A stretch of DNA of 64,000 nucleotides from the sequence record MN794232.1; one strand, written 5' to 3'. The number at the start of each line of letters is the position of its first letter. Positions within the stretch are counted from its first letter, which is position 1. Positions 1 to 64,000 of the stretch are shown here, in pieces. The notes beneath the pieces were generated by a model. The model ran no database searches and was not told the origin of the DNA. It saw only the letters and a list, made by a program, of their open reading frames with translations. Both the position numbers and the translations under genes were made by a program.

Positions 1-106
1 TGCGAAGTGACACGCTCGTATCAATGCGCGAAAGCGTAACGAACGAAATCATGGCAGAACGTTACGAGAAAATTGCTCGTGACTTAAAACACATTGTAGG
101 TGCGTA

Positions 107-589
107 ATGAAAGTAATTGCAATTCACATTAACAACTTAACAACCGGTATGATGTGCGGGTCGCCACTCGCACAAGGTTCTTTCAATCTAATCGTTGATC
201 GTCTACCTAGCGAAGCAGTGTATGAACGACACGGGAGATTTCTGATCAGCAACACAGACGGTGTTTGGCGTCACTTTACAATCGGCGAACAAGGCGGATT
301 TGCAGGTCGTACGTTCAAACTACGCATGAAGGGTGGTACTGTATTCAAGAACAAAGGTTATCATTATGAAGAATTCAAAGGTAATCTGTGGGATACTGCT
401 GCGGGATTGCAAAAGTGTATGGAACTTGCTGGCGGTCCCTTGATGAGCGTTTCATTGCGTAGTTGTCGAGACAATGGCTGTTTCATTGGTGGATATTACT
501 TCAGTCAAGAAGAAGTTCTTTTGAAGTTCAGTCACTTGATTCGTTTTGCACCATCGACTCAAAACAGCGCGATTACATTCGGTGAGTAA
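107..589 (+). CDS. hypothetical protein
   Basis: 160-aa ORF in a co-oriented gene run; overlaps upstream stop. Confidence 0.7.
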   Translation: MKVIAIHINNLTTGMMCGSPLAQGSFNLIVDRLPSEAVYERHGRFLISNTDGVWRHFTIGEQGGFAGRTFKLRMKGGTVFKNKGYHYEEFKGNLWDTAAGLQKCMELAGGPLMSVSLRSCRDNGCFIGGYYFSQEEVLLKFSHLIRFAPSTQNSAITFGE

Positions 590-590
590 T

Positions 591-1223
591 ATGAAGATCA
601 ACAAGTTTCAAGTAGACGGCAAGCCGTTCTTGATGATTGATGACTTTCTACCTAGTGAAGTTGTTGATGAAATCGAGAACACGTTAAAATCAATTAACGA
701 TTGGGATCACGCCGACAACATCTTTGACTTCAATACGATTGTCAAAGACAAAACCGCGATACTGCAAGGTGACCAATATCGTTTGCGAACGGGTGTGTTA
801 GCTGAACTCGCAGAATCGACGCTCGACCGAATTCTTGAAATACTCGAAATTGAATTCGGGTGCAAGTATGACAAGTCAGAACTTCGCAAAATAAACGAAT
901 GGGAATATGCGTTTCGTTTTAATACATCGTATTATGAAAAAGTAAACGATGAAATGTTGTTTCATTATGACAGCAAAGGCGTAACATTCATGTATATGCC
1001 ATGTGAACAACACGACGACGGTACGTATTTCTTCGCTGACGGTGATCGTGACAAGCACGTATACACACTGAAACATAAGCGCGGGTCAGTTGCGATATTC
1101 AATGCAAGCGATATTATGCATTGTAGCGCAAAACCGTCGCCGCTTGATGACTACCGATACACTATGGTATGGCAGTTTGTGTTCCCGTCTCATCTTAAAC
1201 CAATTAGAGAAGTAATCGCATGA
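591..1223 (+). CDS. 2OG-Fe(II) oxygenase superfamily protein
   Basis: HxD (FHYD) ... H (DIMH) triad, DGTYF and G-S-V-A-I-F-N strands of the DSBH fold; start moved to MKINK. Confidence 0.75.
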   Translation: MKINKFQVDGKPFLMIDDFLPSEVVDEIENTLKSINDWDHADNIFDFNTIVKDKTAILQGDQYRLRTGVLAELAESTLDRILEILEIEFGCKYDKSELRKINEWEYAFRFNTSYYEKVNDEMLFHYDSKGVTFMYMPCEQHDDGTYFFADGDRDKHVYTLKHKRGSVAIFNASDIMHCSAKPSPLDDYRYTMVWQFVFPSHLKPIREVIA

Positions 1224-1834
1224 AATACGACAAATTTCAAATCGACGGGTGCGCGTTTGTATTGATTGAAGACCTATTGCCAGAAGATTTAGTTGAAAAA
1301 CTCGACAAAGCAATGAAGAAAGAACTTGCATGGCAACACGACGACAACATTTTTAAGTTTTGTCATTACGTTAAAGACCGTTCTGCAACGCTTCAAGGTG
1401 ACATGTTCGAACTTGCCGATGACCAAGAGTTGACTGAACTTTCAAATCAACTTTTACAGCATGTTCTGAATTTCATCAAATCCGAGTTCAATCACGAGTT
1501 CACGATTGAAGAACTAAAGCCAATATTTTCACGTGAACGAATTCACCGATACAAGCCGCATTACTACGACAATGCAAAAGGTAACCTGCTGTATCATAAA
1601 GATGCATGGATGACTATTTTCTACATGCCAGATGCGTATGCAGATGAAGGCACTCATTTTTATGCAAATGAAGACCCAGAGCAGCTTGTGTACACGCTGA
1701 AGCACAAACGTGGTATGATCGCATTATTCAACGGTGACATTCTACACGCACCAGCTAAGATGTCAGAAACAGACACGAATCGAATTGTGTTGACTATGCA
1801 GTATCATACCCACATTCAAGACATAATCTCATAG
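1220..1834 (+). CDS. 2OG-Fe(II) oxygenase, paralog of upstream gene
   Basis: YHKD ... DILH, EGTHF, YTLKHKRG shared with 591..1223. Confidence 0.75.
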   Translation: MKYDKFQIDGCAFVLIEDLLPEDLVEKLDKAMKKELAWQHDDNIFKFCHYVKDRSATLQGDMFELADDQELTELSNQLLQHVLNFIKSEFNHEFTIEELKPIFSRERIHRYKPHYYDNAKGNLLYHKDAWMTIFYMPDAYADEGTHFYANEDPEQLVYTLKHKRGMIALFNGDILHAPAKMSETDTNRIVLTMQYHTHIQDIIS

Positions 1835-1841
1835 GTGATAC

Positions 1842-2369
1842 ATGAACAGCCACAGAGCAGAGATCATCCAATTGAAACGACGTGTTTCTAAGCTAGAAGA
1901 ATTGGTGAAAACTCTCATAAATCGTGACGTTACACCCCGTAACGTTTTCGATGAAGAAGACGAGCACATTTCATTACATCCCGTTGATGACACATTCGAT
2001 ATGTTTCGAATCAAACGTGAGCTATTGCAAGCAATGTCTCAACAATCTGTGCGTTATCTCGATATTACGTTCGAGAACTACCCTGACGTAGCTAGACACA
2101 AAGTGTATCAGAACCATCTAATGCAAGATGTCGGTATGTCAGATGCCGACCGCAAGAAACTTGCAAAGACTCGTTACATGATTGCCGATGAAATGTCAGT
2201 GGGTGATGAGTTCGAATGTCCTGGATGTGGTGAGAAAGTCATTAAGAAATCTTACCAGCATCGTTTCTGTGGTGTGAAGAAACAAGGTCAGAGCAATTGC
2301 AAAGACTTTATCAACAATTGGTTTAATCCAAAGCGTTTAGAACGCACACTCGAATGGCTTGAAAAATGA
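1842..2369 (+). CDS. hypothetical protein with C-terminal Cys zinc-finger motif
   Basis: CPGC...RFC...C motif; N-terminal coiled coil. Confidence 0.7.
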   Translation: MNSHRAEIIQLKRRVSKLEELVKTLINRDVTPRNVFDEEDEHISLHPVDDTFDMFRIKRELLQAMSQQSVRYLDITFENYPDVARHKVYQNHLMQDVGMSDADRKKLAKTRYMIADEMSVGDEFECPGCGEKVIKKSYQHRFCGVKKQGQSNCKDFINNWFNPKRLERTLEWLEK

Positions 2370-2614
2370 AGACAAGAATAGTAAGATTTGAAGACGGTAC
2401 GGGAAAATCACTGTATCGCATACAGTTCAAGAATTGGTATTGGCCATTCTGGACATTTTACAAACGCATGAATGAAGCGGGAAGTGAAGGCATTGTTGAG
2501 TGTGAGACTATTGAAGGTGCAATTGAGTGTCTTCAATGCGACGCTCAACGAGAACTATACAAACAACGCGAGTTCAAAGAAGTTGTAGGAATTTATGATG
2601 ATCAAATCCGTTAA
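2366..2614 (+). CDS. hypothetical protein
   Basis: ORF overlapping the previous stop (ATGA). Confidence 0.65.
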   Translation: MKTRIVRFEDGTGKSLYRIQFKNWYWPFWTFYKRMNEAGSEGIVECETIEGAIECLQCDAQRELYKQREFKEVVGIYDDQIR

Positions 2615-2948
2615 AGCTTTATTCAGTAAACGCAAATGGAATGTGGTAGGTCGTTCTGAAAATCTCGATTTATGGACAGTGACTACTCGCAGACCACAAG
2701 TGAAATGTCGATTACTATTGAAAGAAGATCAGTACGGGAATCGTGATTATGAACTTGACATGCTCGACGACTCTCCTGTTAATTACAATAGTTCAATTCG
2801 CTATTGCATGATTGACCAAATCATCCCGCGTGAATACATTCACAAGTTCTTGAAAGGTTGGTCAGTAGACAAAATCAACCGCATTTACGGGAAGACTGTC
2901 TTTACCATTGAGAAAACGCCATACGAGTCTTTCAAAGACTGGCGTTAA
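2595..2948 (+). CDS. hypothetical protein
   Basis: ORF followed by terminator. Confidence 0.65.
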   Translation: MMIKSVKALFSKRKWNVVGRSENLDLWTVTTRRPQVKCRLLLKEDQYGNRDYELDMLDDSPVNYNSSIRYCMIDQIIPREYIHKFLKGWSVDKINRIYGKTVFTIEKTPYESFKDWR

Positions 2949-2949
2949 T

Positions 2950-2976
2950 AAAAGCCCCTTAATTGGGGCTTTTTTA
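2950..2976 (+). terminator. intrinsic terminator
   Basis: AAAAGCCCC-TTAATT-GGGGCTTTTTT. Confidence 0.85.
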
Positions 2977-3069
2977 GGTTTGATGAAAATAATTGAAAAA
3001 AGTTATTGACGAGTGTTTAGAATTTGCCTAATATGTGTCTATCGAAACGAAACAACGAAAGAGAAAATT

Positions 3070-3399
3070 ATGACTACAATCACATTTACGAGCGACACGC
3101 ACTTCAGTCACGCTTCTGTTTCTTCAAATGATCTAGTGACTAAGCTGTTCAAAGAGATTCTTCGTCAGAACAACATTAGCTATCGCAAATTGTACCGCGA
3201 GAAACGCACGTCAACGCATCGTAGCAACATTAGCGGCAAGAGCGTACGATTCGTCGGGATTAGTCATACAATCGCTGAGAAGCGCATACAAGACGTTTTA
3301 AACGAGTTCAACGCTATCATGCCAGATACTTACGTTGTTGAGTACAACAAGCCATGGTGTCGTTATGCATGTGCATCATTTCAAATTTTTAAGAAGTAG
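3070..3399 (+). CDS. hypothetical early protein
   Basis: AGAGAAAATTATG RBS; upstream TTGACG..TAATAT promoter. Confidence 0.7.
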   Translation: MTTITFTSDTHFSHASVSSNDLVTKLFKEILRQNNISYRKLYREKRTSTHRSNISGKSVRFVGISHTIAEKRIQDVLNEFNAIMPDTYVVEYNKPWCRYACASFQIFKK

Positions 3400-3402
3400 A
3401 TT

Positions 3403-3750
3403 ATGATTAAAAAAGACGTTAGTCGCCTCACGGTAGGCGACATCAATTACGACACTGATTGGACGAGTACTATCATCTTAGATGAAGGCGTCTACAAACT
3501 TTCAGGTGTTCAAAAAGACGGTGAGAAACTGCCTGACTTTGAGCACGAAGAACTTGAACACGTGATCGCGGTTGTTAATCAATCAATCGCTGATAGAACA
3601 AGCGGATCATTCATGCGACAGTTCAATCGTCACATTGTCATTGAATCGACAAACAGCTTGCTGCATGTTCGCTTAGGTTACGGTTCGTATGATAGTAAAT
3701 CACCAATGCATTACTTGCACGAGATTAAAATCGAGGTTAAAAATGACTAA
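3403..3750 (+). CDS. hypothetical protein
   Basis: ORF in operon. Confidence 0.65.
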   Translation: MIKKDVSRLTVGDINYDTDWTSTIILDEGVYKLSGVQKDGEKLPDFEHEELEHVIAVVNQSIADRTSGSFMRQFNRHIVIESTNSLLHVRLGYGSYDSKSPMHYLHEIKIEVKND

Positions 3751-4177
3751 AGGTTGGTCAGATTACGAGCTTGAAGGTCGCTCAAAACAAGAACCTGTTC
3801 GACACAAGATGCAAGATTCAGTCGATGAAATGTGTCGTATTATGCGAGACGAGCATGATCGTTTCAGCGTCTCGACTCACACGGTTGATTTCGACAATGG
3901 TATTGAGTTATGGCGCAGCGATATGACTTGCATTTGGACTGATAGAACTACTCAAAAGGTATTCACGTGGGACCAAGCAAAACAGCTTCGTGATGCATAT
4001 GACGACGGTATGCAGACTAAGAAGACTAAAGCACAAGAAGAAATCGAACGCAAATTCTTGCGCAAAAAACAACGTCCTCAAGAGCCAGTAGCTGAGAAAA
4101 ACAGTGATCGTGGCATTGGCGTCGAAATGGTTGGGATTAAGAAGTCAGATAAACGCTGGTGGGAGTTTTGGAAATGA
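3743..4177 (+). CDS. hypothetical protein
   Basis: GAGG RBS, start MTKGW. Confidence 0.65.
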   Translation: MTKGWSDYELEGRSKQEPVRHKMQDSVDEMCRIMRDEHDRFSVSTHTVDFDNGIELWRSDMTCIWTDRTTQKVFTWDQAKQLRDAYDDGMQTKKTKAQEEIERKFLRKKQRPQEPVAEKNSDRGIGVEMVGIKKSDKRWWEFWK

Positions 4178-4638
4178 AATCACAAGAAGAATTTGCACGT
4201 CAAGCAATGCGCGTAAGAGCAGCCGTTGGCTTGTTTGATACAGACATTAGCTTCCAAGAAGCATTAAACGATGATTTGTCTCATCGTGGTCAGCGTGTCA
4301 TGTCAGCGTTACCAGACAACATTCAGTTCATGTGGCAGAAACGCGACGAAATGAACGAAAAGATTTTAGCTGAAATCAGTTGTATCGAAAAGCGCATTGA
4401 CAAAACGCTATGCGAAATCAACGATCCGTTATATGCAATCGGCAAATACGTAGCGAAGAAATCAGGCAAGCCGTTTAAAGGCGGCGAAGATATTGTCAAA
4501 GTGACGGGTATTACAAGACACCCTCACGTCGATGGGTATGCGTTTACTTACAACTACTCAGAAGAAGACGGTACACTGGCACAATCATACATTCACACAG
4601 CTATGGTAATTATCAACTATTCTAGTTTGAAATTATGA
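4174..4638 (+). CDS. hypothetical protein
   Basis: ATGA overlap with previous stop. Confidence 0.65.
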   Translation: MKSQEEFARQAMRVRAAVGLFDTDISFQEALNDDLSHRGQRVMSALPDNIQFMWQKRDEMNEKILAEISCIEKRIDKTLCEINDPLYAIGKYVAKKSGKPFKGGEDIVKVTGITRHPHVDGYAFTYNYSEEDGTLAQSYIHTAMVIINYSSLKL

Positions 4639-5105
4639 TCATTTATGAAAACGGGATCCCCGTCAAGACTCACGAACATCAACCAGAGAGTAAAACAATG
4701 TTAGAAAAAGTAAACGAATTTGTAAAAGCAAAGCCACTTGTATCACTTGCACTTGCCGTTGCAATCGGTGTAATTGGTACTAAAGTGATTCAATCTGATC
4801 CACTTGCTGAAAAACCGCTATTGAAATACCGCGTCGTGTACGAATACAACAAAGATTACGGCCGTGATTGTGGTGATTTAGGCGACGGTTACTACTGGTA
4901 CACGCAAGAACTCAACGAAGGCATCATCTTCGATAACTGGAAGCCAAGTGGCTGGTGTTCAGAAACTGAATCAGGTGCGCGTGAGTTGGCAGAAAGCGCG
5001 ATTAAAAAGCGCATCGAAACTGAAAACTCGAAAGCGCGTGTATATCAAGCATGGGCAACTAAGGAAGACTCGGTTCGTTTCGAGCCTCTAAAGGTGACTG
5101 AATGA
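4635..5105 (+). CDS. hypothetical membrane-anchored protein
   Basis: hydrophobic stretch LVSLALAVAIGVIG. Confidence 0.65.
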   Translation: MIIYENGIPVKTHEHQPESKTMLEKVNEFVKAKPLVSLALAVAIGVIGTKVIQSDPLAEKPLLKYRVVYEYNKDYGRDCGDLGDGYYWYTQELNEGIIFDNWKPSGWCSETESGARELAESAIKKRIETENSKARVYQAWATKEDSVRFEPLKVTE

Positions 5106-5431
5106 TCTCACTAGGTACATTGATTGCACTGTTCGCAGTGCATTTCATTGCAGATTTCTTCGTACAAACTGAACATCAAGCAATGAACAAGAGCAAAGAC
5201 ATATGGCCATTAGCTAGACACTGCCTAACATACGCACTGTGCTTCTTGCCATTTGGTATTATGTTCGCAATCGTAACTGGTATGCTGCACATGGTTGTCG
5301 ATTACATGACTTCAAGAATGACAAGCTCACTTTGGGCGAAAGGTGAAACTCGTAAATTCTTCCAAGTCATCGGGTTCGATCAGTTCTTACATGCAGTTAG
5401 TTTAGTAACGATGTACGTAATTTTGAATTAA
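5102..5431 (+). CDS. DUF3307-like membrane protein
   Basis: HFIADFFVQT...H...H..VDY...GFDQFLH pattern. Confidence 0.65.
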   Translation: MISLGTLIALFAVHFIADFFVQTEHQAMNKSKDIWPLARHCLTYALCFLPFGIMFAIVTGMLHMVVDYMTSRMTSSLWAKGETRKFFQVIGFDQFLHAVSLVTMYVILN

Positions 5432-5438
5432 TTAAAGA

Positions 5439-5474
5439 AAAGTGGTTGCTCTATGCAGCCACTTTCTGTATTAT
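5439..5474 (+). promoter_or_regulatory. sigma70-type early promoter overlapping a terminator-like hairpin
   Basis: TTGCTC-17-TATTAT; -35 lies in stem AAAGTGGTTGC/GCAGCCACTTT. Confidence 0.6.
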
Positions 5475-5513
5475 AGCTACATCAAGTGACGAGTTAAACA
5501 AAAAGAGAACATT

Positions 5514-5762
5514 ATGAAAATCAATCTTCGCAAACTTCTAATGTGGTGGGACGAAAACGAACAAGCTGCTGACGAGTTCACGAACTTCGTGCTTGAGTAT
5601 GCAATGAAAGCTGGTAGTGACAACTTCATTTCAGATTATGCAACTCACTTGCGTGATTCTGGCAAGTACACTGTACCAAATCTAGCTGATTTAGAATCTC
5701 TTCTTCGTCATGCGGGATTAAAATCTGAGTTTGATGGTCGTCACACTCGCATCGTTCTATAA
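5514..5762 (+). CDS. hypothetical early protein
   Basis: AGAGAACATTATG start motif. Confidence 0.7.
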   Translation: MKINLRKLLMWWDENEQAADEFTNFVLEYAMKAGSDNFISDYATHLRDSGKYTVPNLADLESLLRHAGLKSEFDGRHTRIVL

Positions 5763-5771
5763 GAGGTCAAT

Positions 5772-6191
5772 ATGTTAAAGAAAATATGGCAAACATTATT
5801 TCCAGACCCTGAATGGAAAGTAGCAGCATACACAGCTCAGAAGTCGTTCGATGTATCTAGCTCTTGGTGTAATAAAGGGGTTATTAAGTGTCGTGCAGTT
5901 ATTCTAGTAGACAAGCATGACCGCCGACAAGTCAGAGTCGTATTCGATGAGTACGATTATGGTCGAGAAATATCAGCGTACAATGAGAACTTAATTCGAA
6001 AAATCTTATCGAGTAATAGTCTGGCATTGATTCGAGGCTCGATGAGTACCAGAAAGTTGAATAGCTATGATGGATTTGATCTGTGCGAACACCACGAAGC
6101 ATTCTACGATTGGGAAACATTCAAGAATAACTTCATTTATGGTGAAGTTGATTTATGCGGGAACTTAATTGAGAAAAGCGAAGCGGAATAG
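5772..6191 (+). CDS. hypothetical protein
   Basis: GAGG RBS. Confidence 0.65.
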   Translation: MLKKIWQTLFPDPEWKVAAYTAQKSFDVSSSWCNKGVIKCRAVILVDKHDRRQVRVVFDEYDYGREISAYNENLIRKILSSNSLALIRGSMSTRKLNSYDGFDLCEHHEAFYDWETFKNNFIYGEVDLCGNLIEKSEAE

Positions 6192-6271
6192 CCAACTGAG
6201 GCGGAAAAATTCCGCATCATCTTAGTAGAATTAGTGGTTTTAGTGAAGTTAGTAATATTAGGAGTATTAGA

Positions 6272-6967
6272 ATGAAGAAGCTCGTACTTGTAGCTGCCGC
6301 TGCTGTAGCTCTTGTTGGATGTGGTGAATTGCCACGTCTGGAAACTAAGACAGACAAGAAATTCACCACGGTTAATGCAGTTGTGAACAAAAAAGAGCGT
6401 GAAATGATTAACTACTGGATGGCAGATGCTGACGGTAGTAACTATCTTTACAACAAGCTTTGGACTGCTCTTGCTACTCGTAACAAATACGGTTCTAATG
6501 CTGTGCGTCGTTCAGATGATGAAGTCCCGTTCTGTGATGTCATTGTAGCCCTTGCTAAATCTGAAGAAGGTATTCGAAGCACGTACGAGCGCACATTTAA
6601 CAATCAGTGGCGAACTCAATACGGCATTAGTCTTAATCAGCAATGTGGTTATACTCCACCAGAAACACTCGAAGAGCAAGCAGAGCGCATTGAGCAACTT
6701 GAAATGCAAGCTGATTTGAAAAAGCGTGAGCAACAAGCACAGAGTATTGAAACACTTGATGACGTTGCCGACGCGACGACTGAGCTACTTGATCCGCATG
6801 AATACGACTATCTGATCGAATCGGCACGCGAGTGTAATCGAGCCAAAACCAAATTGCTTGAACTAACGCAAGCAGGCAAACCTCTGACACAAGCTGACGG
6901 CTCAGATGCACGTAAGCTAATTATCGAATGCAAAATGCATAAACTTGAAGTTGAATTGAATAAGTGA
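6272..6967 (+). CDS. putative lipoprotein (paralog of 18811..19530)
   Basis: signal peptide with lipobox LVGC; shared EVPFCDVI, CNRAK, KLEVELNK. Confidence 0.75.
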   Translation: MKKLVLVAAAAVALVGCGELPRLETKTDKKFTTVNAVVNKKEREMINYWMADADGSNYLYNKLWTALATRNKYGSNAVRRSDDEVPFCDVIVALAKSEEGIRSTYERTFNNQWRTQYGISLNQQCGYTPPETLEEQAERIEQLEMQADLKKREQQAQSIETLDDVADATTELLDPHEYDYLIESARECNRAKTKLLELTQAGKPLTQADGSDARKLIIECKMHKLEVELNK

Positions 6968-6974
6968 GAAAAGC

Positions 6975-7757
6975 ATGTTGAGAACAAATATTGCGATTGA
7001 AGAACTGAAAATCCGAATGCATCCGTTCGATCAAGTTGCGAACGCAAACAACGACGATAGCTCAGTTCGCGACTGGCGGCAAATCCCTGACGTTGCTAAT
7101 GACAATATCCTGAAGAACTCGGTTCTACCGTCGTGGGTAATTCGAGAGTTTCACTGGCGTGATATTTCATTCAATCAACCATCAATGGGTGATCTGCCCG
7201 TTGAGTACAAAACAGAAGCAGGTGAAATTGGTAAGTGCCAATCGCATTATCTCGGTGAACTTGATGATTGCAAGTTCTGGCGCCCTGACATTGTATCTTT
7301 GAATGCTCAGTTCATTGATTCAAAAGACGTTGATAAAGCCCTTGCCGAATTGCAAGCCGTTGATGTGTTTGACGCTTCACAAGGATTCGCTGACGGTCGA
7401 CCTGACCCGGTTAGTCACAATGAACACGGTATCACCGATGATGAGCTTGAAGCTGCAATCGTCGAAGCTGAAATGGCAGCGGCTGTGGATGCTTTAAAAG
7501 TTGAGTCGCAATCGTTGTTCGATCCAGATCATGTTTATTACATGAATGAAAAGTATTATATTATCGGTGACGACCCGTTTGACGAAAATTACTGCTATGC
7601 GTTGAATGCTGCAAAATACCCACAGCGTATTGCAAAATCTCAACTCGTAACCGATGAGCAATACAAAGAAGCTGAAGTTTTGAAGAGTCAGTTCCCACAG
7701 ATGTGGACTGCTCAAGATTACGCAAAGCTTGCTAAGTTCATTCGCAGCAAAAAGTAG
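6975..7757 (+). CDS. hypothetical acidic protein
   Basis: 260-aa ORF. Confidence 0.7.
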   Translation: MLRTNIAIEELKIRMHPFDQVANANNDDSSVRDWRQIPDVANDNILKNSVLPSWVIREFHWRDISFNQPSMGDLPVEYKTEAGEIGKCQSHYLGELDDCKFWRPDIVSLNAQFIDSKDVDKALAELQAVDVFDASQGFADGRPDPVSHNEHGITDDELEAAIVEAEMAAAVDALKVESQSLFDPDHVYYMNEKYYIIGDDPFDENYCYALNAAKYPQRIAKSQLVTDEQYKEAEVLKSQFPQMWTAQDYAKLAKFIRSKK

Positions 7758-7785
7758 TTCCGATGCGGGTTGTTACGACATCCCG

Positions 7786-7793
7786 CATAAATA
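7786..7793 (+). promoter_or_regulatory. T4-type late promoter variant
   Basis: CATAAATA (consensus TATAAATA) 32 nt before ATG 7826. Confidence 0.6.
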
Positions 7794-7825
7794 GTTCTAT
7801 ATGGACTAACAAGGAAATTACGACA

Positions 7826-8356
7826 ATGCCAACTCCTACAACAGGTGCGATTTCAATCGGTACCGTTCGTGATTATTTCAGTAGAACCGGCGCTGCTTCA
7901 TTGTCTCAGTACTACAGAGGCGGCGGTATTGTTCCTGATATTACTGAAAATGCTCACGTACCAACTTCAGGCGCGATTAGCTTGAATGACTTGCGCGGTG
8001 TATATCGCTTGTCAACGTATACGACATCGTTTACGACAACATACAACACCACGGTTTCGACATCGAATACGACTTCGCGTAGTACGTCAAGAAGTACAAC
8101 TAGAAGTACTGCATACAATACAACTCGCTCGACTGCGTATACTACTACTTGGACAACTAGCCGAACTACGTCGGTGACTAAAGGTTCGTATTCGACATCA
8201 TACACGACTTCTCGTGCTACATCACGTTCAACATCATATAGCACGACACGTTCAACAGCTTATACGTCTACGTGGACAACATCATGGACAACTACGTACA
8301 ACACAACAATATCAACATCAAACACAACCTCGCGAAGCACGCAAGTTGCAGTTTAA
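7826..8356 (+). CDS. Ser/Thr-rich repeat protein, putative virion/tail-tip adhesin
   Basis: AAGGA RBS; N-terminal PTTGAIS...SLSQYYRGG...VPTSGAISL domain; 74 of 110 C-terminal residues are S/T. Confidence 0.75.
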   Translation: MPTPTTGAISIGTVRDYFSRTGAASLSQYYRGGGIVPDITENAHVPTSGAISLNDLRGVYRLSTYTTSFTTTYNTTVSTSNTTSRSTSRSTTRSTAYNTTRSTAYTTTWTTSRTTSVTKGSYSTSYTTSRATSRSTSYSTTRSTAYTSTWTTSWTTTYNTTISTSNTTSRSTQVAV

Positions 8357-8368
8357 CAGGGTTAAATT

Positions 8369-8587
8369 ATGAGCTACAATGAAGAACACGAGAACCGAAT
8401 CAACGAGCTTGAGAACAAGGTTTCAAAGCTTGAGTCGATAATTGAAAATCTGGTTGAGTCAATGACTTCGAACAGCGAAGCTATTATCGAACATATTGCA
8501 TCACTTGAGACCGAGAGAGATTCGATTCTTGCATCATATGATGACAAACTTAATGAGATCGTGACCAAATATGAACCCAAGCAATAG
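8369..8587 (+). CDS. small coiled-coil protein
   Basis: heptad pattern INELENKVSKLESII. Confidence 0.7.
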   Translation: MSYNEEHENRINELENKVSKLESIIENLVESMTSNSEAIIEHIASLETERDSILASYDDKLNEIVTKYEPKQ

Positions 8588-9425
8588 AGAAATGACTGGG
8601 TTCAATAACATTTCTCGCACCGGTAAGTTGAAATTACAAGCCGATGCAGACAACGTCCGTGCCATGTGTATGGACGTTGTTCGTTTATTGAACTCCAAAA
8701 ATATACCATCTAACTTCGACATCAATCACAATGACGGTGGTAACATCGGCGTGCATGAATGGGTGTCACAAATCCGCTTCATTCACTTGAAATACATGAA
8801 CGTTAATTTCCAAACGAAGATTTTCAAGCATGCCTATCATAACACTGAAAACGTCGTTGACTATTTTGACACGTTCAAACATTCTGACAAATATCATCTT
8901 TCAGCGAAGCCTCGATTCTTAGAATATGAAAACGTCGTATTTCTATGCGGATCGAATGTACTTGAAGTGGCAATTGACTTTGACAAGATTGATGCGTTGG
9001 TCGAACAATATCCCGATTTAGTGATCAAACCTCATCCGATTACGACGCTGTATTACATCAATATGCTTAAAACTCGATATGGATCGAATCGCGTGCTTTC
9101 TCAGAAGATCAGCGGTGTTGATGTTCTTAAATCTGCTAAACGTGTTTGGCTGCCTTCAACGTCTGAGTTCTGGTTTAGTGCCTTGAACTACGACAAAGAA
9201 ATCGGGTTTATCTCTAAAGATGGTTTCTGTGGAACGTACACGTCAATCATCAACGCAGTATGGGAATTGCATGAAGAAACCGGTGAGCCATTGAAAGATA
9301 TTGTGAATAAAATTATCTCGTCACCTTACTCAGGTCTGTATGGTAGTATGGCAGACTTTGAAGAGCATCACGAGAAATACTGTAATGTGATTCTAGAACT
9401 AGGGGGTAATTTCGATAATGTATGA
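8571..9425 (+). CDS. GT-B fold glycosyltransferase-like (capsule-synthesis/KpsS-like C-terminus)
   Basis: LVIKPHP and AKRVWLPSTSEFWFSALNYDKEI resemble KxHP and D-V-x-T-x-x-S-T/S-x-x-x-E-A-L motifs. Confidence 0.5.
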   Translation: MNPSNREMTGFNNISRTGKLKLQADADNVRAMCMDVVRLLNSKNIPSNFDINHNDGGNIGVHEWVSQIRFIHLKYMNVNFQTKIFKHAYHNTENVVDYFDTFKHSDKYHLSAKPRFLEYENVVFLCGSNVLEVAIDFDKIDALVEQYPDLVIKPHPITTLYYINMLKTRYGSNRVLSQKISGVDVLKSAKRVWLPSTSEFWFSALNYDKEIGFISKDGFCGTYTSIINAVWELHEETGEPLKDIVNKIISSPYSGLYGSMADFEEHHEKYCNVILELGGNFDNV

Positions 9426-10050
9426 TTATGTAATTCACACTTCGATTAGTGACAAAAGTCAGTTAAACCAACTAGCAATGTTTGTCGGGTCTTTCATCGA
9501 GACGCACAAAAAAGGTCGCGTGGTCTGCGTGACTGATCTTGAACTTGATTTCACGATGCCTCGATTGTCATTTGAGAAAAAACTACCCGAAGAGTACGTT
9601 TTCATTTCAGTTGACAATCTATTTTTGCAAAAAACGTACGGTGTGGTTAGCTACATTGATAGCGGCACTTGGCGATGTACTTGGCAAAAGAATGATCATG
9701 ATGAGTTCGTTATTAAAAAGCATGGCGAAAGAAGCGGGTTGATTCACCCTGATATTGCAATTGCAAATTACAATGTTTCTAGACATGGCGATCTCGACAT
9801 GTATTACAACGCGCTTCGTTATATTGAGAACGCCATCACGATCAACTGCAAAGACTTTGCTCCTGCTGCTGAGAATAAAATCAACAGCTTTTACACGCTT
9901 GTATTTCCATGGGAGATTTATTTTCACGTCATGATCACTTACCAAGAGTATATTGATTCTGAATACGTTGAGCGAGTTCGCGCTAACTGTCATAAGTTCG
10001 CACACTCAGTTTATTACAGAAAATCGGGGTTGTTGCGTGATGGGTTATGA
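9418..10050 (+). CDS. hypothetical, possibly GT-A-like transferase
   Basis: N-terminal beta-alpha-beta pattern (YVIHTSISD...VVCVTD); weak. Confidence 0.35.
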   Translation: MYDYVIHTSISDKSQLNQLAMFVGSFIETHKKGRVVCVTDLELDFTMPRLSFEKKLPEEYVFISVDNLFLQKTYGVVSYIDSGTWRCTWQKNDHDEFVIKKHGERSGLIHPDIAIANYNVSRHGDLDMYYNALRYIENAITINCKDFAPAAENKINSFYTLVFPWEIYFHVMITYQEYIDSEYVERVRANCHKFAHSVYYRKSGLLRDGL

Positions 10051-10723
10051 TGAGATAATTTTAGTATCTGGGCTTGATAGCTTAGTTCTATACGAATTTC
10101 TTGAACGAAAGCCACACCCTGTTTACTTTAAATGGGGATTTGCTATCGACGAACTTGAAATGGCTTCTTTGCCTGAAGAAACAACTATCATAGAAATGCC
10201 AGAGATTTTGCATTTGAAACATGATCCGTATGAGTTCAAGACGCCACGAAATCCCGATTTGATTGGTCGGAATACGTTGATGTTTAACTCAGTTTTTCAT
10301 GCATTCAGACCGAACGTAATTTATCGCGGGATGTTGAAGGGTGATGATTTCTATTACGACGCATCGCCTACGCATTCAGATGAAATCGCAGCTATGTGGT
10401 CGAAAATGCTGAATAAAGATTGTCGAATTGAACAACCGTTCAAAGACAAAACGAAACGTGACATAATGCAAATGGCGGTTGAATACGGGATTGACGCGAA
10501 TTCATTGCAGCATTGTTACAATCGAGAACATAACTGTGGTCGATGTAGCAAGTGTGTGGATGCACATGTTAATTCTATGTACACCGACAACCCAGACATC
10601 ATGTGGCTGAAACGAATAGTTAATGACTCGGGTATGGCATCATTGGCTAATCACATGTTTGGTGTTGATACAGTTGACAGAATAAAGGAATTTCTAGATG
10701 AATTTGATCGAACAGACTGCTGA
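10040..10723 (+). CDS. QueC-like PP-loop adenylyltransferase family protein
   Basis: VSGLDS PP-loop, RNTLM, PFKDKTKRDI, C..C-G-R-C-S-K-C zinc motif. Confidence 0.7.
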   Translation: MGYDEIILVSGLDSLVLYEFLERKPHPVYFKWGFAIDELEMASLPEETTIIEMPEILHLKHDPYEFKTPRNPDLIGRNTLMFNSVFHAFRPNVIYRGMLKGDDFYYDASPTHSDEIAAMWSKMLNKDCRIEQPFKDKTKRDIMQMAVEYGIDANSLQHCYNREHNCGRCSKCVDAHVNSMYTDNPDIMWLKRIVNDSGMASLANHMFGVDTVDRIKEFLDEFDRTDC

Positions 10724-11591
10724 TAAATTCGAGCATAGTTACCGAGAAGACGTTCAAGGTGTACAGTGGTATTTCGGTAGTCGAACGCATGATTTTTATC
10801 TGTATGGAATAGACTCTCTTATTGATAAAGTCAAAGACTGTGATTTTATTGAAATCAAGCATGTTCAAGAGGGTACGCTGGTTAAACGAGGCGAAGCTGC
10901 GGTCACGGTTACGATTACAGATCATAGTCGTATCGCATATGGGAACATGATTGAAACATTGTTGTACAATGAGTTGTGGTATTCGAGCACGGTCGGTACG
11001 ATTTTACACCGTTGTCTTGATGTGTTGCATGAAAACGGCTATGACGCTCGTTCAGCATACCCTCAAATCGGACGGGCGAGTTCAACGCCAGAACAGTCAG
11101 CTAAAGCAAGGGATGTGTTCGCACGTATATTTTATCAATCGTCGAATGAGAAAATACCCGTTGCGATGCACAGTGATATTCTAATCAACGGCGAGGAATA
11201 TTGCATGGAACATTATAACGGCATCATGATTGATACTTTCGATAAGCAAGCTTGCATTGACTTGATCAACAAGAAAGACTTTCGAGGGACTGTGATGGTT
11301 GACTCTCAGCCAATAATTGAAACAATTGAGAGAGTTCTAGCTGAAACAAAATGCTTTGTTGCACAAGCTGAAAGTGTTACACTCGATGAGTGGATAGAGA
11401 TAGTGCGACATTTTAAAGGCAATAAGCGAATTTTCTACGGGATTGGTAGCTTTGCATTTAGCAATATATCACGAGACACATTTGGTTTGATTTACAAAGT
11501 GTGTGCAGTTAAGAAAAACGACAACTGGATCGGAGTTTCAAAGATGACGACAGGTAAACAAACATCGGCTGGTTATAAGGTTATAGGTTAG
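10698..11591 (+). CDS. divergent NAPRTase/NAMPT-family phosphoribosyltransferase
   Basis: VQEGTLV, IETLL...LWYSSTVGT, MHS, IDTFD, VDS, GIGS, RDTFGLIYK parallel nadV motifs; short (297 aa). Confidence 0.65.
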   Translation: MNLIEQTADKFEHSYREDVQGVQWYFGSRTHDFYLYGIDSLIDKVKDCDFIEIKHVQEGTLVKRGEAAVTVTITDHSRIAYGNMIETLLYNELWYSSTVGTILHRCLDVLHENGYDARSAYPQIGRASSTPEQSAKARDVFARIFYQSSNEKIPVAMHSDILINGEEYCMEHYNGIMIDTFDKQACIDLINKKDFRGTVMVDSQPIIETIERVLAETKCFVAQAESVTLDEWIEIVRHFKGNKRIFYGIGSFAFSNISRDTFGLIYKVCAVKKNDNWIGVSKMTTGKQTSAGYKVIG

Positions 11592-11593
11592 TT

Positions 11594-12583
11594 ATGAATT
11601 ATTGTATAGCGCCGTTTACATCGCCGTCTATTACACCAGACGGTTTTAAAATTTGCAGCATGCCAGGTCAGAAAGTATACCCTGATATTTCATTCTGGAA
11701 TAGTGATGAAGTGATCAAGATTCGCGAACAGATTATCGCTGGTGAAATTCCTGAATCGTGCAAGGCATGTCGTAGTATGCGTGACGGGTTGATTGTGTCA
11801 AAAGAAAAACCAACTGATACTCATGTTGACTTGAATTTCAAAGCTCTTTACATTGCGCGGTCGAACAAGTGTGAATATGCTTGTGAAATGTGCAGTTCAT
11901 CAATCTCACATAGCTATGACAAGAAATACAATGACGGTAAGTTGGGGATTATTGAGAATGACTTTGATGTTATTCCGTATCTGCACGAAACACAAGCCGT
12001 TGCTATTTCGGGCGGGAACCCTGTCATTGACAAAAAGGTTGCAGAGATTCTTGAGAATCTAGACCCTGACGTGGTAGAACGTTTCATTATTACTTCAAAT
12101 GGGACAGTCTTTCCAGACAGATTCTTGAATGCAATTAAGAGATTGAAATGTGACGCGACTTTGATATTCTCTATGGACGGACCGAAAGAGTTTAATGAAG
12201 TGGTTCGATCTGGTGCGAAGCAAGAGAGAATCTATCGCACCATTAATCGAGTTCTTGACGAGATTGAAGATTACCCAAACTTGCATGTGGCAATTGAGTA
12301 TACTTTCACGAATAAGTCAATTCATCACTACGTTGATTTGTATGATGAAATGCTCTTCGAGATCAACCCGAAGCATTTGAAAAACAACTCAGTTAAAGTG
12401 ATTGCGAATATGTGTACATACCCGCATCACCTTAGCGTTACAACTGTTCCCAAAACCGTCATTGATGACATATTGTTCAATCAGTTGCCGTATTTGAGAC
12501 AGCAACCCAGCCCATTGTCAAATCAATTCAAACTTGGCTATGATAAGTTTTTGACTCAGTATCACAACAGCGTGATTATGTGA
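11594..12583 (+). CDS. radical SAM protein with N-terminal SPASM/twitch-like Cys domain
   Basis: CEYACEMC; ISGGNP; N-terminal CIAPF...C...CKAC. Confidence 0.85.
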   Translation: MNYCIAPFTSPSITPDGFKICSMPGQKVYPDISFWNSDEVIKIREQIIAGEIPESCKACRSMRDGLIVSKEKPTDTHVDLNFKALYIARSNKCEYACEMCSSSISHSYDKKYNDGKLGIIENDFDVIPYLHETQAVAISGGNPVIDKKVAEILENLDPDVVERFIITSNGTVFPDRFLNAIKRLKCDATLIFSMDGPKEFNEVVRSGAKQERIYRTINRVLDEIEDYPNLHVAIEYTFTNKSIHHYVDLYDEMLFEINPKHLKNNSVKVIANMCTYPHHLSVTTVPKTVIDDILFNQLPYLRQQPSPLSNQFKLGYDKFLTQYHNSVIM

Positions 12584-13700
12584 TCAGATCATACGCTTTG
12601 ATATGTGAGTAAAACTCTGGACACGCAGACGATAAATTAGTTTTCGTCTTCGTGTCTATTCTTTTGTTAAGAACAAAGAATTCAGGGTTGAATTTACAAA
12701 CACTGTGTTCCAGAGTAAGACATTCAGCAACGTGCTTAAATGGTCTAGCCAAATCCTCACGCCCATCTTTTAAATACGCTTCTTCTTTCACTTTGAATCT
12801 TGATAATAGCTGGTCTCGAAATGCAACTGGAATGTTGTAAATTGAGTATGGATTATCAGGCTCACCGACGACATGCACAGACAAACGTACACGTTTACCA
12901 TCATAAAGCGAATCAAAATCTGAAACCAATGTTTCAAGATGTTCAAGAGTCACGTTTGACACGGTCGCAGTGATAACTACATCAAAGTGTTGCTTGATGA
13001 CTTCAATGTTTGATTTGACTTTTTTGATGTCTGCAAACAATCGAATATAATCTTGGTATTCTCGTAGACCGTCGATTGATACGAACACCGTTGATGCATT
13101 AGCTTCTTTAAGCGATTTGATGAGATCTGAGCCATCGGCTAACACTAGTGATGAGCCATTCGTGAAAATATTCACTGCGGCTTTAATGTCGCCTACGTTG
13201 CGAAGAACTTCAGGAGCATTTGACGAGCGGGTAATTTCACCGCCTAGAATTGTCAATGACGAAAGTCCTTTGCTGATTGTGTTGATTGTCGTACTCAAAT
13301 CATTGAATCGAGTACTTGAATCTTCTTCATTGAACAATCTAGCCTTCAAGTCTGATAATTTGCTGTAGCAGTAACGACAAGCTTGATTACATTCATTACT
13401 AGGGAATACTTGTAGCCAGCGAACTGAATCAGCGGGCATAATAGGTGAAACTTCAGAATCGTGTTCTGTTAGACGCTGTGGGTCATTATCAGTAATGCAC
13501 ATTTGACATGCCTTTGACAGCTTGCTCATGTCGTGGTTTAGCATTGCTTCACGATAAGCGACAAGCTTTTCATCATTCCAAGCGTCTGCTAGTGTTTTTT
13601 CATCAGTAAACCATTCATAATCAGCCGAACAGCAAAACGTAATTTGATTGTTTGCTCGTGTGATGAACTGCTTGAACGGCATATAACATAGTGGTTTCAT
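12576..13700 (-). CDS. radical SAM protein with N-terminal SPASM/twitch-like Cys domain
   Basis: CNQACRYC; LGGE; CYMPF...CC...CQMC. Confidence 0.85.
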   Translation of the reverse strand: MKPLCYMPFKQFITRANNQITFCCSADYEWFTDEKTLADAWNDEKLVAYREAMLNHDMSKLSKACQMCITDNDPQRLTEHDSEVSPIMPADSVRWLQVFPSNECNQACRYCYSKLSDLKARLFNEEDSSTRFNDLSTTINTISKGLSSLTILGGEITRSSNAPEVLRNVGDIKAAVNIFTNGSSLVLADGSDLIKSLKEANASTVFVSIDGLREYQDYIRLFADIKKVKSNIEVIKQHFDVVITATVSNVTLEHLETLVSDFDSLYDGKRVRLSVHVVGEPDNPYSIYNIPVAFRDQLLSRFKVKEEAYLKDGREDLARPFKHVAECLTLEHSVCKFNPEFFVLNKRIDTKTKTNLSSACPEFYSHIKAYDLIT

Positions 13701-13710
13701 GTTTCTGTCC

Positions 13711-14283
13711 TTAGTTAAAAATGCTACTTGTATATATAGCAGTCTTCAGGGCATTGAAATGATCGTCAACTCTATTCACGTGTATGCATTCAATGTCAAA
13801 TCTTTCTTGGATTTCTCGGATGTTGTCTAGCGAGTCGTCGATGAAGTATTTCACCTCATGCAGTTCACACAGCTTCTCGACATACTTTGCCTTCGAGTCG
13901 AAGTACTCAATCGAAATCACCTCACTTATCATCCCTGGGAATAACGCATTTAGATTATACACGCGATTTGACCATGAAGTTCTACTCATGCTGAACTTGG
14001 TTAGTGCAATGATGTTATATCGGTCTGAGAGTTCGCGTAACGCATCGTAAGCGTCTTCATATGCGGGTATGTACTTTGCACACTCATGTTCATTGTATGC
14101 GCCTATAAGCTTTCCTAGTTGCATGTCACTCACGTTAATAAATAAAGAGCGTGCATCGGTATCAGTATTTGAACCGTTGATATTCAAATTATCAAGCATG
14201 CCTAATTGCATCATGAAGAATGGCAAGTTGGCTTTCCAGTTAAGCAAAACCCCGTCTACATCTATGATGATCGTCTTTTTCAT
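13711..14283 (-). CDS. HAD-family phosphatase (5'-nucleotidase-like, T4 30.2-like)
   Basis: DVDGVL motif I; FIDDS motif IV. Confidence 0.8.
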   Translation of the reverse strand: MKKTIIIDVDGVLLNWKANLPFFMMQLGMLDNLNINGSNTDTDARSLFINVSDMQLGKLIGAYNEHECAKYIPAYEDAYDALRELSDRYNIIALTKFSMSRTSWSNRVYNLNALFPGMISEVISIEYFDSKAKYVEKLCELHEVKYFIDDSLDNIREIQERFDIECIHVNRVDDHFNALKTAIYTSSIFN

Positions 14284-14416
14284 TACTACCTCGAAAAAAA
14301 TTAAAATTTTTCGAAAAAAAGTATTGACACTTAGTTTCGTTCATGTAATACTTATCTCAACTTAACGAAACAAGTTAAACAAACAAGACAACATTTAATC
14401 AAAAAAGGAAATACAC

Positions 14417-14653
14417 ATGAAAAACTTCAAATCAATCGCAACTGCACTTCTTCTAACTATGACTTTCTCTGCTGGTGCTTTCGCACACGGCTCAGGCGGT
14501 ACGCTAGGTGGTAACCTTGGCATCGAAATGTGCAAAATCGGAGCAATCAACTGCGGCTTCCCTAAACAAGAAGTTAAAGTTGAAAAAGAAGCACCAAAAG
14601 CTGAAAAGGCTGAGGTGAAAGAAGTTAAGCTGGCAACTGATCTGACAGCTTAA
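14417..14653 (+). CDS. small secreted protein
   Basis: signal peptide ending AFA; own promoter TTGACA..TAATAC at about 14324-14352. Confidence 0.7.
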   Translation: MKNFKSIATALLLTMTFSAGAFAHGSGGTLGGNLGIEMCKIGAINCGFPKQEVKVEKEAPKAEKAEVKEVKLATDLTA

Positions 14654-14752
14654 TTGAAATGTGCAGATTCGTCTGCACATTTTGTTTAATAACGACTCAT
14701 CGAGACATATACTAAAGTCTCACACAATCAAGCATAAAATGGGAGCCATACA

Positions 14753-16246
14753 ATGCTAAATCTTAATCAAAATATCGCAATCGCAACTGACAGCTACAAA
14801 GTTTCACACTGGTCTCAATTCCCTCGTGGTCTAGAGTACAGCCAATATTACGTCGAAAGCCGGGGTGGTAAGTTCGACAAAATTATGGTCGATGGTATGG
14901 CATACATGTGTCGTATTCTCGAAAAAGGTGTTTCGATGAACGATGTCAAGCGTGCGAAACGTCTGTTCAAAAAGCACTTCGGTTCTGAAGTCTTCAATGA
15001 CAAGGGTTGGGACATCATCGTTAACGAACTGAAAGGCAAACTGCCTATTAAGATTCGTGCGGTCAAAGAAGGTACTGTAGTACCAGTTAAACACCCTATC
15101 TTGACGATTGAGAACACTGATCCACGTTTTGGTTGGCTGCCTGGCTATCTTGAAACGTTCATCTTGCGTGCTCTTTGGTACCCGACGACTGTAGCAACGA
15201 TCTCGTTCGAAGTGAAGAAAATCATTCGCCAATTCATGAAGAAAACGGTTGATGATGAACGCATTGCAGAACAAGAGCCATTCAAACTTCACGACTTTGG
15301 TTCTCGTGGTGTATCAAGTGGCGAATCTGCGGCTATCGGCGGCTCTGCTCACTTGAAAAACTTCTTGGGTACTGACACTGTAGAAGCACTTGTTGCAGTT
15401 GAAGAACTTTACGCTGAAGATGTTGAAGACTTCATTGCAGGATTCTCAATCCCTGCACGTGAACACTCAACAACTACAATCTACAAAGAAGCTGGTGAAG
15501 ACCAAGCATTCTTGAACTCTATTGAGCAATGGGGTGCTGCATTATACGCTTGTGTAATGGACAGCTACGACTACGAAGCAGCAATGAATCGTGTCTCGAC
15601 TGGTCGCTTCAAAGAGCTAATCATCAGCAAAGGCGGTACGTTTGTTGCTCGTCCTGACTCTGGTGTGCCTGTAGATGTAGTAATGAAAGGTCTTGAGATT
15701 CTTGGTAAAAACGTTGGTTATACAATCAACAGCAAGGGTTACAAAGTATTGCACCCTAGCTACCGTATCATTCAAGGTGACGGCGTGAACATCGAAGAAA
15801 TTCGTCGAATCTTGTCTTACATGGAAAGTAAAGGCTGGTCGGCAGAAAATATTGCATTCGGTATGGGTGGCGGGTTGCTTCAACAACTTGACCGTGATAC
15901 TCAACGCTTTGCAATGAAAATGTCAGCGGCAATCATCAACGGCGAATACGTTAGCGTGTTCAAAATGCCGAAGACTGATCCGACAAAAGCATCAAAAGCA
16001 GGTTTCTTGGATTTGATTGCAGTTGATGCAGACAATCCGAACCCAGCGGCTCGTGGTTACGTGACGTTCTCTTCTGAAGATTACGACAATCGCGTTCACC
16101 CGAAAAGCGTGATGCAGACAATCTTCGAAGACGGTGTAACAGTTGCTGACTTCTCACTCGAAGAAGCTCGTAAACTGTCTGACGTACAAGCTGATTTCCT
16201 GAACGAAGGTGAATGGAAAATCGCGAAAAAGATTCAAACTGCGTAA
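14753..16246 (+). CDS. nadV: nicotinamide phosphoribosyltransferase
   Basis: TDSYKVSHW, LHDFGSRG, PAREHS, RPDSG, IIQGDG, FGMGGGLLQ...RDT motifs. Confidence 0.95.
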   Translation: MLNLNQNIAIATDSYKVSHWSQFPRGLEYSQYYVESRGGKFDKIMVDGMAYMCRILEKGVSMNDVKRAKRLFKKHFGSEVFNDKGWDIIVNELKGKLPIKIRAVKEGTVVPVKHPILTIENTDPRFGWLPGYLETFILRALWYPTTVATISFEVKKIIRQFMKKTVDDERIAEQEPFKLHDFGSRGVSSGESAAIGGSAHLKNFLGTDTVEALVAVEELYAEDVEDFIAGFSIPAREHSTTTIYKEAGEDQAFLNSIEQWGAALYACVMDSYDYEAAMNRVSTGRFKELIISKGGTFVARPDSGVPVDVVMKGLEILGKNVGYTINSKGYKVLHPSYRIIQGDGVNIEEIRRILSYMESKGWSAENIAFGMGGGLLQQLDRDTQRFAMKMSAAIINGEYVSVFKMPKTDPTKASKAGFLDLIAVDADNPNPAARGYVTFSSEDYDNRVHPKSVMQTIFEDGVTVADFSLEEARKLSDVQADFLNEGEWKIAKKIQTA

Positions 16247-16279
16247 AACGTGACATTGATCACTAAAAATCGTAAATTT

Positions 16280-16312
16280 AGGGTTGCTTCGGCAGCCCTT
16301 TTTTCGTATTAT
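16280..16312 (+). promoter_or_regulatory. terminator hairpin overlapping early promoter
   Basis: AGGGTTGC-TTCG-GCAGCCCT-T-run; TTGCTT-17-TATTAT. Confidence 0.65.
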
Positions 16313-16353
16313 AGCTACATCGAAACGAGATACGAAAACAAAGAGAGAACATT

Positions 16354-16680
16354 ATGCAACTAACTTCTAAAATGACTAAAGCTCAAAAAACTAAAGTTGT
16401 TGAAGGTTTCAACTTCGAGCGTGAAACAGGTCAAAGTCAATACAAATACCGCAACGGTACTTACAACATGGAAGGCGGTGATGTTGCACGTCGATTCAAT
16501 CTAATCTCTACTATCGTGACTGGTAAGCCAGCGATTATTCCTGAAGCGACAGTTGCTGATTTTGATCGCATTGTTCTTATGCAAGCAATGACTGATCAGT
16601 TCTTAACAATGAGTGCTGGTAAAGCTTCTCTTGAAGAATCTAACGAATTTGGTAAAAAAGTGCTTGCACACTTCGCTTAA
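16354..16680 (+). CDS. hypothetical early protein
   Basis: AGAGAACATTATG. Confidence 0.7.
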   Translation: MQLTSKMTKAQKTKVVEGFNFERETGQSQYKYRNGTYNMEGGDVARRFNLISTIVTGKPAIIPEATVADFDRIVLMQAMTDQFLTMSAGKASLEESNEFGKKVLAHFA

Positions 16681-16721
16681 TTCAATTAGAATACTTACAT
16701 CAACTGAGAAGAGAGAACATT

Positions 16722-16964
16722 ATGAAAGCAACTATCCCACAGCTTAAAAAGAAAATCAATTCACTTGCTGACCGATACGGTTACGCTTTTGACAAAAACG
16801 CACCGTACTACGTAAACGACGGTCGCATCAAAGCAATCGAAGCTGCCATCATTACTGTCAAAGAAGACGGTGAAGCGAATCCAACTCGTCGCTACGAAAT
16901 CAGCGAAAAGCAGCTTGTATCATTGAACAATTGGGTTCGTGATTTGAAACACAAATATCTGTGA
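16722..16964 (+). CDS. hypothetical early protein
   Basis: AGAGAACATTATG. Confidence 0.7.
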   Translation: MKATIPQLKKKINSLADRYGYAFDKNAPYYVNDGRIKAIEAAIITVKEDGEANPTRRYEISEKQLVSLNNWVRDLKHKYL

Positions 16965-16970
16965 GGTAGT

Positions 16971-17210
16971 ATGTACGCAATACAAGCAACTAGTCATTTC
17001 GTTCAATTCGTTCTAAAGAGCGTGAGCGTAAATGGCTTCCCGAAATACGTGCCAATGTATACGTTTAATTTGGGAATCATAACAACATTCGCAACTCTTG
17101 AAGAATGTCAAAAGTTCATCGACGAGTACGATCCCAACCCCGACGCATGTCTGCCATGGCGTGCATATAAACTACACGATCTTGAAATCGCTCAACTGGA
17201 GACAAAATAA
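16971..17210 (+). CDS. hypothetical protein
   Basis: GAGG RBS. Confidence 0.6.
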   Translation: MYAIQATSHFVQFVLKSVSVNGFPKYVPMYTFNLGIITTFATLEECQKFIDEYDPNPDACLPWRAYKLHDLEIAQLETK

Positions 17211-18478
17211 TGGGTTCATTTAACACTACTTGCGCAATCACTCGTACACCAATTCAAGAAGGCGGTCTTGCGCGTGTCTTTTTCTTAGAAATGGACGCAT
17301 TTGCAACAAACTATTACGGTCGTCAAGGTCTGTTTAAGAACATCATGATGGGATGTGGTTGCTACCCATGGGATAATTTCAAGATCATCGGTTACCCGCT
17401 GCTCGGCAAATATGCCGATTACAACAATTACGAGTTTGAAGATGCAGATATGGCTAATATGACGCTGGCTGCAATCAACAAACGATACGTACCAAATCGA
17501 GTAGCTGAAGGCAAGACGCTTGAAGATTACAATGAATATCATGATTACATGGAAATCGACGAGATTTCAGACATGAGTCAGCTTCAAGACATGGAACACA
17601 GTGGTTCGCTTCGAGTTAAAGGCGCGCATGGTAATGTAACTGCGGTTGTTAAAATGGCAATGCATGAAGAAGTGTACCAAATGATGCTTGAAGGTAACGT
17701 GACTGAGGGTTGGGGTGATGATGCGAAGACATATTCATTTGCCGACGATTTGAAACGTCTCACAGATAAGTATAGTGGTTCAGTATCAGGTTTTGATGCA
17801 TTAACCGAGCAACAACAGAAGCGAATGAATGACATGCGTGATGAGCTTTACGCTAAGGCTGACGCGGGCGAAATCAATGAACGCACTGGCGAACCATATA
17901 CTCGTGAACATGCTGACAAGAGCTTCGAACAAATGGTTGAATGGCTTGCTGAAGACCGTATTGAGCTTGGCGGCGAACGCGCTGAATGGTTTGCACATCA
18001 ATCTCATAGCCGAGATATGGCAGATCTTAAAGACAATCAAGAACTAGTTCACAAACTAGCTGAAGCAGTCGTAGGTGCAAAATGGTGTGCTCGATGGATG
18101 ATGCGTAACAACTACGAATTTGCACCTGTGATGACATGCGGTCAAGATTACGATACTGCTTCTCATGCGTCGCGTCTTCGTAAGCTTGCTGACATCATCG
18201 AATCGAAGAAAAACAAATATCACTACGAAGAGCACGTTGAACTTGATGTAGTTCGTTCTGAGCGCGTTGAACTGTCTCTAAGTAATCTGAAAGAGCGTTT
18301 TGCTGATTGGTACGATGAAGGTGATGAAGAATACCAAGATTTACTGTCAGTGATTGAAAGTGTAAAAGAACAATCAAGCTTTGTTTACGGTGATGGTTCT
18401 ATTTTCGATAAATTCATTGAAGCATACGACGTTCTACGTGATGTTGAAGAAAATACACAAATTCATTTCAAAAAGTAG
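17210..18478 (+). CDS. hypothetical protein
   Basis: 422-aa ORF, MGSFNTTCAIT start. Confidence 0.75.
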   Translation: MGSFNTTCAITRTPIQEGGLARVFFLEMDAFATNYYGRQGLFKNIMMGCGCYPWDNFKIIGYPLLGKYADYNNYEFEDADMANMTLAAINKRYVPNRVAEGKTLEDYNEYHDYMEIDEISDMSQLQDMEHSGSLRVKGAHGNVTAVVKMAMHEEVYQMMLEGNVTEGWGDDAKTYSFADDLKRLTDKYSGSVSGFDALTEQQQKRMNDMRDELYAKADAGEINERTGEPYTREHADKSFEQMVEWLAEDRIELGGERAEWFAHQSHSRDMADLKDNQELVHKLAEAVVGAKWCARWMMRNNYEFAPVMTCGQDYDTASHASRLRKLADIIESKKNKYHYEEHVELDVVRSERVELSLSNLKERFADWYDEGDEEYQDLLSVIESVKEQSSFVYGDGSIFDKFIEAYDVLRDVEENTQIHFKK

Positions 18479-18538
18479 TTGACAAGGTGCGTGAGTGGCT
18501 GTAATATGTCACTCAACGCCTAACGAGAGAACAATATT

Positions 18539-18799
18539 ATGAAAGATGAAATTACTCTGCACATTAAGAATCATTGGTTGCACCGTCGCGCACATTTCGT
18601 ACTTTACAATAAACCGATGAAATTCAGAAAGAAAGCATTGGCTGAGTGGGAAGAAAAACGCAGTGAATTTTGGTACGTAGTTCAACGACTTAATCCTGAG
18701 TTTTTCGAGCAATGTCCTGACGGTATGCAACCGTATTTGACTTGCGTACCAACACCGCGCACTGGCGCACAATACTTCTACATCAAATTTGACAAATAA
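18539..18799 (+). CDS. hypothetical early protein
   Basis: upstream TTGACA..TAATAT, GAGAGAAC RBS. Confidence 0.65.
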   Translation: MKDEITLHIKNHWLHRRAHFVLYNKPMKFRKKALAEWEEKRSEFWYVVQRLNPEFFEQCPDGMQPYLTCVPTPRTGAQYFYIKFDK

Positions 18800-18810
18800 G
18801 AGAGAACAAC

Positions 18811-19530
18811 ATGAAAAAATTAATCGCAATCGTAGCACTAGCAGCATCAGTAGCAATGACTGGTTGTACTGACACCATCGACAATTCAGCAACTGATCAG
18901 CTAAAAGCAGCTATGCCAGTTCTTTCTCAAACTGAAAAAGATATGCTGAACGTATTCGCTGCTCCGAACTTCTTGAGCCGTTACGACAACATGTATGCAG
19001 AAGTGGTCAAAAATCGCGTACACTTCGGTCAGAAGCCGATCCCTCGTGCAGATACAGAAGTTCCTTTCTGTGATGTAATCGACGCTGTAATCGCAGCAGA
19101 ACGCGAAAACAATCTAACAGAACGTGATTACTCACTGAGCAATCAATGGAAGATGAAATACGGCATCACACTTCTTGAGCAATGTAATCAATCAGACCGT
19201 GCTCGTATTGAAATGCAGATCGCTAAAGCAAAAGCCGATGCTGAAGCAGCTAAAGATCGCGTAATCATCGAAGAACAAGAATTCAGCAAGAAAGAAATCA
19301 AAGCTGAGAAAATCATCGAAGACACCGTTGTAATCAAAGATGATGTGCTACTATCACCTGAACTTGTTCGCGAACTACGTGGATCAGTTAAAGACTGTAA
19401 TCGCGCTAAAGTCAAGCTAATGAGTGTAGTTGATGCTGGTGAGCAGCTAACTACAAAGCACTACGACGAAGTTAAAGGTCTAGTTCTACAGTGTGAAATG
19501 TTGAAACTAGAAGTCGAACTCAACAAATAA
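18811..19530 (+). CDS. putative lipoprotein (paralog of 6272..6967)
   Basis: lipobox MTGC; shared motifs. Confidence 0.75.
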   Translation: MKKLIAIVALAASVAMTGCTDTIDNSATDQLKAAMPVLSQTEKDMLNVFAAPNFLSRYDNMYAEVVKNRVHFGQKPIPRADTEVPFCDVIDAVIAAERENNLTERDYSLSNQWKMKYGITLLEQCNQSDRARIEMQIAKAKADAEAAKDRVIIEEQEFSKKEIKAEKIIEDTVVIKDDVLLSPELVRELRGSVKDCNRAKVKLMSVVDAGEQLTTKHYDEVKGLVLQCEMLKLEVELNK

Positions 19531-19545
19531 CATGACTTGAATAAC

Positions 19546-19571
19546 AAAAAGCCCCAATTAAGGGGCTTTTT
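19546..19571. terminator. bidirectional intrinsic terminator
   Basis: AAAAAGCCCC-AATTAA-GGGGCTTTTT between convergent genes. Confidence 0.85.
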
Positions 19572-19575
19572 CGTT

Positions 19576-20628
19576 TCAATTTACCATTTTGATTTGAATT
19601 TGATTGTCCATGTAAGCCATTTTCTTTTCAAATTCAACATCATATTCTGGTCGATGTTCGTATTCGACTGAAAGCATTTGCTTCAGACAACGGTACAATT
19701 CCGACTTGTAATACCCTTCTTTCATTCCCTTCATCTGTTCATATTGCTTTTTCATAGCAGCTTTGATTATCTTCGGGTCCATGAATTTGATTGACATTTC
19801 TCGCGGTGCTTTTACTGTGCCAAAGTCAACAAACACCTGAGCCTTTTCAGCTACTTGAATGAAGTCATAAATCGTGTCATAACTCATTCGACTTAGCGTG
19901 TGGTGCATACAAACATGTTTGCTATGTTCTTTTAGCAACGGTACATTTGCAAGCATCAAGTCGTGGTCGATGTTCTGACGAATGTATTCGTTGCGCTCTT
20001 TTCCGCCGTCACATGAAATTGTAAACACTAGACGATGTTTGTACTTTTTACATATGGCTAGAATCTTCTTCGCAAGTGGCGTATGCAACACAGTACCATT
20101 TGTCAGGATGTAAACTTCCGCGTTTGTTTCTTCCATGACTTCAGTCAGAACTTCGACTGTTCTCTTGTCCATGAACGGTTCGCCGCCGTATAGCACAACA
20201 GTTTCAACACCCTTCGGGATGCTGAAATCGAGTTGTGTGTAATCGTAGTGGTCGTCAATGTCATACAAGTCCATGTATGTTTTGCTATTCTTGCCATAGC
20301 ACATTCGACACGCTAGGTTACATTTGTTTGACATCAATATTTGAATTGTTCTAGGATGCTCTTCGAGTGCTTCATATTCGAAGTACTTCTGATCAGACAA
20401 TTCGCCATAACTCATACATTCTTTGCAGTATTCTGGTAAAGTGTCATACTCAAACATTTTGGCACGATGTTCATTGATGATGTCACTGTGCCACCAGTCT
20501 TCAACGTTCGGGAATGGTTCACTTAGCTGAGAACAGCAAATGTGATACCCATCTGGTTTTGCGTCACGTGTATTAAAGGGAGAGCCACAAAGTGGTCTCT
20601 TCCCGTCTTTAAATCCGAATTTATCCAT
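19576..20628 (-). CDS. radical SAM protein with N-terminal SPASM/twitch-like Cys domain
   Basis: CNLACRMC; YGGEP; CGSPF...CC...CKEC. Confidence 0.85.
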   Translation of the reverse strand: MDKFGFKDGKRPLCGSPFNTRDAKPDGYHICCSQLSEPFPNVEDWWHSDIINEHRAKMFEYDTLPEYCKECMSYGELSDQKYFEYEALEEHPRTIQILMSNKCNLACRMCYGKNSKTYMDLYDIDDHYDYTQLDFSIPKGVETVVLYGGEPFMDKRTVEVLTEVMEETNAEVYILTNGTVLHTPLAKKILAICKKYKHRLVFTISCDGGKERNEYIRQNIDHDLMLANVPLLKEHSKHVCMHHTLSRMSYDTIYDFIQVAEKAQVFVDFGTVKAPREMSIKFMDPKIIKAAMKKQYEQMKGMKEGYYKSELYRCLKQMLSVEYEHRPEYDVEFEKKMAYMDNQIQIKMVN

Positions 20629-20900
20629 TAATCTATCTCATCGAGAAGTGATTGAAATTCTTCGTCGCGTTCAGCGTCGATTGTGCCAGTCATCAACTCT
20701 GTTAGAGTCTTCAACGACTTGATCTCTGGTGGTTGAGGGCGTAGATCTTCGAGAATGTGAATGATTGACTCGGCTGGGAGATCGTGATTTACGATCTCAT
20801 CTGGCAGGTGGTGTTTGTAAACGCAGTCGTCGCCCCAATCAATAACTACTGCATGTTCCCATTTGTCGATTTCTAGTATTTTAAAATTTGGTTTCATCAT
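20628..20900 (-). CDS. hypothetical protein
   Basis: ORF coupled to both neighbours; start MMKPNF. Confidence 0.6.
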   Translation of the reverse strand: MMKPNFKILEIDKWEHAVVIDWGDDCVYKHHLPDEIVNHDLPAESIIHILEDLRPQPPEIKSLKTLTELMTGTIDAERDEEFQSLLDEID

Positions 20901-21898
20901 AAGCCCCAGAGTTCTTTCCAATGTGTTTTAGCATCTTGTCGATACTTCTCAATGTCAAATTTTTGATATTTCTGTTCGATTGCATCATCAATGACGCGAA
21001 TCAACGTATCATTGTTTATATCAGCACGAATCACTGGGAAAATAAAATCCCTTGTGTAAGGTGCGTCATGCTGAACAATACAAGGTATGTACTGACATGC
21101 TTCTAATAACGCATATGGCATAATCTCGATTCGAGACATGTGAAGCAAAACTTTACTTTTCATCATATGTGCTATGACTCGCTCACGCCGTTGACAAGTT
21201 TCGACTATACAATCAACCCCACTCGGGATTCTTATTGATTCGGTTGTGAATAGACGAATTTTAAGACCGCTGTATGCAAGCGCGTTTAGCATTTCGGGTA
21301 TCTGCTTACGTTTGTATGCACCTGACACGATAATCACGTCAGACGCTTCAGCAGCGTCAATATCAGCTTGTGATATAGACGGAAGCTCAAATGGTTCAAA
21401 TGCAGTCACATGTTTGCCACCAATTACTTCTCGACCCCATTGTGCAATCCCGTTCGATTGAGCAATGTTAGTGACTAATGACGTTGACATCATGTGTCGC
21501 CATTGAGGTAAATTGTAAATTTGATGAATGTCCATGTATTCGCGATATGAATCTGGTACTATCAAGTCACCGAAATGATGTTGGTTGTAACAACGGCGCT
21601 TCGCTTCGATACATGCGCGGAGTGCTTCATATGAATGCGTGTAGATAATCGCTTCGCTATCAATCGCGTTGATAACCATTGCGTTTGCCTTGTAGTCTTT
21701 ATAAGACCGTTTCGTTAAAATGAAGTCACACTCGAAATCCCATTTACTCACGTGTGGACACGATTCGTCTCCGAGTACAATAACTTTGACATCACAGTTT
21801 AGTGATTGCATTAAACGAACGTGATCTTGAATGAATGTGTAAATACCGCCGCCAATTCCCAACATAAAGTCAGTTACTACGTAGCGAACTTTTTTCAT
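20897..21898 (-). CDS. GT4-family glycosyltransferase
   Basis: N-terminal GIGGG; C-terminal SRIEIMPYALLEA (E-x7-E). Confidence 0.7.
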   Translation of the reverse strand: MKKVRYVVTDFMLGIGGGIYTFIQDHVRLMQSLNCDVKVIVLGDESCPHVSKWDFECDFILTKRSYKDYKANAMVINAIDSEAIIYTHSYEALRACIEAKRRCYNQHHFGDLIVPDSYREYMDIHQIYNLPQWRHMMSTSLVTNIAQSNGIAQWGREVIGGKHVTAFEPFELPSISQADIDAAEASDVIIVSGAYKRKQIPEMLNALAYSGLKIRLFTTESIRIPSGVDCIVETCQRRERVIAHMMKSKVLLHMSRIEIMPYALLEACQYIPCIVQHDAPYTRDFIFPVIRADINNDTLIRVIDDAIEQKYQKFDIEKYRQDAKTHWKELWGL

Positions 21899-21967
21899 AA
21901 AAAGTGTTGACTCCTACTGTGTTTGTCTGTAGACTAATTGTATCTCAAGCAGACTGGGAATTAAACA

Positions 21968-22174
21968 ATGCGACTATTATCTCAAGACCTAGTTCGCTTA
22001 CGTGTAGAAGAGCTACCGTTCGTGAATTTAAGTGTTGAAACGCAGATCAAAATATGCGATTATCTCAACACGCTCGACGATGAGACTATTTACTCGCTTG
22101 AGAAGCATACTGAGACACCGCAAGGTGCAAGAAAACTATTAAACTTTTTATTAAAGAAGATTGGAGACACATAA
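21968..22174 (+). CDS. hypothetical protein
   Basis: ORF with RBS. Confidence 0.55.
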   Translation: MRLLSQDLVRLRVEELPFVNLSVETQIKICDYLNTLDDETIYSLEKHTETPQGARKLLNFLLKKIGDT

Positions 22175-22175
22175 T

Positions 22176-22652
22176 ATGGCATATGAATCAGTTTTTAACG
22201 GTACAAACCGTTACAAAGTTCTACGTGAGGGTCGTGAATACATCAACAAAGTTGCGCATCGTCATGGCGCAGTTGACAAAGGTATTTACGTCACTATGGA
22301 CTATCATGTGATAGATCGCATCATGGATCACTCGTTCCCTGCACGTGTATTTGAAATCATCGTTGGTCGATTGATCAAAAATCACCAAGACGAGATTTTG
22401 AAAATCGCGAATATGCCAGCAGAAGAACGACCGAAGCACATCAATGTGTACGGCAACAAGCCAGATTCGCCGTACATGGTTGGCATTACAATCAACAAAG
22501 CGCAAACAGGTAAAGTTTATGTGAACTTGAGAACGTGCTATAAAGAACGCAACAGCAAATACCGTCAACGCATCATCGAAGCATACAAGATTCGTGTAAA
22601 ATCTTCTTCAGAACTTGAAGGCGCAGAAAGTGAGGTTGATTCAGATCAATAA
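22176..22652 (+). CDS. hypothetical protein
   Basis: GGAG RBS, start MAYES. Confidence 0.7.
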   Translation: MAYESVFNGTNRYKVLREGREYINKVAHRHGAVDKGIYVTMDYHVIDRIMDHSFPARVFEIIVGRLIKNHQDEILKIANMPAEERPKHINVYGNKPDSPYMVGITINKAQTGKVYVNLRTCYKERNSKYRQRIIEAYKIRVKSSSELEGAESEVDSDQ

Positions 22653-22681
22653 ATAGAAAACAATTAACAAACGAGGGAATT

Positions 22682-24910
22682 TTGATGCTTGTAGTGAAGT
22701 CTTCTGGCATTACAGAAGAATTTGAAGAAAGTAAATTGATGCGCGTACTTGGTGACGCATGTAAGAATACGACAATTGATCCACATCAATTACTTGCCCG
22801 CGTGAAAGCTCAACTTAGCGACGGGATGACGAGCAAAGACATTCAAAAGGCAGCGATCAAAATCGCTGCCGATAGCATTTCAGTAGAAGAGCCAGATTAT
22901 CAATACGTCGCGGCTCGACTGGCTATGTATGGTCTTCGCAAAGATGTATATGGTCAATTCGACCCTATTCCATTCAAACAACTCATTGAAAGAAACACTG
23001 CAATCGAAGTTTACGATTCAGAGATTCTTGAAAAATGGTCAGACTCAGAACTAGAATACCTAGAATCTCAAGTCAAGCATGAACGCGACTTTGATTTTGC
23101 ATATGCAGGTGTAATGCAATTCAAAGAAAAATACTTGTGCAAAAACCGTGGTACAGGTGCGATTTACGAAACACCGCAATATGCTTACATGCTCATTGCT
23201 ATGTGTTTGCACCAAGAAGAGAAATTCGACCGATTAAAGCACGTTATTGACTTTTACAACGCTGTTTCGACTCAAAAACTTTCACTACCTACACCGATTA
23301 TGGCAGGCGTTCGTACCCCGACACGTCAATTTAGCTCGTGTGTGAAAATCGAATCTGGCGACTCGCTGCGTTCGATCAACAAGGTATCTGAAGCTATCGT
23401 TGATTACATCAGTAAGCGTGCGGGTATTGGCGTAAACGGTGGTGCAATTCGAGCAGAGGGTTCGGTTGTACGTGCGGGCGAAATTCGTCACACTGGTGTG
23501 ATTCCGTTCTGGAAACACTTTCAGACTGCGGTTAAATCGTGTTCTCAAGGTGGTGTGCGTGGCGGTGCTGCGACTCTGACTTACCCGATCTGGCACTTAG
23601 AAGTAGAAAAGCTTCTTGTTCTGAAGAACAACAAAGGTGTTGAAGAGAACCGTATTCGTCATCTTGACTACAGCGTATCAATTAACCGATTGATGATGCA
23701 ACGTCTGGTTAATAACGAATACATCACGTTATTCAGCCCCGATGAGCGTCACGGTGCTCTTTACGGTGAGTATCACACAAACCCAGAAGAGTTTGAGCGT
23801 CTTTACCTAGAGCTTGAAGCTGATCCGAAAGTGCGCAAGAAACGCATCAAAGCAACTGAACTATTCAGTATCTTTGGTCAAGAGCGTTCAAGTACGGGTC
23901 GTATCTACCCGATCTTCGTAGATAACTTGAATGCACAGTCACCGTACATCGAAGCGATCAAGCAATCGAACTTGTGTATGGAAATCGCTCTACCTACGTA
24001 CCCGCTTGGTACTTCATATGAAGAAATCGCACTTTGTACGCTTGCTGCTTACAACTTAGGTGCAATCGAATCGCCAAGTGAATTTGCTCGACTGGCGCCA
24101 ATCGTTATTCGTGCGCTTGATAATCTACTAGATTACCAAGATTATCCAGTAGAAGCCGCTGAAAAAGCAAAATATCGTCGCGCATTGGGTATCGGTATCA
24201 CTAACTTTGCATATTTCTTGGCAAAGAACTTCGTCGGATACGACTCATCAGCTAAGTATCTCGTGCATGAATGGATGGAAGCAATGTCTTACTACAACAT
24301 TCAAGCATCAATGATGTTAGCAAAAGAGCGTGGTGCGAACAAATGGCATCGTAAGACGCGCTGGGCTAAAGGTCAGTTGCCAATTGACTGGTACAATAAA
24401 AATGTTGATAAGCTTGTCAAGCCGAATTATAATCTAGACTGGGAAGCACTTCGCGCTGACGTAATTCGTTACGGTATGCGAAATGACACCACTTCAGCTT
24501 TCATGCCATGTGAAAGTAGTTCTCAGATTAGCAACAGCACGAACGGTATTGAGCCACCTCGTGGTCTAGTATCGACTAAGCAATCAAAAGACGGCGTTTT
24601 CAACCAAGTTGTGCCTGAAGTTGACTTGCTGAAAGATGAATACGGACTTGCGTGGAAAGTTTGCGAAAAGGATAACTTTGGTTATCTGACGCTAGTTGCA
24701 ATCATGCAGAAGTTTGTTGATCAAAGCATTTCAGCGAACCAATATTACGATCCTTCTAAATTCCCAAATGGGAAGATTCCGATGGAACGTATTTTTGAAG
24801 AACTAGCGTTCTGTAGCCATTACGGTATCAAGACTCTTTATTATTCTAACACTCGTGACGGTGCTGACGGCACTGAAGACGGGGAAGACTGTGACGGTTG
24901 CAAAGTTTAA
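22682..24910 (+). CDS. nrdA: class Ia ribonucleotide reductase alpha subunit
   Basis: ATP cone, PTRQFSSC, QSNLCMEI, CTLA, TLYY, C-terminal CDGC; TTG start. Confidence 0.97.
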   Translation: MMLVVKSSGITEEFEESKLMRVLGDACKNTTIDPHQLLARVKAQLSDGMTSKDIQKAAIKIAADSISVEEPDYQYVAARLAMYGLRKDVYGQFDPIPFKQLIERNTAIEVYDSEILEKWSDSELEYLESQVKHERDFDFAYAGVMQFKEKYLCKNRGTGAIYETPQYAYMLIAMCLHQEEKFDRLKHVIDFYNAVSTQKLSLPTPIMAGVRTPTRQFSSCVKIESGDSLRSINKVSEAIVDYISKRAGIGVNGGAIRAEGSVVRAGEIRHTGVIPFWKHFQTAVKSCSQGGVRGGAATLTYPIWHLEVEKLLVLKNNKGVEENRIRHLDYSVSINRLMMQRLVNNEYITLFSPDERHGALYGEYHTNPEEFERLYLELEADPKVRKKRIKATELFSIFGQERSSTGRIYPIFVDNLNAQSPYIEAIKQSNLCMEIALPTYPLGTSYEEIALCTLAAYNLGAIESPSEFARLAPIVIRALDNLLDYQDYPVEAAEKAKYRRALGIGITNFAYFLAKNFVGYDSSAKYLVHEWMEAMSYYNIQASMMLAKERGANKWHRKTRWAKGQLPIDWYNKNVDKLVKPNYNLDWEALRADVIRYGMRNDTTSAFMPCESSSQISNSTNGIEPPRGLVSTKQSKDGVFNQVVPEVDLLKDEYGLAWKVCEKDNFGYLTLVAIMQKFVDQSISANQYYDPSKFPNGKIPMERIFEELAFCSHYGIKTLYYSNTRDGADGTEDGEDCDGCKV

Positions 24911-24919
24911 GGTAGATAC

Positions 24920-26044
24920 ATGTCTAAGACGATTTTCAATAAAAATAAGGTTGACCATCTTGGTCAACCTCTTTTCTTGGGCGAAGACCCAAACATTTCA
25001 CGATTCGAAACGGTAAAACACGGCGTATTCGAACAGCTTACTGAAAAACAACTTTCATTCTTCTGGCGTCCAGAAGAAGTCGATTTGACTCTTGACTCTC
25101 AAGAATTTGATCGAATGCCTGAACACTGGAAACACGTGTTCACGCAAAATCTGAAGTATCAATCACTGCTAGACTCAGTGCAGGGTCGTGCGCCTAATAT
25201 CGCGTTCTTGCCTATCTGTAGTGACAACTCGCTTGAAAACTGGATCACTACGTGGGACTTCAGTGAAACTATTCACAGTCGCTCTTACACGCACATCATG
25301 CGTAACTTGTATTCAAACCCGAGTGCGGTGTTTGACGAGATTGTACTCGACAAGTCAATCATGGCACGTGCTGAAGCAGTTACCGAGCATTATGACAAGC
25401 TAATTGCCGAAACGCAAAAGCTAAATCAGCTCAAAACTATGAATCTAGATGAAGCTCACATTCTTATGCAAGAGAGTGCAGTGAAAGAAGCTCTTTATCT
25501 GTGTATGCACGCAGTAAATGCGCTTGAAGCTATTCGATTCTACGTTTCATTCGCGTGTACGTTCAACTTTGCCGAGCAAGGCATTATGGAAGGTAACGCT
25601 AAAGTAATGAAGCTGATTGCTCGTGATGAACAGCTTCACTTGAAAGGTACACAAGCGTTAATCAGCATCTGGCAGAACTACAAAGACGACCCGGAAATGG
25701 CAGAAATTTCGCTTCGCCTTCAACCAGAAGCCGAAAAGATTTTCATGCAAGTCGTTGATCAAGAGAAAGAATGGGCACATTCTCTGTTCTCACAAGGTAC
25801 AGTTCCAGGTCTAAACGCTCAAATTCTTTGTGAATATGTTGAATATCTTGCAGATAGTCGTATGCGTTCAGTTGGTTTGAATAGTCCGTACCCTCGACGT
25901 AAACACCCACTTCCGTGGATTCGTAAGTGGCTAAATAGTGATTCAGTACAAGTGGCAGCGCAAGAAGCTGAACTTAGTTCGTACCTTGTTGGTCAGATTG
26001 ATTCGACAGTACGCCCTGAATTCCTAAAAACGTTAGAGGTGTAA
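24920..26044 (+). CDS. nrdB: ribonucleotide reductase beta subunit
   Basis: FWRPEEVD, DSVQGR, ETIHSRSY, EAIRFYVSF, RDEQLH. Confidence 0.97.
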   Translation: MSKTIFNKNKVDHLGQPLFLGEDPNISRFETVKHGVFEQLTEKQLSFFWRPEEVDLTLDSQEFDRMPEHWKHVFTQNLKYQSLLDSVQGRAPNIAFLPICSDNSLENWITTWDFSETIHSRSYTHIMRNLYSNPSAVFDEIVLDKSIMARAEAVTEHYDKLIAETQKLNQLKTMNLDEAHILMQESAVKEALYLCMHAVNALEAIRFYVSFACTFNFAEQGIMEGNAKVMKLIARDEQLHLKGTQALISIWQNYKDDPEMAEISLRLQPEAEKIFMQVVDQEKEWAHSLFSQGTVPGLNAQILCEYVEYLADSRMRSVGLNSPYPRRKHPLPWIRKWLNSDSVQVAAQEAELSSYLVGQIDSTVRPEFLKTLEV

Positions 26045-26045
26045 T

Positions 26046-26345
26046 TTGGTAGAAATATTTGGTTGGGACGAAAGCGATTTTCGCTGCGTTCCTTGCTTGA
26101 AAGCAAAACGACTAGCTGAAACACGCGGCATGATCTTTGACTTCATTCCGCTTGCAAAAGAAAAGGTAACAGACGCACACAAACACAATCGAGAAGAACT
26201 AGAAAGGCGAATGCATGAAATGGGTAAAGAGCTAAAGACTCTCCCTCAAGTGTTCTTCGACGGTGTTCATGTGGGTGGTTTTGACGACTTCAAGGCTAAG
26301 ATACATTCCATTGAAGAAGCTCGTTGGGATGCACGCATCAAATAA
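26046..26345 (+). CDS. nrdC: glutaredoxin
   Basis: CVPC active site, TLPQVF, GGFDDF; TTG start. Confidence 0.85.
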   Translation: MVEIFGWDESDFRCVPCLKAKRLAETRGMIFDFIPLAKEKVTDAHKHNREELERRMHEMGKELKTLPQVFFDGVHVGGFDDFKAKIHSIEEARWDARIK

Positions 26346-26419
26346 TTAAAGAAAAGGGTTGACACATGTCAGCCCTTTTTTGTATGCTTCGTTTGCTAAA
26401 TCGACAAGGAGTGAGAAAT

Positions 26420-26992
26420 ATGAAAAAGCTAATGACACTGCTTCTAGCAGTTTGCGCGTTCAATGCATCTGCAAGCAATGTATGTCACGTCAAGTTCAAC
26501 GGTCAAGAACTATCCGAGAAGCAATGGCACAATGTTCGTGCTGTGTTCATCAACGGTTGGTACAATGACTTGAGTTGGTCACTTGCTGCTATCGCTATTG
26601 TCGAATCTAGTGCTGGTGAGCAAATGATTAACAATCGAACGAAAGATTATGGTTTGATGCAAAACAACATCAAAACTGCGACTGCTCGATTGAAACGTTG
26701 GGAGAAAGCAGGTCGAGACTTCGGTCCCTATGATCTCAACAATCCAGAAGATGTAAAAACAATATTGCTTACTGACCGTACGGTTTCCGTTCAGCTTGCA
26801 ATTGAAGAGCTTGAATACTGGAAGAAGATACGCGGTAAAAACAACTGGCGTGAAATCTATGCGAGTTACAATGGGGGTTTTTACAAAGATAAAACATGGG
26901 AAGCGCGTGCTGAAAAGTACTCTGACAAAATTGTAATGACTATGCGCAAACTAAAACCTTGCAAAGAGCAACTATTGAGAGGGTTATACTAA
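26420..26992 (+). CDS. lytic transglycosylase (SLT-like) with signal peptide
   Basis: AIAIVESS, YGLMQ, ASYNGG. Confidence 0.75.
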   Translation: MKKLMTLLLAVCAFNASASNVCHVKFNGQELSEKQWHNVRAVFINGWYNDLSWSLAAIAIVESSAGEQMINNRTKDYGLMQNNIKTATARLKRWEKAGRDFGPYDLNNPEDVKTILLTDRTVSVQLAIEELEYWKKIRGKNNWREIYASYNGGFYKDKTWEARAEKYSDKIVMTMRKLKPCKEQLLRGLY

Positions 26993-27177
26993 TGGGACAG
27001 ATATTAATTTGGGCAACTGCATGGGCTATTGTGATGAACAATCAGTGGATGTTGAAAATCTTTTGTGCGTTTAATTGGCACACATGGGAATATACGAAAG
27101 GCAGTAAGCGCGTATGTAAGCATTGCCAGAAGCGTCAAAGCCTAATTCGTGTCGGTAATGACACTGAATGGAAATAA
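26989..27177 (+). CDS. small hypothetical protein
   Basis: GAGG RBS; C..H.W...CKHC motif. Confidence 0.55.
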   Translation, partial: LMGQILIWATAWAIVMNNQWMLKIFCAFNWHTWEYTKGSKRVCKHCQKRQSLIRVGNDTEWK

Positions 27178-27278
27178 ATTTAAAAAAAAATGAAAAAAGT
27201 GGTTGCGTTGGTCTCAAAAATCATTAATATAGACGGTGTTGAAGAGAACAACGCAACTAACTAAAGAGAGAACATTAT

Positions 27279-28283
27279 ATGCAAGCTATCATCACTAACG
27301 CACTTTACCGCAACACTGAAATCAACGGCACTTACACTCTAATCGAGAAAGTTTGGAATAGCTCAGACGCAGCACCAAAAAATGGTCGTATGAAAATCAT
27401 GCTTGACGGTGCAGTACGTACTATTCGCGTTAACAAAGAAGACGTGCAATACGTTGATGAAGCTGACGCATCACAAACAGCAATCCCTGCACTTGCACCA
27501 GTGATTGAAGCTGAAACTGAAGAGCAAATCGCACAACGCATCACTGAAGCGTTTGAAGCAATGGACATTTTCACAATCGGTGCTATCGCTGGTCACGTTA
27601 AATCACTAATTATCTCTGGTGCAGCAGGTGTTGGTAAGACGTTCACACTTGAGCGCGAACTAAACAAAGCTCAAGATCGCGGTGACATCAACTTCAAGAA
27701 AGTTGCTGGTACATGTTCTGGTATCGGTCTGTTCACTAAGCTTTGGGAATGTCGCAACCCAGGTGATGTTCTTCTTCTAGATGACGTAGACGTTTTCAAA
27801 GACGAAGATCAACTAAACCTTCTTAAAGCAGCACTAGACACTGGTGAAGAGCGTTGGGTTTCTTGGATGAAAGCAAGTTCTTACCTAGAAGAGCAAGGTA
27901 TCGAACAAGAATTCTTGTTTGAAGGTACAGTAATCTTTATCTCAAACAAAGACTTCGACCGCGAACTTGATGCAAACACAAAGTTATCACCGCACTTCAG
28001 CGCACTGATTTCACGTAGCATCTACCTTGACCTTGGTGTTCACACTAAAGAAGAAATCATGGTTCGCATCAAGCAAGTTGTTACAGCAACTACAATGCTA
28101 GAAGACCTTGGTCTAAACGGCGAGCAGATTGCTGAAATGCTAGTGTGGATTGAAAAGCACATGCTTGAACTGCGTACACTATCACTACGCACATGTTTAC
28201 ACATTGCAGACATGATGCTAACATCGCCTACTAAATGGGAAATGCTTGCGAAGATGACTATGCTATCTAAGAAGCGTAAATAA
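27279..28283 (+). CDS. AAA-family P-loop ATPase
   Basis: Walker A GAAGVGKT, Walker B LLLDD, SR sensor. Confidence 0.85.
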   Translation: MQAIITNALYRNTEINGTYTLIEKVWNSSDAAPKNGRMKIMLDGAVRTIRVNKEDVQYVDEADASQTAIPALAPVIEAETEEQIAQRITEAFEAMDIFTIGAIAGHVKSLIISGAAGVGKTFTLERELNKAQDRGDINFKKVAGTCSGIGLFTKLWECRNPGDVLLLDDVDVFKDEDQLNLLKAALDTGEERWVSWMKASSYLEEQGIEQEFLFEGTVIFISNKDFDRELDANTKLSPHFSALISRSIYLDLGVHTKEEIMVRIKQVVTATTMLEDLGLNGEQIAEMLVWIEKHMLELRTLSLRTCLHIADMMLTSPTKWEMLAKMTMLSKKRK

Positions 28284-28328
28284 ACTCTTTGAGGGGCTGA
28301 AAAGCCCCGTTTTTCATATGAGGGATAT

Positions 28329-29615
28329 ATGCAACGTACACTATCAAGTATCGTTAATGACGAAGCGTTAGAATACGCTATGTATACCATCGAGAACCGC
28401 GCACTGGCAAACGGGATTGATGGTCTTAAACCTGTTCAGCGATTTGTTCTGTACAACGTGATTAAAGACGCTAGTACATCGTTTGACAAGGTCGCAGCGT
28501 TAGGTAGCTCAGTGTCAAAGATTGGTTACAATCACGGTGAGACTTCGGCACAAGACGCTCTAGCACTAATGGCAGCAGAATGGCAGAACAATGTCCCGAT
28601 TGTACAAGGTCGCGGCAACTTCGGTTCTCGAATGGTTAAAGAGTCGGCTTCTGCTCGTTACGTTTATGCAAAACTGCATGACAATTTTGATCTGTACTTC
28701 AAAGACATTCACTTGTCGCCTGAACATAAAGATCTCGAACACGTACCGCCACAGTTTTATGTGCCTGTACTTCCGATGATTCTCATGAACGGTGTTCAAG
28801 GGATTGCGACGGGTTTCGCGTGTAACATTCTACCCCATGACCCTGAGTGGGTTAAGAAAGCTGTTCTTGAATATCTAGCGGGTAAAGAAATCAGCGAACC
28901 AGTTGTTAAGTTCCCTGAGTTTTACGGCAAGATTGAAAAGCTCGAACATAACAAATATGCTCAGATTGGTACAGTTGAAATTAGCGGTCTGACTGCGGTT
29001 GTTACTGAAATCCCGACAGGATTCGATCACGCGAAATACATCATTGAACTTGACAAACTCGTTGAGAAAGGTAAAATCAGTAGCTACGTAGACGAGACTA
29101 GCGAAACGTTTCAGTTTCGTGTGCGATTCAAACGTGGCGCGAAGATGACTGAAGAATCTGTAATCAAGACTCTGAAGCTGCAAAGCACATTCACGCAGAA
29201 CATCAACGTCATCGACGAGAACTATCAAATTCGTCATTTTGACGACGTGAGAGAACTTGTGAAGTGGTTTGTTGATTTTCGCATGTCGTTCTTACCTAAA
29301 CGCATTCAAGACTCGACAGAGCGCACAGAGAAGCGTGCTTCTCTAGCAATTGCAAAAGTTGAGTTTATCAAACGTGTTGTTTCGGGTACAATTATATTAT
29401 TCGGTAAGAAGCGTGCTGAAGTAGCAGCAGAACTTAAAGCCGATGAAGCATTTTCTGAGCATGTTACAGAGCTTCTAAATATGTCGGTCGACAAAATGAC
29501 TGACGATGAGATTGCTCGTCTTGAGAAAGATGCCGCAGTAGCTCAGAAAGAACTTTCCTACTGGCAGAAAACAACTGCACAGAAAGAGTTTATCAAAGAC
29601 ATCAAGGCAATATAA
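28329..29615 (+). CDS. 52: DNA topoisomerase II medium subunit (gp52)
   Basis: DGLKPVQR, YNHGETS, GNFGSR, ASARY catalytic Tyr, GIATGF. Confidence 0.95.
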   Translation: MQRTLSSIVNDEALEYAMYTIENRALANGIDGLKPVQRFVLYNVIKDASTSFDKVAALGSSVSKIGYNHGETSAQDALALMAAEWQNNVPIVQGRGNFGSRMVKESASARYVYAKLHDNFDLYFKDIHLSPEHKDLEHVPPQFYVPVLPMILMNGVQGIATGFACNILPHDPEWVKKAVLEYLAGKEISEPVVKFPEFYGKIEKLEHNKYAQIGTVEISGLTAVVTEIPTGFDHAKYIIELDKLVEKGKISSYVDETSETFQFRVRFKRGAKMTEESVIKTLKLQSTFTQNINVIDENYQIRHFDDVRELVKWFVDFRMSFLPKRIQDSTERTEKRASLAIAKVEFIKRVVSGTIILFGKKRAEVAAELKADEAFSEHVTELLNMSVDKMTDDEIARLEKDAAVAQKELSYWQKTTAQKEFIKDIKAI

Positions 29616-29857
29616 TGAACATAATCGTCGAAAACGGCAACATTTTGCCGACTGATCAAGCGACGTTATTTGCTGACGAAGAAGTATTGAGAGTGCCTGG
29701 CACTTTCAATCTTACTGACTTGGTTTGTCATCTTGGTCTTTACAAATCAAAATCACAAGCCAGACAAGCGAATCGTGTCGGTGAAATCCCGACTGGTTAC
29801 ACTGAATTCAAAGGCAATAAGAAAACGCCTTTGTACGTCTGGAATCCAACAGAGTAA
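29615..29857 (+). CDS. small protein with S4-like RNA-binding motif
   Basis: LVCHLGLYKSKSQARQ resembles the S4 signature L..xGL..SKSEARR. Confidence 0.45.
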   Translation: MNIIVENGNILPTDQATLFADEEVLRVPGTFNLTDLVCHLGLYKSKSQARQANRVGEIPTGYTEFKGNKKTPLYVWNPTE

Positions 29858-29865
29858 GGTAAATT

Positions 29866-30747
29866 ATGCAGGTAAGATGGACAGAAATGTTTTACAGCAT
29901 TCAAGGCGAAGGGAAATACACTGGTCAAGCTAGTTTATTCTTTCGCTTCTGGGGTTGTAACTTAGAATGTCACGGCTTCGGGCAAGAAGATCCGACGAAT
30001 AAAGATACATGGGTATTAGACTTCAAAGACTACGACCCGAAAGCTAACAACGTGACTTCAGTCGAAGATCTGCCTGTATGGACTCGTGGATGTGACTCTT
30101 CTTACACGTGGGCTAAAAAGTATGCTCATCTTGCTTCAAAGTCTGAAGTTGCAGACGTATGCGAAGCAATGCTTGAGAAACTGCCTAATCGAGTTTGGGG
30201 AGATATTCATTGGGTAATTACAGGTGGTGAGCCGATGATGAATCAAGCTCAAATCATCGAAATGATGAATTACTTCATCAAAATTGACAATTATCCAAAA
30301 CATGTCACGATTGAAACTAATGGTACGCGAGAACTCAAGCCAGAATTTGCAGAGCGTTGGGCGCTAATTCAGTGGAATACGCATCGTAATGTTCACTTGA
30401 GTTTCAGCGTGTCAGTTAAGTTGTACAACGTAACGGGCGAAGTGCATGAAAAAGCAATCAAGCCAAAAGTTGTCAACAAGTATGCACGCATCGGAGAAGT
30501 CTGGCTCAAGCCAGTCGTCGTAGACAAGGAAGCGTGTTGGGACGAGCTTGATGCTGTGATCGCACAGTTCAAAGCAGAACGCAACTTACACAACGTTCCA
30601 GTGTATATCATGCCATGTGGTGCTACTCAAGAAGAGCAAGAGCAAGATGGTTATATGGCGTCAATCGCAGGGAAAGCATTGGCGCGTGGTTACAACGTTT
30701 CTGTACGAACACACGTATGGATTTGGGGTAACGCGGTGGGCACGTAA
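29866..30747 (+). CDS. queE: 7-carboxy-7-deazaguanine synthase (QueE-like radical SAM)
   Basis: FYSIQGEG, FWGCNLEC...CDS, ITGGEP, IETNG, SVRTH. Confidence 0.8.
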   Translation: MQVRWTEMFYSIQGEGKYTGQASLFFRFWGCNLECHGFGQEDPTNKDTWVLDFKDYDPKANNVTSVEDLPVWTRGCDSSYTWAKKYAHLASKSEVADVCEAMLEKLPNRVWGDIHWVITGGEPMMNQAQIIEMMNYFIKIDNYPKHVTIETNGTRELKPEFAERWALIQWNTHRNVHLSFSVSVKLYNVTGEVHEKAIKPKVVNKYARIGEVWLKPVVVDKEACWDELDAVIAQFKAERNLHNVPVYIMPCGATQEEQEQDGYMASIAGKALARGYNVSVRTHVWIWGNAVGT

Positions 30748-30782
30748 GTGCCCTTTTATTCCCTTTGAAGTGAGAAATTATT

Positions 30783-31037
30783 ATGATTCTATTTGGTCAC
30801 GTGGTTGGTACAATCGGTATGATTCTAATCTGTCTAGCATTCTGGATGGTGACGAGTGAAAAATATAAGCCTACCGATGATAAGTACTTGTGGACTAATA
30901 TGTCGGGTGCTATACTGCTTACGATTAGCTTGCTAATCAACTTCAATCTCGGTAGCTTCATGATTGAGCTATTCTGGATTTACATTAGCGGCACCGCGCT
31001 ATACAAGAACTACAAATTGCGAAAAAACGCTAAATAG
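30783..31037 (+). CDS. small multi-pass membrane protein
   Basis: three hydrophobic segments. Confidence 0.7.
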   Translation: MILFGHVVGTIGMILICLAFWMVTSEKYKPTDDKYLWTNMSGAILLTISLLINFNLGSFMIELFWIYISGTALYKNYKLRKNAK

Positions 31038-31102
31038 TAGTTGATAAGCTTGTCGATTCGTGTATAATCAACTGCGAATCGACAAACAAACTGGAGAATC
31101 TA

Positions 31103-31261
31103 ATGTCTAAAAATAAAAAGCCAAGCAATAAGCCACAAAACTTCGTTGCAAAGCACATGAATACTTTCAATCATGCTTCAGTTGAAGAAGATAGAAAGAA
31201 GAAATCAAAGCGTTTAACTAAGCGCAAAATGAAACACAAAGGGAAAGCCTATGATGAATGA
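31103..31261 (+). CDS. small basic protein (not in ORF track)
   Basis: GGAG RBS; MSKNKK...NFVAKHMN..., 52 aa. Confidence 0.6.
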   Translation: MSKNKKPSNKPQNFVAKHMNTFNHASVEEDRKKKSKRLTKRKMKHKGKAYDE

Positions 31262-31550
31262 TGTTTTAGCTGGTATACCCATGCCGCCTCAGAAACCCAA
31301 GTTCATCCCAGAATCTGACGACCATCAATTCTTTCACGATTGTGCTGGGTTTGATTGGTTCTATCAATTCAGTGATGATCACAGCGTATATCTTCGCGGT
31401 GAACGTGAATTGTCTAAGCTAAAGTCGCGAATGACAAACGAACGCAGAAATAAAATCTATGAAGCGTGGTGTCAGTATATGTTCAGCGGTCCCAATTTCG
31501 GGCTAGAGCAGCACCCTGAACCAAAGTGGGAAGATTTTAAAGATGCATAA
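31251..31550 (+). CDS. hypothetical protein
   Basis: ORF in operon. Confidence 0.65.
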   Translation: MMNDVLAGIPMPPQKPKFIPESDDHQFFHDCAGFDWFYQFSDDHSVYLRGERELSKLKSRMTNERRNKIYEAWCQYMFSGPNFGLEQHPEPKWEDFKDA

Positions 31551-31812
31551 AGATGTACTCGGCAATGTAATCGAAATGAAAGATATTGTGTTTCGTCTTT
31601 CGAAAGAGAGATTATGCGTCGAACCGTGCATCGTAACCGGGTTTACACAGTACAAAGTGCTGTTAAATGATGGTCTTCAATGCGACCCAAATCGTGTCGT
31701 CGTTGTGACCGAACAAATTCAAAATAACGGTATCGACTTGTGGTCAAACACACTCGAATTCAAATATCGTGAGTATATCATCAAAGGCTATAAACGCCTG
31801 CAAAATAAGTGA
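31543..31812 (+). CDS. hypothetical protein
   Basis: ORF in operon. Confidence 0.65.
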   Translation: MHKDVLGNVIEMKDIVFRLSKERLCVEPCIVTGFTQYKVLLNDGLQCDPNRVVVVTEQIQNNGIDLWSNTLEFKYREYIIKGYKRLQNK

Positions 31813-31819
31813 GAAAAAC

Positions 31820-32092
31820 ATGACATTCTTTCAAAAACTAGTAGCAATCTTCACCAACACTCCTCGTCCAACAGAAGACATTCTGGAAGACATGAATCAG
31901 AAAGCGAACGAACTTCGCGCACGTGCTCAATTTGACCAAGAACAAATTGAGGCAAACGAAGCTGAAGAGCGTCGCGCACGTGAAGAAGTCGAGCGTCGTG
32001 CGCAAGAACTGGCAGCGCGAAATGCAGTACATGCGCAGTCTAAAGAGCGTGCAGAACGTGTTGCGAAGCGAGTTGAAGAATTTACTGCGTAA
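31820..32092 (+). CDS. coiled-coil protein
   Basis: start MTFFQKL; E/R/A-rich helix. Confidence 0.65.
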   Translation: MTFFQKLVAIFTNTPRPTEDILEDMNQKANELRARAQFDQEQIEANEAEERRAREEVERRAQELAARNAVHAQSKERAERVAKRVEEFTA

Positions 32093-32206
32093 TGTTCTAG
32101 AAACGTAACATAATACCTAAAAAGCCCCGTTAATGTGCTCATTCAGTAACATTATCACGGGGCTTTTTTGTGTCTGTCATAAATACAAATAAAATGTGAG
32201 GATGCA

Positions 32207-33325
32207 ATGAAAAATCTAAAATCTTTTATGGAAGAACTTCAATCATTGAACGAAGTCTTCATTCGTGGCGGTCGACCACGAAACGGGTCTAAGGTTCTTG
32301 CGAACGGCAAGAATATTTGGGTATGGAATAGCGATAGAGAGTTCGAACGTCTAGCGCCATTTATCAATCGCGAACTCGGAACCGACTTTGAAGAAGAGTA
32401 CGATCTAGACTCTTGGTACGAAGAGGGCGCACAAGCGGTATACGCGACGATTGAAAACGGCAAGCTAGATATGCAAGGGCAATCATCTTATCGCCCGTCT
32501 GTAGCGTCTGACACGCTTCGCAAGACTATTAAAGCCCTTAACCTGAACGGCGTGACTCGTCGAACGCAATCATTTAACCCTGATTACGATGAAGTTGAGC
32601 ACGATTTCGAGACCGACCGTCGAGAATTCAACAAGAAACTGTCTCAGAAGACGTTCTATCACGGTACATCGACTACGTTCATCGAATCAATGTTGAAATT
32701 TGGTCTGAAACCGAATCCGAATGAAACTCAATTCGATAATATTGAACATGCTGATAAAGTCTTTATTACAACAGAACTTGACAAAGCAATGTTCCACGCG
32801 ACACACTCAGCGAACCGAAACAACTCGTTCCCTGTGATTATCGAGCTACGCATTCCAGACGAAAGCAAGCTTGTATCTGACTATGACGTTGTAATTGATG
32901 TTCTGGGCGCTAATTCAGAAGAAGCATCCGAGCTTGGGTATGCTGACATCTTCTATCAAATGCCACATTCGCGTGGTGACGGTACGAAGTATCACCGAGA
33001 CGACATCGAAAGTCGATTTGGTAAACGTCTAGGCGGATTGAGTACTCGCATCGGTATCTTCGGGTACAAAGGTCGAATCCCTGCAAGTCATTTCAATTTC
33101 ATCTACGCTGACGGTGACGTGATCGAAGAGTCAATGCCAGAAATGTATTGGGAAATGGACGGCGAATTCGACATGGCAGAAATGCGTACTGAATCAGTCA
33201 ACCATCGTTCGTTCGACTACTGGGATCAATTCAAACCCACTAAATTCATTGCTCACTTCGAAGAACTTTGGGATGATCTCAAAGATGAATACGAAGACGA
33301 GGAAGAAGACGAAGATTGGGACTAA
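32207..33325 (+). CDS. ADP-ribosyltransferase-fold protein, probably capsid-packaged
   Basis: FYHGTS...GLKP...VFITT...PVIIEL; N-terminus MKNLKSFMEE; upstream CATAAATA. Confidence 0.6.
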   Translation: MKNLKSFMEELQSLNEVFIRGGRPRNGSKVLANGKNIWVWNSDREFERLAPFINRELGTDFEEEYDLDSWYEEGAQAVYATIENGKLDMQGQSSYRPSVASDTLRKTIKALNLNGVTRRTQSFNPDYDEVEHDFETDRREFNKKLSQKTFYHGTSTTFIESMLKFGLKPNPNETQFDNIEHADKVFITTELDKAMFHATHSANRNNSFPVIIELRIPDESKLVSDYDVVIDVLGANSEEASELGYADIFYQMPHSRGDGTKYHRDDIESRFGKRLGGLSTRIGIFGYKGRIPASHFNFIYADGDVIEESMPEMYWEMDGEFDMAEMRTESVNHRSFDYWDQFKPTKFIAHFEELWDDLKDEYEDEEEDEDWD

Positions 33326-33366
33326 ATACTAGGGAGCAATAACGCTCCCTTTTTTAGGACTGAATC

Positions 33367-33852
33367 ATGTATAAATGTAAACATTTCAAAATCCAAGAGC
33401 TTGTAACTCCACAAATGCACGCTGCATGGGGTGAAAGATGTTGGTCACTTTTCGACGACCGTCTATTACGCACGCTAGACGCGCTCAGAGAACGTTTCGG
33501 TCCCTGCACCATAAACGATTGGAGTTGGGGCGGATCGTTCAAATACAGCGGTTTCAGAGACGAAAACTTCTACGGATCGACACAAAAGTACCTTGATAGC
33601 CGTTCTCAGCACAAATACGGTCGTGCAGCCGACTGCAAATTCAGAAATCACACCGCAGATCAAGTGCGTAAATACATCTTAGAGAACCCAGAAGAATTCC
33701 CTTATGTGAAATTCATTGAATGTAGCCCGCTTGCAAACGGAACATCTATGTCATGGGTTCACATCGACGTACGTAACAGCGAAGATGTTCAATGTTGGTC
33801 TCCAAAAGAAGGCTTTATTGATGCTGACGAAGTAATCCGCAGAAAACTTTAG
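33367..33852 (+). CDS. peptidase M15 family (probable endolysin)
   Basis: SGFR, SQHKYGRAAD, WVHID zinc ligands. Confidence 0.85.
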   Translation: MYKCKHFKIQELVTPQMHAAWGERCWSLFDDRLLRTLDALRERFGPCTINDWSWGGSFKYSGFRDENFYGSTQKYLDSRSQHKYGRAADCKFRNHTADQVRKYILENPEEFPYVKFIECSPLANGTSMSWVHIDVRNSEDVQCWSPKEGFIDADEVIRRKL

Positions 33853-33916
33853 TTTATCTGCCGATACATTGCCGTTACTATAAATCTGTCAAACAACACA
33901 ACAAAAGGTCTACTAC

Positions 33917-34624
33917 ATGGGCAAAAAGAAGAACTCTGAAGAACGCACACTACAACGCATTGAGTTACTGACCTTCAACCAAGAGCAATACGCGGCTGCA
34001 TTGCAGGAAGAAGTCGGTGAAGACGGCTCAGGTGCATTTGTATTTGCGATTGGTTCTGCGGGTACAGGTAAGACATGGCTTGCAACGACTCTAGGTGCAG
34101 ACATGTACTCAGCTTTTGACTACACCGAATTCATCATCTTGAAGCCGACGCTTTCATGCGGTGAAGAACTCGGTTACTTACCCGGTACTCTTGAAGAAAA
34201 GATGGAACCTTGGATTCAAACAGTAACGCAGCCATTGAAAGACCGACTAGGCGCAGATAAATTCAAATGCGACTGGAACAAACGCATTCACGCTGAACCT
34301 ATTCAATTCGTTCGAGGCAAGACATTCGACAACTGTTTCATCGTCGTCGATGAAGCTCAGAACTTAACTAAAACTGAAATTCAGACCATCATGACTCGTA
34401 TCGGCGAGAATACGAAAATGGTTTTCTGCGGCGACTTGAAACAAGACGACCATAAGATGATCTATCGTACTGGTCAGAAAGAAATCAGTGGTCTAGCGTG
34501 GATGGTAAATGAAATTCGTAATCAGCAACGCTCAGGCATCGAGATTATTGAGTTCACAAACAAGGACGTAGTTCGTTCTGGTGCTTGTAAGCTTGCTCTT
34601 GACATCATCGACAAGGCTCAATAA
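33917..34624 (+). CDS. phoH: PhoH-like ATPase
   Basis: GSAGTGKT, LGYLPG, RGKTF, VDEAQN, GDLKQ, VVRS. Confidence 0.93.
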   Translation: MGKKKNSEERTLQRIELLTFNQEQYAAALQEEVGEDGSGAFVFAIGSAGTGKTWLATTLGADMYSAFDYTEFIILKPTLSCGEELGYLPGTLEEKMEPWIQTVTQPLKDRLGADKFKCDWNKRIHAEPIQFVRGKTFDNCFIVVDEAQNLTKTEIQTIMTRIGENTKMVFCGDLKQDDHKMIYRTGQKEISGLAWMVNEIRNQQRSGIEIIEFTNKDVVRSGACKLALDIIDKAQ

Positions 34625-34932
34625 TGGGAAAAATGATTGTAAATCAGACTGTGAAAATCACTGATACAGGCAATTTCAATACACTAGTCAAGCACTGGTA
34701 TTCAGTCGGCGGAACTAACGATTCGGTTGAGCTTCAATTAGAAGTCGGCGAAATCGTTAACATCAAGTCGTTCCAAGACCCAACAGTTCCTGGTGGCGTG
34801 TATTCTCACATCACAAAAACTTCGAAACATTACACGAACGTGCTAGGCGTTTTAATTCAAGACCGTAATTCACCGGATTACGACATGAAGAAAGACCGAC
34901 ATAGAATTCAGGTAACTTCGAAACTCAATTAA
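34624..34932 (+). CDS. hypothetical protein
   Basis: coupled to phoH. Confidence 0.65.
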   Translation: MGKMIVNQTVKITDTGNFNTLVKHWYSVGGTNDSVELQLEVGEIVNIKSFQDPTVPGGVYSHITKTSKHYTNVLGVLIQDRNSPDYDMKKDRHRIQVTSKLN

Positions 34933-35166
34933 CAAAGCGCCTCCGGGCGCTTTTTTTGTTTAGAACTCCCTAAACTTACATTAAAATATCTAGACGGGAG
35001 GTGTCGATGAAAGACAAGCAACAATTGAAAGTTCGATGTTCTATTCATATCGCAGAACAACTAATGCAGTTACCCGAATTTCGTGACATGTCGGTTACGA
35101 AAATCTTCCAAACACTATCTACAGATTATCTCAACAAGAGTGCGTTTCAGCACGTCGGGGCGATTA

Positions 35167-35898
35167 ATGGAAAGAGCAGAAATCATCATTCCTACGAAAA
35201 GTGTAAGGAATGCGGGGTATGAGTTCGAAGTGATCGATACTAGCAAACTCGATCACTATCACGTGCGCTGTGTTACAAACACACTGTACGATAATAGAAT
35301 CAAAGGGTCAAAACTAGATGGGTTCAGAGCAGAAATTACGCTAATGGACGCGGAATCACTAGTTTTTTTAAACTCGATGAATCTATATGCTAACTTCACT
35401 GAATCTAACAGAGCAAACAACGGCATGAAGCGTATCAAATCGGCAAGATACGACTATCATCATTATTATCAGCAACAAGAAGATTGGTTCAAATCAATAT
35501 TACGTCAACACAAAATCAAAGTGAAATATCCAAACGGAGAGACTCGCGAGAAATTACCGATGTTCTACACGTGCGGATTGCGACTTTCGAACGTTCGACG
35601 TTCAGCGGATAAAGCATGTGCAATGCTCGTTCTAGATGAGAATCAAAAGCCGAAGCTGTATGCATTTGCAATAGGTAAACTTAGGTATGTTGTAGACGCT
35701 TATGACAAGACCGCTAACCTAAACTGTCCAGCGCAGATCGGGAAGAAGACGGTTGACGTTATTGAGTGTTTAGACTATAATGATGAAGACGATTGGAATG
35801 ATGAAAATGAACTCGAAGAAGTTCACAAAAAGATTGTTATTCCAGATGTATCCGATTTAGATAAAGTATTAATGTCGTTAGACGAAGAAGAGTTTTAA
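35167..35898 (+). CDS. hypothetical protein
   Basis: start MERAEII; acidic C-terminus. Confidence 0.7.
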   Translation: MERAEIIIPTKSVRNAGYEFEVIDTSKLDHYHVRCVTNTLYDNRIKGSKLDGFRAEITLMDAESLVFLNSMNLYANFTESNRANNGMKRIKSARYDYHHYYQQQEDWFKSILRQHKIKVKYPNGETREKLPMFYTCGLRLSNVRRSADKACAMLVLDENQKPKLYAFAIGKLRYVVDAYDKTANLNCPAQIGKKTVDVIECLDYNDEDDWNDENELEEVHKKIVIPDVSDLDKVLMSLDEEEF

Positions 35899-35901
35899 TT
35901 T

Positions 35902-36201
35902 ATGAAAGAAGTATCAACAACAACTTACAAAAGCACTCCAGAACTGGCTCTTGATATTGCAGCATATGCATCACTGTTAGTCAAGATGGGATATGATGAG
36001 TGTGTCACAAATCAGAAACTCTTTGTTGAAATGTGCAATGAAGCAGGATTTAGAACTACAACGGGCAAAGAATTCACGCAGATGTCGTTTCGACAGATGT
36101 TTGCTCGTCTTCCGCAAGGGACTAAGCGCGAAGTTCGTGAATCGTTCTCGTGGGGTAATGTCCCGCAAGGTGAATCAATTTTAGAAAGCATTTATGTTTA
36201 A
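35902..36201 (+). CDS. asiA: anti-sigma70 factor AsiA homolog
   Basis: ASLLVKMG...NQKLFVEMCNEAG...QMSFRQM parallels T4 AsiA ASILIKFS...NRANFIAFLNEIG...QNSFRK. Confidence 0.8.
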   Translation: MKEVSTTTYKSTPELALDIAAYASLLVKMGYDECVTNQKLFVEMCNEAGFRTTTGKEFTQMSFRQMFARLPQGTKREVRESFSWGNVPQGESILESIYV

Positions 36202-36209
36202 GGTAAATT

Positions 36210-36506
36210 ATGAATTTTGGAAATGCACTTGAATCTTTAAAAGCCGGTCGAAAAATCTCACGCGAAGGTTGGAATGGTAAGGGTATGTTTATCGTTCTTA
36301 TGCCAGCACTTTACTTGCCGCCTTTTAGCACGCAAGACACAATGCGAAAAGTCAATGATCGAACTGCAAAACACATCGGCGAAGATACGCCACTAGACAG
36401 TCAACCGTATATTGCAATGTTCACGGCTGAACAGAAATGGCAACCGGGATGGGTAGCGTCTCAGGCTGATATTTTAGCTGAAGATTGGGTAGTTCACGAC
36501 GAATAA
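36210..36506 (+). CDS. DUF2829 / Tad2-like anti-defence sponge protein
   Basis: MNFGNALESLKAGRKISREGWNGKGMF...PYIAM...GWVASQADILAEDW. Confidence 0.85.
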   Translation: MNFGNALESLKAGRKISREGWNGKGMFIVLMPALYLPPFSTQDTMRKVNDRTAKHIGEDTPLDSQPYIAMFTAEQKWQPGWVASQADILAEDWVVHDE

Positions 36507-36509
36507 AGA

Positions 36510-36545
36510 AAAGGGAGAGTACAACTGTTACTCTCCCTTTTTTTG
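36510..36545. terminator. bidirectional terminator
   Basis: AAAGGGAGAGTA...TACTCTCCCTTTTTT. Confidence 0.8.
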
Positions 36546-36546
36546 G

Positions 36547-37122
36547 TCACTGTACTTTCTTAGTTCGCTTGTCAATCTCGTGAACTTTACTTTCAAGATT
36601 GTCAATACGAGTATTAAGCATTTCTCCATCTTTCCCTGTAAAGCGGTCAGTTGAATCAATGTTAATCAATGTCTCGACTCTGGCTAAATCAGTCTCAATC
36701 TTAGAGTAACGTGAATGGGTACTGTCTATCTTAGTAATAATGGCGTTCTGAGTACTTTTAATACTCTCCACTGAGTTTACTAGATTTTTGTCGCCCAACT
36801 CCGACGCACTCCTCAATGCTCTTACTTCGCTCTCAAGACTACCATAGTTTACAAGCACTTGATCTTGCTTTTTAACGATAAGAGCTTGCGCCCCTTCTAA
36901 GCCAATCAGTTGTTGTGCCTGCGTTGCGTTTGTTAGTTTGATGTCAGTTATTTCTTGCATGATTTTAGCGTTTTGAGCAACTGCGGTTTTACCTTGTTCT
37001 TGGACAACTTGTAATGCTTCTTGCATACTACCGTAGTTTGTCGCAACGCTCATTGAGGTGATAGCCAGAGGGATAAGAATAGTACCTATAACAGCTAACA
37101 AAAATTGCGCCATTTTACTCAT
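36547..37122 (-). CDS. membrane-anchored coiled-coil protein, late (position of holin in T4-like gene order)
   Basis: N-terminal TM; exact late promoter upstream. Confidence 0.55.
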   Translation of the reverse strand: MSKMAQFLLAVIGTILIPLAITSMSVATNYGSMQEALQVVQEQGKTAVAQNAKIMQEITDIKLTNATQAQQLIGLEGAQALIVKKQDQVLVNYGSLESEVRALRSASELGDKNLVNSVESIKSTQNAIITKIDSTHSRYSKIETDLARVETLINIDSTDRFTGKDGEMLNTRIDNLESKVHEIDKRTKKVQ

Positions 37123-37169
37123 AGTATTGGTTCCTATGTTGGTTTATCTTATTCTCTGACTGTCAGGTG

Positions 37170-37177
37170 TATTTATA
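37170..37177 (-). promoter_or_regulatory. T4 late promoter
   Basis: TATAAATA on minus strand. Confidence 0.75.
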
Positions 37178-40100
37178 AACGAAGCAACTTCTTCCACCAT
37201 GGGCGTTTAAGCTCTTGTACTTCGTTCTGAAGCGTGTCTACTTTTGCATTAAGCTCTTTAATAGCTTCAATCAAAAGACCGTTCATATTGCCGTACGCGA
37301 CTGATAGAATACGATCTTCGTCGTCACTTTCCATCACTGCTTCTGGCAGTACTTTTTCCACTTCTTGCGCAATCACACCCGTTTCACGAATATATTCGTC
37401 GGAATCGAATGAACTACGCTTGTCATATGTATACCCGTTTAATTCACCTACTTTATTGAGTGCATTGTCAATAAGCTTGATGTTTTTCTTCAAACGTCGG
37501 TCTGAGTACGCTGTCACGTTACCTGGAGCAGTGAAGTTACCAGTTGAATACTGAAATGACCACTGCTTAGTCGTTGAGCTATTCAGAGACGATACGATCT
37601 GAGCCGTATGCGCTCCCGAAGAACTCAAAATTGCACCGAATGAGTGCTGATAACGACCACCCGAGTGGTTAATATCACCTTTCATGAAAGCATGATATTC
37701 ACTACTACCCGAACTTGATTTGTAGTGGTAAAACGGAGCTTGTGACGTGTAATGCGAAGCATATGCATATGATGCCGCAGATCCGTAAGCCGTCATCCTA
37801 CCCGTAGACAACAATGCACTTTGAACTGTTACATCAGTAAAGTCATTCCCATAGTTGACAATCAAGTTTGACGTTGTACCAACCAATGCTCTCTTATCAC
37901 GAATCTTGAAATCTTGACCGCCATTTGAGCTAATCAAAGAAGACCCGAGATAGGTTGCTGTGGTAGCAGTCGTAGCCGATGTCGCCGTCGTAGCCGATGT
38001 CGCGTTGCCACTCAGAGAACCCACGAATGTCGGCGCTGTTACACTATGCGCAAACACCGCAGTTCCGTTTTCGTTCAACCTGAAGTCATCAGATGCACTA
38101 CCGTTGTATCTAAACGCCATGACGCCGTTTTGATGGTCAAGCTGCCAGTAGTTATCGCTGTACGTACTGTCCATCAAGTTCAATTGAACATTCGTGTGTC
38201 GAATCGTCAACTGTCCATTGATCGTATCCCCTGCTTTGCTAACCGCACCAATTTCAGCTAATGACCATGCAACGTTAGCAGATCCGTTTACTGATTTGCC
38301 AGTGTTACCGATTGTCAATGTACGAGCCGTTGTCCATGTGTCGGCATTCGGGTGATAAATGTCGGTGAATACCTGAGCCCATGATTTCCATATACCATTT
38401 TCTTGCGTTCGAACAAACCATTTATTCAAACGCCAGTCACTTGCCAGTTGAGTTTGCCACAAATCACTATAGGATTGTGTCAAAACTGCATGATCTTGAC
38501 CCGACGGCTTATTAGTAGCAGTTGACGTAGCATACATGAATGAATATCCGCTACCATCACCCGCTGTATCGAGGTTGCTCGTGCTAATGTTAGACAAATA
38601 TGGCGTTAAGATTCTTCCAGTGAATGTATCCCCTGCAACATTCGCGAATCGAGCATCAGATTCAGCTTCAGTGTAGTATCGACCATCGTGAGTATGAGAG
38701 TCATTTGCCACGGTAACTGTCATTGTCGCATTTGAGCTACCGTCAAACGAAACTGCGCCACTTACATCGCCGTTTAGCGTCAGCGTACGAGCAGTTGTCC
38801 ATTTGTCAGCATTCGGATGATAACCGTCATGAAATACATTGTTGCTTCCGTATTTCAAAGTACCGTCAATCGAAGATAAAACCCCATCAATACCCCAGAA
38901 ATTAGGGTGATAGTTGCCGCCAGTATTGACAAACTCATGGTAAACTTCAACAGTATAGTTCGATGTGTGCCATGTCGAAACAGCAGGATCCCCATCTACA
39001 TCAATGAAGAAATTGATTCTATTACTACTTGCCGCAGATTGAGTAGTATTAACAACTGTCCATGCTCCGTTGATATTAGTGAATGTCGCGCTAGATGCCG
39101 AGTCAGTAGTTCCAGTGCCCGTAATTACAGCTCGTACACGGATAGAGCCTTGCGTAATCGCAGCCCCATTTTGGTCTAACAACTTAGCAGGAGCATTGAT
39201 GTTTACTGCATAGTCTCTGCGATACTTGTACATCCCGCCGTAGAAATCACCCGTGATCTCTTTAGCTGTCCATGTTACATTACTCGTACCATCTACTGAC
39301 TTACCAGTGTTACCGATTGTCAACGTTCTTGCAGTTGTCCATTTGTCAGCATTCGGGTGATAAGCATCGTGAAACACACGTTGGTTTACTTTCGCGAAAA
39401 TCTCACCTTCAACTTCAAGACCAGCAGGTGAAGCAACACCGCCATTCTGACGCAGAATCAATGCCTGACCATTACCACCAGCCGTGTTAATATCACCGTC
39501 AGTGATCTCGTGAATCAACTCAAGGTTTTGACCAGCACTTGTAATCCAGTTGATGCCTGAATTGTTGTTTGCGTAATCAGTTTCATTGAAACTCAAACGC
39601 CCGCCAGCTTTGCTAATTGCAACGTTACCAGTGAACGTATCGCCAGCCACGTTAGCAAAACGAGCATCAGATTCTGTTTCAGTGTAGTAACGACCATCAT
39701 GCGTGTGTGAATCGTTCGCTACAGTCGCTGTAACGGTCACAGTTGCGTTAGCCGACCCATCAATCGTCATAGACGCAGAACCGCTTACATCGCCCGTTAG
39801 AGTCGTTGTGAGCGTGCGTGCAGTTGTCCACTTATCAGCATTTGGATGATAACCGTCGTGAAACACATTGTTATCTTTGTACTTGATCGCAGTTGTATTA
39901 ACAACAAACCCACTTGCAGTCGCTGAACCGACTTGCAACGTACCATCAGTACGAACTAGAGACGAGCCGAAGTATACCCCAGTTGTAAATGCGGCTTGGT
40001 CATTGATTCTCAACCATGAATCAAATCCGCGAAATGCAGTTTTCGCGTTGATGTCAATGTTCTCAATGCCGAAGTTTGCTGCCGTTGCATCAATACGAAA

Positions 40101-40502
40101 TCGAGTTGTCGCTGTATCATTTTCACGTAAACTAAAATTACCACCATCGTTGATCAGATACCAACGCTTTGTACCGTCATTATCTTGAAGCAACAGACGC
40201 GGAGAACCACCTCGAATCTCAATTTCATTCGCCGTATTTGTCAGTTTACCCGTCATCGTATCGCCGATCTTTTGAACGTAGCCACCGCCCGCAATCGGGG
40301 CAAATCGAGCATCAGATTCAGCTTTTGTAAATGCAGAAGTCGTCCCACCGTTACCTAGTTCGCCTGGCAGTGGTGTGTCGTGTTCTGTGTAAATTTTGTA
40401 GCCTTGGTAGCGGATAGTCTCGCCTTGCGGGTCAAAGCGAAGATTTCCTCCGTGCCAGACTATATTACCACCAATTGCGGTAGTTGATCTTAGTTCTGCC
40501 AT
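37173..40502 (-). CDS. long tail fibre distal subunit (gp37-like) with C-terminal peptidase S74 chaperone
   Basis: fibre repeats; YSDRRLKKNI...GVIAQEV...VAYGNM. Confidence 0.9.
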   Translation of the reverse strand: MAELRSTTAIGGNIVWHGGNLRFDPQGETIRYQGYKIYTEHDTPLPGELGNGGTTSAFTKAESDARFAPIAGGGYVQKIGDTMTGKLTNTANEIEIRGGSPRLLLQDNDGTKRWYLINDGGNFSLRENDTATTRFRIDATAANFGIENIDINAKTAFRGFDSWLRINDQAAFTTGVYFGSSLVRTDGTLQVGSATASGFVVNTTAIKYKDNNVFHDGYHPNADKWTTARTLTTTLTGDVSGSASMTIDGSANATVTVTATVANDSHTHDGRYYTETESDARFANVAGDTFTGNVAISKAGGRLSFNETDYANNNSGINWITSAGQNLELIHEITDGDINTAGGNGQALILRQNGGVASPAGLEVEGEIFAKVNQRVFHDAYHPNADKWTTARTLTIGNTGKSVDGTSNVTWTAKEITGDFYGGMYKYRRDYAVNINAPAKLLDQNGAAITQGSIRVRAVITGTGTTDSASSATFTNINGAWTVVNTTQSAASSNRINFFIDVDGDPAVSTWHTSNYTVEVYHEFVNTGGNYHPNFWGIDGVLSSIDGTLKYGSNNVFHDGYHPNADKWTTARTLTLNGDVSGAVSFDGSSNATMTVTVANDSHTHDGRYYTEAESDARFANVAGDTFTGRILTPYLSNISTSNLDTAGDGSGYSFMYATSTATNKPSGQDHAVLTQSYSDLWQTQLASDWRLNKWFVRTQENGIWKSWAQVFTDIYHPNADTWTTARTLTIGNTGKSVNGSANVAWSLAEIGAVSKAGDTINGQLTIRHTNVQLNLMDSTYSDNYWQLDHQNGVMAFRYNGSASDDFRLNENGTAVFAHSVTAPTFVGSLSGNATSATTATSATTATTATYLGSSLISSNGGQDFKIRDKRALVGTTSNLIVNYGNDFTDVTVQSALLSTGRMTAYGSAASYAYASHYTSQAPFYHYKSSSGSSEYHAFMKGDINHSGGRYQHSFGAILSSSGAHTAQIVSSLNSSTTKQWSFQYSTGNFTAPGNVTAYSDRRLKKNIKLIDNALNKVGELNGYTYDKRSSFDSDEYIRETGVIAQEVEKVLPEAVMESDDEDRILSVAYGNMNGLLIEAIKELNAKVDTLQNEVQELKRPWWKKLLRL

Positions 40503-40548
40503 GTTATTCTCTCATTGAGTACGTTTATCATGTATTTATGAAGATACA

Positions 40549-40572
40549 AAAAAAGCTCCCGAAGGAGCTTTT
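40549..40572 (-). terminator. intrinsic terminator
   Basis: AAAAGCTCC-TTCG-GGAGCTTTTT on minus strand. Confidence 0.85.
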
Positions 40573-40573
40573 A

Positions 40574-43500
40574 TTAACTTAGTAGTGCTTCTAGTCTAGC
40601 GATTCGTTCTTCAAGAGCTTCGCGTTTGCGCTTCTCTTCTTTAATACCCTCAATCAATAGACCAACCATGTTTCCATATGCAACTGCATAGTGACCGTCA
40701 GCATCGCCACCTGATTCAACAACAGCTTCTGGTAGAACTTCAAGAACTTCTTGAGCAATCACACCAGTTTGTCGTGGACATTCAACGTCTGTACGATCAT
40801 ATGTATAACCGTTCAGGCGGTCAATCTTCTCAAGCGGATTTGTGATTCGCTCAACGTTAGTCTTGACTCGCGCATCCGAGTATGCTGTAATATTACCAGC
40901 AGATTGAATGCTTTGGTAGTAGTAGAAACCACTCGTCGCATCAGTTGAGTTATGAATCCATGATGTATTACGAGCACCGAAATGCCATGTCTTGCCGTTG
41001 TCAGAACGGAAAACCCAACTACCTTCGTTTGCCGAGTTTTGCATATAACGTGTCGTATCGCCACCCAATGCAATGACGTTCTTAACCATCAGGTTACCAC
41101 CAGTCGTCAACGACATTGCACCATCAGTTGCTGCGTCACCCTCATCACGCCACAAGAATCCACGATCCGTATCGTTGTTCATTGTGAACGTCATTGCGTA
41201 GTCATTCAACCAACCAAAGGATTGTGCGCTTGCCATGCCGATTGTATATGAACCACTAGACCACACTCGAATCTTATCATAAGAAGAAACACCAGTTGAG
41301 ATCAATGTCCCATTGACTGTGAAGCTCCCATCAGAATGAGTATGATTATGTGAATCATCAGCAACCGCAACAGATAATGTAACGTTTGCACTACCGTCGA
41401 TTGAAGCTGAACCACTTACATCACCATTCAGTGTCAGAGTACGAGCAGTAGTCCATTTATCAGCCAATGGGTGATATGATGAGTTGTAGTTCGCACGCCA
41501 TCCCGGTGAATACCCGGACCCATTATCAATGTAAATGAATTCTTGTCTAGCCGTCGCACCCGAAGCAGTTGTAGGTGTAATGACTTTGATTGTGCAGTTT
41601 GTTGTTGAAGTACCATGAACTTCAATCACAGAACCCGCAGTACCAAACACACCAAATCCCGTGTCTACTGTCACCTGAGCAGCATACGACCAGCTACCAC
41701 GACATGTCCAGTACCAAGTTGAGAACGCGCCTCGTGCAGACAGTAATGAAATAAATTCAGCCGTCGTTACGCGGTTATTTGACCCAAATGAAATTTGCCC
41801 TGCACCGTTAGTACCTGTAACTTCTTGAGTCGACCATGATACGTTCGCAGTACCATCTACGGACTTAGCAGTTTTCCCGATTGTCAACGTACGAGCAGTT
41901 GTCCACTTCGTCGCCTGTGTAGCTGAAGTCGCAGATGTCGCAGTCGTAGCGTTACCACTCAATGCCCCGATGAATGTCGGTGCTGTGATATTGACAGTCG
42001 ATGTAATTGAAGTACTCTTCACTGAAAACTGTTTGTTGTCAGCTAGTATACCGCCCACACCAAGAGCAATTTCACCCGCCGCATTCGAGTTGTGCAAATA
42101 CACAGCACCGCGGTTACCAATCAATCCGAACTTATCAACTTTAATCGTCTCAGATGCAGGAGCAGTATTACCAGCAGAGTCAGTGATGATCAATGATGAA
42201 CTCATCGTATCACCGGTTTTCTGCACGTAGCCACCACCCGCAATAGGCGCGAATCTTGCGTCAGCTTCAGTCTCGGTGTAGTAACGACCATCGTGAGTGT
42301 GCGAGTCATTAGCAACCACAACAGACAATGTAACGTCTGAACTACCGTCAATTGAAGCTGAACCGCTAACGTCGCCATTCAACGTCAACGTTCTTGCAGT
42401 TGTCCACTTATCAGCCAACGGGTGATATTCATCATCAAAGATCTTCATCCACGCTGAACTAACACCAGACTCTCTACGTTTCCACCATAGGCGATTCGTA
42501 TTCTGACCCATTGCAAGAGTCATTGCATAACCGTTGCCGTTGTTGTGCTCAGTATGAACACCCCACATCCAGCCAGTCTCTTCAGCAGGCGTACCAGTTA
42601 TCGAACTATTTACATCAATGAAGCCGCTTCGTTGATAATCATCAATGTCACCAGACGATAGCTGCATCGAGCCGATTTTACCCGCAGATGTTCCACCGAA
42701 ACCGTAAACCACGTTACTAGACTGAGCTTGAGTAGTAGGCACGTTCAAGTAACCAGTCATCGTATCGCCAGTTGAGTTTACGAAACGAGCATCGGATTCT
42801 GCTTCGGTGTAGTAACGACCATCGTGAGTATGAGAGTCGTCAGCAACTGTAACTGCGAGTGAAATATTCGAGCTACCATCAAACGAAACTGATCCACTAA
42901 CATCACCAGATAACGTTAACGTTCTTGCAGTTGTCCACTTATCGGCTTCTGGGTGGTAGCCAGTATGGTACATGTAAACCCAGTCTTCCCACACGTCTGC
43001 GTATCTCGTACGAAGTGCAATTGTACCTGAGTTGCCAGATATACCATATGGATAAGCAACTTGAGTCGCGTTAGTAGTCGAACCATATGTCATTGTCTGA
43101 GCATACCAGTAACCAGTAAACCCAGCAGGTCGATTTAGACCTTGTGACAACTTGTTGTAAAATCCACCACGATAAAGAGTATCCCAGTCCACTGTAGTAT
43201 CAACACCCGATAGAGTACGCCCTGTAGCGATATACTCTGGGTTACTCGCGCTCAGACCGACTTCAGCGTATGTCGTATGATTCGGGACAACTGTGCTGAT
43301 CGTGACGTTTGAACTACCATCAATTGAAACTGAACCAGTTACTTCGCCTGATAGAGTAAGCGTTCTTGCAGTCGTCCATTTATCGGCATTTGGGTGATAG
43401 TTGTCTGCAAAAATTCGCTGCGTTGTGTTTAGATACCCAATACCGTTGATAACAACGTTGTTGTTTGATCTAGAACCGTACATGACAACCGATTCAGAAT

Positions 43501-43849
43501 TCGATTCACGTCTGATAATCTGCCATTGATTGACATCACCATCATAGTGATAACGCACACCGTGATTTCCGTTGTCTTCCGTTAGATATAGACTAGCATC
43601 GGTGTTTGCAGTACTGCTCAAATGCAATTGCGCAGTCGATTTAGCGATTTGCAAATCGCCACTCATGACATCACCCGCACGTTTAACAACAGACTCGGTT
43701 AAATCTGTATGAGGGTCTGGCTTGTCATTTTCTGTATAAAGTTTGTAGCCATTGTAAAGTACTGTTTCTCCTTGCGGATCGAAACGCAAATTACCGCCAT
43801 GCCAAACTATGTTACCGCCAATCGCGGTTGTTGAACGTAATTCTGCCAT
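40574..43849 (-). CDS. second long tail fibre distal subunit (gp37-like) with S74 chaperone
   Basis: same 29-aa N-terminus MAELRSTTAIGGNIVWHGGNLRFDPQGET; YSDARVK...GVIAQEV...VAYGNM. Confidence 0.9.
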   Translation of the reverse strand: MAELRSTTAIGGNIVWHGGNLRFDPQGETVLYNGYKLYTENDKPDPHTDLTESVVKRAGDVMSGDLQIAKSTAQLHLSSTANTDASLYLTEDNGNHGVRYHYDGDVNQWQIIRRESNSESVVMYGSRSNNNVVINGIGYLNTTQRIFADNYHPNADKWTTARTLTLSGEVTGSVSIDGSSNVTISTVVPNHTTYAEVGLSASNPEYIATGRTLSGVDTTVDWDTLYRGGFYNKLSQGLNRPAGFTGYWYAQTMTYGSTTNATQVAYPYGISGNSGTIALRTRYADVWEDWVYMYHTGYHPEADKWTTARTLTLSGDVSGSVSFDGSSNISLAVTVADDSHTHDGRYYTEAESDARFVNSTGDTMTGYLNVPTTQAQSSNVVYGFGGTSAGKIGSMQLSSGDIDDYQRSGFIDVNSSITGTPAEETGWMWGVHTEHNNGNGYAMTLAMGQNTNRLWWKRRESGVSSAWMKIFDDEYHPLADKWTTARTLTLNGDVSGSASIDGSSDVTLSVVVANDSHTHDGRYYTETEADARFAPIAGGGYVQKTGDTMSSSLIITDSAGNTAPASETIKVDKFGLIGNRGAVYLHNSNAAGEIALGVGGILADNKQFSVKSTSITSTVNITAPTFIGALSGNATTATSATSATQATKWTTARTLTIGKTAKSVDGTANVSWSTQEVTGTNGAGQISFGSNNRVTTAEFISLLSARGAFSTWYWTCRGSWSYAAQVTVDTGFGVFGTAGSVIEVHGTSTTNCTIKVITPTTASGATARQEFIYIDNGSGYSPGWRANYNSSYHPLADKWTTARTLTLNGDVSGSASIDGSANVTLSVAVADDSHNHTHSDGSFTVNGTLISTGVSSYDKIRVWSSGSYTIGMASAQSFGWLNDYAMTFTMNNDTDRGFLWRDEGDAATDGAMSLTTGGNLMVKNVIALGGDTTRYMQNSANEGSWVFRSDNGKTWHFGARNTSWIHNSTDATSGFYYYQSIQSAGNITAYSDARVKTNVERITNPLEKIDRLNGYTYDRTDVECPRQTGVIAQEVLEVLPEAVVESGGDADGHYAVAYGNMVGLLIEGIKEEKRKREALEERIARLEALLS

Positions 43850-43913
43850 TAGTTTCATTCCATTTATTGAAATTTTTCATATGACAGTATTTATTATGCC
43901 GTAAAAAAGGGCG

Positions 43914-44438
43914 CTATTTGCGCCCTTTACGATTTGCCTTATTTGCTTTTCTTTTTGCTCTACGCAATTCTTTGCGTTTTGCGATTTTGTCTGCACGTCT
44001 AACTGCATCATAATCCGCAGCACACGACGCAGCAAACGCATCAGGCTTGAAAACGGGTTCTTGACCCACGTATCCCAAGATAGTGCCCTTAGCTTCGTTA
44101 TACGCAACGTGTGAACGATGGGATGGATCTGGGTTGATGTCAACGTGAACTTCAAACCCACGAGTACCACACATTGGCTTAACACGCAGAGCAGTTTCAC
44201 CTGCTTTATAGACTTCATTCATCAAACGACTACGAATACCATCTTTACAAGACATGTACGCTGGTTCAGTTTCGATAGATTTGAATACTTGAGCGCCTTT
44301 ACTACCCTCAAGGTGAATGATGATTACAGTAGCGTAACTAATCATATCACTCTTACGCTTGCTATCACACCCAACATAAATCGTACTGTTCGGATGACTG
44401 TTATTGATAGCTGTTTCAATTGCTTCCCAATCGAACAT
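43914..44438 (-). CDS. RNase H-like YkuK (DUF458) family protein
   Basis: IYVGCDS, YATVIIIH, RLMNEV, EVHVDIN, KPDAFAASCAAD. Confidence 0.8.
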   Translation of the reverse strand: MFDWEAIETAINNSHPNSTIYVGCDSKRKSDMISYATVIIIHLEGSKGAQVFKSIETEPAYMSCKDGIRSRLMNEVYKAGETALRVKPMCGTRGFEVHVDINPDPSHRSHVAYNEAKGTILGYVGQEPVFKPDAFAASCAADYDAVRRADKIAKRKELRRAKRKANKANRKGRK

Positions 44439-44489
44439 TTTCACCTCTGTACAAAAAAAGGGCAGCACAATGCCGCCCTTATCACTTAT

Positions 44490-45929
44490 TTAAAAGCTGT
44501 AGCGATCAACGCCTACAGTTTTCAGCATGATCTTGACTGGCTCAAGCTCACCACCTAACAATGAAGTCAGGATAGATGGGCTACAACCCGATACCAGTGC
44601 AGTACCCGCTTCGCCAGCTTTAACCGGAACGTTGCCAAGACGACCACGAATGTTCCAGAAGACTAGTTGTGGCATTTCATAGCCAGCACGTGCGTACATA
44701 GCTTTGATTGCGTCGAAGTTTGCACGTTCGCCGCGACCGTACCAACCACCACCAGTATTTGCTTGGTCGAATTCCATGTCGCTCATGATAAGCAACTTAG
44801 TTGGCATTTCTTCTTGTGAAAGATTTGCACGTTTTGCACGCTCTAACAGAACGTTGAAGCACTTACCGATGTTTGTGCTCATGTCTTCACCTGAGCGATT
44901 CATGTTGTCAAGACGCTCTTTTAGTGAGCTACCGCGCAACTGGTGGAAGTGCGGATCGCTTGAGAACGAAATGAACTGATCTTTGAAGATTCCTTCATTG
45001 CGTTCAGCAACATAGATGCCAAGAGACATTGCAACTTGCTTACAAGTCACGCCAGAACGATCTGTACCTGCGTTGATTGGCGTGCTCATAGAGCCAGATA
45101 CGTCAACAACAGGGATGATGCGCTCATCAGAGCCTTCCATGTAGTTCGGCAGAGCTTTCCATTGCTCGTTCGCTACAGACGCATTGCCATGACTAACGCT
45201 CTTAACGACATCATATGGGAACAATGCACCAGCGTTGATCTTCGCTTCACCTTTTTGAAGTGACTCGATGTAGCTTGTGTAACGAGCAGAAGCGTTACGA
45301 CCGAATGCTTGTTGATAACGAGCAGACGCTACAGATGGCAACTTACCAAAGTCGATTGCATCCCATTCTTGCGCACACATCTTCTGTTCAACAGTGTCAG
45401 ACAAAAGTGCTAGAATCTTACGCCACTGCTTCGCAGTTACACCAAGAGACTTGATTGTGCGCTTGAACACATGACCGTTTTTGCTGTTTTCACGTGGGAA
45501 CCACTTAGCAGCAAGACTATTCTTGTCGTTTACAATCGCGTTTGACCACAATGTGATCGCGTCTTTCTCAAGTCTTGTACCGAACGCAGAAATCAAGTCG
45601 TCGAAACGACCTAGTTCTGGAATTTTCGACATTACAGCACGAGCTACGTCAGGCTGCTCATTACAAAGCTTAGTGAATAGAGTACGGAAAGTACCACGTT
45701 CACCCGCACCACCGCGAACATCACGAGACCACAAAAGAATGCGTGTCGCTAGTTCTGGGTTTTCTGCAAACGCACGACCGAACAGTGTTTTAGACTGATC
45801 GTTGCCACGCATAGCAGCAATACCGAAGAACAAGTTTAGACACTCGTTACCTGAAGTGCTGTGAGTAACTGCACCGTTTGCTGTACGTGAATCGTTTGAT
45901 TGCATAGCGTTCATAAATAGACTAGTCAT
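44490..45929 (-). CDS. TROVE-like DUF2828 / vWA protein (Ro60-related architecture)
   Basis: TANGA...SG..CLNLFF, RDVRGGAGER, AAKWFPR, MIDAS DVSGSM, MSTN, SDMEFD, VFWN; start set by GGAG SD. Confidence 0.8.
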   Translation of the reverse strand: MTSLFMNAMQSNDSRTANGAVTHSTSGNECLNLFFGIAAMRGNDQSKTLFGRAFAENPELATRILLWSRDVRGGAGERGTFRTLFTKLCNEQPDVARAVMSKIPELGRFDDLISAFGTRLEKDAITLWSNAIVNDKNSLAAKWFPRENSKNGHVFKRTIKSLGVTAKQWRKILALLSDTVEQKMCAQEWDAIDFGKLPSVASARYQQAFGRNASARYTSYIESLQKGEAKINAGALFPYDVVKSVSHGNASVANEQWKALPNYMEGSDERIIPVVDVSGSMSTPINAGTDRSGVTCKQVAMSLGIYVAERNEGIFKDQFISFSSDPHFHQLRGSSLKERLDNMNRSGEDMSTNIGKCFNVLLERAKRANLSQEEMPTKLLIMSDMEFDQANTGGGWYGRGERANFDAIKAMYARAGYEMPQLVFWNIRGRLGNVPVKAGEAGTALVSGCSPSILTSLLGGELEPVKIMLKTVGVDRYSF

Positions 45930-45962
45930 TGCTGTAAGCTCCATTATCAAGGATCAAAAAAT

Positions 45963-46565
45963 ATGTTTCACATTGTATATCAAATCACAAACTTAATAAA
46001 CAATAAAATTTACGTCGGTAAACATTCAACAGAGAACATCTACGACGATTACATGGGCTCGGGTAAATTGTTAACCAGAGCCATTTCAAAGTACGGTAAA
46101 GAAAATTTCATCAAAGAGATATTATTCGTTTCACATGATGAGACTGAAGCATATCACAAAGAGTCTGAAATTGTCAACGAAAACTTTGTTTTGCGTCAAG
46201 ACACATACAATTTAAAAATCGGTGGTCTTGGTGGATCATCAGGAATCGAATCACCATGTAAAGGTCGTGCGTTGAGTGAAGATACTAAACGAAAAATGAG
46301 AAAAAGTAAACAATTTTCTCAAAATCATTTAGATTATCTGTCAGATAAGTTAACATCATACAACAAATCTCGCACAGGACAATCAAGAGACGACCTTAAA
46401 GGGTGTTCGAACCCGATGCATAAAGGAATGTGGGTTACACCCGCAGGTAAATTTGAATCGTCCAGCGAAGCTGCATTGGTGAACAATTGCAGTCAATCAA
46501 CTGTAGTTCGACGCTGCAAAAACCCAAATTTCGACGATTGGTTTATCGAAAATTCATCCGAGTGA
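45963..46565 (+). mobile_element. GIY-YIG (Seg-like) homing endonuclease
   Basis: IVYQITNLINNKIYVGKH...YMGSG...YNLKIGG; antisense to neighbours; CATAAATA at 45912. Confidence 0.9.
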
Positions 46566-46857
46566 GATTCGTACCGTTTTCGTAAATCTCAACGAGAACA
46601 CGACCGCCCGTTTCGTAAGACGTGCGAAGAGAACGATAACCATGTTCTTCAAAGAATGCACGAATAATCGACGCGCCACGCTTGTCTTTATCAGCAGCGT
46701 GAATAGGCACTTTCACGATGATAGGGAAAGTAGAACCCGACTCAACGGCGTGCATGAATTCTTTATCACATTCGCTCGTGTAATGCTCGGTAAGAATTCG
46801 TTTTTCTTCTGCTTCACGAGCGTGAATTTGTTGTTTGAGTTCATTATGATTAATCAT
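46543..46857 (-). CDS. hypothetical protein
   Basis: ORF in minus-strand operon. Confidence 0.6.
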   Translation of the reverse strand: MINHNELKQQIHAREAEEKRILTEHYTSECDKEFMHAVESGSTFPIIVKVPIHAADKDKRGASIIRAFFEEHGYRSLRTSYETGGRVLVEIYENGTNLTRMNFR

Positions 46858-47189
46858 TGAAACCCCGCTTGTTTGTTTTCTCGAATTGTCAATTTGACAA
46901 AAGAATATGAGTAATCTCTCATATCACGCGGATCGCCAGAGTAATGTCCGAACTGTGCGTCGAAGTTATGAAAACCCTCGCGTCGCATGACGCCTTTGAT
47001 GAGAGACATCATTTCATCACAACATTCATTGCGGTCAACATTCACCTGAATCGTGATTGGAAACTGAAACCCAGCAACGCCACCGATTTTGCGCTCGATT
47101 GCTTTGCGCATTTCAACTACGAAGAGTTCTTCACGAGTTGAGCGATTCTGTTTGACTTTTTGAATTAATGTATCGTATAAATTACCCAT
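46854..47189 (-). CDS. hypothetical protein
   Basis: start MGNLY; loosely similar to downstream ORF (FP-I-x-x-x-V). Confidence 0.6.
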   Translation of the reverse strand: MGNLYDTLIQKVKQNRSTREELFVVEMRKAIERKIGGVAGFQFPITIQVNVDRNECCDEMMSLIKGVMRREGFHNFDAQFGHYSGDPRDMRDYSYSFVKLTIRENKQAGFQ

Positions 47190-47556
47190 CAATATATTCC
47201 TTAATCGGCTTAGAAAAGTGACGAATACAAGAACTGTCAAGACGCTTGCGACCATCACCGTCTATATCTGGTAGCGTGTAATCGTCATTGAATGGCTGAC
47301 CGCTTTCTTTCGCAATCTCATAGGCATCGGCTCGATTGAAGTATTCACCACAATAGTTGATAAACCCTTGACCGCGATCACCAAGTTCGCTTCGATGTTC
47401 ATACGTGCAGCCAAGCTCTTTCAATAGCTTGAAGACTGATTGCATGTTTCGACCGAAATGACAGCTATCGGCAACAACAATGTCGCGCACTTCACCGTTC
47501 GGTAGTGTTACTCGAATTGCATTAGCAGCAGACGATATTACATTGACGTGCGACAT
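47182..47556 (-). CDS. hypothetical protein
   Basis: RH...QGFIN..GEYFNR..AY.IA motif common in phage proteins. Confidence 0.65.
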   Translation of the reverse strand: MSHVNVISSAANAIRVTLPNGEVRDIVVADSCHFGRNMQSVFKLLKELGCTYEHRSELGDRGQGFINYCGEYFNRADAYEIAKESGQPFNDDYTLPDIDGDGRKRLDSSCIRHFSKPIKEYIDG

Positions 47557-47897
47557 GTATCGTACCTCATAAAAATTGAACCAACGCGCTTATACTGACC
47601 AGAGTGAGAAAGCAACAGAGCCATTTTACTATGACCAACGGGATTACTTGTCACTAGAACAACAGTGCGCGGAAAATTACGATGATCAATCGCATGAGAG
47701 AGAATATCGTATCCCTCTCTACCAACATCATCACCTAGATCGTTGTCCATGAATAGCGTGATGTCAGTTAGATTTGTGTGCTTGACGAAATTCATACCGT
47801 CTTCGAATGTTCGAAGCACGAGTTTTTCACCATCACGTACGTAATCAGACGTGAACTTATCAATATCACGCAGATCATCAATCATAACATAAAACAT
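47538..47897 (-). CDS. cyclic-phosphate-processing receiver-like domain protein
   Basis: IDDLR, DNDLG, GYD, TSNPVG motifs. Confidence 0.7.
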   Translation of the reverse strand: MFYVMIDDLRDIDKFTSDYVRDGEKLVLRTFEDGMNFVKHTNLTDITLFMDNDLGDDVGREGYDILSHAIDHRNFPRTVVLVTSNPVGHSKMALLLSHSGQYKRVGSIFMRYDTCRTSM

Positions 47898-47934
47898 ATA
47901 AATACTCTTGTTATCATCAAACAGGACGGTCTAC

Positions 47935-48480
47935 ATGAACTATTTGAAAATTTATGACAGTATAGTGAAACGAGCACAAAAACGCAAGACAATTTCAGGG
48001 TATTTTGAAAGCCATCACATTTTACCGAGGTGTATGGGAGGCAATAACAAAAAATCAAACATCGTTAGATTGACCGCAAAGGAGCACTACATTTCACACT
48101 TATTGTTAGCTAAGATTCACAACACTCGCGGTTTATGGTTAGCCGTCGCATCAATGAGGGGATGCAATGGCGGAGGTGTGAGATTTACAGGATCTATGTA
48201 CGAAACTGCAAAACGAAAAATTTCCGAAAGTATCCGAGGTGAGAATAACCCGAATTACGGTGGTCTCAGAGAAGAAACAAAACAAAAACTTTCAATCAAA
48301 GCCACTGGCAGAAAACACTCACAAGAGACTAAAGATGCTATGAGCAAAAATCGTCGAGGTGAGAATAACGGCATGTACGGAAAGAAACAACCTACCGAAA
48401 CATGCATTCACTGTGGAAAGATTGCGTCGAAATCAAACATCAAACGCTGGCACAATGATAACTGCAAGTTAAATACATGA
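47935..48480 (+). mobile_element. HNH (Mob-like) homing endonuclease with NUMOD3-like repeats
   Basis: ESHHILPRCMGG...NIVRLTAKEHYISH; exact TATAAATA at 47897-47904; antisense. Confidence 0.9.
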
Positions 48481-48506
48481 TACAGTATCAACAAACGGAA
48501 GTCAAC

Positions 48507-48878
48507 ATGAAAGACGAAAAAATTATTTCTTTCGATGAATATCTAAATGAAGGATGGTTTGAGAGGCAATGGTCTCGATACAAAGCAGGGGAAGATGCAC
48601 GCAGCATAAAGAAACTAGCTAAGATGCATACCAAGCTTCTGCACATCGAACAGAAAGCAAAGCAAAACAAATACCGATACGAAGCCGTACGGTTCAACTA
48701 CGAACACATCAAAATGAATGTGCTCGATGCCAAGAAGCTAATTAACAAGCTGCGATACAAGAAAGGGATTAGTCAAGAGCTAGTTCAGGCAATGGATAAA
48801 CTAGACATTGAACTTGATAGACTCAACGACTTTGCCGTTGAGGGATTGCATGAGCTAATGATTCAACATAAGCTATAA
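48507..48878 (+). CDS. hypothetical protein, possible internal head protein
   Basis: IISFDEYLNE N-terminal motif. Confidence 0.6.
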   Translation: MKDEKIISFDEYLNEGWFERQWSRYKAGEDARSIKKLAKMHTKLLHIEQKAKQNKYRYEAVRFNYEHIKMNVLDAKKLINKLRYKKGISQELVQAMDKLDIELDRLNDFAVEGLHELMIQHKL

Positions 48879-48908
48879 AAGAAAAGCCCCGTTTTGGGGC
48901 TTTTTTGT

Positions 48909-49121
48909 TTAATGTGAGTGGCGTAACTTCTTTTCGATCATTCGATCTACAATCGTGGAGTACATAAGATGCTCTTTGTAGTATTTCTCATCAACTCGAT
49001 TGCACTGGAATTGTCGAAAATCTTTGCGTAAGCGGGCAATGAATTTATTAAGTGCTTTGCGCACTTTGCAAACTTCAGACAGTTCCATGCTTTTTAGTGT
49101 ATCTTCAGAAAGTATTTCCAT
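48909..49121 (-). CDS. hypothetical protein
   Basis: GAGG RBS. Confidence 0.6.
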   Translation of the reverse strand: MEILSEDTLKSMELSEVCKVRKALNKFIARLRKDFRQFQCNRVDEKYYKEHLMYSTIVDRMIEKKLRHSH

Positions 49122-49150
49122 GATTGTTCACCTCTTAGTTAATAGAATAC

Positions 49151-49195
49151 GGGAGACACGGGAATCGAACCCATTGCCTTGACCACATATCTCCC
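49151..49195 (-). pseudogene. tRNA minihelix remnant (acceptor + T arm only)
   Basis: GGGAGAT/GTCTCCC stem, ATGGG-TTCGATT-CCCGT; no CCA. Confidence 0.6.
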
Positions 49196-49219
49196 ACTGA
49201 GAGTTACGCCAATCTGATT

Positions 49220-49444
49220 TTAATGTGCTAGACTCATCAAACGGCGCATACGTTCGCGTTCTGAAAGCTCATCCAAATTATCTACTTTCACCTCTTTGAC
49301 TTCTTCTTTCGGCTCTTCTGGCTCATCTTTTTTACGAGCATCAGGACCGATGTTTTTCCAAAGTGGACTATTGCGCCAGTTGTCGTTGAAACCATTGCCT
49401 AGACCACGACCTTCGCGTGCGTGCGATTTGTTATGAATGCTCAT
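49220..49444 (-). CDS. hypothetical protein
   Basis: coupled ORF. Confidence 0.6.
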   Translation of the reverse strand: MSIHNKSHAREGRGLGNGFNDNWRNSPLWKNIGPDARKKDEPEEPKEEVKEVKVDNLDELSERERMRRLMSLAH

Positions 49445-49647
49445 TATTCGTTTGATTTCTTTGTTACTTGTCTTGCAATACCTACAGCAGCAGCACCAGC
49501 AGCTACTTTAGCACCTGTCTTTGCCGCTTTACCGGCTTTCTTTGCACCAGATTTGACTCGATCTTTGATAGAACGTTTCTTTTTCTTATCTTCTGGTCGA
49601 GATTCTTCAATTTCTGACATGAATTTGTCAAAGGTCTTTTCACTCAT
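49444..49647 (-). CDS. small basic protein, possible internal head protein
   Basis: MSEKTFDKFMSE; K/A-rich. Confidence 0.65.
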   Translation of the reverse strand: MSEKTFDKFMSEIEESRPEDKKKKRSIKDRVKSGAKKAGKAAKTGAKVAAGAAAVGIARQVTKKSNE

Positions 49648-49754
49648 GACTCTTATCTCCAGTTAGTTGAGTTCATCTGTATTTAGAAGATATTTCACAT
49701 CATTCACTCTATGATGATAAATACATAAAGTAAACAATAAAAGAGAATCGAAAA

Positions 49755-50093
49755 ATGGCATTCACTAAGATCGAACTCCCCGCAAAGAGAAGCAGAAGAA
49801 GCATTTATATACCTGCGGGTCAGTACTATGCAGATCTAGACATGACACACCCACAACAACGAGACGGTAATTATTTTTCAGTTCTTGCAACGTTTGGGGA
49901 TGTGCAGATTGCATTCGGCGGGAGATGGTATGACAAGAAAAATCCACAAGACCCCGATGACCCGTTGCCTTCATTCCCTGAAGATTTCATTTTAGTTTCG
50001 TATAATGGACATTATGAAGCACAAGGCAATTTATTCAACACGAGCACTAGAATTTGGTTTAGTTCGATTTCTGGCTGCACACTACTATATTAA
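49755..50093 (+). CDS. hypothetical late protein
   Basis: GATAAATA upstream. Confidence 0.65.
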   Translation: MAFTKIELPAKRSRRSIYIPAGQYYADLDMTHPQQRDGNYFSVLATFGDVQIAFGGRWYDKKNPQDPDDPLPSFPEDFILVSYNGHYEAQGNLFNTSTRIWFSSISGCTLLY

Positions 50094-50102
50094 GGACACA
50101 AA

Positions 50103-51818
50103 ATGAGTTCTATCAATTTACCTGGCGGAGGACAACCTCTACCAAAATACGTAGAAGAAGCGCCTGCAAATGGGTTGCTATATGGACGTAAAGATGAGAC
50201 ATGGGAGCCGATTCCTGAAGACTCACTAACGCCGTTTCCATTAGGTGCGACCCCTAATTCATTCGATGCAAGAACCGGCGACAGAGACGCAGCAATCGCT
50301 CTAAGAGACGCTCATGCATCAGAAAACCCGTCGTGGGTTGCGTTTTATGTAAACAACCCGACATCGGCGATTGACCTTGTATATGAAGACATTTCGGTTG
50401 GCGGAACCGTTGCTGAAAGACAAACGTATACAGGAACACAATGGATTTCACAGCGTATTGTTGAAGGCATACCAGGTCCGATTGGGCCATCAGGTGAAGG
50501 GTCAATTCCCCCATTCGCGTCGATTGCCGAGCGAGATTCATTCTTCGCGTCATCGGGGAATAAATCACTATTGAAAAAAGGTTTGCCTGTATTCGTTCAA
50601 GAATTTGAAGGTCGAGCAAGCTCATATTATTGGAGAGGCGAGACAAACCCAAATACGTACGATGCTTCTAAGTTCTCACTAGCCGCAGTTCAATCAGGGA
50701 ACGGTGATTTATACTTAGCAAATACGCATAGAATATCTTCGTCAGGACAGAATATAGCAGTAACTAATATCATCGACAACGTGAGCTTTCACCCCGTATG
50801 GCAGACATATGAAGAAGGGAATACTGCAACGGTACGTGTGCGTTCTATCGAGTCTGTCAATGAATACTCAGATAAATCAGCACAGATAACTAACCCAAGA
50901 TGGGAACTAATGCAGATGCCAAACAACAGAACGTTATACTCAGTTGTAGTTGATTTTGTCAATGCATACGCTGAAATTGATGTTGTCGTTTATAAAAACA
51001 CAGATGAATATTATCAAACTAAAATATTCGATATTACACCAGGAGAAGTTGATGTATTAATCGAGCCACCGTTTGACATTCGTTCAATGGACACACTTGA
51101 GATTGAGTTGCGCAACCCGAACTTAGATGTTGTAGTATGGGGTAACTTATCAACAGGCATCCCATGGAATAAACCAACAACACGTGATTTTACCGACGAG
51201 ACGGTTGTAATTCAATCTGATTTAGATGCAGTCGAAACAAGAGTAAGTGACATCGAAGCAAACGCGATTGTCATCGGGGATAATGTTTCTAAGCTGACAA
51301 ATGACGCGGGATATATTAGCGACAAAGACATCATTTTCCAGAAGAGCAATAATACAGGAACTAATGTGTTAACGCTAAACGGGGCAGGTGATGAGGGTAC
51401 TATCCCACTATCACAAACCGATGAAAACGGTGTGTTATTCGAATACTCGTCAACTACTGGCAATTTCAGACCGCTTGAAGATAAACCAATGCACATTAAA
51501 CTTAGAATAAGTATTGATCGTTCTGGGGGTGGGTCAAATCCTGAGATTATAACGTGGGTTGAATCAGCAGCGACAGACACGACAGTTCCTAATGCTTTCA
51601 CACAAGAAACATCGGCATTTCGCATGGATGACCTGCAAACCGACCGTACATTATTTTTAATTGATACGATTTTAAATATGAACTCAAGTCGTTATTATCG
51701 CATAAGACTTCGTAATTTAAACGGCGATAATTTTGATGTTGATACATTCGGCCCGTTTGCAACAAGTTCGGGTAATGATATTTTTGCACCCGCAGTTGAG
51801 TTTATGATTAGTAGATAA
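50103..51818 (+). CDS. fibre-like virion protein with N-terminal foldon-like motif
   Basis: YVEEAPANGLLYGRKDETW; GIPGPIGPSG; coiled coil; VSKLTNDAGY. Confidence 0.7.
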   Translation: MSSINLPGGGQPLPKYVEEAPANGLLYGRKDETWEPIPEDSLTPFPLGATPNSFDARTGDRDAAIALRDAHASENPSWVAFYVNNPTSAIDLVYEDISVGGTVAERQTYTGTQWISQRIVEGIPGPIGPSGEGSIPPFASIAERDSFFASSGNKSLLKKGLPVFVQEFEGRASSYYWRGETNPNTYDASKFSLAAVQSGNGDLYLANTHRISSSGQNIAVTNIIDNVSFHPVWQTYEEGNTATVRVRSIESVNEYSDKSAQITNPRWELMQMPNNRTLYSVVVDFVNAYAEIDVVVYKNTDEYYQTKIFDITPGEVDVLIEPPFDIRSMDTLEIELRNPNLDVVVWGNLSTGIPWNKPTTRDFTDETVVIQSDLDAVETRVSDIEANAIVIGDNVSKLTNDAGYISDKDIIFQKSNNTGTNVLTLNGAGDEGTIPLSQTDENGVLFEYSSTTGNFRPLEDKPMHIKLRISIDRSGGGSNPEIITWVESAATDTTVPNAFTQETSAFRMDDLQTDRTLFLIDTILNMNSSRYYRIRLRNLNGDNFDVDTFGPFATSSGNDIFAPAVEFMISR

Positions 51819-52149
51819 AAGAGCCTTTCGGCTCTTTTAATTTGCAGAAACAAAAAAACCTGCTCAAGGCAGGTTTAGATGTGCAATACACAGACATTCG
51901 AGAATTGTTTTATCGTCTTTCCTTAAATCTCAATTGACTATCTCGATGTTTCTCATCAAGAGAATACCCATGATTCGGCATGAGACCTATTTCGTTTTAC
52001 AGTACGAACACCGTCTTAATGGTCATTTCCTACCACGAGAATGCGACAGGCTCACGTCATCACTGAGAAAGCAGCTAGTGCGCCTCATTACTATTAAAGT
52101 TTGCTTCTTTGATTAGTAATAGTTGCTGTACAATGTCTTATTGCGAATT

Positions 52150-52238
52150 TGGCGGAGATACTGGGAATCGAACCCAGAGAACGCTATTAACGTCCGACAC
52201 CTTAGCAGGGTGCTGTCATACCTTTAGACCATATCTCC
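52150..52238 (-). tRNA. tRNA-Ser(GCT)
   Basis: cloverleaf, long variable arm, CCA. Confidence 0.93.
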
Positions 52239-52243
52239 GTAGA

Positions 52244-52423
52244 TTATTTTTTACCACGCTCTGCTTTGCTAATCTCGACAGCAGCGATTTGTGCGTTTGC
52301 TTCTTTCTCAGTATCATGAGTACCAAGTACTCTACCTTTAGATGAAAGAGCAACCCATTTGTCGCCACGCTTCTCGACTTTCTCAACAAGCTTGTGATAT
52401 TCATCAAATGTTTTAAGTTTCAT
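52244..52423 (-). CDS. 59-aa probable internal head protein (not in ORF track)
   Basis: MKLKTFDEYHKLVE...; GAGG RBS; TATAAATA at 52449-52456. Confidence 0.7.
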   Translation of the reverse strand: MKLKTFDEYHKLVEKVEKRGDKWVALSSKGRVLGTHDTEKEANAQIAAVEISKAERGKK

Positions 52424-52625
52424 GTGTCATCCCTCAGTTAGTTTATTGTATTTATAACTGAACGACTTTTAAACAGTGGCATGCTGCTCTCATGCTCAGA
52501 CACATATTTGCTCTTATTGCAGGCGTGTGCCACGCGCAGCGCAGATCCCTTTTGATAATTTAATGACCAGCGGGACTCTTAGCAGGTCTATTCACTCTCT
52601 TTCGATTCGCGTTGCTAAGTGAATT

Positions 52626-52702
52626 TGGTGCCCAACCCGAGATTCGAACTCGGAACTTCTAGTGTTTGAAACTAGCGACTCTGCCAATTGGCCTAGTTGG
52701 GC
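52626..52702 (-). tRNA. tRNA-Leu(CAA), short variable loop
   Basis: CTAGT-TTCAAAC-ACTAG; CCA. Confidence 0.88.
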
Positions 52703-52706
52703 TTGA

Positions 52707-52809
52707 ATAAGCTGCCGCAACTCTTTAATCCCTAACACCTGTCAGCTTTCGCTCGGCTGAGACCGTTTTTCAACGGCGGTAGTCTAGCTTCGTATAGAAC
52801 GCGGCTTAT
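52707..52809 (-). ncRNA. candidate structured RNA
   Basis: closing ATAAGC/GCTTAT stem; two GAAA-capped hairpins. Confidence 0.45.
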
Positions 52810-52818
52810 GCTAGAGTT

Positions 52819-52895
52819 TGGTACGCACGGGCGGATTCGAACCGCCATCCCTGAGATTTTAAGCCTCATGCCTCTGCCAATTGGACCACGTGCGC
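52819..52895 (-). tRNA. tRNA-Leu(TAA), short variable loop
   Basis: TGAGG-CTTAAAA-TCTCA; CCA. Confidence 0.88.
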
Positions 52896-52897
52896 AT

Positions 52898-52971
52898 TGG
52901 AGCCCGAACAGAGAATCGAACTCTGACCGCGGGATTTGCAATCCCTCATACTTCCATTATACGATTCGGGC
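52898..52971 (-). tRNA. tRNA-Cys(GCA)
   Basis: cloverleaf, CCA. Confidence 0.92.
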
Positions 52972-53074
52972 AATATGTTAGTGCATTGCATGAGCTACTG
53001 GCGATCTTAATGGGTATTTCAAGCATTCAGAATTCCCATGCGCTACTACAATGCTTTTTTCGCTAAATGCACTT

Positions 53075-53151
53075 TGGGGTGACAGACGGGGATCGAACCC
53101 GCATCTTCCGGAATCACAACCCGGGGGTATTTCCACTTCACCCACTGCCAC
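53075..53151 (-). tRNA. tRNA-His(GTG)
   Basis: cloverleaf, C73; position -1 is T. Confidence 0.9.
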
Positions 53152-53205
53152 ACCAAAGTACACTTTGGGATGTTTACGACATCAAACGAATGCGCTCCCT
53201 GTGCA

Positions 53206-53448
53206 TTAATCAGATTTCTTTAAGTAGATACTATCAGGCGATAATTCTCTTGTAAACATATTTTTGAAATAAATTTCAATGTCTGCTTCAGTTGTTGAAG
53301 ACTCAATTTCAAGAGCACGCTCAAGAATCTTGTTACGCTTAAACCCAGCTCGCCAACAATCAAACATAAGTCTGTCCATACGTTGAAGCTTTTCAATTTG
53401 ATTCGAGTTTACGTATTCGTGAGTTTCAAGTAATGCAGGCGTATTCAT
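53206..53448 (-). CDS. hypothetical protein
   Basis: ORF between tRNAs, start MNTP. Confidence 0.55.
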   Translation of the reverse strand: MNTPALLETHEYVNSNQIEKLQRMDRLMFDCWRAGFKRNKILERALEIESSTTEADIEIYFKNMFTRELSPDSIYLKKSD

Positions 53449-53472
53449 AATATAGTTCTCATCATAAAAGAA

Positions 53473-53546
53473 TGGTAGCCCCTGACGGATTCGAGCCGTC
53501 TCTACTTCTGTGTAAAAGAAGCGTACTCCCATTATACTAAGGGGCT
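53473..53546 (-). tRNA. tRNA-Val(TAC)
   Basis: cloverleaf, CCA. Confidence 0.9.
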
Positions 53547-53552
53547 AGAATT

Positions 53553-53628
53553 TGGAGCGTCTACACGGATTCGAACCGAGACGAGTGACTTGGAAGGACA
53601 CCATGCTACCAATTGACATCATAGACGC
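53553..53628 (-). tRNA. tRNA-Gly(TCC)
   Basis: cloverleaf, CCA. Confidence 0.9.
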
Positions 53629-54053
53629 ATTGTTAATCTGAAGCATCAAACAAATCACGTATAGCACGTAGATTTGTAAGCTCTACTGTAAGTGTTCTAA
53701 TAAAGAACGGGTTGGTCTCTTTTGCGAGACGTTTTTCAACATCACGAATTTTATCGCGAATGTTGCCCTTGCTTAGTGTAAAGTAGTCATGCTTCTTTCT
53801 CTTCGTTTGAGGTTAAAATCAGGTTAACGTGCTCATTCACTTCTTGCTCGATTTGCCACTGTTCGTAGACATACTCAGCGTATAAAAGTGTTTCGTACAT
53901 GTTCACCCTTTTTGAATGAATTTAAGCTTACGTTTAAGCTTGCCACGAGATTTATGTCGCTTACACAGTTTAGCACCGTGATAGCTATGATATTGATAAA
54001 AGCTAGTTAGCTTCTTATACAATGATTTCATGCATACCTCATGTTTTTGAATT

Positions 54054-54129
54054 TGGTGGAGACACCGATACTCGAAATCGGATCTAATGGCTTATGAGAC
54101 CATTGCTCTACCACTTGAGCTACATCTCC
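54054..54129 (-). tRNA. tRNA-Met(CAT), probably elongator
   Basis: cloverleaf, CCA. Confidence 0.85.
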
Positions 54130-54155
54130 AAAATCAGTAATTAACTCATTTAATC

Positions 54156-54475
54156 GCACACGGGCTGACACCATATATTTATGGTCTGAGCGAGGAACCA
54201 CATAGTGGGTACTGTCACCTCATCTTAGTTTTGATTGTTTTACATGACGATAACTAGAAACGTTCATAATAATGCCACGCGATACTTCCTGTATCACGGC
54301 TAACTGAGTTAGCAAACTTGCCTTGCGGCTGTAGTGTCGTTTCCGACGAATTAAGTACAGACAATACCGAAGTGTTTTTTCGTCTTTTGCATTAATCGGA
54401 GTTGACTAGCTTATTGATTCTCAACAAGCAAATATCGTCTGTTTCAGCGACGCGCCTATCTGACTATTTCTAGGC
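54156..54475 (-). ncRNA. candidate large structured ncRNA (about 320 nt)
   Basis: no ORF; at least 8 hairpins incl. C(UUCG)G, GAAA and GCAA tetraloops. Confidence 0.6.
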
Positions 54476-54576
54476 AGAGAGAATCTTTCCTTTCAAGCTG
54501 CGCCGAAGCACTACCCAGGTTAAGATCATCACTTCTTTTAAGTAATTTTCAATTGTTTGCTGTATATTGTCTCTCT
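54476..54576 (-). ncRNA. CAGCAA-module RNA G
   Basis: AGAGAGA/TCTCTCT closing stem, ATACAGCAAACAAT. Confidence 0.6.
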
Positions 54577-54634
54577 AATCATACTCATGATATGCCGAAG
54601 CAAAGTATCATTCGCCGCATGATAGAGCTTAATT

Positions 54635-54710
54635 TGGCATCCCCAGAGGGATTTGAACCCACAACCCACGACTTAGAAGGTCGTTGCTCTTCCAATTGAG
54701 CTATGAGGAC
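54635..54710 (-). tRNA. tRNA-Arg(TCT)
   Basis: cloverleaf, CCA. Confidence 0.93.
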
Positions 54711-54786
54711 ATTAAAAGAATTCGATCCATGAGCTATTGCGCAGACGATGGTAGTAAAGAGACTCTGCACTCATGTGATCGAAATT

Positions 54787-54861
54787 TGGTGGACACGCAG
54801 GGAGTCGAACCCTATCCTCCTCATTGCAAGTGAGGCGCTTTCCCAATTAAGCTAACGGCCC
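54787..54861 (-). tRNA. tRNA-Ala(TGC), imperfect acceptor stem
   Basis: G3-U70 present; stem pairs only with a bulge. Confidence 0.75.
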
Positions 54862-54871
54862 AATGTTCGTT

Positions 54872-55081
54872 TTACAACTGTGTGATTGAGATATGATCCC
54901 ATCCGTATAAACCTTCAAGTTCTTCAATAGGCTCACAAACAATGTCAGAAATATATTCAGCAACTTTTGCTTCAATTTCTTCATCAGATAGCTTTTCATC
55001 AATTGCAAAAGCATCTTCATTATTGTTGCCACCGAAATAGCCGCCAATGTCATATTCACACCATACTGAAATATAGTTCAT
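54872..55081 (-). CDS. hypothetical acidic protein
   Basis: GAGAATAACATG; MNYISVWCEYD. Confidence 0.65.
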   Translation of the reverse strand: MNYISVWCEYDIGGYFGGNNNEDAFAIDEKLSDEEIEAKVAEYISDIVCEPIEELEGLYGWDHISITQL

Positions 55082-55105
55082 GTTATTCTCACAGTTGTTT
55101 GAAAA

Positions 55106-55181
55106 TGGTGCCCTGACACGGATTTGAACCGCGAACCTGCTCATTACAAGTGAGCTGCACTGCCAGTTGTGCTATCAGGGC
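55106..55181 (-). tRNA. tRNA-Thr(TGT)
   Basis: cloverleaf, CCA. Confidence 0.93.
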
Positions 55182-55187
55182 GTTACT

Positions 55188-55300
55188 GAGTGTTATTACT
55201 TGCGTCGTCCAGACCAGAGATACCAACTCTGAAAGGGAATCGAACCCCAAACATTTCTTTTCGTAAGAAGAATATTAGTAATTGTTTGCTGAAAACACTC
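55188..55300 (-). ncRNA. circularly permuted tRNA mimic (YrlA-like) RNA F
   Basis: terminal stem, CAGCAAACA bulge, inner stem, variable-like hairpin, T arm, capped acceptor hairpin, D-like hairpin. Confidence 0.75.
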
Positions 55301-55309
55301 TTCGGTATT

Positions 55310-55383
55310 TGGCAGGGGATAACGGATTCGAACCGGTACTGCGTGAGTCAAAGTCACGTATGCTGCCTTTACATCAATCCCCT
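55310..55383 (-). tRNA. tRNA-Gln(TTG)
   Basis: cloverleaf, CCA. Confidence 0.92.
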
Positions 55384-55402
55384 ATTATTCTTAAATTATC
55401 TT

Positions 55403-55478
55403 TGGCGGAACCGACGGGGCTTGAACCCGCTTCCTTTCCCGTGACAGGGGAATATGCACCCAGTTACACCTCGGCTCC
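55403..55478 (-). tRNA. tRNA-Asp(GTC)
   Basis: cloverleaf, CCA. Confidence 0.93.
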
Positions 55479-55550
55479 CCAAAGACAACTTAAAGTAGTT
55501 GCTTTGTTTTTTTTTCAAGTTCACACTTAACGGCAGTGACTCTCCGAATT

Positions 55551-55626
55551 TGGCGGACCGCCCGAGACTCGAACTCGGAACTCCTCGCTTAACAGGCGAG
55601 CACTCTAACCATTGAGTTAGCGATCC
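55551..55626 (-). tRNA. tRNA-Asn(GTT)
   Basis: cloverleaf, CCA. Confidence 0.93.
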
Positions 55627-56000
55627 ATATTCTTTTGTAATGCGTGTTCTTCACGATGGCAGTTAGAACAAAGCATAATGCACTTATCTAACTCAGTTTC
55701 GATTCTCGACCATGATATAGTCTGACTAGAGATACCGAAATCTTTCTCGTTTGGATCAAGATGATGAAACTCTAATGCTTCAATGCATCTATCATACCCG
55801 CATCGTTCACAACAACCACCTTTATATTCAACGGCTCTTAGTTTAGCACGCTTTCTATAAGAAATGACTGCTTCTTTATTCTTTCGTTTTCGTTCAGCAT
55901 CAGTGTGCTTTCGTCGATTCTTACCGTTGTATAAACCAGCACATCGACGACTACAGAATTTATTAAGTGCGTCTGCACCACACTCTAAGCATTTATTCAT
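55617..56000 (-). mobile_element. HNH endonuclease in tRNA cluster
   Basis: CLEC..CSRRC; CERCG...LEFHHLDP...LCSNCHREEH. Confidence 0.85.
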
Positions 56001-56144
56001 TTTTTGAGTTACCTATTTAAGTTTAAAAGATAACTCAGTGATAAAGTGTTTAGGCGCCACATTCGTAAGTGAATGACTCTATTACTACTTAGCAATTACA
56101 TTCAAGCGTTACCAAGAATCATGCCACGTAGCTTTAAATTAAAC

Positions 56145-56202
56145 AGCAATCCTTTTCTCTTTTTGCAAATAAAAGTTTTGTATTGTTTGCTGAAAGATTG
56201 CT
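56145..56202 (-). ncRNA. minimal CAGCAA-module RNA H
   Basis: AGCAATC/GATTGCT stem, TTTCAGCAAACAAT. Confidence 0.55.
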
Positions 56203-56208
56203 TAATTC

Positions 56209-56282
56209 TGGCAGGGACATAGAGATTCGAACTCTAACGAACGGGTTTGGAATCCGCCATGCTGCCGTTACATCATGTCCCT
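56209..56282 (-). tRNA. tRNA-Trp(CCA)
   Basis: cloverleaf, CCA. Confidence 0.9.
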
Positions 56283-56288
56283 AAAATT

Positions 56289-56362
56289 TGGTAGCCCCAG
56301 ACAGACTCGAACTGTCAACGTGCGATTATCGGTCGCGTGTTTTACCGTTAAACTATGGAGCT
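56289..56362 (-). tRNA. tRNA-Ile(GAT), C at position 33
   Basis: loop CCGATAA. Confidence 0.85.
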
Positions 56363-56426
56363 AAAGTGAGCACATTTCAGTGCTCGTGTTAATCGGTTAA
56401 GTGACTAAACTTCCCGGTTAACTAAT

Positions 56427-56525
56427 TGGCGGAAGACTAGGGATTCGAACCCTAACATCACCTCCCGGTGACCGACGGTTTTCAAGACCGTTGCCGCTAC
56501 CCAGAATCTTTCGGCTAAGCCTTCC
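56427..56525 (-). tRNA. tRNA-Ser(TGA), enlarged D loop
   Basis: 99 nt, long variable arm, CCA. Confidence 0.88.
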
Positions 56526-56532
56526 ATTAATT

Positions 56533-56608
56533 TGGTAGCGAGTGCCAGAATCGAACTGACCTAAACTAGCTTATGAGACTAGTGAGTTCACCAGAACTCT
56601 AACTCGCA
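56533..56608 (-). tRNA. tRNA-Met(CAT), initiator-like
   Basis: 1:72 mismatch and A11-U24; lacks the three G-C anticodon-stem pairs. Confidence 0.75.
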
Positions 56609-56710
56609 ATTATTCAACAGCTTGCGTTCTTTGGTCTGTTTATCGCTGTCTGAACTGAGTTCGCCGAGCGATCAATAGATTAAGTTGAATTGCAGTATGC
56701 AAGCTAAATT

Positions 56711-56796
56711 TGGTGGAGCGTAGAGGAATCGAACCTCTCTTCCCATTACGGGACACGGATTTACAGTCCGCTGCCGCACCTTGCGGCTTACGCTCC
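56711..56796 (-). tRNA. tRNA-Tyr(GTA)
   Basis: cloverleaf, variable arm, CCA. Confidence 0.93.
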
Positions 56797-56802
56797 AGAA
56801 TT

Positions 56803-56876
56803 TGGTACTCGATACGGGAGTCGAACCCGTCCTACTTCCTTGAAAGGGAAGTGACCTACCGATAGTCGAATCGAGC
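56803..56876 (-). tRNA. tRNA-Glu(TTC)
   Basis: cloverleaf, CCA. Confidence 0.92.
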
Positions 56877-56939
56877 ATTAAATTGTATATTGATTTGCAA
56901 GCTAATCAACTCGCAAAGCGATACACAATGTATCTAATT

Positions 56940-57016
56940 TGGTACGCCGCCCTGGACTCGAACCAGACACCTGAGAGTTAAAAGCTCCCTGCTCTTCCAT
57001 GATGAGCTACCGACGC
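56940..57016 (-). tRNA. tRNA-Lys(TTT)
   Basis: cloverleaf, CCA. Confidence 0.92.
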
Positions 57017-57027
57017 ATTATAAAATC

Positions 57028-57102
57028 TGGTGGGTCGCAAGAGATTCGAACTCTCACCGTTCTGGTTAAAAGCCAGATGTACTACCGTTATACGAACGAC
57101 CC
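57028..57102 (-). tRNA. tRNA-Lys(TTT), second copy
   Basis: cloverleaf, CCA. Confidence 0.92.
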
Positions 57103-57108
57103 AGAATG

Positions 57109-57183
57109 TGGTGCACCCCCTCGGAATCGAACCGAGCACTGCGGGACTTCAATCCGTCGCTTTTCCTGATAAGCTAAGGGTGC
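57109..57183 (-). tRNA. tRNA-Phe(GAA), distorted anticodon arm
   Basis: GGA-TTGAAG-TCC gives a 6-nt loop, or a mismatched stem with a 7-nt loop. Confidence 0.65.
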
Positions 57184-57184
57184 A

Positions 57185-57262
57185 TGGTACGCAAGAAGAG
57201 ATTCGAACTCTTAACTTCTGGTTTCTAAGACCAGTGCCTCTGCCAGATTGGGCTACTTGCGC
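57185..57262 (-). tRNA. tRNA-Leu(TAG), short variable loop
   Basis: CTGGT-CTTAGAA-ACCAG; CCA. Confidence 0.88.
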
Positions 57263-57297
57263 ATTGTTTGTTTTTGAACGTTACTTCGTTCTTCTTC

Positions 57298-57418
57298 ATT
57301 GTACATGATGTTTATATCGTTGTAAACATCTTTTTTGAAAAACTTTTCATTAACTTTTGAATGATATTTCGCTTTTCTCTATTGTACATGATGTTTATAT
57401 CGTTGTAAACATCTTTTT
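57298..57418 (-). repeat. exact 38-bp direct repeat = tandem promoters
   Basis: 57298-57335 and 57381-57418; TTTACA-17-TACAAT with 8-bp inverted repeat. Confidence 0.85.
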
Positions 57419-57574
57419 AAATTTATTTTGAAGAACTTAACGTTTTCATTTTTCTATGTGTTAATCTTAACACTCGCTCAAGACATCTTAAACACTAATT
57501 TGTGAAAAAGTTCGTTAAATTCTATCATCACGACAGTACTTAACGAGATACGGTCCTAAGCGTATCAAATTAAT

Positions 57575-57700
57575 TCAGAATGGTGAGACTTGAACTCACT
57601 TCGAGTAATAGCGTAAACTAACAGTTGTTGCCAGAGGCTATCAATTATTCTCTACCGAGTATGTTGCAACTCTGCATTTCCCCATTTCTAGGCATTCTGA
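57575..57700 (-). ncRNA. tRNA-like RNA E (acceptor + T arm, expanded core, no CCA)
   Basis: TCAGAATG/CATTCTGA; GTGAG-TTCAAGT-CTCAC. Confidence 0.6.
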
Positions 57701-57704
57701 AATA

Positions 57705-57780
57705 TGGCACCCCACAGAAGATTCGAACTTCTAACCTGCGCCTTCGTAGGACGCTGCTCTTCCAATTGAGCTAGTAGGGC
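57705..57780 (-). tRNA. tRNA-Arg(ACG)
   Basis: cloverleaf, CCA. Confidence 0.93.
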
Positions 57781-57787
57781 ATTAAAC

Positions 57788-57864
57788 TGGTCCGTGACAA
57801 GCGATTCGAACGCTTAACTTCTCCGCCCCAAACGGAGTACTCTACCAGATTGAGCTAGTCACGG
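57788..57864 (-). tRNA. tRNA-Pro(TGG)
   Basis: cloverleaf, CCA. Confidence 0.93.
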
Positions 57865-57873
57865 ATTTTAAAT

Positions 57874-57947
57874 TGGTCGGGACGAAGAGACTCGAACTCT
57901 TACCACATGCTCCCAAAGCATGAACGCTACCTTTACGCCACGTCCCG
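57874..57947 (-). tRNA. tRNA-Pro(TGG), second copy
   Basis: cloverleaf, CCA. Confidence 0.92.
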
Positions 57948-58079
57948 TTTGTTCTTTAACTTTGTTTATCATACTCTGCTTTCAAAGTACGTTAAACAAA
58001 ATTTTTGATTTTCTTTCGCCCATAAAAAAGGACGCTACGTGCGTCCTCAAGTATACTTCTATGTTATACTATTGGACTA

Positions 58080-58206
58080 CGTTTGTGGAGACCACTCTTG
58101 TTTCGCACACGGATTCGCTAGATACACAAATTCTGAGCGCAGAAAATCGCTGCGTAAAATCATATCAGAATGTGTATTCGAATGTGTCATGGAAACTCTC
58201 TAAACG
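58080..58206 (-). ncRNA. candidate rod-shaped ncRNA
   Basis: nested stems CGTTT/AAACG, ATACACA/TGTGTAT, TTCTGA/TCAGAA, CGCAG/CTGCG; downstream terminator at about 58025-58049. Confidence 0.5.
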
Positions 58207-58315
58207 TTAAAATAAAAATGTTTTTGTTTGTATAATAGTACTTATAACACCAAATTTGACGATTTGCGGTATTTTCGCAGAAAATTGAAAAAAAAATCAA
58301 CTTTCTGCGATTTTC

Positions 58316-58561
58316 TTATCGACCTAGGTGTTTTCGCTTGTTCATTTCAACGAGGATTTCATCGTTGTAATGACGGTTCAGTTCAACATACTTCTTGTGC
58401 TGATCTGAAGTCAACTCGTTGGTGTCATTCAGATGTTTCAAGAATCCAAGAGGTTTGCGAAACGACTTGCGATATTCGTTCAGACGCTCGTCCGTTAGAT
58501 TATGCAGTTGTTTCGGAGTCAGTAACGTTTTATTGATGTCAAAACTCATGTTGTACCTCAC
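58316..58561 (-). CDS. hypothetical protein
   Basis: GAGG RBS before MSFD. Confidence 0.6.
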   Translation of the reverse strand: MRYNMSFDINKTLLTPKQLHNLTDERLNEYRKSFRKPLGFLKHLNDTNELTSDQHKKYVELNRHYNDEILVEMNKRKHLGR

Positions 58562-58574
58562 TTGTTATTAAAAT

Positions 58575-58690
58575 TGGTAGTCGGGGCTGGATTCGAACCA
58601 GCGACCACGTGCTTAACAGGCAATTGAAGGAGTGCTGGAGCGATACTTGACAGTATCATTCTTCGTGCTCTACCACTGAGCTACCCGACT
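58575..58690 (-). ncRNA. tRNA-Asn-like RNA A with 41-nt insertion in anticodon stem
   Basis: removing the insert gives a perfect 75-nt tRNA-Asn(GTT) with CCA. Confidence 0.85.
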
Positions 58691-58695
58691 ATGAA

Positions 58696-59217
58696 TTATT
58701 TAACTTTGAACTTCAAATTACGCCAGTCAAAGTTTCGTTTGTTCTTTGTGTTGTAGAACGTGCCCCAATCAATAGCAATCGGACAGTTCTTACTACCTAC
58801 ACGAGCGATAAAGACATCGTGAGTCTCGCTGTAACGCTCTCTAAGCTCTTTTAAACGCTTATCGTAGTTAGCGATATACTCTGCACACGCTTTGTTGTAA
58901 GCTGCTTTAGAGAAGCGTTCGTCACTCGAAAATACATTACCCAGATAAGGTCGAATAACACGAACTCGTTCTTTAGACCAACCCATACTAAAGCTGTTTT
59001 CAATCTCACCTGAGATTTCACCAGTCTTCTTACATCTAGCAAGAATGACCCAGCAACGTTCACGCCGAAAATCTTTTCGTACGTACACGTTAACGTGCTT
59101 GTCAATGTACTCTTGATAACGAGCGTTATACTCAGCACGCAGTTTATTGCGCACTTCAGGCGACATTGCAGCCCGTTCTTCTTTCGAAAACGCTTGTGCG
59201 AATTTCAATGGTTTCAT
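58696..59217 (-). CDS. hypothetical basic protein
   Basis: GAGGA RBS, start MKPL. Confidence 0.65.
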   Translation of the reverse strand: MKPLKFAQAFSKEERAAMSPEVRNKLRAEYNARYQEYIDKHVNVYVRKDFRRERCWVILARCKKTGEISGEIENSFSMGWSKERVRVIRPYLGNVFSSDERFSKAAYNKACAEYIANYDKRLKELRERYSETHDVFIARVGSKNCPIAIDWGTFYNTKNKRNFDWRNLKFKVK

Positions 59218-59230
59218 TATAATTTCCTCT

Positions 59231-59470
59231 TGGCGCCGCTCGTGTGAATCGAACACACGTCAAACACAACACCTCGTCCACCCAATTAGAGTTTCGAAGT
59301 AAGAGCTAATCAGCATTTCGGAGCAGTCGAGCGTTATTTCTACGAGTGAGCTTTCGACAACTCACACGCACTTTCTACCCGGTCCCAGTGATTCGGTACC
59401 AACGCAGGTTGCGAACCTACGTCTGCACTAATGCTGGGAAAACACTGCGTATTGTACACCAGTTAGCGGC
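59231..59470 (-). ncRNA. 240-nt RNA I with tRNA-like ends and CCA
   Basis: GCCGCT/AGCGGC-G-CCA; GTGTG-TTCGATT-CACAC. Confidence 0.75.
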
Positions 59471-59472
59471 AT

Positions 59473-59703
59473 TTAAAGATAGCTATCAAAGACAGCATCA
59501 TCAACTTCTTCAATATTGATGTCAGCGTAACACTCATTCGCAATTGCTTGAATTTCATCTATTGAAACTGTACCTGCGTACAATACAACAGCGTCGTTCG
59601 GAATCACGACATCACACATGTATTTGTTAAACATTGCAGTTCTGAAATCAGAATCAACAGAGTAACCGTGCATTGATGTGATAACTAGCAATTTATGTGA
59701 CAT
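59473..59703 (-). CDS. hypothetical protein
   Basis: GAGGA RBS; upstream TTGACA promoter. Confidence 0.65.
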   Translation of the reverse strand: MSHKLLVITSMHGYSVDSDFRTAMFNKYMCDVVIPNDAVVLYAGTVSIDEIQAIANECYADINIEEVDDAVFDSYL

Positions 59704-59782
59704 AATGTTTTCCTCGTGTAGTTGATAATGTGTATACTACACGTTGATGAAACGCCTGTCAACAACTTTTTCAAATTATTTT

Positions 59783-59859
59783 TGGTAGCCCCTCTCGGAT
59801 TCGAACCGAGAACCTGACGATTATGAGTCGTCTGCTACTACCGTTACAGCTAAGGGGCT
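59783..59859 (-). tRNA. tRNA-Ile2-like (CAT)
   Basis: AGCCCCT acceptor and GACTCATAATCG arm resemble enterobacterial Ile2. Confidence 0.8.
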
Positions 59860-60226
59860 ATCGTTCTAGAAATCTACCGACTTTAGCAGCGAAGATGTTT
59901 GCTTCTTCTGCAATCAAAGCAGTTGATTTCATTTGATGAAAAGCGTCTTGTTGATGCAGAACATCTAGTTTACCAGCGCATTTCATCAGTTCTTTTACTG
60001 ATTGCATAATCTCAATGTTATCAAGCTGACTCGTGTCAGGGTGATGATTGAGACTATCCAAGACAGGGAGTACTTGTTGATAGTAACCCATGCCGATGAA
60101 GTTTATCATAAGTCTGTACTGCATTTCAACAGCAAATGTACAATATTTTCGAAGATTGCGTTTTACAATCTCACAGCGATGTAAGATACAATCAAGTTCG
60201 TCATTTATGTCATCAAACTTATTCAT
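59858..60226 (-). CDS. hypothetical protein
   Basis: GAGG RBS, start MNKFDD. Confidence 0.6.
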   Translation of the reverse strand: MNKFDDINDELDCILHRCEIVKRNLRKYCTFAVEMQYRLMINFIGMGYYQQVLPVLDSLNHHPDTSQLDNIEIMQSVKELMKCAGKLDVLHQQDAFHQMKSTALIAEEANIFAAKVGRFLER

Positions 60227-60240
60227 AAAACCTCGAAAAT

Positions 60241-60360
60241 TGGTGGAGAGTGATGGATTTGAACCACCGACCAAAAGATTTACCAGTTAAGGTTTGCAGC
60301 ATGAATGCTTGTCAGTATTCTTTAACATTCTTTTGCTCTACCAGACTGAGCTAACTCTCC
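60241..60360 (-). ncRNA. tRNA-like RNA B with 50-nt structured anticodon loop
   Basis: canonical acceptor, D and T arms and CCA; AAAGA/TCTTT stem encloses module. Confidence 0.85.
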
Positions 60361-60365
60361 ATTGT

Positions 60366-60476
60366 ATTACTACTTTGTTTCGCTTGTCAGGGCGTCGAAA
60401 CGCTACCTAACCAAGGATTCGAACCTTTTAACCAACACCTCGCGAAAATTATTTTTCTCGTTGGCAAAGTAGTAAT
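60366..60476 (-). ncRNA. second permuted tRNA mimic RNA J
   Basis: 12-bp terminal stem, hairpin, AAGG-TTCGAAT-CCTT T arm, UUCG-capped hairpin. Confidence 0.6.
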
Positions 60477-60487
60477 GTAAAAACATA

Positions 60488-60613
60488 TAGTTGCGGGTGC
60501 AGGATTCGAACCTACATCACGATCTTATGAATGATATGCGAAATTGATTGCCGTACAGATTCTTATCAGAATCAGTTTTGTGCTACGTGTGCTACCACTT
60601 ACACCAACCCGCA
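60488..60613 (-). ncRNA. tRNA-like RNA C with module insertion
   Basis: D and T arms canonical; 15-bp terminal stem 60484-60621; ends ACTA, not CCA. Confidence 0.8.
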
Positions 60614-60882
60614 ACTATATGCTTTCGGGATGCTTACGCAGGTTCTTCTCTACGTAAGCACAGTTCCTCAATGTATATTTTGCCTTAGCCAATCACAACA
60701 CAACCCAACCCAATATCGTGCGCTTTAATTACGGGATTGATGACCCGTTCGCATGTGATTAGCGTAAAAGTATGATTACGCACCTTTTCTTCTTCAATGT
60801 CCAAGGCAAAGAGGACTATGAATACTAGTGCGAGAAGATATACAATCAAATTGCTCACCTCGCTTAATAAGTGAGAGTACAT

Positions 60883-61005
60883 TGGTCGAGTGTAACGGAA
60901 TCGAACCGTTCCCACGATCTCCCTATGATATGCGTAAATTGGTTGCTGAATATAATCATGTCTGATTACAGTATGCTACGTGTGCTGCCACTACACCAAC
61001 ACTCG
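60883..61005 (-). ncRNA. tRNA-like RNA D with module insertion
   Basis: paralog of C; CCA present; 21-bp perfect inverted repeat 60873-60893/60999-61019. Confidence 0.82.
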
Positions 61006-61020
61006 ACCAATGTACTCTCG

Positions 61021-61172
61021 ATATTTTAAATGTGCGCTACTTGCACGCCGACTGAGCGAATTTTAACTCAGCTAGTTTTTGATTGAGACCTCGTCCGCTA
61101 AGACTATTCCCTGCACGCCAGAACTTATACTGGCTCTATGTATTCATTGCGGCTAACGCACATTTAAAATAT
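61021..61172 (-). ncRNA. candidate 152-nt structured RNA
   Basis: 16-bp perfect closing stem, internal GCCAG/CTGGC and CTGAG/CTCAG hairpins; strand inferred from cluster. Confidence 0.55.
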
Positions 61173-61284
61173 TACTCATCTTCAGCGAAGAGACAGAAAC
61201 GATGAGTCTAGTCTGTTTAATCAATGTTGTTCATCTTCAAGAAGAGGCGAGAACGATGAACTCAGCTCGCTTAATCAACTGTGT

Positions 61285-61410
61285 TAATCTTATCAGCTTC
61301 TCAGCGAAAGTCAACATCTTTTTCAAATATTTCATCGAGTTGAAAGTTTGTTTTCTGTCTCTCGACTCGATGAAATACATTCTACATCCTTTTCAGATGA
61401 AGTCAACAAC
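61285..61410 (-). promoter_or_regulatory. tandem sigma70-type promoters heading the tRNA/ncRNA cluster
   Basis: TTGACT-17-TAGAAT and TTGACT..TAAGAT with A-rich UP regions. Confidence 0.65.
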
Positions 61411-61422
61411 TATTTTAACTTT

Positions 61423-61677
61423 TTAAACGGAAATGATAATGCCGCTTTCAGTCTCACCTCGTTCAAGCGCAGCGTGCTTGATCTGAAGTTGTGATACTGC
61501 TTGCTGAAGTTCAATAATAGCTTTGTCATAAAGCTTGTTGTTCTCTTTAAGCAAAGCAATCTGATCGGTCTGCATACCAATGATGTACGTTAGTAGAACA
61601 ACGTTCTCATCAGTCGTCAGCGTTTCAGGCGCTTCATTGTACTTCTTCAGCACCGCTTCGGTAGATAGATCAGTCAT
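61423..61677 (-). CDS. hypothetical coiled-coil protein
   Basis: coupled to 57B. Confidence 0.65.
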   Translation of the reverse strand: MTDLSTEAVLKKYNEAPETLTTDENVVLLTYIIGMQTDQIALLKENNKLYDKAIIELQQAVSQLQIKHAALERGETESGIIISV

Positions 61678-62125
61678 TATTAGCAACCCATTCTAGATCT
61701 AGTGGTTCGATATATTCATCGACAAGGCGAACCTCTGTATTGATGAACATAGGTGTGATTACGTCGTCATAAGATAATGTGACGTGCGGAGTATAGTCAG
61801 GGTAATCGTGAGTACCACCGATAGAGATAAGGTCTTCGTGACGTTCTACAAGAGCAGGACATGACATCTTAGCAACGACCGCGTGTTTACCGTCTTGCGT
61901 TTTCCAACAGTCAACTTGTTCAACAGTGGCAACGAAAGTGGTATCTACAACAGGCACATCAATTTGCTTACGACTATAAAGCACAGTCACGTGAAATTTA
62001 TCTGGATCTAACGGATTTTTTAGACGAAGCGTTTTTTGCAAGCGAACTAGCTCTTGCTTACTTGCTTCGTCTAATTTGATACCAACGTAAGTTCCCTGAC
62101 TCTCAAGGAACTTAGATAGTTTCAT
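61670..62125 (-). CDS. 57B: gp57B / Acb1-like 2H phosphoesterase
   Basis: two HxT motifs (HVTVLYS, HVTLSY); synteny with 57A and 1. Confidence 0.88.
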   Translation of the reverse strand: MKLSKFLESQGTYVGIKLDEASKQELVRLQKTLRLKNPLDPDKFHVTVLYSRKQIDVPVVDTTFVATVEQVDCWKTQDGKHAVVAKMSCPALVERHEDLISIGGTHDYPDYTPHVTLSYDDVITPMFINTEVRLVDEYIEPLDLEWVANND

Positions 62126-62391
62126 TATTCAGCTTCTTTCTCTTTTTCGCCGTCGCCTTCTACAGGGCGTTCAGCTTTACCGGTTAGATAAGCGACTTCA
62201 TCAACATAGTTCTGTAGAGAACTTGCTTTTTCTTGATCGAAGTCTAGCAGTTGAGCTAGTACACCAACGAATTGACCAAATGAATTGCGTTCAGCTTGAA
62301 GTGCTTCTTGCAAGTCAAATGTACGAACTTTCAGATCTTTGATTTGCGCTTCTTTCTGTTCGATTACTTGTTCTGGAGTTTGTTGTGACAT
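62125..62391 (-). CDS. 57A: tail fibre chaperone gp57A
   Basis: MSQQTPEQ...LKVRTFDLQ similar to T4 gp57A; synteny. Confidence 0.8.
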   Translation of the reverse strand: MSQQTPEQVIEQKEAQIKDLKVRTFDLQEALQAERNSFGQFVGVLAQLLDFDQEKASSLQNYVDEVAYLTGKAERPVEGDGEKEKEAE

Positions 62392-62400
62392 TTCTTCACC

Positions 62401-63039
62401 TTAAAATAATTTGTTGATTTGTTCATGTAGTTCTTCAAGAGAACCATTATTGTCTATTTGAATTGCGTCTTCAATAAAACCCAATTCAGTATCGCTAACG
62501 TGATTAGATGCAAGCGAACCTTCTCGGTTAACTTGAAGCATCGTGCCACCAAGCTCTTGTACCAATTCTAATTCGTTTTGAAAACGAACATCAGTGATTA
62601 TAAACACCAAATCCGGGTTTTTAAACACTAGCTCATTGTATTTATTACGTGCGTAATTGATCCAATGTTGTTCATCAAGCGAACGTGCAACGTCAGTGCC
62701 AGTCATTTGCAGTAAATCACGAATGCTGAACAGTTTCGTGTGAGGGAGCAACGTGTAGTAGACATAATCATAATCAGCGTCTACATTTGCGTACTCACAA
62801 CAAGTCAAAACAAGTTCAATTGCTTCGTCGAGGGTAAATGTCGGGACTTCTCTATCAAAATTGTTTTGCCCGTCGATGTCTGCATACTCATAGCCATATT
62901 CTTTCAATCCAATGTACAAACCCTCTTTAATCGGGTCTGCAAACTTGTAAATGTAAGCATTATCACTATGAATATCTTGAATGGCTTGAGCTACAGTATC
63001 TTTGCCTGAGCGTTTTTGTCCATTTATTCCTATTATCAT
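62401..63039 (-). CDS. 1: deoxynucleoside monophosphate kinase gp1
   Basis: GQKRSGKDT, FADPIK, RDLLQMTGT, ITDVRF.NE. Confidence 0.93.
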   Translation of the reverse strand: MIIGINGQKRSGKDTVAQAIQDIHSDNAYIYKFADPIKEGLYIGLKEYGYEYADIDGQNNFDREVPTFTLDEAIELVLTCCEYANVDADYDYVYYTLLPHTKLFSIRDLLQMTGTDVARSLDEQHWINYARNKYNELVFKNPDLVFIITDVRFQNELELVQELGGTMLQVNREGSLASNHVSDTELGFIEDAIQIDNNGSLEELHEQINKLF

Positions 63040-63271
63040 AATGAGTTACCAGTCAATAGTGTGTTTCGTCTCTTGATTATACGACGAAAGTGCTATCTTC
63101 TAAACATGCACCAGGCATACTAGTTTCTCTAATATTTCTAATATCTCTAACTTCACTAAAACTACTAATACTACTAAGATGATGCCCAATTTTTGGGCCT
63201 CAAATCCAATCCTGCCGCTTCGCTCTAGATTCAGATACAAAAAAGCCCCGAAAGGGGCTTATTGCTTTTTA

Positions 63272-63805
63272 CTAACCCATATAGGGTGTGATGACTTCTT
63301 CTTTGCCATCGACTTTATGGATCATTTCAAAGTACGAGTATTCAAACTCAACATCACACGTTACAGTTTCAACATCACCTGCTTCAGTGTAGTTCCATTC
63401 AATAGCACTTAGAGACTTTGGAAACGCATTGACAAAGCGATACGTTGCAACAATCTTGTCTTTGTTATTGTCTAAAACATGAAGCAACATAGTAACTGGA
63501 ACAATCCCGTCACTTGTACTAGCACCAGTTGGGTTATTCATAGTGATTAACCACTTGTATAACTCAGCATACGTACGCATTTCTTCATCGACTAGAAACT
63601 GAATAGACAGGTCATCGTAAGATGTACCAGAACCTGCTACATGGTTGTTTGCTAGTTTGGCATACTTGGGACCTCGTGTAATACTTGCAATTTCCATATT
63701 AACACCCGGGATAGTGGCAGTTTGAATCTGCCACTGGAACGTTTGTGTTGCGTTATTATCTGGGATGTCGATTCGGAAATTATTCTTCATCGTCAAGTTT
63801 TTCAT
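63272..63805 (-). CDS. 3: tail completion / sheath stabiliser gp3
   Basis: NFRIDIP...IPGV...YDDLSIQFLVDE.M..Y.ELY.W. Confidence 0.88.
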   Translation of the reverse strand: MKNLTMKNNFRIDIPDNNATQTFQWQIQTATIPGVNMEIASITRGPKYAKLANNHVAGSGTSYDDLSIQFLVDEEMRTYAELYKWLITMNNPTGASTSDGIVPVTMLLHVLDNNKDKIVATYRFVNAFPKSLSAIEWNYTEAGDVETVTCDVEFEYSYFEMIHKVDGKEEVITPYMG

Positions 63806-63999
63806 TAGTTCACGTTACCTCTTGTAGACGGGATCTTAGCTTCACCACTTGTAGTCAATGGACGAGTGAAGTTGGTTGTATTTTGCACTGAGCTTACAGC
63901 GTTGTTGACGAAGTTCGTCCCAACTTCTTTTGTTTGCTGTGCTGCTCTGTATGCTGCTTCACGCGCTGCTACAGCTTCTAAGATTACTGAACGCTTAAT
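63805..63999 (-). CDS. partial CDS (C-terminus) running off the window
   Basis: open frame ending ...STRGNVN-TAA overlapping gp3 ATG. Confidence 0.6.
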   Translation of the reverse strand: MKRSVILEAVAAREAAYRAAQQTKEVGTNFVNNAVSSVQNTTNFTRPLTTSGEAKIPSTRGNVN

Positions 64000-64000
64000 C

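What the first reader, a model, noticed from the sequence alone, without database searches (positions are those of the whole stretch)
60241..60360. RNA B: tRNA body whose anticodon loop is replaced by a 50-nt module
Seen: canonical GGAGAGT acceptor, D arm, T arm and CCA. AAAGA/TCTTT encloses GTTAA-A-[GAATACT-GACA-AGCATTC]-ATGCTGCAAACC-TTAAC-TGGTAAA. There is no 7-nt anticodon hairpin, so it cannot decode, yet it keeps all elbow and CCA features. This is the unpermuted counterpart of F.
Basis: seen in the sequence. Interest (0 to 1): 0.72.

Follow-up and report, generated by a model that had tools for sequence, protein, structure and literature searches.

The report
tRNA-shaped partner RNA of phage Ro60
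This is a real, conserved phage gene for a tRNA-shaped RNA whose anticodon loop is replaced by a small RNA motif that elsewhere sits right next to phage genes for a Ro60-like RNA-binding protein. It is therefore most likely a non-decoding "Y-RNA-like" partner of that protein, not a broken tRNA.

Summary
Window 60241-60360 (minus strand) scores 55.8 bits against Rfam tRNA, with a 45-nt insertion in the anticodon loop. The acceptor, D and T arms are intact and CCA is encoded.

The window is Vibrio phage VH1_2019, a KVP40-like phage. GenBank records call this gene "tRNA-Pseudo-4" or "tRNA-Asn".

The insert is a conserved module: a 6-7 bp hairpin with a CU-GNNA-AG top, followed by a U-N-C-N-G-C-A-A tail.
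- All 7 hairpin pairs show compensatory changes across 30 distinct copies.
- The window holds four copies, all inside long tRNA-like genes.
- Other copies occur in Vibrio, Cronobacter, Synechococcus and uncultured (IMG/VR) phages, including an Aeh1-sized contig.

The same motif also exists in an open, uncapped form as small RNAs beside DUF2828+vWA genes. It was found in 50 of 80 IMG/VR loci, a 12-fold enrichment (P about 3e-45).

The window's copy of that protein (44490-45929) is predicted to fold like Ro60/TROVE.

Best reading: a tRNA-bodied Y-RNA analogue bound by a phage Ro60-like protein. No binding or expression data exist. Splicing to a decoding tRNA is not excluded.

Verdict: a new variant of a known kind.

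The parts
60241..60360 (-). RNA B: 120-nt tRNA-shaped gene (117 nt plus encoded CCA). This is the finding.
   Evidence: Rfam tRNA 55.8 bits with a 45-nt anticodon-loop insertion. Orthologues occur in 50+ Vibrio phages and in Cronobacter phage S13.
60303..60320 (-). P3 hairpin of the module (GAAUACU-GACA-AGCAUUC, one A.C mismatch). Its top is CU-GNNA-AG.
   Evidence: Alignment A3 of 30 distinct copies: 96% of cells paired, 7/7 pairs with changes on both sides, covariation score 0.74 against 0.19 shuffled.
60294..60301 (-). Single-stranded tail UGCUGCAA, the conserved U-N-C-N-G-C-A-A motif.
   Evidence: T27, C29, G31 and C32 are invariant and A33 is at least 90% conserved in A3. The same motif is enriched next to Ro60-like genes.
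60290..60327 (-). Whole module as matched by covariance model R1.
   Evidence: R1 match of 37.9 bits, E=7.5e-5. It is one of exactly four matches in the 64-kb window.
60321..60328 (-). 5' linker AUGUUAAA, a relic Asn-type anticodon-loop sequence.
   Evidence: Read from the sequence. Mostly conserved in Vibrio orthologues but ACGUUGAC in K566 and GUAGAAAA in S13.
60282..60293 (-). Small distal hairpin ACC-UUAACU-GGU in the 3' linker.
   Evidence: The hairpin persists with different sequences in the six Vibrio orthologues; in S13 only a weak 3-bp candidate exists. With seven sequences the evidence is weak.
60274..60278 (-). 3' strand (UCUUU) of the anticodon stem. The 5' strand AAAGA is at 60329-60333.
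   Evidence: Invariant in the seven orthologues, apart from G.U in S13.
58575..58690 (-). Paralogue A: a tRNA-Asn(GUU)-like body with the module inserted between positions 28 and 29 of the anticodon stem.
   Evidence: Rfam tRNA 49.8 bits; R1 37.1 bits; architecture read from the sequences.
60490..60613 (-). Paralogue C: a module-bearing tRNA-like gene with an 8-nt anticodon-like loop and no encoded CCA.
   Evidence: R1 44.6 bits; ARAGORN with introns allowed.
60883..61005 (-). Paralogue D: a module-bearing tRNA-like gene with loop AUAGGGA.
   Evidence: R1 40.6 bits; ARAGORN with introns allowed.
44490..45929 (-). Gene for a 479-aa Ro60-like protein (DUF2828 + DUF7788/vWA), the proposed protein partner.
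   Evidence: Pfam E=7.8e-30 and 1.2e-45. AlphaFold2 model with pLDDT 82.5. The top 12 Foldseek PDB hits are all Ro60/TROVE structures, E 1e-9 to 8e-7, TM about 0.5-0.6.

Best explanation
RNA B is a non-decoding, tRNA-shaped small RNA. It belongs to a family in which a phage tRNA body carries, in its anticodon arm, the recognition motif of a phage Ro60-like protein.

Proposed mechanism:
1. It is transcribed on the minus strand with the tRNA cluster (inferred).
2. Its ends are matured like a tRNA's, since the acceptor stem, elbow nucleotides and CCA are all present (inferred).
3. Its anticodon arm ends in a three-way junction. This junction displays the P3 hairpin (top G.A / U-A / C-G) and the single-stranded tail U-N-C-N-G-C-A-A (shown by covariation and conservation).
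4. The Ro60-like protein encoded at 44490-45929 binds this module (inferred from gene-RNA adjacency in other phages).
5. The tRNA body then plays the role that the tRNA-like domain plays in bacterial YrlA Y RNAs. It serves as a stable handle that tethers or gates the Ro60 ring towards other RNA machinery, for example host PNPase or tRNA-binding enzymes (inferred by analogy).

Compared with classical Y RNAs the topology is circularly permuted. Here the Ro-binding helix is capped by a GNNA loop, and the free ends lie in the acceptor stem.
For: 1. The fold is real. Rfam tRNA scores 55.8 bits. Seven orthologues show compensatory changes in the acceptor (U-A to A-U at pair 7) and T stems.

2. The module is real. 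There are 30 distinct copies, 7/7 P3 pairs have double changes, and the loop G and A and the tail U/C/G/C are invariant.

3. The module is rare. The window holds exactly four copies, all in long tRNA-like genes. The T4 tRNA region has none.

4. Module-bearing tRNA-like genes lie near the DUF2828-vWA gene on the same strand:
- Cronobacter phage S13: about 0.5 kb.
- Synechococcus phage BUCT-ZZ01: about 0.2 kb.
- Aeh1-sized contig L051: 2.7 kb.
- L077: 0.7 kb.
- L108 and L157: within the fetched flank.

5. The open form of the motif, 5'-A|AGGNNNN-UNCNGCAA-(26-40 nt)-NNNNCCU|G, lies on the gene's strand within -600 to +800 nt.
- It occurs in 50/80 loci: 64 hits against 5.4 expected, P about 3e-45.
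- After removing near-duplicates it occurs in 39/66 loci, with 30 different helix sequences.
- The bare motif is 4.9-fold enriched, P about 1e-44.
- The terminal U-A and C-G pairs and the flanking A and G match the capped P3 top exactly.

6. The protein is Ro60-like by fold.

7. Precedents exist. Phage phiLo Ro60 binds phage-encoded Y-like RNAs and host PNPase (PMC12135203). Bacterial YrlA couples a Ro-binding site to a tRNA-like domain, is encoded within 4 kb of the Ro60 gene on the same strand, and one YrlA is cut by RNase P and receives CCA (PMC4201824).

8. Evidence against decoding:
- B has no 7-nt loop.
- The GUU triplet is not conserved in S13.
- U33 becomes C in K566 and D479.
- Paralogues C and D have an 8-nt loop or an AGG 'anticodon'.
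- The phage already has standard tRNA-Asn and tRNA-Tyr.
Against: - There is no binding, expression or processing data for any of these RNAs.
- In this window the Ro60-like gene is about 14.3 kb from B, with the tRNA cluster in between. The link therefore rests on other phages.
- The motif is not the known Ro60 site (GGUCCGA, GNCGAAN0-1G or CGAA). Rfam's Y-RNA-type families, which I assume are in the library, gave no match.
- Paralogues A, C and D, and many relatives, keep tRNA-like anticodon hairpins with U33 and A37. Removing their insert would give a perfect cloverleaf, which is what an intron would look like.
- 27 of 66 non-redundant Ro60-like loci showed no motif with my simple pattern.
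- Copies in the P3 alignment were picked with a filter demanding at least 5/6 pairs, so the percentage paired is inflated. The diversity of pair types is not affected.
Confidence: 0.55

Rival explanations
1. B is an intron-containing tRNA. The 43-45 nt module is cut out by a protein machinery: an unknown endonuclease, plus a phage or host RNA ligase. The RNase H-like protein that co-occurs with the tRNA-embedded form is a candidate endonuclease. The product would be a decoding tRNA with loop AUGUUAA (Asn) or AUGUAAA (Tyr). The Ro60-like protein could act as chaperone or specificity factor.
For: - The 7 nt after the anticodon stem read AUGUUAA, so excision at 37/38 or 38/39 restores a canonical loop.
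- In paralogue A and its relatives in ZZ01, D479, L051 and L077, removing the insert gives a (near-)perfect 5-bp anticodon stem with a 7-nt loop, and the stem covaries (UGC/GCA to AGC/GCU).
- tRNAscan-based annotations call B tRNA-Asn.
- A PF04308 RNase H-like gene sits next to the Ro60-like gene here. It is found near Ro60-like genes in loci with tRNA-embedded modules (window, L048/S13, L077, L108). In the 80-locus set it is in 2 of 3 such loci and in none of the other 77.
Against: - No bulge-helix-bulge motif can be drawn at the junctions (by inspection).
- The insert is far too small for a group I intron, and Rfam finds none.
- The would-be anticodon is not conserved: S13 has GUAGAAA, and K566 has C at position 33.
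- The same module exists as free-standing small RNAs with no tRNA exons. It therefore has a function of its own.
- The phage already encodes tRNA-Asn(GUU) and tRNA-Tyr(GUA). B has a short variable loop, unlike bacterial tRNA-Tyr, and A73 rather than the G73 of the phage's tRNA-Asn.
Confidence: 0.2
2. B is a functional tRNA mimic, but the module's partner is not the Ro60-like protein. It could be a decoy or sponge for a host tRNA-targeting defence nuclease or a tRNA-modifying enzyme. It could also be a stable RNA with another ligand. On this view the proximity of the motif to Ro60-like genes reflects co-regulation only.
For: - In this phage the RNAs sit in the tRNA cluster, 12.6-15 kb from the Ro60-like gene.
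- The motif differs from every described Ro60 site (PMC4201824, PMC12135203).
- The Asn-type loop sequences (QUN family) recur in types A and B.
Against: The positional link to the Ro60-like gene is very strong and strand-specific across 30 different helix variants. This is the same criterion that identified bona fide Y RNAs (PMC4201824). No other conserved neighbour was seen.
Confidence: 0.2
3. B is a dead tRNA gene. On this view it is a pseudogene disrupted by the insertion of a small repeat and has no function, as the KVP40 annotation 'tRNA-Pseudo-4' implies.
For: It is annotated as a pseudogene in KVP40. It has no anticodon loop.
Against: - It is conserved at 72% identity between Vibrio and Cronobacter phages whose flanks do not align.
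- Compensatory changes occur in the T, acceptor and P3 stems.
- Four to five paralogues are maintained per genome across a whole genus.
- Relatives are present in many uncultured phages.
Confidence: 0.05

Closest known systems
Bacterial YrlA Y RNAs (Chen et al. 2014, PMC4201824)
   Same: Both are modular RNAs that join a Ro60-recognition element to a tRNA-like domain with T arm, D arm and acceptor-type stem. YrlA is encoded near a Ro60 gene on the same strand. The M. smegmatis YrlA is even cut by RNase P and receives CCA.
   Different: - In YrlA the 5' and 3' ends form the Ro-binding stem and the acceptor stem is closed. In B the acceptor stem is open with CCA and the putative Ro-binding helix is capped.
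- The motif is U-N-C-N-G-C-A-A after a helix, not GNCGAAN0-1G.
- The protein belongs to the DUF2828-vWA branch.
- No Rfam family other than tRNA reached E<=0.1 on B.
Thermus phage phiLo Ro60 with Yrl1/Yrl2 (PMC12135203; PDB 9KOP, 9L5Y)
   Same: A phage-encoded Ro60 homologue with phage-encoded partner RNAs next to its gene. It recruits host PNPase. It is the best structural match to the window's protein.
   Different: Yrl1/2 are stem-bulge-stem RNAs with a CGAA motif and no tRNA body. They lie upstream of the gene. Sequence identity of the proteins is about 16%.
Intron-containing tRNAs (archaeal/eukaryal BHB introns; bacterial and phage group I introns in tRNA)
   Same: A tRNA gene interrupted in the anticodon arm. 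The positions 37/38 (B) and 28/29 or 29/30 (paralogues) are also used by archaeal introns.
   Different: There is no BHB motif and no group I core. The insert is a conserved motif that also exists outside tRNAs. No splicing endonuclease was identified.
T4 stable RNAs C and D (species 1 and 2)
   Same: Small stable RNAs of unknown function encoded in a T4-type phage tRNA cluster. RNA C has a T-arm-like hairpin.
   Different: They show no sequence or motif similarity, and R1 finds nothing in the T4 tRNA region. T4 does not appear in the 60 rows shown (of 711 records) with the DUF2828 protein.

Membership tests
Y RNA / YrlA-type Ro60 partner RNA | Encoded close to (within about 4 kb) and on the same strand as a Ro60 gene | tested here: inconclusive
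   Met for relatives of B in S13, ZZ01, L051, L077, L108 and L157. In this window B is on the same strand but about 14.3 kb from the Ro60-like gene.
Y RNA / YrlA-type Ro60 partner RNA | Known Ro60 recognition sequence (GGUCCGA bulged helix, GNCGAAN0-1G or CGAA) | tested here: not met
   B contains no CGAA. The conserved motif is a helix plus U-N-C-N-G-C-A-A.
Y RNA / YrlA-type Ro60 partner RNA | tRNA-like domain with T arm, D arm and acceptor-type stem | tested here: met
   Rfam tRNA 55.8 bits over the full model.
Y RNA / YrlA-type Ro60 partner RNA | 5' and 3' ends pair to form the Ro-binding stem | tested here: not met
   The ends are in the acceptor stem and the candidate Ro-binding helix is capped by GACA. 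The open-ended version exists in other phages.
Y RNA / YrlA-type Ro60 partner RNA | Physically bound by the Ro60 protein | not testable with these tools
   Needs EMSA or co-immunoprecipitation.
Y RNA / YrlA-type Ro60 partner RNA | Match to the curated Rfam models | tested here: not met
   Only tRNA and two weak plastid-UTR chance matches at E<=1 in 58300-61000. Nothing matched on the open-form RNAs either.
Decoding tRNA | Cloverleaf with acceptor, D and T arms and a CCA end | tested here: met
Decoding tRNA | 5-bp anticodon stem closed by a 7-nt loop with U33 and an anticodon | tested here: not met
   The 5-bp stem encloses 50 nt. Default ARAGORN does not call the gene.
tRNA with a BHB (archaeal/eukaryal type) intron | Two 3-nt bulges separated by a 4-bp helix at the splice sites | tested here: not met
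   By inspection of the junctions, the 5' side has 2 unpaired nt and the 3' side 7. No formal BHB scanner was run.
tRNA with a BHB (archaeal/eukaryal type) intron | A splicing endonuclease (EndA family) available in phage or host | not tested
   Only 64 kb of the 246-kb genome was examined. None was seen among the proteins scanned.
tRNA with a group I intron | Intron of 200 nt or more with the P1-P9 catalytic core | tested here: not met
   The insert is 43-50 nt and Rfam gives no group I match.
tmRNA | tRNA-like ends plus an internal tag reading frame | tested here: not met
   ARAGORN finds no tmRNA. There is no Rfam tmRNA match on B.
Ro60/TROVE protein (for the partner at 44490-45929) | HEAT-repeat ring followed by a vWA domain | tested here: met
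   AlphaFold2 model with pLDDT 82.5. Full-length Foldseek matches to Xenopus, human, Deinococcus and phage phiLo Ro60, E 1e-9 to 8e-7. There is no sequence-level match to PDB Ro60.

The most novel reading that the evidence does not exclude
The tRNA-embedded modules define a new class of chimeric RNAs. In this class a phage Ro60-like ring is loaded onto otherwise genuine tRNAs, several of which keep real anticodon hairpins. This could happen in two ways:
(a) The complex delivers or hides these tRNAs from host tRNA-targeting defences or from the ribosome.
(b) Together with the co-occurring RNase H-like protein, it excises the module. That would be a protein-dependent tRNA splicing or activation pathway not known in bacteria or phages.
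Probability: 0.15. Interest if true: 0.9.

Novelty: new variant of a known kind. Interest (0 to 1): 0.7.

Why it matters
Ro60 and its Y RNAs are a conserved RNA-surveillance system, and in bacteria its RNA partners mimic tRNA. Partner RNAs have been described for canonical Ro60 proteins, including one phage protein.

This analysis adds three things:
- **A candidate partner motif.** It gives a recognisable RNA motif for the DUF2828-vWA branch of Ro60-like proteins. That branch is present in at least 711 sequenced phage genomes.
- **Two topologies of one motif.** The motif occurs either as free small RNAs or grafted into the anticodon arm of complete tRNAs.
- **Re-reading of odd annotations.** It offers a functional reading of genes that have been labelled 'tRNA pseudogenes' or mis-assigned tRNAs in KVP40-type vibriophages since the KVP40 GenBank record.

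It also yields a simple, testable RNA-protein pair for asking what phage Ro60 systems do during infection.

Tried and rejected
- **Known RNA families.** Rfam at curated and permissive thresholds gave only tRNA.
- **T4 RNAs C and D as homologues.** There is no similarity and no module match.
- **Ro60 by sequence.** A profile search of PDB sequences gave only spurious armadillo-repeat matches. The relationship appeared only by fold.
- **Strict closed-form pattern near DUF2828 genes.** It hit only 2 of 80 loci, which at first argued against the link. The covariance model and reading of its weak hits then revealed the open form.
- **First structure-prediction job.** It was redone without them.
- **Papers not held.** The KVP40 genome paper and the 2020 Ro60 review were not in the library. 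The supplementary tables of Chen et al. 2014 were not held either.
- **Literature searches.** Searches for KVP40 tRNA introns, small-RNA data, DUF2828 and Ro-like proteins found nothing on these RNAs.
- **Sigma-70-like promoter abutting B.** The site at 60390-60361 ends at the first base of the RNA and overlaps region F. I treat it as chance.
- **Thermodynamic folding of the insert alone.** It gave inconsistent structures between orthologues and was not used.

Full report
**Where the window comes from**

The window is 100% identical to Vibrio phage VH1_2019 (MN794232), a KVP40-type T4-like phage of the genus Schizotequatrovirus. Its minus strand carries a large tRNA cluster. ARAGORN finds 27 tRNAs between 52150 and 59859.

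**Checking the observation**

The finding lies just upstream of that cluster. Read on the minus strand, 60360-60241 gives these parts:
- a 7-nt acceptor strand GGAGAGU;
- a standard D arm with the GG elbow nucleotides;
- a 5-bp stem AAAGA/UCUUU;
- a UGGUC variable loop;
- a T arm with UUCAAAU;
- the complementary acceptor strand, A73 and an encoded CCA.

Rfam's tRNA model covers it end to end at 55.8 bits (E=2.5e-9). It has to skip 45 nt in the anticodon loop. Default ARAGORN does not call it.

Two details need adjusting:
- The module hairpin has an A.C mismatch.
That hairpin survives with different sequences in the six Vibrio orthologues, while S13 shows only a weak candidate. With seven sequences neither option is settled.

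**How the gene is annotated elsewhere**

- KVP40 calls it tRNA-Pseudo-4.
- phi-pp2, phi-ST2 and 1.081.O call it tRNA-Asn.
- The papers I could read only count such genes as pseudo-forms.

**The insert is a conserved module**

The window has three more long tRNA-like genes: 58575-58690, 60490-60613 and 60883-61005. Their tRNA bodies differ, but their inserts share a core.

I collected copies from Vibrio phages, Cronobacter phage S13, Synechococcus phage BUCT-ZZ01 and two IMG/VR contigs. This gave 30 distinct 38-nt modules that align without gaps. The core has two parts:
- a 6-7 bp hairpin whose top is nearly fixed (C-U, then G-N-N-A, then A-G);
- a tail with an invariant U, C, G, C and a nearly invariant A, written U-N-C-N-G-C-A.

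The hairpin statistics are strong:
- All seven pairs show changes on both sides.
- 96% of cells pair, against 35-47% when the partner is slid by 1-3 columns.
- The covariation score is 0.74, against 0.19 for shuffles.

One caveat applies. The copies were gathered with a filter requiring at least five of six pairs. The percentage paired is therefore inflated, but the variety of pair types is not.

A covariance model of the module (R1) finds exactly four copies in the 64-kb window. All are inside the long tRNA-like genes. It finds none in the T4 tRNA region.

**Two architectures**

In paralogues A, C and D, and in many relatives, the module sits in the 5' strand of the anticodon stem, between positions 28 and 29 or 29 and 30. 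A short anticodon-like hairpin remains, with loops such as CUGUUAA, AUCAUAA and AUUCCAA.

In B and its orthologues the 5-bp stem is intact and no clean 7-nt loop remains. The first 7 nt after the stem, AUGUUAA, look like a relic Asn loop. That sequence is not kept in S13 (GUAGAAA), and K566 has C at position 33.

**The link to a Ro60-like protein**

In S13 and BUCT-ZZ01 the long tRNA-like genes lie a few hundred bases from a 467-aa gene with Pfam domains DUF2828 and DUF7788/vWA. The window encodes a 49%-identical homologue at 44490-45929 on the same strand. At least 711 phage records have one, and some are annotated 'Ro-like RNA-binding protein'.

An AlphaFold2 model built from 33 homologues (pLDDT 82.5) has Ro60/TROVE structures as its twelve best PDB matches. 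These come from Xenopus, human, Deinococcus and Thermus phage phiLo, cover the full length, and have E-values of 1e-9 to 8e-7. Sequence profiles alone did not show this relationship.

**The same motif beside the gene in other phages**

I fetched 80 IMG/VR loci centred on this gene. The closed module appears near the gene in three of them. Weak model hits just downstream of the gene led to a second form. This form is a small RNA without a tRNA body. A helix strand is followed directly by U-N-C-N-G-C-A-A, then 26-40 nt, then the complementary strand.

The positional evidence is as follows:
- This open form lies on the gene's strand within -600 to +800 nt in 50 of 80 loci.
- That is 64 occurrences against 5.4 expected from the rest of the same loci, P about 3e-45.
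- Many copies start 32-40 nt after the stop codon.
- After removing near-identical loci it is present in 39 of 66, with 30 different helix sequences.
- The bare 8-nt motif is 4.9-fold enriched, P about 1e-44.

In the largest class the helix begins A-G, preceded by A, and ends C-U, followed by G. That is exactly the top of P3 in the tRNA-embedded module, where the flanking G and A are joined by two nucleotides into the GNNA loop. The module in B is therefore a capped, circularly permuted version of a small-RNA motif that accompanies phage Ro60-like genes. No Rfam family matches either form.

**How widespread the tRNA-embedded form is**

Among the 80 loci returned, 11 are true tRNA-embedded modules from varied contigs. 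Two of these have the Ro60-like gene within the fetched flank. Two more come from contigs already known to carry it. None of the 69 chance matches has it.

**What is known**

Bacterial YrlA Y RNAs join a Ro60-binding site to a tRNA-like domain. They are encoded within 4 kb of the Ro60 gene on the same strand. In M. smegmatis the YrlA is cut by RNase P and receives CCA (PMC4201824). Thermus phage phiLo Ro60 binds two phage-encoded Y-like RNAs and assembles with host PNPase (PMC12135203).

B resembles these in logic but differs in three respects:
- topology, with free ends in the acceptor stem;
- motif, which is not GNCGAA or CGAA;
- protein branch.

I therefore do not file it as a YrlA member. 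I regard it as a new variant of that kind.

**Mechanism and its status**

Shown:
- the tRNA fold;
- the conserved module;
- the module's identity with the gene-adjacent motif;
- the Ro60-like fold of the protein.

Inferred:
- expression and tRNA-like end maturation;
- binding of the module by the Ro60-like protein;
- use of the tRNA body as handle or gate.

**The main rival: splicing**

Removing the insert from paralogue A gives a perfect tRNA-Asn cloverleaf, and B could regain AUGUUAA or AUGUAAA. Several points argue against splicing:
- There is no BHB motif and no group I core.
- B's would-be anticodon is not conserved.
- Paralogues C and D have an 8-nt loop or an AGG triplet.
- U33 is lost in some relatives.
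- The phage already has tRNA-Asn and tRNA-Tyr.
- The module exists on its own without exons.

One point keeps the question open. A PF04308 RNase H-like gene sits directly downstream of the Ro60-like gene here. It is found near Ro60-like genes in loci with tRNA-embedded modules (L048/S13, L077, L108). In the 80-locus set it is in 2 of 3 such loci and in none of the other 77. It could be a processing enzyme.

**Region F**

KVP40 and nt-1 carry an unrelated sequence in that slot. It includes a fifth module-bearing tRNA-like gene, annotated tRNA-Pseudo-5.

**Verdict**

The feature is real, conserved and mis-annotated. It is most likely a tRNA-bodied partner RNA of a phage Ro60-like protein (confidence about 0.55). 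Splicing and other-partner readings remain open. I rate the interest as high for RNA biology and phage-host conflict, pending one Northern blot and one binding assay.

Noticed in passing
window 43914-44468 (-): A PF04308 'RNase H-like' (DUF458) gene lies directly downstream of the Ro60-like gene. Homologues were found near Ro60-like genes only in loci that carry tRNA-embedded modules (L048/S13, L077, L108). In the 80-locus set that is 2 of 3 such loci and none of the other 77. It may be a processing enzyme.
   Followed up: partly
window 45930-45938 (-): The motif UUACAGCAA sits between the Shine-Dalgarno GGAG and the AUG of the Ro60-like gene itself. The gene has no adjacent small RNA here. 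This could be an autoregulatory site or chance (about 0.5% for a 20-nt stretch).
   Followed up: no
window 60361-60489 (-): Region 'F' has a 12-bp terminal stem, a T-arm-like hairpin AAGG-UUCGAAU-CCUU, a UUCG-capped hairpin and a degenerate CUGACAAG. It gets no R1 match. KVP40, phi-pp2 and nt-1 carry an unrelated sequence plus a fifth module-bearing tRNA-like gene in the same slot.
   Followed up: partly
window 58575-58690, 60490-60613, 60883-61005 (-): Three paralogous long tRNA-like genes have the module inserted at position 28/29 of the anticodon stem and keep anticodon-like hairpins: CUGUUAA, the 8-nt AUUCAUAA, and AUAGGGA. The VH1_2019 record does not annotate them.
   Followed up: yes
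window 54790-54861 (-): Rfam calls a 72-nt tRNA here (45.7 bits) that default ARAGORN and the GenBank record miss.
   Followed up: no
window 61670-62125 (-): The T4 gp57B homologue matches Pfam Acb1 (anti-CBASS 2H phosphoesterase) at E=1.7e-46. It lies just upstream of the long tRNA-like genes.
   Followed up: no
window 45963-46565 (+) and 47908-48480 (+): GIY-YIG (SegE-like) and HNH/NUMOD3 homing-endonuclease genes flank the Ro60-like gene region.
   Followed up: no
L037, L040, L043, L047 (about 2-4 kb downstream of the Ro60-like gene): Several tandem tRNA-like genes share the same acceptor, D and T arms (AGUCCUGUGGCGGAA...ACAGGUUCGAAUCCUGUCAGGACUAC). Their long middle parts (30-70 nt) are completely different from one another. 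They may be another family of tRNA-bodied RNAs linked to phage Ro60-like genes.
   Followed up: no
L003, L006, L010 (B orthologues) and L005 3882-3994: Several family members have a T stem with a bulged U (GCG-U-GG / CC-CGC) instead of a regular 5-bp stem.
   Followed up: no
L159, L143, L157 (IMG/VR): These are minimal versions in which the module replaces the whole anticodon arm (L159). In L143 and L157 the D arm is missing as well, leaving only the acceptor stem, T arm and CCA.
   Followed up: no

What the first reader, a model, noticed from the sequence alone, without database searches (positions are those of the whole stretch)
60484..61019. Paralogous RNAs C and D: module inserted at the same site as in A, with acceptor stems extended to 15 and 21 perfect bp
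Seen: both read GCAC-A-CG-TAGCA..ACTG-[hairpin with GATA or GACA loop]-[bulge]-AATTT..CGCATATC-[loop]-GATCG-TG. The residual anticodon hairpin has an 8-nt loop (ATTCATAA) in C and a 7-nt loop (ATAGGGA) in D. The 5' leader is fully complementary to the 3' end and trailer: 60484-60498/60607-60621 and 60873-60893/60999-61019. This buries the CCA in D, and C has ACTA instead. Hairpin sequences differ but pairing is kept, i.e. covariation between paralogs. Inference: selected to avoid aminoacylation or to need RNase III-type processing.
Basis: seen in the sequence. Interest (0 to 1): 0.8.

Follow-up and report, generated by a model that had tools for sequence, protein, structure and literature searches.

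The report
Phage tRNA-shaped Y-like RNAs
Two conserved phage RNAs look like tRNAs but carry a 50-base extra arm in the anticodon stem and have both ends locked in a long helix; the extra arm is an RNA element that turns up beside Ro60-type RNA-binding protein genes in very different phages, so they are most likely partner RNAs of the phage's own Ro60-like protein, not decoding tRNAs.

Summary
The window is Vibrio phage VH1_2019, a KVP40-like phage. RNAs C (60479-60626) and D (60873-61019), both on the minus strand, have tRNA acceptor, D and T arms. A 49-50 nt module splits the 5' strand of the anticodon stem after base pair 2. Leader and trailer pair for 13-14 bp beyond the acceptor stem, against 0-1 bp in the 27 ordinary tRNAs. 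Orthologs keep these helices through many compensatory changes. About 50 distinct relatives occur in vibriophages, a cyanophage, an Aeromonas phage and uncultured viral contigs. They share a covarying hairpin followed by the motif C-N-G-C-A-A-Y. The new result is that this hairpin-plus-CAGCAA element also occurs free-standing beside phage Ro60-like genes (DUF2828/DUF7788): 34 copies observed against 2.75 expected on the gene strand and none on the other strand. Module-bearing tRNA-likes lie next to that gene in three unrelated lineages. The window encodes the same protein at 44490-45917, and its model matches solved Ro60 structures. Best reading: Y-RNA-like tRNA mimics with sealed ends, not charged. 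No binding, RNA-end or charging experiment exists. Excised-intron and decoy readings are not excluded.

The parts
60873..61019 (-). RNA D: tRNA-like core (60887-61005) plus a 14-bp leader/trailer extension.
   Evidence: Reading and fold. It is 98-100% identical in phages whose flanks are 85-90% identical. Covariation is shown.
60999..61019 (-). D, 5' strand of the 21-bp end helix (leader plus acceptor 5' strand). It contains GGUCGAG.
60873..60893 (-). D, 3' strand of the end helix (acceptor 3' strand, A73, CCA, trailer).
60930..60978 (-). D module, 49 nt, inserted between nt 28 and 29 of the anticodon stem. The hairpin is 60951-60970 and the motif UUCAGCAACC is 60941-60950.
   Evidence: Parse. 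The motif is invariant in the ortholog alignment.
60917..60929 (-). D residual anticodon hairpin: ATC, loop ATAGGGA, GAT.
   Evidence: The loop changes to ATTAGGA or CTTCAAA in orthologs.
60479..60626 (-). RNA C: tRNA-like core plus a 13-bp extension, giving a 20-bp end helix, followed by a U-run.
60536..60585 (-). C module, 50 nt. The hairpin is 60558-60573 and the motif UACGGCAAUC is 60546-60555.
60522..60535 (-). C residual anticodon hairpin with the 8-nt loop ATTCATAA.
   Evidence: The same 8-nt loop is found in marine viral contigs.
60685..60849 (-). Conserved 54-aa ORF between D and C, with an N-terminal hydrophobic helix. Its Shine-Dalgarno sequence directly follows D.
   Evidence: The conserved AAGCGAGG is seen.
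60244..60360 (-). RNA A, the KVP40 'tRNA-Pseudo-4' type. It is a module-bearing paralog with a contiguous anticodon stem.
58578..58690 (-). RNA B, the 'tRNA-Pseudo-3' type. It has an Asn-type loop CTGTTAA, the module at 58623-58663, and a free ACCA end.
44490..45917 (-). Ro60-like RNA-binding protein gene (DUF2828 + DUF7788, PHROG 850). It is the presumed protein partner.

Best explanation
C and D are stable non-coding RNAs built on a tRNA body. They are phage counterparts of Y RNAs, the RNA partners of Ro60.

The tRNA part (acceptor, D and T arms) gives an L-shaped fold. The 49-50 nt arm protruding from the anticodon stem presents a hairpin followed by single-stranded C-N-G-C-A-A-Y. I propose that this arm is the recognition element of the Ro60-like ring protein encoded at 44490-45917.

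The long leader/trailer helix keeps both ends paired. RNase P and 3' trimming therefore cannot produce a free CCA end, so the RNAs are not charged and do not decode.

By analogy with Y RNAs, the RNA would tether or gate the Ro60-like protein with respect to something that binds tRNA shapes, or with respect to a host exoribonuclease.

Shown: the structure, its conservation, the family, and the genomic link to Ro60-like genes. Inferred: binding, end status, and the downstream effect.
For: 1. Structure under selection.
- Every C and D ortholog has 13-15 extra end pairs, with many double-sided changes.
- The module hairpin occurs as 23 distinct stems, mostly with G-N-N-A loops.
- D is 98-100% identical across phages whose flanks are 85-90% identical.

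2. The module counts for more than the anticodon.
- C-N-G-C-A is present in 34 of 38 distinct modules, against 3% of shuffles.
- It is invariant in D orthologs, while the anticodon loops change between orthologs: AGG/UAG/UCA in D, and UCAU/UUCC/UUC/UCU/UCA in C.

3. Link to the Ro60-like gene.
- Module-bearing tRNA-likes lie next to the gene in cyanophage BUCT-ZZ01 (H106).
- The same holds in Aeromonas phage APT65, with three copies within 1.2 kb.
- Five viral contigs fetched by an RNA pattern alone also contain the gene.
- [AT]CAGCAA[ACT] within 1 kb of 13 Ro60-like genes gives 34 observed against 2.75 expected on the gene strand (Poisson p 2e-25) and 0 on the other strand.
- These loci come from phages of Listeria, Staphylococcus, Enterococcus, Mycobacterium, Campylobacter, Klebsiella, E. 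coli, Aeromonas and cyanobacteria.
- The copies follow covarying hairpins.

4. The window protein.
- It is PHROG 850 at E 5e-171 and DUF7788/DUF2828 in Pfam.
- Its AF2 model matches Thermus-phage Ro60 and Xenopus Ro60 at E 2e-8 to 2e-7, TM about 0.5.

5. Precedent.
- Bacterial and phage Y RNAs mimic tRNA and lie near Ro60 genes (PMC4201824).
- A phage Ro60 binds phage-encoded Y-like RNAs and host PNPase (PMC12135203).
Against: - In this phage the gene lies about 15 kb from C and D, not within the roughly 4 kb usual for YrlA.
- No binding or expression data exist.
- The CGAA-type motif known to be contacted by Ro60 is absent from C. In D it is only approximated, by GUCGAGUG.
- The motif count in the window's own tRNA region is only modestly raised: 5 observed against 1.05 expected, p 0.004.
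- The AF2 model has moderate confidence (pLDDT 67, from 5 sequences).
- CAGCAA copies also sit 3' of ordinary tRNAs, so the motif could be a processing or transcription signal of tRNA arrays that merely travels with Ro60-like genes, which themselves tend to lie in tRNA arrays.
- A natural isolate, TCU-VP03-AIR1, lacks C, so C is dispensable at least there.
Confidence: 0.5

Rival explanations
1. Intron-containing tRNA precursors. The module is cut out and the two halves, held together by the acceptor helix, are rejoined by a phage or host RNA ligase. This would give working tRNAs: a Pro-like one from D and a CAU-type with an 8-nt loop from C.
For: - Deleting the module in silico turns 41 of 41 family members into ARAGORN-callable tRNAs, against 2 of 41 before deletion.
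- The five anticodon-stem pairs are always complementary.
- Most loops keep U33 and a purine at position 37.
- The junction sequences are conserved: the insert starts with UA and ends with AU.
- B keeps an Asn loop from vibriophages to a cyanophage.
Against: - There is no bulge-helix-bulge motif and no group I features, and Rfam gives no hit.
- No bacterial enzyme is known to excise such an insert from a stem.
- Anticodons differ among orthologs while the single strands of the insert are invariant.
- Free-standing modules exist without any tRNA.
- The Pseudo-5 and A types leave no proper anticodon loop.
- The sealed ends and missing CCA of C do not fit a tRNA destined for charging.
- The phage already has Asn and Pro tRNAs.
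- The neighbouring gene annotated as 'RNA ligase' (57B) is Acb1, not a ligase.
Confidence: 0.15
2. Ro60-independent decoys. These would be tRNA look-alikes that soak up a host tRNA-targeting defence nuclease or another tRNA-binding factor. The extra arm and sealed ends would keep them out of translation and make them nuclease-resistant.
For: - The tRNA core is intact and the anticodon loops are variable, as expected under an arms race.
- The RNAs lie beside an anti-defence gene, Acb1.
- Phage tRNAs are known to counter tRNA-cleaving defences (PMC10264068, PMC11464382).
Against: - It does not explain why the same hairpin-CAGCAA element clusters at Ro60-like genes in phages of unrelated hosts.
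- It does not explain why the module is the most conserved part.
Confidence: 0.15
3. Cis-acting mRNA end structures. D would be a 5' stabiliser and C a 3' stabiliser or terminator of the small-ORF transcript, or both would be RNase III punctuation sites of a polycistronic early transcript.
For: - The D - Shine-Dalgarno - 54-aa ORF - C - U-run arrangement is conserved.
- Another helix-closed element, F, abuts D.
- From my own knowledge, not checked here: T4 species 1 RNA is an RNase III substrate in vitro.
Against: - It does not need, or explain, a tRNA core plus a conserved module.
- Relatives in other phages have ordinary ends and no such ORF.
- It is compatible with, rather than exclusive of, the main explanation.
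Confidence: 0.1
4. Decaying tRNA pseudogenes hit by a small insertion, with no function. This is what the database annotation 'tRNA-Pseudo' or 'tRNA-OTHER' implies.
For: - They are annotated as pseudo-forms (PMC3468402, PMC5107563).
- C has been lost in one isolate.
Against: - There is strong purifying selection, with compensatory substitutions in four helices.
- The family spans very distant phages.
Confidence: 0.05

Closest known systems
YrlA-type bacterial and phage Y RNAs, partners of Ro60/Rsr (Chen et al. 2014, PMC4201824)
   Same: They are non-coding RNAs that combine a tRNA-like domain (T and D arms with tRNA tertiary signatures) with a separate protein-binding module. They are encoded in genomes that carry a Ro60-family gene, and phages have them.
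   Different: YrlA is circularly permuted (T arm, closed acceptor stem-loop, then D arm), and its ends emerge where the anticodon stem would be. It carries GNCGAAN0-1G. C and D keep the normal tRNA order, keep a residual anticodon hairpin, carry a hairpin-CNGCAAY arm instead, and lie 15 kb from the gene.
Deinococcus radiodurans Yrn1 (as described in PMC4201824)
   Same: The 5'/3' ends form the long helix where a tRNA has its acceptor stem. The D-like element comes before the T arm, and a short 'anticodon arm' lies between them. This is the same topology as C and D.
   Different: Yrn1 has only a partial D arm and no inserted arm. Its end helix is the Ro60 site. For C and D the end helices vary in sequence between paralogs.
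Thermus phage phiLo phiRo60 with Yrl1/Yrl2 (PMC12135203; PDB 9l5y)
   Same: It is a phage-encoded Ro60-fold protein with phage-encoded partner RNAs, and it forms a complex with host PNPase. It is the best structural match of the window protein's model.
   Different: The Yrl RNAs are simple stem-bulge-stem RNAs with a CGAA motif. They are not tRNA-shaped and have no CAGCAA element described.
T4 stable RNAs C and D (species 1 and 2)
   Same: They are small stable RNAs of unknown role in the tRNA region of a T4-type phage, with a T-arm-like element in rnaC (PMC3014915).
   Different: They share no module and no sequence similarity with the window RNAs, and they sit at the other end of the tRNA cluster.
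Intron-containing tRNAs (archaeal/eukaryal BHB introns; bacterial group I introns)
   Same: An insert in the anticodon arm whose removal restores a cloverleaf.
   Different: The position is 28/29 in the stem rather than 37/38. There is no bulge-helix-bulge. The insert is far too short for group I. It carries conserved single-stranded sequence and also exists free-standing.

Membership tests
Canonical decoding tRNA | Acceptor stem, D arm and T arm with the conserved U8, A14, G18-G19 and T-loop. | tested here: met
   Manual parse.
Canonical decoding tRNA | Contiguous 5-bp anticodon stem with a 7-nt loop; recognised by tRNA finders. | tested here: not met
   The stem is split by 49-50 nt, and C has an 8-nt loop. 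ARAGORN and the Rfam tRNA model do not call C or D, even at E up to 10.
Canonical decoding tRNA | Single-stranded 3' N73-CCA end, and an anticodon conserved among orthologs. | tested here: not met
   C has no CCA and D's CCA is paired. The anticodon loops differ among orthologs.
YrlA-type Y RNA | tRNA-like domain with T and D arms. | tested here: met
YrlA-type Y RNA | Permuted order: T arm, closed acceptor stem-loop, D arm. | tested here: not met
   C and D have the normal tRNA order. A true YrlA-type arrangement was seen for comparison in mycobacteriophage DuncansLeg.
YrlA-type Y RNA | GNCGAAN0-1G motif near the 5' end. | tested here: inconclusive
   The D leader has GUCGAGUG, one mismatch, and it is not kept in K566. 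C has nothing similar.
YrlA-type Y RNA | Encoded within about 4 kb of the Ro60 gene, on the same strand. | tested here: inconclusive
   In the window the strand is the same but the distance is 15 kb. Relatives in BUCT-ZZ01, APT65 and five viral contigs are within 0.2-2.5 kb.
YrlA-type Y RNA | Physically bound by the Ro60 ortholog. | not testable with these tools
   This needs immunoprecipitation or EMSA.
Ro60/TROVE protein family (for the partner gene 44490-45917) | HEAT-repeat ring followed by a vWA domain. | tested here: met
   The AF2 model (pLDDT 67) matches Ro60 chains 9l5y, 1yvr and 2i91 over the full length, with probability 1.00 and E 2e-8 to 2e-7. The vWA domain also matches alone. 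The protein is homologous to mycobacteriophage 'Ro-like' proteins.
BHB (splicing-endonuclease) tRNA intron | Two 3-nt bulges separated by a 4-bp helix at the exon-intron borders. | tested here: not met
   By inspection of the sequence and the parses, the 3' strand of the stem is continuous and no such motif can be drawn.
Group I intron or known small ribozymes | Match to the curated covariance models. | tested here: not met
   Rfam returns no such match in 58000-62000 at E up to 10.
T4 rnaC/rnaD | Sequence or module similarity. | tested here: not met
   a T arm only, no module.

The most novel reading that the evidence does not exclude
The hairpin-CAGCAAY element is a portable recognition tag for a large and so far unstudied branch of phage Ro60 proteins (DUF2828/DUF7788; 710 phage records). 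Phages graft it into the anticodon stem of tRNA bodies, and this turns tRNAs into Y RNAs. That would show directly how tRNA-mimicking Y RNAs arise. It would also imply a Ro60 RNP that docks onto tRNA-handling machinery, such as defence nucleases, synthetases or exoribonucleases, during infection.
Probability: 0.3. Interest if true: 0.85.

Novelty: new variant of a known kind. Interest (0 to 1): 0.72.

Why it matters
- The function of Ro60-Y RNA particles in bacteria and phages is still largely open, and the RNA partners of most phage Ro60-like proteins are unknown.
- If correct, this work supplies a sequence motif and a family of candidate partner RNAs for a protein present in hundreds of phages that infect Gram-positive, Gram-negative, actinobacterial and cyanobacterial hosts.
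- It re-labels genes that have been carried as 'pseudo-tRNAs' in KVP40-type genomes since 2003.
- It offers natural examples of tRNA scaffolds that carry a functional insert.
- It makes the question 'what do phage Ro60 proteins bind and why' directly testable in laboratory Vibrio natriegens and V. parahaemolyticus phage systems.

Tried and rejected
- A gapped pattern scan of viral contigs gave 117 loci that were all chance hits. A tighter pattern was needed.
- A short closing helix (P0) between the first and last bases of the module looked plausible by eye (GC/GC, GAA/UUC, and an 8-bp case in D479). It was no better than mismatched linker/tail pairs (own mean 2.8 against cross mean 2.76, permutation p 0.45). 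It is not claimed.
- RNAalifold's alternative D-stem and CAU/GUG pairing was rejected because it fails in D479_1 and B, where the split-stem model holds.
- The BHB intron, group I intron and known-ribozyme readings were rejected (and inspection).
- The T4 rnaC/rnaD homology idea was rejected.
- The idea that the neighbouring 57B 'RNA ligase' reseals the RNA was rejected, because 57B is Acb1, the anti-CBASS phosphodiesterase.
- The module's C-N-G-C-A-A is what made tRNAscan-based papers report 'GCA/TGC pseudo anticodons'. It is not an anticodon loop, because U33 is not conserved.
- No covariance model was built. The structure string needed for a correct model was judged not worth the risk, and BLAST, parsing and ARAGORN answered the membership questions.
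- The original KVP40 genome paper (PMC180978) is not held in the library.

Full report
IDENTITY OF THE WINDOW

The region is 100% identical to Vibrio phage VH1_2019 (MN794232), a KVP40-like Schizotequatrovirus. Window position 1 corresponds to record position 124001. All RNAs discussed are on the minus strand. They lie upstream of an array of 27 ordinary tRNA genes at 52150-59859. They lie downstream of genes 3, 1, 57A and 57B.

THE OBSERVATION

- D (60873-61019) has a tRNA core at 60887-61005. It comprises a C1-G72 acceptor stem, U8, a GUGU/GCAC D stem with an AGUGGCA loop, and A26. Then follow C27-G28, a 49-nt insert, a 3-bp stem with the 7-nt loop AUAGGGA, C42-G43, a 4-nt variable loop, a normal T arm, and A73-CCA.
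- Fourteen further leader bases pair with A73-CCA and the trailer. This gives 21 uninterrupted Watson-Crick pairs.
- C has the same build with an 8-nt loop AUUCAUAA, and A-CUA in place of A-CCA. It has 15 Watson-Crick end pairs, which extend to 20 pairs with one G.U (60607-60626 / 60479-60498), followed by a U-run.
- Both fold far better than shuffles, with z of -5.6 and -7.2.
- The 27 ordinary tRNAs of the window have 0-1 leader/trailer pairs.
- ARAGORN and the Rfam tRNA model miss C and D. Rfam finds the two relatives A (60244-60360) and B (58578-58690) by skipping 45- and 54-nt insertions.

CONSERVATION

Fifty-one vibriophage records carry the C/D region at 72-100% identity.

- In alignments of representative orthologs, D's end helix, acceptor stem, insert hairpin and T stem all change by compensatory substitutions. 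An example is GAGAG../..CUCUC changing to UAGAG../..CUCUA or GAAAG../..CUUUC.
- The D arm, the start of the insert (ACGUAGCA), the tetraloop, UAUUCAGCAACCAA and GCAUAUC are invariant.
- RNAalifold on 16 sequences reports 32 of 47 pairs with double-sided changes.
- D and B are 98-100% identical in phages whose surrounding DNA is 85-90% identical.
- Every C and D ortholog has 13-15 extra end pairs.
- The anticodon loops are not conserved. D has AUAGGGA, AUUAGGA or CUUCAAA. C has five different loops of 7 or 8 nt.
- Selection therefore acts on the scaffold and the insert, not on decoding identity.

A WIDER FAMILY

The sources were the related phage loci, a D-arm/junction pattern search of IMG/VR (filtered), and a simple scan of all fetched loci for T arm plus acceptor pairing. 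Together they gave about 50 distinct 'long tRNAs' of 109-135 nt. They come from KVP40-like phages, Vibrio phage D479 (five copies), Synechococcus phage BUCT-ZZ01 (two copies) and uncultured viral contigs.

Almost all members parse the same way:
- the top two anticodon-stem pairs, usually C27-G43 and G28-C42;
- an insert that starts with UA and ends with AU;
- a lower 3-bp stem and a loop.

The insert has three parts:
- an A-rich linker;
- a 5-8 bp hairpin, found as 23 different stems, mostly with G-N-N-A loops;
- single-stranded Y-C-N-G-C-A-A-Y. C-N-G-C-A is present in 34 of 38 modules, against 3% of shuffles.

The tRNA bodies are of different kinds: Asn, Pro, Glu, Gly, Lys and CAU types. Removing the insert in silico makes ARAGORN call a tRNA in 41 of 41 cases, against 2 of 41 before removal. 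Some members (KVP40 'Pseudo-5', A) carry the module inside an intact 5-bp stem with no proper anticodon loop. Extended end helices are restricted to C, D and three D479 copies. All other members have ordinary ends, mostly with CCA. The literature I could search only calls these genes pseudo-forms (PMC3468402, PMC5107563).

THE LINK TO A Ro60-LIKE PROTEIN

A gene 2.3 kb from the module RNA in contig L145 hit PHROG 850, 'RNA-binding protein', and Pfam DUF2828 + DUF7788. A tblastn search found this family in 710 phage records.

Position of the gene relative to module-bearing tRNA-likes:
- In BUCT-ZZ01 it lies directly upstream of a tRNA-Met and the two module RNAs.
- In VH1_2019 it maps to window 44490-45917, minus strand. 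This is confirmed by Pfam at 1e-45 and 7.5e-30 and by PHROG 850 at 5e-171.
- Mycobacteriophage members are annotated 'Ro-like'.
- D479 has it in the same synteny.
- Aeromonas phage APT65, an unrelated 85-kb phage, has three module-bearing tRNA-likes within 1.2 kb of the gene.
- Five contigs fetched only by the RNA pattern contain the gene in their short flanks.
- In coliphage phiSUSP1, Klebsiella phage KP13-26 and Listeria phage P100 the gene sits at or inside the tRNA array.

An AF2 model of the window protein (pLDDT 67) matches Ro60 of Thermus phage phiLo and Xenopus Ro60 over its full length.

THE SAME ELEMENT, FREE-STANDING

The 390-nt gap after the mycobacteriophage gene holds a YrlA-type permuted tRNA-like with GGUCGAAG. 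It also holds three copies of ACAGCAAY, each next to a stem.

Scanning 13 loci from very different phages gave the following:
- [AT]CAGCAA[ACT] occurs 34 times within 1 kb of the gene on the gene strand, against 2.75 expected (p 2e-25).
- It never occurs on the other strand.
- Twelve of the 13 loci have at least one copy.
- The copies are tandem units, each a hairpin followed by the motif. In Enterococcus phage EA1 the hairpins covary.
- In APT65 two of the units even begin with ACGUAG or ACGUAA, like the insert in C and D.

The module of C and D is therefore a discrete RNA element. It exists both alone and grafted into tRNA bodies, and it travels with Ro60-like genes.

In the window itself, copies also follow several ordinary tRNAs (52130, 54564, 55293, 56194). 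One overlaps the start codon of the Ro60-like gene. The enrichment in the tRNA region is modest, at 5 against 1.05 expected.

INTERPRETATION

Ro60 proteins work with Y RNAs. [quoted passage not shown] A phage Ro60 has been shown to bind phage-encoded Y-like RNAs and host PNPase (PMC12135203).

C and D fit this logic. They have a tRNA-shaped domain, a separate conserved module tied genomically to a Ro60-family gene, and, as in Deinococcus Yrn1, a long 5'/3' helix where a tRNA has its free acceptor end. The sealed ends should block RNase P, 3' trimming and charging. That step is inference from established tRNA-processing knowledge, not a result.

They are not members of the YrlA family as defined. 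They have no permutation and no clear GNCGAA motif, and they lie 15 kb from the gene. I therefore file them as a new variant that works like a Y RNA.

RIVAL READINGS

- The excised-intron reading is kept alive by the perfect restoration of cloverleaves. It is weakened by the variable anticodons, the free-standing modules, the loop-less variants and the lack of any plausible excision enzyme. The adjacent 'RNA ligase' 57B is in fact Acb1.
- A Ro60-independent decoy role remains possible.
- A cis role as mRNA end structures for the conserved 54-aa ORF between D and C also remains possible. It is compatible with the main reading.
- The pure-pseudogene reading is contradicted by the conservation data.
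- One isolate, TCU-VP03-AIR1, has lost C (and A) to a homing-endonuclease cassette. Other phages swap the element between C and A. This part of the locus is therefore a variable slot, whereas D and B are universal in the KVP40 group.

LIMITS

No expression, end-mapping, binding or charging data were available. The co-occurrence test rests on the loci I could fetch, not on a census of all genomes. The protein model has moderate confidence. The motif statistics use a simple composition-based expectation.

Noticed in passing
window 61020-61176 (-): Element F is a roughly 155-nt structured RNA that directly abuts D. It is closed by a 17-bp helix, and it and its internal hairpins covary in all KVP40-like phages. 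It has no T arm and contains CCGCAAU. The fold z-score is -4.4.
   Followed up: partly
window 60365-60475 (-): Element E lies between C and A. It has a 12-bp end helix, a T-arm-like AAGG-UUCGAAU-CCUU and a CUGACAAG hairpin. Among the fetched loci it is present only in VH1 and phi-ST2. Other phages have a 'Pseudo-5' type module RNA in this slot.
   Followed up: partly
window 61670-62125 (-): Gene 57B, annotated 'RNA ligase' in many records, matches Pfam Acb1 (anti-CBASS phosphodiesterase) at E 1.7e-46.
   Followed up: yes
window 60685-60849 (-): A conserved 47-54 aa ORF lies between D and C. It has a hydrophobic N-terminus and a C-terminal KAHD..LC. Its Shine-Dalgarno sequence immediately follows D. 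It has no PHROG or Pfam match.
   Followed up: partly
window 49130-49200 (-): An intergenic tRNA-like minihelix with a 7-bp acceptor stem (GGGAGAU/GUCUCCC) and a T arm but no D or anticodon arm. No tool calls it.
   Followed up: no
window 52130, 54564, 55293, 56194 (-): Free-standing WWCAGCAAM copies lie 10-25 nt after the CCA of ordinary tRNAs. One more copy overlaps the start codon of the Ro60-like gene (about 45935), which hints at autoregulation.
   Followed up: partly
window 61180-61430 (-): A conserved non-coding stretch upstream of F contains two about 47-nt direct repeats and three sigma-70-like promoter matches.
   Followed up: no
window 45963-46565 (+) and 47908-48480 (+): Two homing-endonuclease genes lie on the opposite strand close to the Ro60-like gene.
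   Followed up: no
L010 3390-4140 (Vibrio phage TCU-VP03-AIR1): C is cut off at the start of its leader helix and replaced by a homing-endonuclease cassette. A is also absent. This is a natural deletion variant.
   Followed up: partly
L165 2426-2977 (Listeria phage P100): A ROOL-like RNA (86 bits, below the gathering score of 99.1) lies between tRNAs and the Ro60-like gene, followed by three ACAGCAAU units.
   Followed up: no
L137 4238-4542 / L138 5144-5448: An uncultured phage with three tandem module RNAs also encodes a permuted tmRNA inside its tRNA array.
   Followed up: no
window 54790-54861 (-): A tRNA found by Rfam (45.7 bits, UGC anticodon region) but not by ARAGORN.
   Followed up: no
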